Virus record (IMG/VR): IMGVR_UViG_3300033804_000009
Coordinates: 1 to 27,484 of that record
Source of the DNA: a virus
Lineage: Duplodnaviria > Caudoviricetes
Direction: 5' to 3' (one strand)
DNA length: 27,484 nt
In this document: one piece after another, positions 1 through 27,484 of the stretch
Numbering within the stretch: position 1 is the first letter of the stretch
Layout: every line of letters starts with the position of its first letter
Program-made: the position numbers and the translations under genes
The notes under the pieces: model-generated
What the model saw: the letters and a program-made list of their open reading frames with translations, nothing else
What the model was told of the DNA's origin: nothing
Databases searched by the model: none

Positions 1-263
1 GCCACGGCCCCTCCTTTGGTAAGTAAGCTATTCCACATAGCGACAACTTTACAATCTTTACAATATCCGAAAAACTGATCCCTGGTAACAACACCACCTT
101 CAGAACTAAATTCTTGTTCCTTCGTATCATGGGCCTTTTCCCAATCTTCCCTTTGTTTCATCCATTTTTTGACCCAATAGGTATTTATTTTTATCAACAC
201 TCCCACAACCGCAACAAACGCGCTTAGAACAATCTGCCATATCCAATGCAGAATTGGATCCAT
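1..263 (-). CDS. Small membrane protein, possibly holin-like (3' end outside window)
   Basis: Not in the ORF track. Translated by hand from ATG at 263: MDPILHWIWQIVLSAFVAVVGVLIKINTYWVKKWMKQREDWEKAHD..., open to the window edge. SD-like AAAGGGG upstream. One N-terminal hydrophobic helix followed by a charged segment. Holin role is inferred only from its position after the virion genes. Confidence 0.55.
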   Translation of the reverse strand, partial: MDPILHWIWQIVLSAFVAVVGVLIKINTYWVKKWMKQREDWEKAHDTKEQEFSSEGGVVTRDQFFGYCKDCKVVAMWNSLLTKGGAV

Positions 264-275
264 ATTCGTCCCCTT

Positions 276-3200
276 TCATTGTGCCCTCATTTGCTCCGTG
301 ACCTCTCTCATTTTGGGCATATAGGTGATCCGATCTTCGGGGGACCTAATGCCATAAAACTTTCTATTTAAAATCGGATAGAGCTTTTTCTTCTCATCCG
401 AACTGGCCACCCTAAAGACTTCAAGGACATCTTTGAATGGAAGATGGGCGACAGCATCAACCAATGGTTCTTTGGAAATCCTCGATCGAAAAGTTAGAAG
501 ATCCTGAAGTTTCAACTTCCCAGCCGCAATATCGCCATGAAATTCAGTCATAATATCTTCAGTTGGTTCATTCTTCAGAACCGCTTCTTGGTATCGTTTG
601 GCATAATTCTTAACGAGTTGACCCCTGGCAAAGTCTGCCGGTGACCTTCCACCGATCGGTAAGTGTGCAGCTTTTAACTCAGAGGCTTTTTGTTCTGCCG
701 CCGTTTTCTCTACCCAATAAGGAGCCTTGGTGCCCCCGAGAAAACCAGCGACTTGTCTGGTAGGTGTTTCTCCTTCAGCCCTCATCCTTTCAAGACTTTG
801 AATTGAGAATGGGAGTGGAACAAGATGAATAAGATCATCAATCCTCTGATAAACTATATTCTCGCTGGGATCATGAACCTGCACCCCATAAAAATCTTTG
901 TTACTAATAATGTCCTGAAATCTTCCAAACCATCCAGCCATCGATGAACCTGCATATTTAACCGGAGAGTGTGTCAGGGAGAAAAAATCTCTCGCGTAAG
1001 TAGGAAGTGAAAGCCGACCACCCTGATTATCAATTTGAGGATAAACGAGATCCTTCCAATTTTCCGGAGTTTTTCCTGTAAACGCGTATTGAGTGATTGA
1101 AGCCATTGCCGCTGTTAAAGAGAAAAGGCCCCACATCCAAGCCGCTTCCTGAGTGAGCCTTGGCTTTCTACCTTCTTTGATTGCCGAAAGGATTTCTCTT
1201 GTTTGTCCTTCAAACCCTTTTCCGTATTCGCGGATATTACCAAGTTTCCAGGTCACCGATCGCACAAACATTTGAAGTCCGGATTTAAAGGTCCGGTCCC
1301 ACCAAAGGTTATCAAAATTCATTTCTCCGAATCTGTTCTCGACAGATTTCCAGACATTCCGTGCGAGCTCTGCTTTTGTGATTTTACCAGATAGCAGATC
1401 CGCCTGTTGTTCAGTCTGTCTGAAATTAAATTCTCTGAGAAATTGTGCTCTTTTCAACGCCGGGATATAGGTTTCAAATAAGGGTTTTATCATCCATTGA
1501 GCCATTCCCGGAATCGATCGCAATGCGGCGCCAATATAATTTTTGGCGTGAAGGTTTTCTTTAAAGACATTGATTGAATTTATCCGATAGGATTCATTCA
1601 TCCTCATGGATCCGCCACCCCAATAGAGCCATCCAATATCATCGGCAGCCTGGGGAAACATCTTCATAAACTCTTGGCCTTTCGTCGTTGAAAGAAAACC
1701 CTGGGGATCCTTCATTAATCTTTCCCATTGCCGGCCTATTTGGTAAAGATCATAGCCCGCTTTTGGTGCTGTAATAATATCTTTGAGACCAGCCTCAATC
1801 TGTCCCTGGTTCCAAATTTTCCTAAGTCCAAGACCCATTTGAGAAGCAGCCGCCTCAAAAGTGATGAAGGAAGCATGGAAAGCAGAAAACCCGAGTTCCA
1901 TCGCCGTTGTCACATTTTTAATCGCCATGATACCTCTTGTAAGAGGATGTTCTCGCACAAGATCCCGAGAGAGATAGTTTTCAAGAATCCTACCTACATT
2001 ATCCTCCACAACCCACCGGCCCCTTCCAAGTTCTTTTGGAGGTCCTTCGATCATATATCTATTGAGCTTATTTGCCGCAGCTTCCCTCTTAGCCGGATCC
2101 GGATCGGACATCGCTGTCCTTCTCAGTTCAGTATCGTCAAATTTCCTCGGGAAATACTGATTTGCGATCCTATCATTAATTGCCCTGAATCCTTCCTGGA
2201 TTTCTTCACCAAATTTAACAAACTTTCTGTGACCAATGTCGAGAAGGAAATCCCACATTTTATGTGCTGTGATCAGTTTCATCGTATCCTGATAATTCAG
2301 ACGGGTCATTTCGATAAGGTTAGTCGTAAAGGGCACACCGCCATTTTCCATACCTTCCTTCAAGGTCCAGTATTGATGATGGAGCGGCGCCCTGGTTCCT
2401 TCAAGAGGCCGGCGCCAAAGTCCGCTAAATCCTTTTTTCTGGATTTCATCTTCTAAGCCCCTGGGAACTACTTTCCAGAAATTTCGGACGTGGTTTTCAA
2501 GATAAGCGATCCGCTCAGGTTCACTCAAGGATCGTAAAACAACATTGGCTTCCCCCCAAAGAGAATCCTCGATCGCCCTATGAAGACGCGCTATCTCCTT
2601 GAGATCATCCGGAAGCTCTGTCTCTCTCCCCATCTGAATCTTATCGACCAAATCAACTTGCTCAGCGGGATTCAATTTAGAAACACGATCGAAAGCCTTT
2701 TCGGTATCATATTCGACTTTAGTCTGTGCGAGTTCACGATCGCCTTTCATCCTCATCATTGCATCGAGGTCTTTGACATCGACGCCAGAAGTCGGAGCAA
2801 TTTTATTTTTCAGCCATTCCCAGGCATCTTTTGCACTCTCGATTTTCGGTTTAACTTCTTCTTCCAGGGCAACCTTCCCGACCTGTTTCCCTGTTTCTTT
2901 TATTTTGTCAGCGATTGAAAATTCGGCTGGCCTGAACGGCTCACCCAAGGGAACGGCTCCGATCGCTCGTACTTGCCTTCTCAGGGCATCGACTTTCGCC
3001 TCTCTCAGTTGAGCCTCACCGCTTGCGAGATAATCCCTGGCCTTCATAATTGTCCGCTGGATCTCCGAATCGGTGATCTTCCAATCAGGATTGAGTTTCG
3101 CAAGCTGTTCCCGAATCCATCCGTAAAGCTGTTTTAAAAGACCTGGCTCTTGACCTGATTCTGCTAATTGGGCAACCTTTTCTCTCGCGGCATTTAATCG

Positions 3201-6026
3201 GCCTTCCTGAGTATCGAGATTGAAGCCGCGTTGGTCAGCGATATTCTGCAATCCAGTCCGTCCGTATTTCATATAAACCCGGTTATAGAATTTAGCATTT
3301 TCCGGACCGAGATAAGATTCCATTGCGAAATGGCCTATGGTTTCATGCTCGATAGCCGAAAGAACATCCTGTTCAGAACCGAGCATTTGTGTAACGAGAT
3401 AAATCTTTTTCGTCATGGGATCATAGACACCCCGGACATTATCGCCAAGGTTCGATCTAAGTTGTTCTCTTATACGATCGGGAATATCTTCGAAAGTATC
3501 GACGATTTCAACTTCAGGAGCACCGGGATATTGCTTGAGTCTTTCAATCGCAAATCCCTGGACGGCCTCTCGTGAAAGAGGATGTTCTACAGGTTCGCCT
3601 ATAGCCGCTTCCGGTTTTGGTAATTTATCTTCAGAAGCCGGGGGTTCTGGACCTTCTTTCGGGGGAATAATTTCTCCGCCCTGTTTATCAACGGCCTTAA
3701 TCTCCCCGGTGTCTTTATCGGCTATAATCTGTCTCTCGGGGACAAATGTCTCTATGGCTTCCGGTGGAGCATCTATCATCCCACCATCAGGGAAACCTAC
3801 TGAATAGGTTCCATCGGCATTGCGCTCATTTATGACGCCCTCGCGTCCATTCACAATTACTTTATCGCCGGTGGAAAAGAGAACTTTTGAATCACGGGCT
3901 GGTGTAACTTTAAATTCAGCAATTTTCTCATCTATTCTCTGTTTGAGGAATTCAGGGGTAAGATTCTCTTCTGCAACAGCGATTGAAACGCGCGTATTTG
4001 GATCCGTAGGGATCCCAGCTTTTTCCAGAACTTCATTGTCGATATCGAAATGATAAAGGCCGGGAATGGTAGGATCTCCGGTTTTATCGACACCCTTGAA
4101 TGTCAATCCATCGACTTTAGGAATTTTTACTTCAGCTACGGATTCTTCGGTGGGTTTGCGGTTAAGTTCTTCGGCAAGCTCTGCTTTGATTTGATCAAAA
4201 GTTTCAGGAGCCTCTCCACCCTCAAGACGTGTTCGAGCCTCGCTAATTGCTTTTTCGACAAGGTCCTTTGGCCATCCTTCATCTTCAAGCTCCTGTCTGA
4301 ATCCTATTATCCAATCATCAACACCATCTGTCAAGAACTTTTCTGTCTCGATGTTTTCGACATTAGGATCGGATTCTAAAATCTGTGCCTGCTTACGCGC
4401 CCATTCTTCTTCTACGCGGGTATTAAAATTGTCTTGCGCCTTCTCCCGAATCTTATTCCATATTTTAAGATCATCACCTTCAAAGATTTCTCCTTCGAAG
4501 GCACGATCAATGATACTTTTGGCTTTTGAGTTTAAGCTTTCTCTTAAATCCCTGATTTCATTTTCATACCTCAATGGCATTTTGAAGCCTTTCAACTTAT
4601 ATGGAAAAGCAGATTCGGGACCTCCGGGAACGATTTCGCCGGCCTCGACCATCTTTTCGAAAGTCTCGGATGCCCTTTTTGTCCCAATTCCGGCCCACCT
4701 TTTGATTAGATCGATACTGATACCGCCATCAATTTTCGCGGCATTCTCTCTAACAGCCCCGATTTGTTTCTCGGATAGGCCAAAATCTGGCCCAGGAGGC
4801 CGTTCGGGAGCCTCGGGAGGGGTAGGAGTAGGGGGTCCAGGCTTTTCAGGCCCCAGCGGTTCAAGGGGCGTTGTAGGAGTAGGCCCTTCGCGGTATGCCC
4901 TGGGAGTGACCTGCTTATAAACAAAACCTTCAGGACTTATGGCTTGAGGCTCACCAGCCACATATTGAGCACCTTCCGGGTAAGTAAGGCGCCGTCGAGT
5001 TACGAATGGATATTCCCTTTCCGGGATCGGCAGAGGTTCGGTAGGGACTCCCGGATATTCCCCTCTTAAAGGTCTACCAGGTTCCCGAGATACCCTGAAC
5101 CTCTCCGGTTCCAATGGGACTCCCGGCCTTGGTCCCATCCCAGCATAAAGAGGCCGAGGTTCAGGTCTTATTCCCAATGCTCCGAAATCAGTAGGTTCCG
5201 GAAGTGCCCTTGCCTCTGGTCCCCTGCTAATAGCACCCAACCCAGCACCAATTACTCCGGGAGCTATCGCCGCTTTTAATGAGGTTCCAAGGTCTTTCGT
5301 TTGGCCAAAAGTATCAGCAAAAGCCTGGAAGCTGAATGTACCGCTTAACATCGCCGCTCTTGCCGCTCTACCACCAGGTACTTGGTCAAGAAGGCCGAAA
5401 ACAGCACCTATGCCGCCTTCCTCTGCAAGCTCTCTTGGGGATAATTTGGCTCCTTCGCTTAATTTTTCGGCGGCCGCTTCTGCTCCAAAGACTCCCGCAC
5501 CGGCTCCTATATTTGCCGCCGCCTGAGCAAAAGGAGAGGCGCGGCCAGCGGCAACAGCTAATCGCCCTGGTCCAAGTGCCCCCGCGACTCCACCAACGGC
5601 TCTCATCAGAGGACCATATTTTAAGATTGCTCCGGGTAATTGGGCTAAACCGGAAACGATCTGCCCAGGGATCCCGAGTTGTGCCACCCTCTCTTCTTGC
5701 TCTTTTGATGGTTTAAGGTATTCCGAGGGAAGAACATCTTCCGGTTGAATTTCTCTTGGTATTTCGAATCGAGATCCAGGAGGCCCTTGACGCTTACCCA
5801 ATAAAGGAAGCGTTTCTTTCAAGATTGGCCTCACGGGAATTTCATACATCCTTGCGGCACTCTCCATACCTTTTCTTAAACCATAGGGAACAGCTTCAAG
5901 CAAGGAAGGCTTTTTCTCTTCCACTTCCTTGTAAGGATCGAAGTCTAAACCTTGCGGAAATTGTTTTTTGGGTTCAGCAGAACCAGCTTTGTAAGGATCA
6001 AAATCTAATCCTTCCGGGTTAGCCAT
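276..6026 (-). CDS. Giant internal virion / DNA ejection protein of polyvalent type (1916 aa) with a zincin-like metallopeptidase motif
   Basis: Last and largest gene of the structural block. N-terminal duplicated GLDFDPYK, Gly/Ala-rich hydrophobic segment, Pro-rich linker, GVYDP...IYLV...EHETIGH metallopeptidase-like region (HExxGH at 3330-3347), long helical C-terminal region. Confidence 0.75.
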   Translation of the reverse strand: MANPEGLDFDPYKAGSAEPKKQFPQGLDFDPYKEVEEKKPSLLEAVPYGLRKGMESAARMYEIPVRPILKETLPLLGKRQGPPGSRFEIPREIQPEDVLPSEYLKPSKEQEERVAQLGIPGQIVSGLAQLPGAILKYGPLMRAVGGVAGALGPGRLAVAAGRASPFAQAAANIGAGAGVFGAEAAAEKLSEGAKLSPRELAEEGGIGAVFGLLDQVPGGRAARAAMLSGTFSFQAFADTFGQTKDLGTSLKAAIAPGVIGAGLGAISRGPEARALPEPTDFGALGIRPEPRPLYAGMGPRPGVPLEPERFRVSREPGRPLRGEYPGVPTEPLPIPEREYPFVTRRRLTYPEGAQYVAGEPQAISPEGFVYKQVTPRAYREGPTPTTPLEPLGPEKPGPPTPTPPEAPERPPGPDFGLSEKQIGAVRENAAKIDGGISIDLIKRWAGIGTKRASETFEKMVEAGEIVPGGPESAFPYKLKGFKMPLRYENEIRDLRESLNSKAKSIIDRAFEGEIFEGDDLKIWNKIREKAQDNFNTRVEEEWARKQAQILESDPNVENIETEKFLTDGVDDWIIGFRQELEDEGWPKDLVEKAISEARTRLEGGEAPETFDQIKAELAEELNRKPTEESVAEVKIPKVDGLTFKGVDKTGDPTIPGLYHFDIDNEVLEKAGIPTDPNTRVSIAVAEENLTPEFLKQRIDEKIAEFKVTPARDSKVLFSTGDKVIVNGREGVINERNADGTYSVGFPDGGMIDAPPEAIETFVPERQIIADKDTGEIKAVDKQGGEIIPPKEGPEPPASEDKLPKPEAAIGEPVEHPLSREAVQGFAIERLKQYPGAPEVEIVDTFEDIPDRIREQLRSNLGDNVRGVYDPMTKKIYLVTQMLGSEQDVLSAIEHETIGHFAMESYLGPENAKFYNRVYMKYGRTGLQNIADQRGFNLDTQEGRLNAAREKVAQLAESGQEPGLLKQLYGWIREQLAKLNPDWKITDSEIQRTIMKARDYLASGEAQLREAKVDALRRQVRAIGAVPLGEPFRPAEFSIADKIKETGKQVGKVALEEEVKPKIESAKDAWEWLKNKIAPTSGVDVKDLDAMMRMKGDRELAQTKVEYDTEKAFDRVSKLNPAEQVDLVDKIQMGRETELPDDLKEIARLHRAIEDSLWGEANVVLRSLSEPERIAYLENHVRNFWKVVPRGLEDEIQKKGFSGLWRRPLEGTRAPLHHQYWTLKEGMENGGVPFTTNLIEMTRLNYQDTMKLITAHKMWDFLLDIGHRKFVKFGEEIQEGFRAINDRIANQYFPRKFDDTELRRTAMSDPDPAKREAAANKLNRYMIEGPPKELGRGRWVVEDNVGRILENYLSRDLVREHPLTRGIMAIKNVTTAMELGFSAFHASFITFEAAASQMGLGLRKIWNQGQIEAGLKDIITAPKAGYDLYQIGRQWERLMKDPQGFLSTTKGQEFMKMFPQAADDIGWLYWGGGSMRMNESYRINSINVFKENLHAKNYIGAALRSIPGMAQWMIKPLFETYIPALKRAQFLREFNFRQTEQQADLLSGKITKAELARNVWKSVENRFGEMNFDNLWWDRTFKSGLQMFVRSVTWKLGNIREYGKGFEGQTREILSAIKEGRKPRLTQEAAWMWGLFSLTAAMASITQYAFTGKTPENWKDLVYPQIDNQGGRLSLPTYARDFFSLTHSPVKYAGSSMAGWFGRFQDIISNKDFYGVQVHDPSENIVYQRIDDLIHLVPLPFSIQSLERMRAEGETPTRQVAGFLGGTKAPYWVEKTAAEQKASELKAAHLPIGGRSPADFARGQLVKNYAKRYQEAVLKNEPTEDIMTEFHGDIAAGKLKLQDLLTFRSRISKEPLVDAVAHLPFKDVLEVFRVASSDEKKKLYPILNRKFYGIRSPEDRITYMPKMREVTEQMRAQ

Positions 6027-7894
6027 TATGCCGCCTCTTGTAATTTTTTATACGCATCCTCAAGTTGCTTACGAGATAACTTACTGCCCTGTGCTTTTGC
6101 CCTCTTAGAGAAAGTTTCAAAATCAGGTAATTCCTTCTTTGGTTCTTTGAAGACATCCGCCATTTGTTTCGGTAAGGCACCAGCTTGAACCATAGCCCTT
6201 CCCATCGTCCTAAACATTCCTTCATCGAAAGTTTCTTCCATTGTCATAGGATCTTTTTTACGGGCAGATTTAAGCATGATGTCGAGCATATTTCTCTGGC
6301 CTGTAGATACTGGTTCATCAAGAGCTACCATCTCATTTTTCGATGGATCCCAATAATGAGTACCACCGGGAGAGAAGAATGGGCGTTTTCTTGCTTCACC
6401 CGTTTGTTCGGCTATCTCTTTTCTAACGCCGGGCATTTCTCGATAATACTCTGCCTCAGCTAATTCTTTTTGACCGCGTGGGCTTAATGGGCCATATTCC
6501 ATCCCCGCCTTGTAAGCTTCTGGTCCGTAAGCAGCGAGTCTTCCCATTTCTGCCTGAAGTGTCGGTATGGATCTTATTGCTTCAGCCCTCATTTCTTCTC
6601 TTGCTTTTCTATCTCCTACACCGGCCATCCCATATCCAGAGGCGATATTCGTCGCACGATCAAGAGCTTTCTGATAAGCGTCCATTGTCGGTTGCGTATA
6701 AGCTCTCATGGCTTCCATTGCTCTTTCTTCAGGATGGACGTCGTAATAGGATCCCAAATAACTTCCCCCTGGGCCAGGTCCTTGCCCTGGGATAATTCTT
6801 AATCCCTGGCTTTCTCTTGCGATCCTTTCTCTTGCGGCCTTATCGCCAGCAACATCCCGAGGACCGACTTTGTATCGAATACCTTCATCATATTGTTTCC
6901 ATTCATCAGGACCAGGCGTAACAGAAGGTGTTCTCCTTTCATGGCTAACAGCAAACTCCGGTGAAGGCAGTTCATAAACATTCTGAGCATTTTTTTTCAA
7001 TTCAAGCGGAGTTTCACCACCGCCACCAGCACCAGCCGGCCATAGATCAAGAGGTTTCTCTCTCTTTGTTAATCCAATACCGCTGGAAATCCCTGGCATG
7101 AATGGAATCGGGATCTCCAATCTTTCAGGAAGAATTCTATGGAGTGGATCTGGACGAGGACCTTGTGGAGTATCAACAGTTCCCGGAGGGGTCCCTTCTT
7201 GTCTTGAAGTAGGAAATTCCAATCCAGCTTCTTTATATCGCTGTTCAGCACCGGCAGTAAAAGGACCACCTGGTTCGCCGATTAAATTTCGTTTATACAT
7301 CGCATTTACATCAGCGGAAAAACCAGCTTCGGGTCCACGAAAACCACCGCCGCCGAAAGTGCTCATGTCGCCATAACGCGGACGCGCACGTCCGGTATCC
7401 ATTCTCGTTTGTGGAATATTCCGATAATCGCTTTTCATCCGGCTTTGTGTCAAAGGATTAGGGATGATCTGCCCAGGAGTGCTCGGTACAAAGAGTTCAG
7501 GTCCTTGTTCTCCGACAACATAGGGGGAACCGCCACCAACACCGCCACCAAGTTGTTTAAAAGGTATTTCCCAAGATACATTGACGTCTGGCTTCCCAGA
7601 TCCGGATAGGTCTACATTCGGCGTGTATTTTCCTGTCACCATTGCCATAACTGTGTCCATCACCTTATTGAAGGTATCCGGATGGACCGCCTTGTAAAGC
7701 TGATCCTGGACCGATGGAGAAATGCCTTCTCCCACCGTCTTATCAGGTTTGACAGGCGAAATAGGTCTAACTCCAAGTTTTTCTTGATAAGGCGCAAGGA
7801 TATTTGACAACTTGGATCTTGCCGCCATGTCAACCGGAGATTCTTGAACATTTGCTGCTTCAGTCTGTCCCGGTATTGGTCTAATATCAGCCAT
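6026..7894 (-). CDS. Probable ejection / pilot protein (622 aa)
   Basis: SD GGAGGA upstream. Low-complexity Pro/Gly-rich sequence with a GGGVGGGSPYVVGEQGPELFVP motif. Stop overlaps the start of the 1916-aa gene (TAATG). Function inferred from position. Confidence 0.55.
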   Translation of the reverse strand: MADIRPIPGQTEAANVQESPVDMAARSKLSNILAPYQEKLGVRPISPVKPDKTVGEGISPSVQDQLYKAVHPDTFNKVMDTVMAMVTGKYTPNVDLSGSGKPDVNVSWEIPFKQLGGGVGGGSPYVVGEQGPELFVPSTPGQIIPNPLTQSRMKSDYRNIPQTRMDTGRARPRYGDMSTFGGGGFRGPEAGFSADVNAMYKRNLIGEPGGPFTAGAEQRYKEAGLEFPTSRQEGTPPGTVDTPQGPRPDPLHRILPERLEIPIPFMPGISSGIGLTKREKPLDLWPAGAGGGGETPLELKKNAQNVYELPSPEFAVSHERRTPSVTPGPDEWKQYDEGIRYKVGPRDVAGDKAARERIARESQGLRIIPGQGPGPGGSYLGSYYDVHPEERAMEAMRAYTQPTMDAYQKALDRATNIASGYGMAGVGDRKAREEMRAEAIRSIPTLQAEMGRLAAYGPEAYKAGMEYGPLSPRGQKELAEAEYYREMPGVRKEIAEQTGEARKRPFFSPGGTHYWDPSKNEMVALDEPVSTGQRNMLDIMLKSARKKDPMTMEETFDEGMFRTMGRAMVQAGALPKQMADVFKEPKKELPDFETFSKRAKAQGSKLSRKQLEDAYKKLQEAA

Positions 7895-7904
7895 GGTTAT
7901 CCTC

Positions 7905-9188
7905 CTACTGATTAGATGTTAATTGAGATCCAGCCGAATAGCTTGCTTCGTCCGAAGCCCCGATATGAACCTGGGCGTGGACGGCAGAGAGGGCACCCGA
8001 AGCAACCGTGGACGCTATCTGTCCGATAGCTTTTTGCGCCTCTTCCTTGAGACTGTTTAAAACTTCATAGGCTTTGAGTTGTACCTCTTCATTTTTTATG
8101 AGGATCCCCGCATTGGCAACCGCCTGATCGATCCTCGCCTGGATCACCTTAAGATCAAGTTCAACCTTTTTCACATCAAAATTCACGATGGAATTGAATA
8201 CATCGACTTCGGCCTCGTATCCCCTTGCCACCGCATTGATCCTTTGGGCCTCAGCGTTCATTTGTGCAGCGTAAGCATTCACGCTGGCCTCGTACATTCG
8301 GATCATCCCGATGTTGTATTCTATTTTTGCCTTGCACTTCTCGATAATGATCTTGGCCTGCTCGCTGAATCCTTTTACCTCGGCGTCATAAGTCTTAATA
8401 TATTTGTCTATCTCAGCAACAGAAGCTTGGAAAATCCTTGTAGCGGTAGTTTCTGCCCAACGAATCATAAGCCCTTCGACGGCGACTCCCTGGCCGATGA
8501 CGAAATGCATATTGTTGAGTGAAATTTCCCAGGACTTAATCATGATCTCCCTGGAAGTGTCGAGCCTTTTATCTGTAAATTGCATTGAGGCTCTATCCTT
8601 CGCGGCCCTCAATCCGCCATTCGGGAATGGAAAACCACCTTTCCCCCAATTCGCCGCGATACGATCTTGTTCATCCTCATACTCAAGGAGGTCTCTTTCG
8701 TAATTTCTTTTGAACATTGCGTCTTCAACGGAAGCTGGGACTCCGGTTGACATATCGGTCATGCTTTGCGTAATCCATTTTTTGAGGCTCGTCATAAGAT
8801 CCGAAACATAAGTCAACGGTCCCGCGTTTACGTCCCCGGGTCCTATAAGATTTGGGAAGTTTTTCGATATGGGATCCATGGTGGCATCAATCAGCGTCGG
8901 TTCAAGGATAGGAGTATTCGGATAATTCACCTTGAACTGGCTTGTGTCGATCACCGGAGGCGTAGCCTCAATTTCAGGTTCACTTATATTTTCCGTGTCA
9001 ATGGTGATCGTTTGAGTAATTAATTTCAGCGACCCGGCTATTTGTGCAAGATTTTGAATTGATTGCATTGCCTGGGTATATCCATTGATAGCGAAATTCA
9101 TCATGTCATAAAATCGCTGAAAGACAAGTGCAGGAGCTTCCGAAAAAAGATCCCAACGATGGGCAATTCCGCCATCTCCGTTGCTCAT
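7905..9188 (-). CDS. Probable internal virion / ejection protein, coiled-coil rich (427 aa)
   Basis: SD GAGGT upstream. Long Ala/Gln/Glu-rich helical C-terminal half ending in a small-residue tail (ASTVASGALSAVHAQVHIGAS). First of three large terminal genes. Confidence 0.55.
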   Translation of the reverse strand: MSNGDGGIAHRWDLFSEAPALVFQRFYDMMNFAINGYTQAMQSIQNLAQIAGSLKLITQTITIDTENISEPEIEATPPVIDTSQFKVNYPNTPILEPTLIDATMDPISKNFPNLIGPGDVNAGPLTYVSDLMTSLKKWITQSMTDMSTGVPASVEDAMFKRNYERDLLEYEDEQDRIAANWGKGGFPFPNGGLRAAKDRASMQFTDKRLDTSREIMIKSWEISLNNMHFVIGQGVAVEGLMIRWAETTATRIFQASVAEIDKYIKTYDAEVKGFSEQAKIIIEKCKAKIEYNIGMIRMYEASVNAYAAQMNAEAQRINAVARGYEAEVDVFNSIVNFDVKKVELDLKVIQARIDQAVANAGILIKNEEVQLKAYEVLNSLKEEAQKAIGQIASTVASGALSAVHAQVHIGASDEASYSAGSQLTSNQ

Positions 9189-9192
9189 AAGA

Positions 9193-9672
9193 TTACCTCA
9201 CTTCTTGCTCGGTTATAGTCTTAATCCCAATCTCTTCTTTTGTCCCTGTTTTCCAGTCAACACCCATGCGGTTCAATCTTTGCGTGATCCATTCCCCTGT
9301 TTTGTCAGAGATCAGACCGCAACCTCCTGTTTCTTTCCGACAATTATAGCCAGATTTGTACTTCCCATTTTCGGCATCCTCGCAGGATTGACAGATAGAT
9401 TCCAAAAAAGCCCTTTTCCCGCACTTCGGACAATTTATCGAAGGGATCAAAAATTCCCCATCAGGCGTTTTCATTTCCGCAGGAGAGGGAAGATGATCGG
9501 CTTGTCTGGTCGATAAAATAAATTCAGCAGGATTTCTGCCAATGAAGATCGCGGCCTCTCTTACAAGAACAGTTAAATTATTTTCCGCTGGCTCACCTTT
9601 GAATTTTCTCAAGGCTCTTCCAACTTGAATCAAAATATTATTGACATGATGCGGACAAGGATCAAAAGTCAT
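9193..9672 (-). CDS. Zn-ribbon-containing hypothetical protein (159 aa)
   Basis: CPKC, CQSC and CRKETGGC motifs. SD GAAGGTG. Fills the gap between neighbours. Confidence 0.65.
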   Translation of the reverse strand: MTFDPCPHHVNNILIQVGRALRKFKGEPAENNLTVLVREAAIFIGRNPAEFILSTRQADHLPSPAEMKTPDGEFLIPSINCPKCGKRAFLESICQSCEDAENGKYKSGYNCRKETGGCGLISDKTGEWITQRLNRMGVDWKTGTKEEIGIKTITEQEVR

Positions 9673-9681
9673 TCTTCACCT

Positions 9682-11625
9682 TCAAAATGGTAGCCCTGTG
9701 TTAGGATTAATCGGACAACAACCCGCCGCTTTTTGTGCATCAGTTCTTACATCTTTCGTAAAACCGCAACTTTCACTTATGCTATGAGGCACACAAATAG
9801 AGGTTACACCACCTTCCTCGACATAAGCACACGGATCTCCTGGCATATCGTCAGCACATAAAGCACCGCCCTTACAAGCATCCGGAGAGGCTATGTATAT
9901 TTGATCAAATTGAACCTCCGAATTGTATGTCCCATCACAGTTATAATATTTATGCTCCCCGACAAAATCGCAATAGAAAACGCCTTTGCAAACAACGGCA
10001 CCGCAGGTCGCCATCCAGACACCTAACCATGTAGTGATATAATAAGCCTCGCTTGGCCCTGTCACGCAGTTTGCGACGAAAGTTACCGAGGCGCTATTGC
10101 CGCAACAATCCGTCACCGTGACCGTGGGGTTATTGGAACAATTAGGATTTGTTGCCGGCGCGTTAAAGGCGAGAGTAGTCTCTGGGCCTTTATAACTCGA
10201 TCCGGAACTTCCGAAGGTCCCCGAGGTACATACCCATGAATAAGGAGGGCAGCCGCCCACAACGGTTATGTCTTGCCCGGTCCCACATGTCATTTGAAGA
10301 GACGTATAACTCAAACTCACAGGTGATGGGCCGCCGCCAGGCTGATTGCAGCAGTTATAAGTCATGAGTTTAAATAGTGTACCGCAATTATCTATGGCCG
10401 TAACACTAAGATCAGTTTTACAGTCGATTCCGCCTTCGGGAGCGATGTACCGTGCCGATTTACCATAAACATCTTGCGGAATAAGTTTCCCTGGCCCCTT
10501 TAAAATCCATGTCACAGGCATACAGCATCCGTTTACTTCCGGGATGCAAAGGAGAAATCTACCGAACCAACCGGCCTGTTCAACGAAGATGCTTATGTTT
10601 ATCAGCGGTGGAATTCTCCAAATTTGGGCGCCTTCGTAATACATCCAGCCGCCATAGCCAGGGTGATAAGATTCGGCGTTAGACGCCCACCACATCTGCA
10701 TTATTCTCTTATCCGGAGGCTTTTGGCAGCAATCGACGTCCAGCTTCGCTTGCTGGCTACACACTATAATTTGGCCCGTGGGATCATAAACCATCGCCTG
10801 AATCAGAAGAACGGCGAGACCAGTTTCGGAAGTATCGGGAGCCTCAGTGTAAGCCTTCCAAATAATAAAAGTGCCCTTTTCGTCAGTTCCGAAATAGAGA
10901 ATTTCAGCGTATCCAAAAGGTGTAAGAGAATAGATTTGGTGGTTATTCGGTTGATCATATGGAGGGGGACCCGTGTGGCTCCATGGGGATGTCCAATGCC
11001 GAGGTTCGTATGGAGTTTTAAAATTAAATGCTGTGAGAATCCCTCTCTCAATGGGAAATATATTCCATGATAACGGTTTACATTTTGGACACTTTGACAG
11101 GTCAACGGTGTAATAAGTTTTGATGTAATCTACACCCTCTTCCTGTTTTTTGTTTAGCTTCGTTAAAACAAGCTGAAGGGTATCCATGGGTGAATTCACA
11201 AACGGCGGATGTTCCTTTTTGTACCAAGTCATCGCCGGGACTTTAGTGGGCATATCCTTAAATGTGATTGTGCAGACAGCAGTAGGAGCAACAGCGGTCG
11301 TTTCAATCTCTATCAAATCGCCTCCCCTGAATGATTTGACCCTCAATCGAACCCCACCAGGGAACATCATTTGATCCTGGCCTTCGGAGATTCGCTGTAA
11401 AGACATTCTTCTTTTTAAACTGAATAGAAAATTTCTCGCGTAAGCCATGTAAGGTTGCGCGAGCACGGGATCTCCGATAATCCGCAGGGAGTAAGGACCA
11501 TACGTATTTTGGTTAGTCTGATTAGGGCTCCAATCTTCAGTTTTCTTCATGGCATTCATCCAGATTAAGGAAAATACCAGGATTAACCCAAGAGCAATAA
11601 GCATCCGTACTTCTCGACATTTCAT
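9682..11625 (-). CDS. Cysteine-rich virion/tail protein with Ig-like modules (647 aa; start could be 11550)
   Basis: 32 Cys by my count, including five CC pairs. Two similar beta-rich modules (VTWILKGPG..ARYIAP..CKTDLSVTAIDNCG and YSWVCTSG..LAFNAP..CSNNPTVTVTDCCG). ATGA overlap with the upstream stop. Confidence 0.6.
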   Translation of the reverse strand: MKCREVRMLIALGLILVFSLIWMNAMKKTEDWSPNQTNQNTYGPYSLRIIGDPVLAQPYMAYARNFLFSLKRRMSLQRISEGQDQMMFPGGVRLRVKSFRGGDLIEIETTAVAPTAVCTITFKDMPTKVPAMTWYKKEHPPFVNSPMDTLQLVLTKLNKKQEEGVDYIKTYYTVDLSKCPKCKPLSWNIFPIERGILTAFNFKTPYEPRHWTSPWSHTGPPPYDQPNNHQIYSLTPFGYAEILYFGTDEKGTFIIWKAYTEAPDTSETGLAVLLIQAMVYDPTGQIIVCSQQAKLDVDCCQKPPDKRIMQMWWASNAESYHPGYGGWMYYEGAQIWRIPPLINISIFVEQAGWFGRFLLCIPEVNGCCMPVTWILKGPGKLIPQDVYGKSARYIAPEGGIDCKTDLSVTAIDNCGTLFKLMTYNCCNQPGGGPSPVSLSYTSLQMTCGTGQDITVVGGCPPYSWVCTSGTFGSSGSSYKGPETTLAFNAPATNPNCSNNPTVTVTDCCGNSASVTFVANCVTGPSEAYYITTWLGVWMATCGAVVCKGVFYCDFVGEHKYYNCDGTYNSEVQFDQIYIASPDACKGGALCADDMPGDPCAYVEEGGVTSICVPHSISESCGFTKDVRTDAQKAAGCCPINPNTGLPF

Positions 11626-12614
11626 CTTGTCTTTCTCTTAATAAGGTCCCCCATGATCCGGAGAGATTCTAAATCGAAATCAGAACCGTTCAAATTCTTC
11701 AGATCCCAAGTTATAAATCTCGCGGGAGAAGAATTTCTTTTTCCTCTGATTCCTCTTCCAAATTTCCTTCTGCATTCTCTTACCATTTGGGCTACTTTAC
11801 TAAAAATCACAGGATGGAGGTCTTTTACTTCATCGACTTTTATATCAAGTCTCATCCCATCGTTTGATCGATAAGAGAGCCATGCTTCGCGCGGGATTGC
11901 TATTGCTCCCTTTGCCGAGAGATCCCTTACTCCATCCCGGATCTCCGCCTGGATAGGTTCGCCCAGGTCATCATCCCCATCGAGAAGATAAATGCCTTGC
12001 TCATTCAAACCAATAAATCTCTGGTTGAAATGAAGCAGGCAGTTGAAATTATAATTTTTGTATTCACTCACCGAGTAATTGAAAAGATGCATGACAATCG
12101 TTTTTCTAACAAAAGTAACGGGAATTTCTTCGGCAAATATTGTCCCGTAATCGCTATCTTCAATGGCGGCAAGTTCGGCCAGGGTATTCGCAGAAAAGAC
12201 GACGATGCCGGTGTCTCCCTCTTCGACACCGGCTATCTCCGCCAGGAACCCTTGCAATATATCAATGGATCCTAAATCTGGTTGTTCATTGGCTTGGACC
12301 TCAAGAAGAAGCGATTCGTAAATATGGAATGAAGCTATGTCGTTAACTTCTACAACATGGAGGCCAAGAGCATTGCCTGAAAGAACATCTATGGCGGGAA
12401 TGTCCGGGGCCTCAATAGCCGCAAGTTCAATATTCTGAGTGATAACATTCGTTGCGAAGGATGCTGAATCCTTTGCTTCGGTTGCGGCTAATTGAGCACC
12501 AGTATAGATAGCGCCCTTGTCATCCTCTTCAACTACGGTGAGGACAAGACCAGCACCAAAAAAGACTATACTCGCGCCATCAGGCAGTTCTAAGACTTGA
12601 AGGAAATTAGCCAT
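11622..12614 (-). CDS. Tail-associated structural protein with N-terminal acidic repeats (330 aa)
   Basis: About seven (L/V/I)xxxExxD repeats, then a globular beta-rich C-terminal domain (VSEYKNYNFNCL...GIYLLDGDDDLGEPIQAEI). Lies in the tail block. Confidence 0.6.
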   Translation of the reverse strand: MANFLQVLELPDGASIVFFGAGLVLTVVEEDDKGAIYTGAQLAATEAKDSASFATNVITQNIELAAIEAPDIPAIDVLSGNALGLHVVEVNDIASFHIYESLLLEVQANEQPDLGSIDILQGFLAEIAGVEEGDTGIVVFSANTLAELAAIEDSDYGTIFAEEIPVTFVRKTIVMHLFNYSVSEYKNYNFNCLLHFNQRFIGLNEQGIYLLDGDDDLGEPIQAEIRDGVRDLSAKGAIAIPREAWLSYRSNDGMRLDIKVDEVKDLHPVIFSKVAQMVRECRRKFGRGIRGKRNSSPARFITWDLKNLNGSDFDLESLRIMGDLIKRKTR

Positions 12615-12688
12615 ACTATACGTTCTCGGGAGGATAGCCTATATCAATTTCATCCTCGGGCATCCAATCTTCCGGATGATCTTCCAGT

Positions 12689-13462
12689 TTATGCTCCGGT
12701 CGGTTTGGTAATGTTTGCCGCATCAACCGTTGTCGTGGCTCCCGATGTGATTGTCGTATTGCTCATCGTAATTTCCGCTCCTGAAGTGGCAACGGCTCCC
12801 TGTGCCCTGATTTCCGTACTCGTAAGAGCACCATCATCGGTCGGCAGAACCAATCTTCCGTAGCTCGCCACTCCGGTTGCCAGGCCGACTCCGGACCACA
12901 CATCCGATGTCTTGTTAATGACACCGGATACCGGAGGCCCGAATTGAAGCGTATAGATCCCGCTCCTGGAAGACGCTTGAATCGAAGTGACTGTGACAGC
13001 CGTTGTCCCACTACCATCAGCGATCGTTACGGAAAGTCCCGGCAATCCCTGAATGACCAGGCTAAGGCCGGCATAGGCGATCGCCGAAATCTGAGGCACA
13101 TTCAGCTTGAGCCATCTTGCCACATTGACAGCGGCAATCAGGTCGCTTGAATCCGAAGCTGAGAATGTGTAGGTGTAGGTCGTTGGTCCCACACCATCTA
13201 CCGTCACATTGAATTTGACGGTATTTGCTGCTGTCCGGTTTGCCAGAACTGCCGTGTAGATTTGAGCCACGGAATAAGTTGTCGTGAGCGCATTACTCCC
13301 GACGGTGATCCTTACGAGCTTCGTTCCGGTTGCCGCCGCATCAGCGGTCGCCGGTGGAGTAACCCCGCCATACAGATCCAGGACGAAATCGCTCCAAAGA
13401 TGCCGGTAAGACATCGCTCCCATCATTGCCGCTACTGCTCCTGAAGAATAGATCCAAGCCAT
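12689..13462 (-). CDS. Virion structural protein, Thr/Ala/Gly-rich (257 aa)
   Basis: SD AAGGAGGT. Motifs LYGGVTPPATADAAATGTKLVRIT and WSGVGLATGVASYGRL resemble a common phage structural family. Confidence 0.65.
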   Translation of the reverse strand: MAWIYSSGAVAAMMGAMSYRHLWSDFVLDLYGGVTPPATADAAATGTKLVRITVGSNALTTTYSVAQIYTAVLANRTAANTVKFNVTVDGVGPTTYTYTFSASDSSDLIAAVNVARWLKLNVPQISAIAYAGLSLVIQGLPGLSVTIADGSGTTAVTVTSIQASSRSGIYTLQFGPPVSGVINKTSDVWSGVGLATGVASYGRLVLPTDDGALTSTEIRAQGAVATSGAEITMSNTTITSGATTTVDAANITKPTGA

Positions 13463-13474
13463 ATTTTACCTCCT

Positions 13475-14479
13475 TTAAGAAAGTGATATTGAAGCTATGT
13501 CAATCTCTTCGACGGCCTGAAGATTTGTCAATCCAATCCCAGGCGCCACCTGACCCATGAAAACATACTGCCTGTAACCCAGGTGCCATTTGATGTAAGA
13601 ATAACCTTCTTCGATGTCCAAAACGGCATAATGCTCGCTCGTGCAATCCTTAACGAATCCACCGGCAAATCCCATGAAAATTCCAATCACGGTTGAGAAG
13701 ATGCAGCATCGACCTTCTAAGCCCCCTATCCTTCCAATGTCCATTCTCTCGATTGCTACAGCTGAACCAGGGAGGGCCGGCACATCCAGGATGGTTCTGC
13801 ATCGTGTAGCCTCAAGAGAAGGCTCCAATTCATCGAGGTAATAACACTTACCGCCGCCGCTCACGTAGAGACCAACTTCTCCCCCTGGACGATTGACCGA
13901 TTTAAGCATCGTGTAGGCGCCCCCAAGATAAATGTGGTCTCTTTTGAGGTCCATCTCGAAAGGATTGCCTGAAATCGACCGGTAGATGAAATTATCGTCG
14001 CAGGAATAAAGTCGAGCATTGCAAAAGTCAAGCAGCTTTCCGCCAATCATCTTTTGACGGTCTTGGCGTGCAGTATCGGGGAACCCGTATGCTACTCCGT
14101 TCTCGATATAGCCGGTAACGGTTCGATTTGAGAAAAAGACCCTACTGCCGAGAGGCACAAATTCCATGTGGGAAATCCCGACACTTTGAACAAGCGTTTT
14201 GGTCGTCCAGTCGGTCTTGAGCTGGATGAGGTCTCCATTCAGGACAAGAAAACAAAGAGAATCTTCATCCGACCAGCCACTATGACAAGCCCCGGATTGA
14301 AGCTGAGTTAAAATGCCCTTCCTTCTTCTGGCCATTTGCTCGCTGTCAATATCCACATTGTCAGCGACCCTCACGAAGCCTTCCTCAAGGCGAAGGTCAT
14401 CCGTGCAGAGGTTATCAACGCCTCGTTGCTTCTTCAGTTCGTAGAGAGGTTGAAGGGTGTTTTGAATAAGGCGTGGCAT
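13475..14479 (-). CDS. Probable tail nozzle / stabilization-like protein (334 aa)
   Basis: N-terminal GVDN...VRVADNVDIDSEQMARRRKG matches the typical start of podovirus tail tubular B / stabilization-type beta-propeller proteins. Beta-rich throughout. Confidence 0.55.
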   Translation of the reverse strand: MPRLIQNTLQPLYELKKQRGVDNLCTDDLRLEEGFVRVADNVDIDSEQMARRRKGILTQLQSGACHSGWSDEDSLCFLVLNGDLIQLKTDWTTKTLVQSVGISHMEFVPLGSRVFFSNRTVTGYIENGVAYGFPDTARQDRQKMIGGKLLDFCNARLYSCDDNFIYRSISGNPFEMDLKRDHIYLGGAYTMLKSVNRPGGEVGLYVSGGGKCYYLDELEPSLEATRCRTILDVPALPGSAVAIERMDIGRIGGLEGRCCIFSTVIGIFMGFAGGFVKDCTSEHYAVLDIEEGYSYIKWHLGYRQYVFMGQVAPGIGLTNLQAVEEIDIASISLS

Positions 14480-16254
14480 CAGTTTCCTTTCTTCTCCGGT
14501 TTGTTTAAAAGGCTCCCGGATTGAAGACTTTCTTTAAGTGTGGCTTTTCCGGTTGCAAAATCTCCGCTTTGTTGCTTCTCTTCTTTCTTTACGCTTTGAG
14601 ATTGAATGCCTCCGCTCTTGAGCTCTTCGGCCCTGTTTATAAGCGCGTGGAGAAACTGTTTCGGAAGCATTGGAATGATTAAGATAATGCTTAACGCAAT
14701 CTCATCCGAAAGGCTGATGTTGTCAGAAAAGGTCAGTTTCGGCATCTTGGAAATAAGGTCCGTAAGCGATATTTGGTCTGAGAGGGCCTTTGAGAATATT
14801 TTTGTGATGGCATCGCTAAGGCTTATCGAATCTGCCTTTGATAAGCCGAATGTTTTTACAACCGCATCACTCAAATCCAGGGCATCGCTTTTGCTTATCG
14901 AAATCTGTTTAGAGATTTGGTCATCCAGAGTAATGGAATCGGAAAGGGACCGAATGAAGCTTACGGTGCGAGAGAATAAGTCCGTTAGGGTTATCGAATC
15001 CGTAATGGCCTTTGAGATAGCCTTAGAAATTTCGTCGGATAGCGCAATAGAATCAGACTTGGAAATATTTAAGGCTTTGGTCAAAACATCCGACAAAGAC
15101 ATCGAATCTGAAAAAACTTTCCCAGGTGTATTTACAATAGAATCGGATAGAGAAAAGGAATCGCTAAGAGAGATAAGTATGCCAAGATATGTCGTTATGA
15201 CATCGGCCAATGTTATCGAATCCGAAAAAGGTTTTGAAGGATTTTTTGAGATAATGTCCGAAAGCGAGATGCTATCAGTTATCGTTATGAGTGCAGTCCA
15301 AATCTTAGAAAAAACATCCGTGAGAGATATTGAATCTGAAAAATCCTTCCCTGGCGTTCTTATGCCCGAATCAGAGAGTGAGATTGATTCAGGACCAGGG
15401 ACAAGACTGAAAGCATTCGGGACCGTATAGGCAATAACTAATTTAGGACGAAGCGTTGTGTCGGTAGCGTATTCCCTTGTGTAAAACACTGCCTCATACT
15501 GAGTGCTCGAGTTTTCTGTTCCATCTTTTATGATTAAATTAGCAATAGAACTGGCATTCGCCTGGAACCATTGAATCAAGGTAATAACGTCCCATGACAT
15601 CCATGCTCCCGGGTTGGCTGGGACCGTTGCGGAAGCTCCGCCCGTTGTCGTGAAGTCTCCGCCAGGATTTGTCCAGGCATTGGTACCATTATATTTATTC
15701 CAAGTTACGCCCGCCTCAGTCCATGCGGTTTGAGTAAGCCGATAAGCCCAATAGGTTCTACCTGTCGGGTTATCTCGGCTACAATTCCAATAGTATAGGG
15801 AAAGTGTTGCGGATGTTATCGTCGCATTTGCCGGAAGAGAAGAAAAATCGAATCTAAGAATGCTCCTATCATTCTGATACGAAAGAAGGAATGAGTTCTC
15901 ATAACTTTGAACAGCCATGGTGGTTGCGGAGCCATAATTAGTGTCAGGGGAGTTTTGGTTCATATAAGAATCTATTGTGCTCGGCTGAAAAGTCATTGGG
16001 CTTGCTCCCGTCCTGCATCCTATCATCACGTCCGCCAAAGCAATCGCATCCGCGAAGGAAATGCCTGGAAGGGCCTTATAACATACATCTGCAAGAGCAA
16101 GGCTATCACTCAAAGATTTTGCGGCCGTCCAAATTCTTGAGAATGAATCACCTAAAGAGAAGGAATCTGCCAAAACTTTACTATACGCTTGAGGACCGCC
16201 AAAAAGGCTGCCGTATTTACAGGTCCCATATTTTGCAGTTCCGTATCCGGGCAT
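14479..16254 (-). CDS. Fibre-like protein: repeat stalk with an inserted DNRLRE/CBM96-like domain (about 591 aa)
   Basis: Start moved to ATG 16254 (SD GAGGA). DSYMNQNSPDTNYG..RSILRFDFSSLPANATITSATLSLY..RPKLVIAY is the DNRLRE-type signature (about 15425-15990), flanked by DSISLSD-type repeats. Confidence 0.7.
   Translation of the reverse strand: MPGYGTAKYGTCKYGSLFGGPQAYSKVLADSFSLGDSFSRIWTAAKSLSDSLALADVCYKALPGISFADAIALADVMIGCRTGASPMTFQPSTIDSYMNQNSPDTNYGSATTMAVQSYENSFLLSYQNDRSILRFDFSSLPANATITSATLSLYYWNCSRDNPTGRTYWAYRLTQTAWTEAGVTWNKYNGTNAWTNPGGDFTTTGGASATVPANPGAWMSWDVITLIQWFQANASSIANLIIKDGTENSSTQYEAVFYTREYATDTTLRPKLVIAYTVPNAFSLVPGPESISLSDSGIRTPGKDFSDSISLTDVFSKIWTALITITDSISLSDIISKNPSKPFSDSITLADVITTYLGILISLSDSFSLSDSIVNTPGKVFSDSMSLSDVLTKALNISKSDSIALSDEISKAISKAITDSITLTDLFSRTVSFIRSLSDSITLDDQISKQISISKSDALDLSDAVVKTFGLSKADSISLSDAITKIFSKALSDQISLTDLISKMPKLTFSDNISLSDEIALSIILIIPMLPKQFLHALINRAEELKSGGIQSQSVKKEEKQQSGDFATGKATLKESLQSGSLLNKPEKKGN
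14690..15395 (-). repeat. Coding tandem repeat: 13 units of an 18/20-aa DSISLSD motif
   Basis: Units counted in the translation, from ESISLSD, DSISLTD, DSISLSD, DSITLAD through DNISLSD, spaced 18 or 20 aa. Degenerate at DNA level. Boundaries approximate. Confidence 0.85.
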
Positions 16255-16261
16255 AAAATCC

Positions 16262-17125
16262 TCAAAAAGGCCCAATAATCGATAAATAATTGCAGGCCCA
16301 GGGTGGATTGGCTGTCGCCGTTAAATTATATGCGCCTGGCGAATAAGCCCATAGTTCAATGTAGTCTGTGGTCCCGTTGCAAAAAAACGTCCCATAAGCT
16401 GGCAAGCTGTAATAAGTTGCTGAACCAGTTACATTCCCGTAGGAAGCTAACCACCCGTTTTTATAAATCCCAGTGTAAAATGTGATAGCTGTCCCGAAGT
16501 AAACATTCCCGATTGCGATATAAAAACCGGGATAGATTGGAGTCATTCGTGATAGGCTTGGATTAAAAATGCCATTATTATCAAAGAAAGTTGTATTTAG
16601 TGCGACCTTTGCCCACCCCGTAGTGAATGATTGACCGCCGACAACATACGCATAGCATTTCGTATTTCCCCTTTGGGCAACCTGCCAAATCGTCGCCGCG
16701 GTAGGAACTAACATCATTTTGTAAGTGTCGCCGGCCGCATTCTTCGCTGACGGAAGAGTATTCTCCTGCCCCCTAACTACCTGCAGCGTGTCTGTAGGAT
16801 TGATTAGCGTGACCCGGACAACTTCAACATTCGGGTCAAGCGCTGGGTCTGTGTAGGCCGTTGCGTCCCACCAGATAAGATTGAACGGAGGCAAAGGCAA
16901 AAGAAGACCTTGTCCATTGACCAAGGCAATCGAAGTATCTGTCGAACCATAAGTTCCGTTTGGAAGAACGACTGTAAAATTACTTACTGAATCAACCCCC
17001 TGTGCAGTCTGTCCAACGGATTGCTTATTGGCGCCGGAAATCAATGCAACTCCTGGCTGCTTTGTGGCAATAATAAGCTTCCCAAATGGAGGGTCGATTC
17101 TGTTTGAACCAGTTTTATATGACAT
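16262..17125 (-). CDS. Tail fibre / receptor-binding-like protein with C-terminal C1q-like domain (287 aa)
   Basis: N-terminal DPNVEVVRVT..TLQVVRGQENT fibre anchor motif. C-terminal KVALNTTFFDNNGIFN..RMTPIYPGFY..NGTTDYIELWAY pattern resembles C1q/TNF-like jelly-roll heads. Confidence 0.65.
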   Translation of the reverse strand: MSYKTGSNRIDPPFGKLIIATKQPGVALISGANKQSVGQTAQGVDSVSNFTVVLPNGTYGSTDTSIALVNGQGLLLPLPPFNLIWWDATAYTDPALDPNVEVVRVTLINPTDTLQVVRGQENTLPSAKNAAGDTYKMMLVPTAATIWQVAQRGNTKCYAYVVGGQSFTTGWAKVALNTTFFDNNGIFNPSLSRMTPIYPGFYIAIGNVYFGTAITFYTGIYKNGWLASYGNVTGSATYYSLPAYGTFFCNGTTDYIELWAYSPGAYNLTATANPPWACNYLSIIGPF

Positions 17126-17126
17126 A

Positions 17127-17867
17127 TCAATTCATCGACTGCAGCGTAACCCACTCACAAGTATAGGATTGGGAGGCTACGCTAATCGTTAGGCCTACGC
17201 TAACTCCCTGTGCTGTTGTGGTATCGACGGATACTTGAGCAACGCTGCCAGGCGTATATAAAACCGCCGAGGCGTTCGTCGTAGCAGAACCACCCACCAC
17301 GACAAGACCGTTAGCCCATGCCTTGGCGCTTGTGGCCGTAAGCCCAAGCGATTGAATGCCGACGACAAATTCTCCATAGAAGTTACCGGCCGTAATAGAA
17401 GCAGGCGGAGCGGCTGTACCGGATGTTCCAAGAAGAGTATTACTTCCTATCGTCGCATTTTGGCCCCAATAAATACCCCAAGTAAGAACCCCTTGCGTGG
17501 CTGTCGAAGTATAAATCCCGCCAAATCTGCAAAGATAAGCCTTTCCAGCTCTCGCATCATTGGCCGCGATTGGTGTCCATAACCCAGGAACCCATAATGA
17601 AGTCGGACCTGGAGTTGTCGTGACCGCCGTAAATGGGCCATAGGGAGGAAAATCGGCGGCATCCATCCCCTCAAATCCCTGGCGTGTGTTTAAAATTCCT
17701 TTCCAGGGAAATTTCTTCGACATCTCAACGTATCGCTTTGCGGACTCGGGCGCCTTGTTCAGAAATTTTTGTCGGTGAGCGCTCCCGAATACTCCGGCCT
17801 CTCTCTCGCGTGCTACAAAATCATCAATCGTCCATCGGCTTATGTCTCCATACTTTTGTGTCTGCAT
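17127..17867 (-). CDS. Hypothetical virion protein, beta-sandwich-like (246 aa)
   Basis: SD AGGAGG. Thr/Gly/Ala-rich beta-strand pattern. Tightly packed in the operon. Confidence 0.6.
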   Translation of the reverse strand: MQTQKYGDISRWTIDDFVAREREAGVFGSAHRQKFLNKAPESAKRYVEMSKKFPWKGILNTRQGFEGMDAADFPPYGPFTAVTTTPGPTSLWVPGLWTPIAANDARAGKAYLCRFGGIYTSTATQGVLTWGIYWGQNATIGSNTLLGTSGTAAPPASITAGNFYGEFVVGIQSLGLTATSAKAWANGLVVVGGSATTNASAVLYTPGSVAQVSVDTTTAQGVSVGLTISVASQSYTCEWVTLQSMN

Positions 17868-17882
17868 TTTCCCTTCCTCCTT

Positions 17883-18407
17883 TTAAGTAGCCGTTAAGGT
17901 CCAAGTGACCGCAAGCGAATCATTTGCTCCTTTGTTAATCACGGAGAATGACGAGTAGAGCCACATATCGGCTGTGTTTTGAGTAACGACATTGAATAGG
18001 CCGCATTCCGTGATTGCTCCCGTTCCAACGGTGGCCGTAAATGTGCATGAATAAGTCACGGTGTTTGTCGGACTTGTGGCTTGGGTGGTAGTACCACATG
18101 CCGTCCTGGACCCCGTGATATAGGTTGCCAACACCGTCCCGGATGTCGTACCTTGCCCGGTACCCGTTCCAACTTCCATCCAGGCAGCTTTCGCTTTCGC
18201 AGGAGAAGCCAAAAGTTGATTCATCAAATCCCACTTCCCGTCAATCTGCACCTGGTTGTGGTAATCGCGGGAATCTTTCAGCTTCCCATCCGGCCCGTAG
18301 AGGCGCAAGTGAATGTTATCCTCCAAATAAAGAAATGAAGTAAACCCCAGCTCCTTCAAACTCTTTCTCAAAATCCTTTCAATTATTTTCTTGAGGTCGT
18401 TCATCAT
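17883..18407 (-). CDS. Phage structural protein, fibre-anchor / baseplate-wedge-like (174 aa)
   Basis: WMEVGTGT..GAITECGLFN..SVINKGANDSLAVTWTLT matches a widespread phage tail structural family. SD GGGAGG, ATGA overlap with the upstream gene. Confidence 0.6.
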   Translation of the reverse strand: MMNDLKKIIERILRKSLKELGFTSFLYLEDNIHLRLYGPDGKLKDSRDYHNQVQIDGKWDLMNQLLASPAKAKAAWMEVGTGTGQGTTSGTVLATYITGSRTACGTTTQATSPTNTVTYSCTFTATVGTGAITECGLFNVVTQNTADMWLYSSFSVINKGANDSLAVTWTLTAT

Positions 18408-19087
18408 AGCCTCCCTCTGTTTGGCATTAAAACCGTCGGCCCATATCTGAGCCGCTGAATTTCGTTATAGGTCCTGGTCTTATTCTTCTCGAAACTTTTC
18501 CCGTGGTCCGCCGATTTGGTGACATCCAAACACGCGGCATCCTGTTTCTGATAGGCCTCCCGAAGAATCCCATCGATTAAGTAGGGCTGATAATCCGAAC
18601 GGATTTCAAGCGCCTGGGTCTCCCAATTCGCTATCGTAATTGGAACGAGAGGAAGCCGGTCAGCGCTCAGATTAAGAGTGTCGAGAACCTTCGCAATCAC
18701 GACGGTCGCTGTCTCATTTACCACAGCACCCGTTACCGTAAAAGAGGTTGTCCCGACGGTCGCAACTGTAAAGGTGCCGTTATTATTCGTGCTCCCGGTA
18801 ATGACTACCTTACTCCCTACGGCCAGGGCGGTAATAAGGGAATATGTGTCGGTGCCAATAGCAATCGTGCTCGTTAGCCCCGTATTTGTCCCAAGAGATA
18901 TGAAAACTATTCTTGCTGATTGAATCGAAGCGCCCTGGGGGATTGTCACATTAACAAATCTGAAACCACCGCTGCAAGAAATACCAGCATAACCGAGGTA
19001 GACAACGGTATTATTATTGGTCCAAGTTCCGCCATGGCAATAGCCATTATTCACATCGTTATTGACTCTTACTGAAAGGAATGACAT
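18404..19087 (-). CDS. Paralog of the C-terminal half of the upstream adaptor-like protein, with a different N-terminus (227 aa)
   Basis: KVLDTLNLSADRLPL..EIRSDYQPYLIDGILREAYQKQDAACLDV aligns by eye with KVLDTMWLTVSRLPL..EIRLEYHPYLVHGILKEAYSKQDSQCLDV of 19087-20073. Confidence 0.7.
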   Translation of the reverse strand: MSFLSVRVNNDVNNGYCHGGTWTNNNTVVYLGYAGISCSGGFRFVNVTIPQGASIQSARIVFISLGTNTGLTSTIAIGTDTYSLITALAVGSKVVITGSTNNNGTFTVATVGTTSFTVTGAVVNETATVVIAKVLDTLNLSADRLPLVPITIANWETQALEIRSDYQPYLIDGILREAYQKQDAACLDVTKSADHGKSFEKNKTRTYNEIQRLRYGPTVLMPNRGRL

Positions 19088-20073
19088 TATAACGCCCCTG
19101 GGTGTGGCATGGCTGTTTCTTCACGATCGCCTCTTAATGAGGCTTCCTTGTCGAACTTCGCCTGCAATTTATAAGCATCGAATTTATCGCTATGTTTTTT
19201 TGCTTTTTCTACATCGAGGCATTGAGAATCTTGTTTTGAATAGGCTTCCTTGAGTATTCCGTGAACCAGATAAGGATGATACTCAAGACGGATTTCGGGA
19301 GAGGTTATCGCGCTCGCCTGAATATCTGTGGTGGTAAGCTGATTCAGAGGAAGCCTTGAAACGGTGAGCCACATCGTATCGAGAACTTTTTGAATGACCG
19401 CCGATGCAGCCAATTCAGTCGCAATGGTCTCGATCGTTGTGATCGTAGTTGCCGTAACGGATCCGACCGTGAAAGTCTTTGGATTTGCCGCTGTTCCATT
19501 CAAAGTTGTTCCCGTGACAACAAACTGGTCTCCCTGTTTTAAAAGTGGAGAAAATCCAGGAGTGCCCGATTGAACGATCGTCTGCGGACCTCCGGTAAAC
19601 TGCATCACTCCGGTCCAATAACCCAAATAGGTTGAAGGGAAATAAATCGTTTGAAAATACCCGGCATCATAATCAGGGAGAAGATAGAGAAGATCACCAT
19701 TTCTTGTCTTCCAACCGGTGACGTTATCATCAAGCCATGTAATAGTCTTCACCGTAACGGGAGGATACCACCGGCTTGCGAGATAACCGTTGTGGATCTC
19801 TATGATCCGCGCATCCATCGAATAGGATTGTTGGTAACAGAGGATAGGAGTTTTACAGATTGCGGGAGTAAGATGATCGCGGATGGATCCTACAAATCGG
19901 CACCATTCATTGAGAGCGGCGTTCAGATGTCTTAGGAGTTCTTCGTCTTGCCATAAAAGATCAGGCGCCATTTCAGCGCCAGCGCCGCCAAACCATTCGT
20001 TAGAACTTTGAACATCCCCAGCATCGTCGAGATAATCGTGTCTGGCAGACCAAATAATGTCTTTGATCAACAT
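19087..20073 (-). CDS. Probable head-to-tail adaptor / head completion protein (328 aa)
   Basis: LWQDEELLRHLNAALNEWCR near the N-terminus and PEI..YHPYLVHGILKEAYSKQD near the C-terminus are typical of podovirus adaptor-like proteins. Contains a Thr-rich beta insert. Position after the head genes. Confidence 0.6.
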   Translation of the reverse strand: MLIKDIIWSARHDYLDDAGDVQSSNEWFGGAGAEMAPDLLWQDEELLRHLNAALNEWCRFVGSIRDHLTPAICKTPILCYQQSYSMDARIIEIHNGYLASRWYPPVTVKTITWLDDNVTGWKTRNGDLLYLLPDYDAGYFQTIYFPSTYLGYWTGVMQFTGGPQTIVQSGTPGFSPLLKQGDQFVVTGTTLNGTAANPKTFTVGSVTATTITTIETIATELAASAVIQKVLDTMWLTVSRLPLNQLTTTDIQASAITSPEIRLEYHPYLVHGILKEAYSKQDSQCLDVEKAKKHSDKFDAYKLQAKFDKEASLRGDREETAMPHPGAL

Positions 20074-20119
20074 AAGACCCCCTTGCGGCGTTTAACCAGA
20101 ACGCCGCGAAGGAAGCCAA

Positions 20120-21046
20120 TTATGAATTTTCAATGCCTAACGCACCTGCTTTGTCGGCAGCAGGCATTGTGCAATAAACAGCAGCACCAACCGCGCCCCA
20201 TGATGTGAATTGAATCCTCATACAATCATGGAGACTTACGAAACCATTCGCTGGTGTCGCAAATACTTTCGTATACGCGGTCCCCTGTTTACAGTTAATG
20301 AACCGACAACGGGTGAATTGCACCATCCCACCTTCACCACCGATGTTAACGGCTGTATTTATCGGAATCCAATCAGCCGTTGAAATCCCCATAATCGTGC
20401 AATCCTCAAATGTCTGGACTGCATTATTGCCGCCGAAATTGATCAGATACCCCGGTCCGGTCGCATAGTTTGCTGGTGTCGTCCAATCTCCAATTCTGCA
20501 TTTTCTGAAGGTAAGATCCTGAGTACCATTTGCGATATTGATCAAATTAAAAGCCGCAGCACCTTCAGTCGCGTTTAATGGACCTTCGATATCACAATTG
20601 TCGAAGAGAACGCAGGCATTACCACTATACGTAAGGCTCAATCCTACCAGGTTTGCCGCACTTCCTCTTCCATATTGCCAATGAATATTTTTAAAAATGC
20701 AACCCCTGGCAGAGATTGTAAAAAACGGTGTCATATTGGCACCCATGGTAATCCTGGTTCTCTGTCCGTTGTGTAATTCAGGCCCGAGACCAACGAGATG
20801 GGTATAATTTTTCGCCCAAGTAAAAGCGGCTGTTTGGACAAGTGCCGTATTTCCGCCTACGGCAAAAATGACATCGTTGCGACCAGCCCTCGCCATTCCG
20901 TATGCTACCTTGAGAGTTTTTACGGGCGATTGAATTGAACCATCGTTACCATCGCTTCCGTAAACTGGATCTAAGTAAATCTGTTTGCCCGGAAATAAAC
21001 GCACCAAATTGAGAACATATTGATCCCACTCTACTCTCCAACTCAT
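20120..21046 (-). CDS. Right-handed beta-helix (pectin lyase-like) virion protein (308 aa)
   Basis: IYLDPVYGSDGNDGSIQSPVKTLKVAY is the usual N-terminal cap motif of beta-helix proteins. Repeated FKNI/FDNC/FRKC/FEDC/FTRC/FINC rungs. SD AAGGAGGT. Confidence 0.75.
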   Translation of the reverse strand: MSWRVEWDQYVLNLVRLFPGKQIYLDPVYGSDGNDGSIQSPVKTLKVAYGMARAGRNDVIFAVGGNTALVQTAAFTWAKNYTHLVGLGPELHNGQRTRITMGANMTPFFTISARGCIFKNIHWQYGRGSAANLVGLSLTYSGNACVLFDNCDIEGPLNATEGAAAFNLINIANGTQDLTFRKCRIGDWTTPANYATGPGYLINFGGNNAVQTFEDCTIMGISTADWIPINTAVNIGGEGGMVQFTRCRFINCKQGTAYTKVFATPANGFVSLHDCMRIQFTSWGAVGAAVYCTMPAADKAGALGIENS

Positions 21047-21099
21047 AATAGACCTCCTTTTTTATTCACGTCGTCTCTGCTTGCCAGCCCGTTACTCAA

Positions 21100-21126
21100 A
21101 CAGGGGGAGTTATCGGCTCCCCCTGT
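21100..21126 (-). terminator. GC-rich stem-loop after the decoration-like gene (weak terminator or processing site)
   Basis: ACAGGGGGAG-7 nt-CTCCCCCTGT, a perfect 10-bp stem. Only a short U tract follows on the minus strand. Confidence 0.45.
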
Positions 21127-21134
21127 GTCAAAGA

Positions 21135-21680
21135 TTAATGCCACAGTGCCGGAGACACGATCGAATACGCCGGGATCGAAAGCAGGCTCATCTTGGCGAC
21201 AATGAGAAGCTTACCTGTGGTAAGCGTTGTCGCCACTCCCCCGCCGAGCGTTAAAGCGAGGTAGCTTACAGCCGAGTAGACTTTCGTCGCGGCTCCGTAG
21301 GCATCCGTGAGGACGGTCCCGGTATATCCTGTGCTTTTGATGGATGTTGCCGCCATATAGCCTGCGGCTGTAATGGCGTCACCGGTGACATCCGAATAAT
21401 CTCCGATCGTCACCGTCAATGCTCCGGCATCCGTCGCGGCGCTAAGAACATCCATGAGGACACCGGAAATCTGTGCCCCGATCGGGATCTTCCCAAAATA
21501 AATGATATCCGCATTGTTCGGATTTGGGGTTGTGGCGAATGCCCCAGCTTTGGTCAATGCGGCAAAGTCCAGAAGATAGGGCACATTGCACGAGCCACCC
21601 TGTCCCAGCCCGTAGGGATAAAGAGGAACCGGCAGACCCATTCCAGGTTGACCGGTTATGTCAAAATTTGATGCTCCCAT
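21135..21680 (-). CDS. Probable capsid decoration / cement protein (181 aa)
   Basis: Directly follows the MCP. SD AGGAGG. KIPIGAQISGV..LTVTIGD..LTTGKLLIVA jelly-roll pattern is typical of cement proteins. Confidence 0.6.
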   Translation of the reverse strand: MGASNFDITGQPGMGLPVPLYPYGLGQGGSCNVPYLLDFAALTKAGAFATTPNPNNADIIYFGKIPIGAQISGVLMDVLSAATDAGALTVTIGDYSDVTGDAITAAGYMAATSIKSTGYTGTVLTDAYGAATKVYSAVSYLALTLGGGVATTLTTGKLLIVAKMSLLSIPAYSIVSPALWH

Positions 21681-21704
21681 AGAACTTCCTCCTATTCGAA
21701 TTTT

Positions 21705-21736
21705 AAAAAGCCCTCAATTACTTGACCGAGGGGCTA
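21705..21736 (-). terminator. Intrinsic terminator after the major capsid gene
   Basis: Minus strand reads TAGCCCCTCGGTCAAGTAATTGAGGGCTTTTT immediately after the MCP stop: a hairpin plus U tract. Confidence 0.65.
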
Positions 21737-22624
21737 TCAGGTTATCGTCGGAGCCACATAGGTACATCCGATGGCCGACGGCTTGATCACCTGGCGACCG
21801 AAAACATGGAGGCTCTTAATGAACTTCCCGAAGGTCGTTTCAGGCTTGTCGATATAGTCCGTGTTTGTGAACTGATCGGCAAAGGTCAAGCCCAGGGGAT
21901 GACCAAAGAGGCAATAGAAACAAAGCTGGCCTGTGGTCGGATCAACCACGCTTGGAAGCAGGTTCGACGCATACAGCGTGAAATTCAAAAGCCTTCCAAG
22001 CCGACCGCTTCTCAGGGCGCTTGTCGCGTCCCCCATCATAGAGGCATCCTTGATGTCGGATGTCTTCAGGAGCATCGCCATGATTCTCGGCATGACGAAA
22101 AACTTGCTCATGTCGTCGGGAATGTTATATTCCCCGAGAACCGATTCAGCCATAGCCAATAGCTTAATGACATTGGCCGTTGTAACCTGGACCGGTGCGG
22201 AAGCCACACCTGTCGCATCGTAAACTCCGAGGTTATATGCACCGCTGATTCTACCAGCCGCGGCGCCCTGGTTCAGCGCATCGATTTGGCTGGTATTAAA
22301 AGTGGCGAATGAGCCATCGGGGTTCACGTAGCCTCTCATCCCATTGCCGATGACATAGGCCAAAACATCAGTATCAATGGCCACTTTCTCATTCTCCGTG
22401 GCGTCTTCTGCCCATTGGCTCATGAGCGCGATATCGCTCTGGTACTTATCGATATCATCCATGCCAAAGTAGAAATAGGTATTCTGGTCGATGAGCAGTT
22501 GGACGTAAGGAGATTCGATGTGGTCCGGGGCCTTGAGAGTTCCGCCCTTCTGATAGATGTTCAAATAAACCGGCACCGTGCCACGGGTCCTGATCCAGAC
22601 CAAATTACCTAACCCTTTGATTTC
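21737..22624 (-). CDS. Major capsid protein, exon 2 (295 aa; P22 coat-like / HK97-fold family)
   Basis: The frame extends 7 codons upstream of the tracked TTG start: EIKGLGNLVWIRT...LLIDQNTYFYFGMDDIDKYQSD...GRLGRLLNFTLYASNLLP...FGKFIKSLHVFGRQVIKP. No SD of its own. Joins exon 1 in frame after splicing. Confidence 0.88.
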   Translation of the reverse strand, partial: EIKGLGNLVWIRTRGTVPVYLNIYQKGGTLKAPDHIESPYVQLLIDQNTYFYFGMDDIDKYQSDIALMSQWAEDATENEKVAIDTDVLAYVIGNGMRGYVNPDGSFATFNTSQIDALNQGAAAGRISGAYNLGVYDATGVASAPVQVTTANVIKLLAMAESVLGEYNIPDDMSKFFVMPRIMAMLLKTSDIKDASMMGDATSALRSGRLGRLLNFTLYASNLLPSVVDPTTGQLCFYCLFGHPLGLTFADQFTNTDYIDKPETTFGKFIKSLHVFGRQVIKPSAIGCTYVAPTIT

Positions 22625-22699
22625 CGTAATGTTATCGGTAGGTTCTTTATCCTACCTTCTTACCCTTTCAGATAAGTCCAGATCATATCTTCTTTTTGC

Positions 22700-22728
22700 T
22701 TGAGAATAAAATCTATCGGTGATATGGT
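22700..22728 (+). promoter_or_regulatory. Putative sigma70-type promoter for the antisense HNH gene
   Basis: TTGAGA (22700-22705), 17-bp spacer ending in TGn, TATGGT (22723-22728), then 7 nt to ATG 22736. Consensus match only. Confidence 0.5.
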
Positions 22729-22735
22729 AATCTTT

Positions 22736-23326
22736 ATGAGCAAACTTTTTGAAGTTCCATTTGTAAAAGAACAGTTGGAATACGATTATCAAACAAAGAA
22801 TCTTGAGCAAATAGCCAAAAAATTCAATGTGAGCAAGCCATATGTCAGGAAGTGGATGAGAATTTATGGAATCCCCGTTAGGAAACGGCTCGCGCCTGTA
22901 AGCAAAATTCGCCAAATGGCGATGCGAGGTTTGAGCGCTTCTGAAATTGGAGAAAAGATGAATCTCACCGCTAACTACATATCGGAGGTCGGGAGGAAAT
23001 ACAAAATTCCGATTCTCGATAAATACCATACGGGCCACATTTTCACAGAAAAAGGTTATTTGCTTTTGAGAAAGCCCGAGCATCCCCATTGTAATGGCAA
23101 AGGATATGTTCGACTCCATAGGCTCGTAATGGAAGAACATTTGGGAAGAATCCTTGATCCCAAAGAACTTGTCCATCACATTAATGGGGATAGAAAAGAT
23201 AATCGCATTTCCAATTTGATGCTCACCGATAAATCTATCCATCAGTGGAGATACCATCCACCTAAAGGCAAAAAGTCCCGAGCTCTTGGGGATTTCTCCC
23301 AATCGGATACTCTCCCTGATCGTTGA
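22736..23326 (+). CDS. Intron-encoded HNH homing endonuclease with two N-terminal HTH modules (about 196 aa; alternative starts 22724 or 22700)
   Basis: [39 protein letters not shown] is a canonical phage HNH motif. [19 protein letters not shown] and [18 protein letters not shown] are HTH-like. Lies in the P8 loop, antisense to the intron. Confidence 0.9.
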
Positions 23327-23502
23327 ACCTTGACCTTCTTTCGAAGGTCCTTGGCTGCTGATTGCCCAATTCAAAGATTTTTTCGCATTCGCACTCGCCG
23401 TTACCAGCCATGCTGTAGCATCTTTGGCTCTAAGGGTATCCCAGCAATTCACGGGATTTATTGAAGGCAAAGGTTTAATGAATTTAATCATTTATCTACT
23501 CA

Positions 23503-23649
23503 ACCTTCATAATTCGTATTAGATATGTGGGTTAACACTGTGGCATCATAGAACTTTTCAACCAGCTTTGTGCTCCAAACCTCGGGTATAAACGCACTTT
23601 TCCCTTTCGAACTATAATCCACATAACCCGGTGCTATACCGTATCCCAT
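23503..23649 (-). CDS. Major capsid protein, exon 1 (49 aa)
   Basis: Not in the ORF track (under 60 aa). SD AAAGGAGGT, then MGYGIAPGYVDYSSKGKSAFIPEVWSTKLVEKFYDATVLTHISNTNYEG followed by an in-frame TGA as the first intron bases. FIPEVWS..NTNYEG-EI is the conserved N-terminus of this capsid family. Confidence 0.9.
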
Positions 23650-23667
23650 AAGGGACCTCCTTTCGTA

Positions 23668-24729
23668 TTAAGCAGGAGCCCTCTCTTGGGCAAGTTTGTA
23701 GAGCCGATTGTATTCTGTTTGGTACTCTTGTTCTCGGCCCGTAAACCCGCCCTTCTTTCTTTTATCCGCAAGCTCGACGAGTTTTGCCCTTGCCTCTTGA
23801 GGGCTCATTTCTGGTTCTTTTGGTTTCCCTTTATCCACATTTACACCGGATCCTGGCGGAGCAGCTATCCTGTTCTTCACCTTTGGATCTTCTGGATTCA
23901 ACTCGCCTGCCTTCGGCTGTGGCGTGGTTTTTTTCTTACCTGTGAACAAATTAAGGGCCTTAATAAAAGTCCTTGAATCATTTTTTTTGATTGCCGTTTC
24001 AATAACGTCGCCTGTGAGTGTCCCACCAATACCACCATCCGGTTGTCTCATGAATTCCTGGAAAGTATCTGTGTACCAGGTGGTCTTCCAATCTCCGTAA
24101 CCAGCTTCTTCAAGATCCTTATCGAAACGCTCCTGTGCTGTCAGGACAGTTTCCCCTCTGATCTTATCAGAAACTTCGGTGATAACCCTTTTTGCTTCCT
24201 TCTCTGCGCGTTCCCCGAAAAATCGGCCAGCTTTTTCCACGATTGGCAAAACCAGCTTGACAAGACTTGGATCCATTTCTTTCTCAAGCGCGGCGATATC
24301 ATCTTTGAGGACATCCGCAAGTTCTTCTTGCTTCTCGGGCGTCGCCTTTTCATATCTGGCTATATGATCTCTCATGATAGCCATTTGGTCCTGAATAATG
24401 GTAAGCTGTTGCTTGAGAAACTTATTCTCTTCGCCCTGCGCCTTCATCATTCCATCGAGAGTCCGATATTTTTGTTCGGATTTCTCAAGCTTCTCTTTGA
24501 AAACCTCTGCCGTTTCTTCTCCGGCTTTTGGTTCCCCTGGCTTTGGTTCGGGTTCGGCTGATGCCAATTCTTCAGGACGAAGTTTTCCCTCTTCTTCTAA
24601 TTTCTTGATTTCCTTTTCTTGCTCTTCGATTGGGAGGGCCTTAAAAGTGGCGATATCGGTAACAACTTTCTCAGCGGCTTCGATTCTTTTCCTCAAATTT
24701 TCTGGATATACCGTGTATTTGTCTACCAT
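23668..24729 (-). CDS. Capsid scaffolding protein (about 353 aa)
   Basis: Highly charged and coiled-coil (EQKYRTLDGM), directly upstream of the MCP. Start reassigned to ATG 24729 because of SD GAAGGAG. Confidence 0.75.
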   Translation of the reverse strand: MVDKYTVYPENLRKRIEAAEKVVTDIATFKALPIEEQEKEIKKLEEEGKLRPEELASAEPEPKPGEPKAGEETAEVFKEKLEKSEQKYRTLDGMMKAQGEENKFLKQQLTIIQDQMAIMRDHIARYEKATPEKQEELADVLKDDIAALEKEMDPSLVKLVLPIVEKAGRFFGERAEKEAKRVITEVSDKIRGETVLTAQERFDKDLEEAGYGDWKTTWYTDTFQEFMRQPDGGIGGTLTGDVIETAIKKNDSRTFIKALNLFTGKKKTTPQPKAGELNPEDPKVKNRIAAPPGSGVNVDKGKPKEPEMSPQEARAKLVELADKRKKGGFTGREQEYQTEYNRLYKLAQERAPA

Positions 24730-24805
24730 AATCGTTACTCCTTCGGCTCCGCTATGCGGTGTGCCTTTTGTATTTTCTCCGCTCCATGAAGGTTTGCGGT
24801 AGAAT

Positions 24806-24955
24806 TTATAGTGATCGCGCTGGCCTCGCTTTATCTTCACGGCAACCTTTTACATTTCTGTTGCCTCTCATTTTCGGCGCTATTGGTTGTGCCGGGGCGG
24901 TAGGTGGTGCCACCGGTGTTGGGTGCTTCCATCTTTTTTCTTTTGGAATTCTCAT
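24806..24955 (-). CDS. Small basic Pro-rich hypothetical protein (49 aa)
   Basis: Strong SD AAAGGAGGT before ATG 24955 (MRIPKEKRWKHPTPVAPP...). The longer tracked start lies inside a terminator hairpin. Confidence 0.55.
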   Translation of the reverse strand: MRIPKEKRWKHPTPVAPPTAPAQPIAPKMRGNRNVKGCREDKARPARSL

Positions 24956-24973
24956 CTCTGACCTCCTTTCCCC

Positions 24974-25018
24974 AAAAAACAAGAAGCCATTACCACCATG
25001 CATGGTAATGGCCTCTTG
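24974..25018 (-). terminator. Intrinsic terminator-like hairpin between portal block and scaffold block
   Basis: Minus strand CAAGAGGCCATTACCA-TGCATGG-TGGTAATGGCTTCTTG-TTTTTT: 16-bp stem with one G-U pair (valid only on the minus strand) and six U. Confidence 0.75.
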
Positions 25019-25047
25019 AAATATTGGGAGCCGGGCGATCGACCCGA

Positions 25048-25299
25048 CTAAATCCCTATATCAACCCCAACTTGAGGGTTTTTCTTCAACTTTTCTATGT
25101 CCTCATACTTCTCCCTGGCAGAATCTATAGCATCTTCCATATCCTGGATCTCTGCCGCTCTGCCGAAATTGAAATCTCCGCCCCCAGCTTTGATGGCCTC
25201 TTTGCGGCTTTCTCTGATCCACTTTCGGATTTTCTCAAAATTCGGGTTCCCATGGAGATCCGCAATGGCTCTCAAGGTATCATCGTCTAAGGGTTTCAT
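25048..25299 (-). CDS. Small helical protein downstream of portal (83 aa)
   Basis: SD GGAG before ATG 25299. LHGNPNFEKIRKWI..FNFGRAAEIQDM resembles the small conserved proteins found between portal and scaffold in podoviruses. Confidence 0.6.
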   Translation of the reverse strand: MKPLDDDTLRAIADLHGNPNFEKIRKWIRESRKEAIKAGGGDFNFGRAAEIQDMEDAIDSAREKYEDIEKLKKNPQVGVDIGI

Positions 25300-25300
25300 T

Positions 25301-25726
25301 TTATCTCCATCCCCAGGCAATAATATCTGCATCCGGGTTGTAATAAAGTGTGACTTTGCAAATGAGAGAGGTTGCGCCGGGATCCCCAGATGGTAAAATT
25401 CCGATCGATTCTCTTTCTATAATGGGGACATTCAAGCCCATAACAACGGTCACAGCGTTTCTTGCATGACCACCGGCGCTGGTATAGATGACGTCCCCAT
25501 CCCTATCCTTGATGTGGACAGTATAAGTGATAGCATTGGTCGGATTGCCCGCATTGACTTTCCATCCAACCATTTGGCCTTGATGGACTCCGGTATTGTT
25601 TGAAACTTTCTGTGAATATATTTCTCCGGTTCCAACGCTGAAGGTGGGAACTGTTATGGTGATGTAACCCAAAGCTCCCCACAACGGATCTTTCCCTGAT
25701 GGCCCTACTGGTATTGTCCTTGCCAT
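25301..25726 (-). CDS. Hypothetical beta-rich protein, possibly virion-associated (141 aa)
   Basis: SD AAGGAGG within the portal end. Fills the gap exactly. Alternating beta-strand pattern. Confidence 0.65.
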   Translation of the reverse strand: MARTIPVGPSGKDPLWGALGYITITVPTFSVGTGEIYSQKVSNNTGVHQGQMVGWKVNAGNPTNAITYTVHIKDRDGDVIYTSAGGHARNAVTVVMGLNVPIIERESIGILPSGDPGATSLICKVTLYYNPDADIIAWGWR

Positions 25727-25728
25727 GA

Positions 25729-27484
25729 TTATCCTCCTTCAGGAACAGGTAGATTAGCTGTCCCGCCGGCTTTGTTACCGGCCTGGTCAAGGGTTTGTGG
25801 CCCCGGAAGCGGAGCCTTTTGTTGTTCTGCACCTGGGATCGGTTTAACGAAATCAGGATCCGGAATGATTTTCCGGACGTCGGGGAAGAGATCCTTTGCC
25901 GTCTCGATAAGGCTTTCTCTTCTTCCCTCAAGCCCCATGATCTGAAGGTCTTCCGGATTCGATGTGACCCTGAGAAATTCATTTCTTCTTGCGGCGAGAG
26001 CTTCTTTTGCCAGGAGCCAGGACGATCCCTTCGCGCGGATTGTCACCGCCCCGATATATTCAAGAGAATCATCAAGATCGTAATTCTCATAATAAAGCGC
26101 TTCAATGGCCGGGCCGATGATTTTAAGGTCTATCGTAAGGGCGACGTCCATGATGCCCTCGTCCTGCATCCCGGCGAACATACTAAAACCGCCGAGAGTG
26201 TTTCCAGCACCACCAACTTGCCTATCACCATGAGTAAAACCGGCTATCTGAGAATGGGTATCGCAAATTCTATCTGCCTCTCTCAAGACGGTAATAAGCT
26301 CTTGGGCGTGCATTTGAGGTTGATAGAATTGCATAAAAGGTTCTTTTGAAGAAGAAAAAGTTTGACGAATGAATCTCCAAACTCTCCACGCCCACATTTT
26401 TGTTGAATCCTGTCCGGGGGCGAGAGCTTGCGTATCTAATGCCACTTGTGGTCCCGAGGCAATGGCGACATTATTTTGGATAGCCCTTCCTGTCGAGTTT
26501 GAAAGGGTTTGCCCGTCTACCATCGTTTCCGGGACTCCCCGGCCCCAAAAGGTTCCTTTTTCTTCGACATAGGAGGCTTTATAATAATATTTCAAGCCGA
26601 GGGGATTTTCGTTGATTGAGATTTTAAGGATCCAGCGGTCGATCATCCAGACCGTTACCGGATAAACCAAATCGGGATCTATCTCGTGGCCCAAGAAATC
26701 AGCGGTTTTTTTATTTTCTTCGATCTGGATCCCAGCCCATTGAAGAATGTATTTCCCTGGGATAGCATCATGCATTTCAAGGCAATCGATCTTAGACCAA
26801 TCGTAGTAGTACGCTGTTTCCCTACCTTCCGCTTCGGCCCGCCTGATTTCATCCGAATCCCAGGTCCATTGATGTAAACCCTTATCGGCGAAGTGTTCCA
26901 ATACTTCACGAACAGCAACTTCGTCGAATCCTTCGAGACCGATCATGTCTTGAATATCGGTTTTTTCGTAGCGTATGATTTCAAAAAGGCCGCCTTTGTT
27001 GATCTCGGTAACACCTGCAAATGGGAAAATATCGAAAGGAGAAGGAGCTTCCCACATGGGGATGACTTTTTTCTTAACAACTTTTCGTCCCTTGTGAGTT
27101 TTTGGATCCTCTTCGATTGTCACAACGGTTTTCTTCCGATATATCGGACCCTTTAAGAATCCAGCCTTCAAGGTGACGATGTCTGCCAGACACTCATTAA
27201 CGGCCTTATAAAAACCGCCTTCGATAAGCTGGTCGTCCATTTTTTCTTCCATCGCTTCGCATTTATCTTCGGCCATTTCTCTTTGGATGCCTTTGTATTC
27301 CTTCTTAAATTTTGGGAGGGCTTCGGCCATTATTGATGGAAGGTATTCTGGATCTTCAAGGCGTTCTGGCGGAAGTTTCTCAATAAAGCTTTCAAGCTCT
27401 TTCATGAAGATAAGTTGGGACTGTTTTTCCATTTCTGGGGTGAGTTCGACAAGCGGTGGAGGCTCTATGGTCCAACATTTATCA
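25729..27484 (-). CDS. Portal protein (5' end outside window)
   Basis: The frame stays open upstream of the tracked ATG to the window edge (DKCWTIEPPPLVELTPEMEKQ). Motifs MEEKMDDQLIEG, PSPFDIFP, FWGRGVPE and NNVAIASGPQV are typical of podovirus portals. Position upstream of scaffold and MCP. Confidence 0.85.
   Translation of the reverse strand, partial: DKCWTIEPPPLVELTPEMEKQSQLIFMKELESFIEKLPPERLEDPEYLPSIMAEALPKFKKEYKGIQREMAEDKCEAMEEKMDDQLIEGGFYKAVNECLADIVTLKAGFLKGPIYRKKTVVTIEEDPKTHKGRKVVKKKVIPMWEAPSPFDIFPFAGVTEINKGGLFEIIRYEKTDIQDMIGLEGFDEVAVREVLEHFADKGLHQWTWDSDEIRRAEAEGRETAYYYDWSKIDCLEMHDAIPGKYILQWAGIQIEENKKTADFLGHEIDPDLVYPVTVWMIDRWILKISINENPLGLKYYYKASYVEEKGTFWGRGVPETMVDGQTLSNSTGRAIQNNVAIASGPQVALDTQALAPGQDSTKMWAWRVWRFIRQTFSSSKEPFMQFYQPQMHAQELITVLREADRICDTHSQIAGFTHGDRQVGGAGNTLGGFSMFAGMQDEGIMDVALTIDLKIIGPAIEALYYENYDLDDSLEYIGAVTIRAKGSSWLLAKEALAARRNEFLRVTSNPEDLQIMGLEGRRESLIETAKDLFPDVRKIIPDPDFVKPIPGAEQQKAPLPGPQTLDQAGNKAGGTANLPVPEGG

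Follow-up and report, generated by a model that had tools for sequence, protein, structure and literature searches.

The locus raises the question of how a phage can keep its major capsid gene in use when that gene is split by an 878 nt insert which carries, on the other strand, a gene of its own. The window (the whole stretch of DNA analysed, 27,484 nt, from a virus of the Caudoviricetes) comprises a block of late phage genes encoded on the minus strand, among them capsid, tail-type and portal-like genes. The original prediction was that the capsid gene is interrupted by a group I intron, and the coordinates given for exon 1 (23649–23503), the intron (878 nt) and exon 2 (22624–21737) proved exact, as did the strong Shine-Dalgarno sequence (SD) placed ahead of exon 1, which was located at 23662–23655. 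The capsid gene was thus laid out as follows:

23655..23662, minus strand: Shine-Dalgarno sequence of the major capsid gene, from the sequence (duplex with the anti-SD −12.8 kcal/mol)
23503..23649, minus strand: capsid exon 1, 49 codons, with GGT at its end (its U being that of the 5′ splice site)
22625..23502, minus strand: group I intron, 878 nt, with terminal G at 22625 (RF00028 match and covariation)
21737..22624, minus strand: capsid exon 2, 295 codons plus stop, first residues EIKGLG
21711..21732, minus strand: terminator-like hairpin 3′ of the capsid stop, with a fitting position (four such hairpins were found in the search, versus 3.2 by chance)

Exon 1 runs from the ATG at 23649 to an NYEG motif ending at codon 49 and is directly followed by a TGA stop, and joining it to exon 2 behind the terminal G gives a frame of 344 aa with no internal stops. 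In the phrog_267 (major head protein) profile exon 1 corresponds to positions 34–67 and exon 2 to positions 73–328 (exon 2 E = 1.5e-25), and the capsid family profile matches the capsid of PDB 8e16 (E = 2e-36). Full-length capsid homologs aligned without a gap over the exon junction, near-invariant residues are present in exon 1, and the nearest homologs (77–82% identity) have no interruption at the intron site. An intronless homolog of 41% identity with the same protein motif is present in the cultured Rhizobium phage RHph_TM3_14A, whose junction codon is GGC. The capsid gene was contiguous at 82 of the 89 loci scored, with introns in the remaining seven, and GGT precedes the intron in 40/40 same-site introns, versus 43/80 intronless junctions. 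The full-length capsid protein would therefore appear to need splicing, and to that extent the earlier claim of a splicing-dependent capsid holds, whereas nothing shows splicing to act as a gate. The expected truncation by gene callers was borne out, as the protein called for this locus in the database (P0002) is a truncated form of 279 aa.

The capsid gene family is also an insertion hotspot, with other breaks at profile positions ~23, 30, 43–46, 55 and 121 (L001:232–1880 and 1926–2991; L002:2283–2919; L044, L059, L106, L218, L092, L273, L463 and L465). RF00028 matched the other-site inserts of L106, L218, L092 (second intron) and L465 (second intron), and L001 in part, and inserts at profile position 23 and in L059 had no RF00028 match at E 0.001. 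Locus L465 has tandem group I introns separated by an exon of 9 nt (YEG, reverse strand 1244–1252), and the middle exon of L092 is likewise short. Elsewhere in the window, three long ORFs were noted on the minus strand: a 1916 aa ORF (276–6026, no PHROG match at E 0.001), the product of which is possibly an ejected virion protein, by position; a 647 aa ORF with a cysteine-rich C-terminal half (9682–11625, no PHROG match); and a 598 aa ORF with many short repeats of the S-D-S-I-S-L-S-D type (14479–16275), which matched phrog_12240 (unknown function).

The RF00028 model covers 22659–23495 in full length with a score of 46.2 bits (E = 2.3e-10) and a P8 loop of 568 nt; this is below the gathering score of 50, and Rfam at its gathering threshold had no match over the whole window. 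Same-site relatives that lack the homing endonuclease gene (HEG) described below scored above the RF00028 gathering level in 6/6 cases (54–89 bits). The relatives came from protein and DNA-pattern searches, which gave 56 loci with 28 distinct inserts; removal of L001, with its intron 9 nt upstream, and addition of L092 and L128 resulted in a set of 29 introns. Eleven further full same-site introns brought the total to 40, and nine of these (without L481 and L536) were used in a 38-intron orientation tally. The first DNA pattern was loose (family intron at 5/120 loci), and the metagenome and genome patterns gave many chance matches, with loci kept only when they had a capsid match. Among the genome loci, 1/35 belonged to the family (L445, a Syntrophaceae bin), and cultured phages had none with the intron across most of its length. 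A sense HNH homolog in a related intron was found in L209 with no capsid match nearby, so the intron family occupies another gene too, and L230, L235 and L272 contain 3–6 group I 3′-end motifs within 4–5 kb, outside capsid matches.

The core helices and the internal guide sequence, which had been described as readable, were supported by covariation. In the 29 introns the 52 pairs make up 1508 cells, of which 1430 were paired and 249 had double changes; slid partners gave 500–710 paired cells and 18–55 double changes (counts and slid controls are from our own script, and the reference structure was the window copy, which favours that copy). Helices P3 to P9, with the P3/P7 pseudoknot and the G-binding pair, were paired in 91–99% of cells with compensatory changes, and P9.1 in 84%. 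A P1 of 6–8 bp with a U-G pair at the 5′ splice site was present in 29/29 same-site introns (the terminal G was required by the later search patterns, and the exon U only by the first DNA pattern). The following elements were assigned:

23472..23486, minus strand: 15 nt P1-loop insertion, seen only in the window copy (edges from alignment)
23463..23468, minus strand: internal guide sequence, 3′ strand of P1
23268..23456, minus strand: 5′ half of the ribozyme core (RF00028 match, covariation), with P3 5′ (23456–23450), P4, P5 and its extension, P6/P6a, P7 5′ (23323–23317), a single interrupted hairpin between P7 and P3, P3 3′ (23282–23276) and the P8 5′ arm (23275–23268)
22637..22699, minus strand: 3′ half of the core, with the P8 3′ arm (22699–22692), P7 3′ (22685–22680), P9 and P9.1

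Two compensatory changes in P7 occur in the window copy only, among the 29 introns. The insert is a group I intron at the capsid site; it fits group IA in general, and it may be IA1-like. Subgroup IA2 was considered and dropped, since the P7-P3 segment is one hairpin, usually interrupted, in 29/29 introns and not P7.1 plus P7.2, the two hairpins given for IA2 in passages of PMC3428280. In each of two runs the whole intron lies within a single contig (0 and 6 differences along the contigs), which makes an assembly artefact unlikely, with the proviso that both runs may be source DNA of the window. Comparison of three DNA runs with the locus gave no joint and no inverted form, in contigs, which lose rare variants. 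With this anatomy and the continuity of the exons, the capsid gene is split by a group I intron, which very likely self-splices.

The 568 nt P8 loop had been treated as filler in the original prediction, and neither the gene that it contains nor the open frame on the capsid strand was mentioned. The gene and its promoter-like site lie antisense to the capsid gene:

22736..23326, plus strand: gene for an HTH-HNH homing endonuclease of 196 aa, counted from the predicted start (HNH_3, E = 5e-13; HTH_28)
22700..22728, plus strand: σ70-like site (TTGAGA, 17 nt, TG, TATGGT) adjoining the P8 arm

The final 51 nt of the HNH gene overlap the ribozyme core. The gene is intact, its HNH motif residues are conserved, and pN/pS was 0.39–0.45 between the window gene and its nearest relatives and 0.23–0.45 in 6/6 antisense pairs, showing purifying selection; no solved structure matched the protein. 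The same-site introns are sporadically distributed, consistent with homing. Loci L415 and L417 have near-identical cores with the HNH gene in one of the two, and related alleles without the intron break off precisely where the exons meet in runs X1 and X2 (loose ends 22601 and 22624). Homing into intronless capsid genes is thus a strongly favoured role for the enzyme.

Taken alone, the σ70-like site in the window is not above chance (2 found versus 3.4 expected, with a loose rule), and the evidence for it is its conserved position. A promoter-like site in the direction of the HNH gene was present in 17/19 introns, versus 1/19 in the opposite direction; in nine added introns these numbers were 6/9 and 2/9, and 10/11 antisense copies have the site. 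This pattern argues that a host-type promoter, with its −35 box at the inner end of the P8 arm, probably moves with the cassette in either orientation, and the nuclease would be expressed from it separately from the capsid message. In the window the HNH ATG is located 7 nt past the −10 box, and the spacing is 6–7 nt in five antisense copies including this one, which predicts a leaderless HNH mRNA in those five; a leadered transcript is also possible, because there is an SD-like stretch upstream of the HNH start in the window. No terminator for the antisense transcript was found above chance.

In the 38 same-site introns the cassette is antisense in 11, sense in 17 and absent in 10. It begins at one P8 arm, and its other end falls −11 to +51 nt from the opposite end of the helix, in keeping with inversion between the P8 arms. 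Remnants of a cassette end (promoter or basic C-terminal tail) were found in the HEG-less introns of L246, L282, L327, L408 and L417, showing these to be internal deletions, with the remnant in sense direction in L246 and L282 and antisense in L327. A single antisense clade was rejected with 19 HNH rows (p-AU 0.008) and with 29 core rows (p-AU 0.03), but not with 34 HNH rows and a simpler model (p-AU 0.127); the 34-row tree has five orientation changes (bootstrap 4–6), of which the starred branches force one. At least one change of orientation is certain, and repeated inversion was dropped as an established result since the 34-row tree does not reject a single antisense clade. The trees could also be explained by swapping of cassettes between introns or by separate invasions. 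Nuclear HEGs were reportedly found to switch strands in a report from 2004.

The placement of the capsid-gene intron as new did not hold, as such introns are in print for LittleE, crAss-like phages and Tuc2009. The closest layout is that of LittleE (Pope et al. 2013, PMC3706429; JF937101), which according to passages of that paper has a ~820 nt intron in the major capsid gene, with an exon U, a terminal G and the endonuclease gene 14 on the opposite strand, as in the window; splicing was demonstrated by RT-PCR and N-terminal sequencing. Its authors presume very efficient splicing; a regulatory role, as originally proposed here, is not supported. LittleE differs in its host group, its intron type is called unclear, the word 'promoter' does not occur in the paper, and these passages describe no two-orientation family; the likeness is one of layout. 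Passages of the same paper cite the capsid intron of Tuc2009, and those of Yutin et al. 2021 (PMC7886860) describe predicted capsid-gene group I introns in crAss-like phages, sometimes several per gene. In both, introns of group I interrupt the capsid gene as in the window, whereas the crAss-like introns were found via endonuclease domains in co-directed frames, and the passages describe no antisense cassette.

Opposite-strand HEGs with their own promoter are known from I-DirII and Dsq.L2066 in nuclear rDNA, where both orientations occur at a single insertion site, as in the family described here (passages of PMC9548176 and PMC3073962). These are His-Cys box enzymes in an untranslated rRNA, for which the same passages give a compartment model by which interference is avoided, while the host transcript in the window is a translated mRNA of bacterial type, and the strand conflict also involves ribosomes and polarity. 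The phage DNA polymerase intron enzyme I-PfoP3I (passages of PMC3428280) resembles the window gene in its C-terminal HNH, group IA intron and ORF overlapping the core, but its ORF runs through P6a-P7.2 of an IA2 intron. T4 segD is an antisense neighbour of the T4 capsid gene, but it is free-standing and its own promoter was not found (PMC2988022). Passages on intron-rich jumbo phages name terL, nrdD and DNA polymerase genes (PMC12880540), and the words 'antisense' and 'orientation' are absent from PMC11878797, PMC11835236 and PMC1995217. A capsid-gene intron, and an opposite-strand nuclease inside one, are thus already known. In the literature covered, mostly open papers, we found no two-orientation phage intron family and no stop-free host-strand frame over an antisense HEG; the stop-free capsid strand across an intron with an antisense HEG is the new element:

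22652..23491, minus strand: open frame of 279 codons on the capsid strand, which begins with an ATG at nt 12 of the intron and extends over the core and the entire antisense gene

An ATG or GTG within 16 nt of the 5′ splice site was present in 11/11 antisense introns, 3/17 sense introns and 6/10 HEG-less introns. In all 11 antisense introns it is located at nt 7–12, adjoining the exon 1 stop, and in 10 of them the frame is open as far as the P7 3′ region or further; an open frame was also found in 5/10 HEG-less introns. In-register stops opposite the HNH gene were absent from 8/8 of the antisense introns first found, versus 1–9 in each of 11/11 sense genes, and the other two frames of the antisense introns contain 6–19 stops each. 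This is reflected in the codons of the HNH genes, as TTA and CTA make up 0/139 Leu codons in eight antisense genes versus 26/181 in eleven sense genes, and TCA 0/100 versus 19/105 Ser codons (0/239 versus 45/286 when pooled), with the remaining A-ending codons used at frequencies of 0.196 and 0.201, respectively. From neighbouring genes, 20.1 of the three codons were expected over seven loci and none was observed; in the window gene 5.5 were expected (P = 0.002), although the intron copies are related and P values overstate their independence. Loci L359 and L361 have too little neighbouring DNA for such an expectation. Of the loci found later, the antisense genes in L460, L463 and L360 (partial) also have none of these codons, L465 has four, and 8/8 sense genes have 3–20 each.

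A gene that avoids TTA, CTA and TCA will often leave its in-register antisense frame open, and the open strand might be an untranslated and functionless consequence of HNH codon choice and shared ancestry. The low expectation (0–1.8) at 3/7 antisense loci, the single antisense origin allowed by the 34-row tree, and the lack of the trait in L465 and LittleE agree with this. Against it, the three codons are used at normal levels in the sense homologs, and the remaining A-ending codons show no such effect; only 2/56 further HNH matches lack the three codons, one of them the antisense L360; and the frame is in phase with its start codon across a variable core. Furthermore, fourfold sites differ by 0.59–0.70 in 5/6 antisense pairs, and the codon lack is therefore not simply inherited. 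We consider a functionless origin distinctly improbable.

If the frame is selected, its product could be the reason, either as a minor capsid variant formed by fusion of the intron frame with exon 2 or as a splicing helper. The frame does reach exon 2 in frame in 6/10 open antisense introns, but it stops short of exon 2 in the window, L359, L382 and L460, the peptides had no Pfam match at threshold in 4/4 cases tested, and amino acid constraint is absent, with pN/pS of 0.86–1.44 versus 0.94–1.96 in control frames. Hence it is the openness that appears to be selected and not the product, and a useful protein is very improbable. Stop avoidance tied to antisense orientation, with an unconstrained peptide, is well supported as a pattern; in one case (L003), a mismatch in P7 removes a TAG from the frame. 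Based on this pattern of selection, we consider it likely that ribosomes which terminate where exon 1 ends begin again at the ATG or GTG 7–12 nt into the intron.

The P1-loop insertion of the window copy preserves the capsid-strand frame and leaves only 3 bp of the usual P10 register, with a start-to-P distance of 42 nt, versus 27–30 nt in the other 10 antisense introns. It might result in altered or weaker 3′ splice-site guidance. The insertion can also pair with nt 7–16 of exon 2 (−6.2 kcal/mol), which is stronger than the usual P10 register.

What such ribosomes would achieve can be read in several ways. Translating ribosomes in the frame could displace the antisense HNH mRNA from the capsid pre-mRNA, preventing a duplex and its cleavage by RNase III. 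The trait follows antisense orientation, the two transcripts are convergent and complementary along the entire insert, and antisense interference is called an open problem for nuclear antisense HEGs in passages of PMC9548176. Conversely, the three sense copies with a start in the P1 loop keep their frame open into the HNH gene, with which that start is in frame, where no antisense RNA is expected, and the two RNAs may overlap little if the HNH promoter is early and the capsid gene late. We therefore regard stripping of the antisense RNA as unlikely.

The ribosomes might instead time the folding of the ribozyme, by holding P1–P7 of the 5′ core unfolded until the 3′ half has been transcribed, which would avoid misfolding and premature 5′ cleavage. 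The frame spans the entire 5′ core in 11/11 antisense introns, including L465, and the P-to-Q distance is a multiple of three in 10/11 antisense introns (with four lengths) versus 7/17 sense introns. Ribosomes on the upstream exon are also described as chaperones of bacterial group I introns in passages of PMC3073962. A folding role by itself gives no account of the purging of stops along the full 600–850 nt loop, and in 14/17 sense copies, whose loops are just as long, there is no ATG or GTG start, which leaves such timing a quite unlikely purpose.

The explanation that we prefer is that the ribosomes cover the ~600–850 nt of otherwise untranslated nascent late RNA until the 3′ splice site is made, a purpose to which we give an even chance. 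Rho acts on untranslated RNA, and it is about equally plausible and implausible that the cover would act against Rho-type polarity or decay. In sense copies the same cover would come from translation of the HNH gene. Restart would have to be limited, because splicing is reported to suffer when ribosomes occupy the core; the weak SD-like stretch with which exon 1 ends is paired in P1 (−5.5 kcal/mol), and one may speculate that this pairing provides the limit. Several observations argue against protective cover: ribosomes entering the core reportedly impair splicing, and most group I introns are said to exclude them (PMC3073962); L465, with its intron behind a second intron and a 9 nt exon, is antisense yet has four in-register stops; LittleE has stops on the capsid strand within gene 14, and still splices and makes virions; 5/10 HEG-less introns have an open frame too; the antisense loops are no more than slightly C-rich (C/G 0.85–1.16), a weak Rho-site signal; and the ATG overlaps the P10 guide and may partly be a by-product of it. 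Taken together, a splicing intron, a backward HNH gene with its own promoter and a stop-free frame guarding the capsid message would form a combined explanation that is evenly poised between right and wrong. The same balance applies to the wider proposal of a mobile intron family in which the cassette has been flipped between the P8 arms together with its promoter, with antisense copies keeping a peptide-indifferent frame that would lead ribosomes across the ribozyme and the reverse side of the nuclease gene and so shield the late transcript.

The capsid intron alone is one more example of its kind, and the stop-free strand matters more. It offers a clean natural example in which stop codons are selected against while the peptide is not under selection, and the controls are built in: the same site, a homologous nuclease in both orientations, and HEG-less forms. 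For annotation, the consequences are a capsid protein truncated by gene callers, a spurious gene of 279 aa that can be called, and an intron missed by Rfam at gathering level. The finding bears on the coexistence of an antisense HEG with its host transcript, which according to passages of PMC9548176 is unsolved for nuclear introns, and on the survival of long introns in phage late operons, where translation is coupled to transcription; both can be tested by single silent changes. If true, what this selected ORF yields would be ribosome occupancy, and this would reverse the rule that group I introns exclude ribosomes.

Follow-up and report, generated by a model that had tools for sequence, protein, structure and literature searches.

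Inversion between the P8 arms of a capsid-gene group I intron as a probable origin of an antisense homing endonuclease cassette in a phage

The stretch of DNA analyzed here (the window) is a linear virus record of 27,484 bases with an estimated completeness of 40%, and its virion genes lie on the minus strand. Our results confirm that its major capsid gene is interrupted by a group I intron (23502-22625, minus strand), within which an endonuclease gene is encoded on the plus strand (Table 1). Joining exon 1 to exon 2 yields an open 345-aa capsid frame with the junction NTNYEG/EIK, and intron-less relatives (L002 and L005-L007) show YEGEIK at the intron site. On the minus strand, 23495-22659 is matched by the Rfam model RF00028 (E 2.8e-10, 46.2 bits) without reaching the gathering score of 50, and a gathering-level Rfam scan of the window gave no match; a homologous intron, L003, scores 61.8, and the 568-nt insert in the P8 loop is likely to lower the score of the window. 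This match and the ORF itself bear out the earlier note on this DNA, which had placed an HNH ORF on the plus strand and the intron and the whole operon on the minus strand. Contigs from two sequencing runs cover the intron with no listed differences, although both may be the window's own source and hence are not independent. None of the sequencing runs listed for this DNA is an RNA run. An assembly artefact was rejected as the source of the antisense layout because eight other distinct antisense copies exist.

Table 1. Features of the interrupted capsid gene, its intron and the endonuclease cassette (positions in the window)
Feature	Position	Strand	Remarks
Major capsid protein exon 1	23503..23649	-	49 codons, NTNYEG at end, last base U
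Group I intron	22625..23502	-	878 nt with G as last base (22625); additional helices between P7 and P3' (IA-like)
P1 3' strand (internal guide)	23463..23468	-	G23468 pairs with terminal U of exon 1
R element	23316..23328	-	P6 3' strand, J6/7 UCA and P7 5' strand GAUCA at 23321-23317
P3' strand	23275..23280	-	
P8 5' arm	23268..23274	-	One edge of the inverted cassette; plus strand here codes part of the HNH tail
P8 3' arm	22693..22699	-	Other edge of the inverted cassette; directly adjoins the -35 box of the plus strand
P7 3' strand UGAUC (S element)	22681..22685	-	Partner is GAUCA
Predicted sigma-70-type promoter	22700..22728	+	TTGAGA, 17 nt, TATGGT; extended -10 TG; GGTGA conserved at 22718-22722
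HTH-HTH-HNH endonuclease gene	22736..23326	+	196 aa; ATG 7 nt past -10 box; likely leaderless
Read-through tail of HNH, residues 178-196	23267..23326	+	Antisense to P8 5' arm, P3', P7.1/P7.2, P7 5' strand and J6/7; unconserved; modelled without secondary structure
Major capsid protein exon 2	21737..22624	-	PHROG 267 major head protein, E 4.7e-25
Terminator-like hairpin 3' of capsid gene	21711..21732	-	Consensus scan only

Several observations concern the surroundings of the intron. NCBIfam profiles named neither a capsid nor a portal protein in the window. A virion-module protein encoded at 14479-16275 (minus strand) carries a CBM96/disaggregatase-repeat domain. A 279-aa minus-strand ORF at 22652-23491 was rejected as a gene; it is without Pfam or PHROG match and shadows the HNH frame. 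The closest relatives (81% capsid identity; L001:1-2500 and L002:1800-2440) are without this intron and have GGC, not GGT, at the site. Both bear LAGLIDADG-bearing insertions a few codons upstream of the intron site, two or three of them in L001, and the capsid N-terminus looks like an intron hotspot.

The intron has a P3-P7 and P4-P6 core with P, Q, R and S elements, supported by covariation. In a 12-row alignment of homologous cores, 97.4% of cells are paired across the 29 pairs of P1, P3, P4, P5, P6 and P6a, compared with 36-51% in slid controls. Two-sided changes occur in 12 of these 29 pairs, a level that none of 500 shuffles reached in a test that is inflated by the relatedness of the rows. 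The U-G pair of P1 at the 5' splice site is present in 11 of the 12 rows, the remaining row being cut beyond the splice site. P7 reads GAUCA/UGAUC in the window, L182 and L192, whereas GACUA/UAGUC is usual in relatives, a double compensatory change; in L003 it reads GACCA/UAGUC, with one mismatch. Extra helices P7.1 and P7.2 between P7 and P3' are the criterion for subgroup IA, and an extra paired segment lies between P7 and P3' in the window intron. The P8 arms (23274-23268 and 22699-22693) confirm the earlier proposal of a 568-nt P8 loop at 22700-23267.

This loop is filled by the endonuclease ORF, which spans 22700-23326 when read from its first TTG. The homologous start is ATG 22736, and of the coordinates proposed earlier only the start thus needs to be moved, most likely to this codon. 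Two other candidate starts, TTG 22700 and ATG 22724, were rejected, as they coincide with the -35 and -10 boxes and the alignment offers no counterpart for either. The protein matches Pfam HNH_3 (E 5e-13; 48.8 bits against a cut-off of 24.8), with HTH_28 above its cut-off too, and the His and Asn residues of the HNH motif (H147, H148, N156 and H169) are invariant among 37 aligned family members. Its structure model is confident at residues 11-170, has no secondary structure after residue 173 and falls to pLDDT < 50 for residues 185-196. The first Foldseek hit of the model, a weak match, is I-HmuI (PDB 1u3e; probability 0.99, E 0.071, 73 columns), which likewise carries an HNH_3 catalytic module in the P8 loop of a phage intron, although the window enzyme has two N-terminal HTH repeats before the nuclease. 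Sequence searches of the PDB with the protein gave HTH-type matches only and no HNH match.

Purifying selection has acted among relatives of this gene. Across 10 pairs, with three sense pairs left out, dN/dS was 0.08-0.15 in four antisense pairs and 0.50 in the L182/L192 pair, and pairs that include the window gave pN of 0.35-0.40 against a saturated pS of 0.75-0.81. The window copy itself could nevertheless be a dead or silent passenger that was inverted, is unexpressed and is decaying. Its row has a long end branch (0.84), position 173 is Y, whereas H stands there in at least 90% of the family, and loss of the ORF does happen in short introns at the same site, as described below. However, the frame is open, all 12 residues invariant across the 37 members are kept, pN is far below pS, the promoter and start geometry are preserved and most of the fold is modelled with confidence. 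We consider a dead passenger highly improbable; the gene looks alive, and the intron is real and probably functional and mobile, with an antisense homing endonuclease.

Direct searches with the HNH protein found distant relatives only: in viral contigs they returned four loci, all lacking an intron match, and in 50,697 annotated phages no record reached 80% coverage of the query. Intron motifs were used instead to reach the family. Motif scans for an exon end plus a P3/P4 pattern returned 167 records, 108 of them distinct, with only short flanks for 29 loci from one of the scans. A capsid exon-2 or HNH match was present in 57 of the 108, and the other 51 are chance matches, other genes or too short to judge. 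The pattern demands P3 no more than 44 nt from the splice site, and introns with ORFs in L1 or L2 are therefore missed. Within these limits, 42 of the 57 carry the HNH gene in L8, in sense orientation in 33 and antisense in nine; 14 are short, ORF-less introns at the same site; and the last, L085, bears an antisense ORF that is unrelated and sits in a different loop. Thus, the antisense L8 ORFs that the earlier note suggested looking for are recurrent, but the orientation is not conserved across the family. Three further sense copies (L014, L227 and L228) lie beyond the 42. L227 and L228 come from assemblies of Halomonas and Marinobacter, which suggests carriage by prophages of Gammaproteobacteria. 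A Phage_integrase match was absent from all four virus records tested, three of which are incomplete, a result that is uninformative on lifestyle.

Individual loci add to this picture. Four ORF-less introns (L035, L066, L095 and L169) retain remnants of the cassette, namely the -35 side of P8 and short loops of some 80-130 nt, as would fit a loss of the endonuclease through deletion. One antisense homolog (L003:1577-2383, minus strand) has 269 aa and an HTH array expanded to about four repeats, and its promoter geometry is the same. The same-site capsid intron of L085 holds a 215-aa antisense ORF in the P5 region (2058-2705, minus strand), with an N-terminal zinc finger, a C-terminal motif that by eye resembles PD-(D/E)xK nucleases and a promoter-like TTG..-18-TATAAT made from intron helices. 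Judged from its sequence, L085 is an independent antisense invasion. Antisense ORFs also lie directly upstream of P3 in L027 (1556-2185, minus strand) and L056 (1424-2176, minus strand) and are possibly further antisense endonucleases in L1 or L2.

In this layout, the capsid mRNA cannot serve for translation of the endonuclease, which needs a plus-strand transcript of its own, as the earlier note recognized, and a sigma-70-like promoter is predicted both in the window and in its antisense relatives. The promoter begins at the base next after the P8 arm. Taken alone, the window promoter is no better than chance (two sites found against 3.6 expected), but a sigma-70-like site occupies the same place in all nine antisense copies. 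By our own scoring rule it beats shuffles in eight of them (at most 4/200 each, against 23/200 for L076), and the mean score across the antisense copies is 12.4 at the end where the ORF starts and 8.4 at the opposite end of the loop. In six of the nine, the window included, the ATG lies 6-7 nt past the -10 box, the geometry of a leaderless mRNA, whereas none of 20 well-scoring sense copies has this spacing; the remaining three antisense copies have a leader with a Shine-Dalgarno sequence. Sense copies bear the same promoter, beginning at the P8 5' arm. We infer that the cassette uses this promoter and that the window HNH mRNA is likely leaderless. No intrinsic terminator was found on the plus strand of the window, nor on the antisense strand of the eight copies scanned (through the 5' core and as much as 250 nt upstream), so the HNH RNA may well run into the ribozyme core, whatever the length of the ORF.

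One element of the promoter is shared with the homing site. The five bases before the -10 box, GGTGA, are conserved while the rest of the spacer is not, and the intron-less capsid junction, GGT/GA, consists of the same five bases. GG and A flank the TG extension at 20 of 27 promoter-like TG sites inside these introns, compared with two of 84 elsewhere in the loci, although the copies are related and not independent. According to PMC2988022, I-TevI represses its own promoter through an operator that resembles its homing site. By analogy, the HTH domains of the window enzyme may act likewise, so that the endonuclease may repress itself at GGTGA, although the resemblance described for I-TevI is 15/20 and that in the window only 5 nt (PMC2988022). 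The match is short, and GGTGA could instead reflect polymerase preference.

The clearest view of how the two orientations are related comes from a sense copy, L132, and an antisense copy, L207. These align plus/plus over 3-249, plus/minus over 245-884 and plus/plus again over 891-1018, with both switches of orientation in the T/A-tract P8 arms. The reversed loop is 66% identical over 656 columns, and breakpoints mapped at about this identity are precise only to within a few bases. In a protein tree of 39 rows, made without three truncated or partial sense rows, the antisense copies group together with L132 nested inside as the sister of L207 (99/84), which forces at least two changes of orientation. 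An AU test, for which the group of nine was set by strand ahead of any view of the tree, rejects antisense monophyly (p 0.0009). The intron-core tree has poor resolution and by itself forces no more than one origin. One flip and one reversion would be the simplest reading, in an order that the unrooted tree does not fix.

These breakpoints fall where an inversion could be accommodated. The P8 arms form an inverted repeat, and since the reverse complement of a hairpin is again a hairpin, a flipped loop keeps P8 able to pair; in sense copies, the last codons of the ORF form the P8 3' arm. Recombination or template switching between the arms may have caused the inversion. Two flips over such divergence indicate a rare event rather than phase variation. 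Contigs from three DNA runs contained no strand-switch joints, but contigs drop rare variants and are silent on ongoing inversion. Within the antisense group, proteins share about 40-65% identity and genes and promoters are intact. The antisense state is thus old, which fits tolerance but also fits selection for antisense.

Inversion also offers an account of the overlap between the ORF and the ribozyme core. Among 30 sense copies, 23 have their stop codon at or past the boundary between P8 and J8/7 (eight at the junction, 11 in the P7 3' strand and four just after it), and a flip at P8 therefore leaves the stop behind, and the frame reads on. In the window, the stop (23324-23326) is complementary to the UCA of J6/7, which lies upstream of the P7 5' strand (23321-23317); this upholds the earlier placement of the stop inside R. 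Counted from R, the antisense stops fall at +2 (window), +26 (two), +47 (two), +50 (two), +64 and +67. Seven of the nine antisense ORFs cross P3', two stay at P8 and only that of the window crosses P7, with tails that vary in length and frame. L182 and L192, for example, end in GDFS and a stop eight codons earlier, in the same frame in which the window runs on through SQSDTLPDR to its stop. In the core creep model, an ORF is lengthened until it meets the next stop of its frame within the core, and P8 examples with overlaps of 9 and 81 nt have been tabulated (PMC3073962). On the sequences compared, the overlap in the window is ordinary core creep. It shares with T4 td/I-TevI, SPO1 I-HmuI (P8) and the Synechococcus lividus LSU intron (P8) a loop ORF that reaches a stop inside the core, but those overlaps are described on the sense strand, whereas that in the window is antisense and was likely triggered by an inversion that removed the stop (PMC3073962).

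The earlier note saw in this overlap a regulatory switch, in which the HNH mRNA would pair with the P7/P3/P8 core or collide with late transcription, block splicing and so couple homing to capsid production. Its premise, that the transcript is antisense to the G-binding core, stands insofar as the RNA may reach the core past no detected terminator, but the ORF itself overlaps P7 in only one of nine antisense copies. Conservation of the promoter in all nine, the absence of terminators in the eight scanned, the crossing of P3' by seven ORFs and the persistence of the antisense state over deep divergence would all suit such a switch, and with P3' so often crossed and no terminator, a transcript opposite the core may be a general feature, in copies with a short ORF too. 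However, sense copies form the large majority, orientation changed at least twice, one copy having likely reverted within the antisense group, and the tails agree in neither length nor frame. In vivo, phage LittleE makes spliced mRNA and full-length capsid although its capsid intron, too, has an antisense endonuclease (PMC3706429). The proposed splicing switch is thus not supported by conservation across the copies compared, and we regard it as quite unlikely.

Antisense placement might instead have been selected for decoupling rather than blocking. The nuclease would be kept off the abundant late capsid mRNA, the internal promoter would be kept from firing into exon 2 and the downstream virion genes, and early or prophage-state expression could act against intron-less relatives. 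Starts of the leaderless type occur only in antisense copies, LittleE is likewise a capsid-gene case, and family members are found in bacterial assemblies and a provirus record. L085 is an apparently independent antisense invader with a promoter-like site of its own and could mean that antisense placement is favored in capsid genes. Nonetheless, sense copies outnumber antisense ones by about 4 to 1 with the same promoter in both, the provirus and bacterial-genome copies seen are sense, and the Phage_integrase searches matched none of the virus records tested. Selection for decoupling therefore seems to us rather unlikely, if somewhat easier to entertain than a block on splicing.

Our results are best explained by a model, which we consider probable, of a mobile group I intron whose P8-loop cassette, a predicted sigma-70 promoter with an HTH-HTH-HNH gene, was reversed by a rare inversion that ran from one P8 arm to the other, leaving the core overlap and the antisense layout as by-products. 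In the sense layout, the ORF would mostly borrow its stop from J8/7 or P7, just outside P8. The inversion would turn the cassette backwards with the P8 stem still able to pair and would strand the old stop; reading would continue on the strand opposite the core until a stop first occurs in frame, which in the window lies opposite the J6/7 UCA. Host polymerase would supply a separate, likely leaderless, transcript for the nuclease, which would nick or cut intron-less capsid alleles in co-infections, driving homing. Antisense pairing with the capsid pre-mRNA would then be a tolerated cost, likely limited by timing, by low level and perhaps by autorepression at GGTGA. In phage, early transcription by host polymerase as against abundant late capsid mRNA would separate the HNH RNA from splicing.

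An antisense endonuclease in a group I intron is in itself a known layout, found in LittleE and in nuclear rDNA introns. Work by Haugen and colleagues in 2004 reportedly described nuclear homing endonuclease genes (HEGs) that switch between sense and antisense. The LittleE major-capsid intron (JF937101) carries endonuclease gene 14 on the bottom strand, and spliced mRNA and full-length capsid were detected in infected cells (Pope et al. 2013, PMC3706429). Like the window, it pairs a major-capsid group I intron, about 0.8-0.9 kb in length, with an endonuclease gene that runs on the other strand; it differs in that its ORF lies downstream of P7, in the P9 region, rather than in L8, in its nuclease, which is called LAGLIDADG-related and annotated as HNH, and in its capsid insertion site (PMC3706429). 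A sense counterpart or an inversion is absent from the LittleE account as far as it was available to us (PMC3706429). Hence, the earlier note's view of this as the best candidate for an undescribed system is not supported: an antisense endonuclease in a splicing phage capsid intron has been published (LittleE, PMC3706429). Overlap of an ORF with the core has been described as core creep (PMC3073962), and antisense interference has been discussed for Didymium (PMC9548176).

In Didymium rDNA introns, antisense HEGs have promoters of their own from which they are expressed, and a separation in space and time has been proposed as the way in which interference is avoided (PMC9548176). I-DirII (Dir.S956-2) and I-DsqI (Dsq.L2066) resemble the window in that the HEG is antisense to the ribozyme and has its own promoter, from which it is expressed there and which is predicted here (PMC3073962, PMC3679873, PMC9548176). 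They differ in residing in eukaryotic rDNA, being His-Cys family enzymes and being transcribed by Pol II. Sense and antisense forms at one insertion site are a further feature that nuclear rDNA HEG introns, as described, share with the window family. The portions of PMC9548176 and PMC3679873 available to us make no mention of an inversion mechanism for antisense rDNA HEGs. In the literature searched, with most subscription papers outside its coverage, we found no report of a P8-bounded inversion or of a conserved GGTGA common to promoter and homing site. Likewise, we did not find there a single phage intron family with a promoter-gene cassette both ways round, an inversion at the P8 arms and core overlap as its consequence.

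A bolder possibility, to which we give only a slim chance, is that the P8 loop is an orientation switch made from the ribozyme's own stem, in which an antisense host-polymerase transcript holds capsid splicing off until the HTH domains shut the promoter at its GGTGA mimic of the homing site. If true, the loop would be a self-timed circuit that places homing ahead of capsid production.

How homing genes come to lie antisense within introns, and how splicing and their mRNA are compatible, has been posed as an open question (PMC9548176). In summary, the probable inversion model for the window would provide a route by which antisense homing genes arise, namely, a flip of the gene between the two arms of its surrounding hairpin, which would leave the ribozyme intact and explain the core overlap. 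L132 and L207 offer a natural sense/antisense sister pair at one site.
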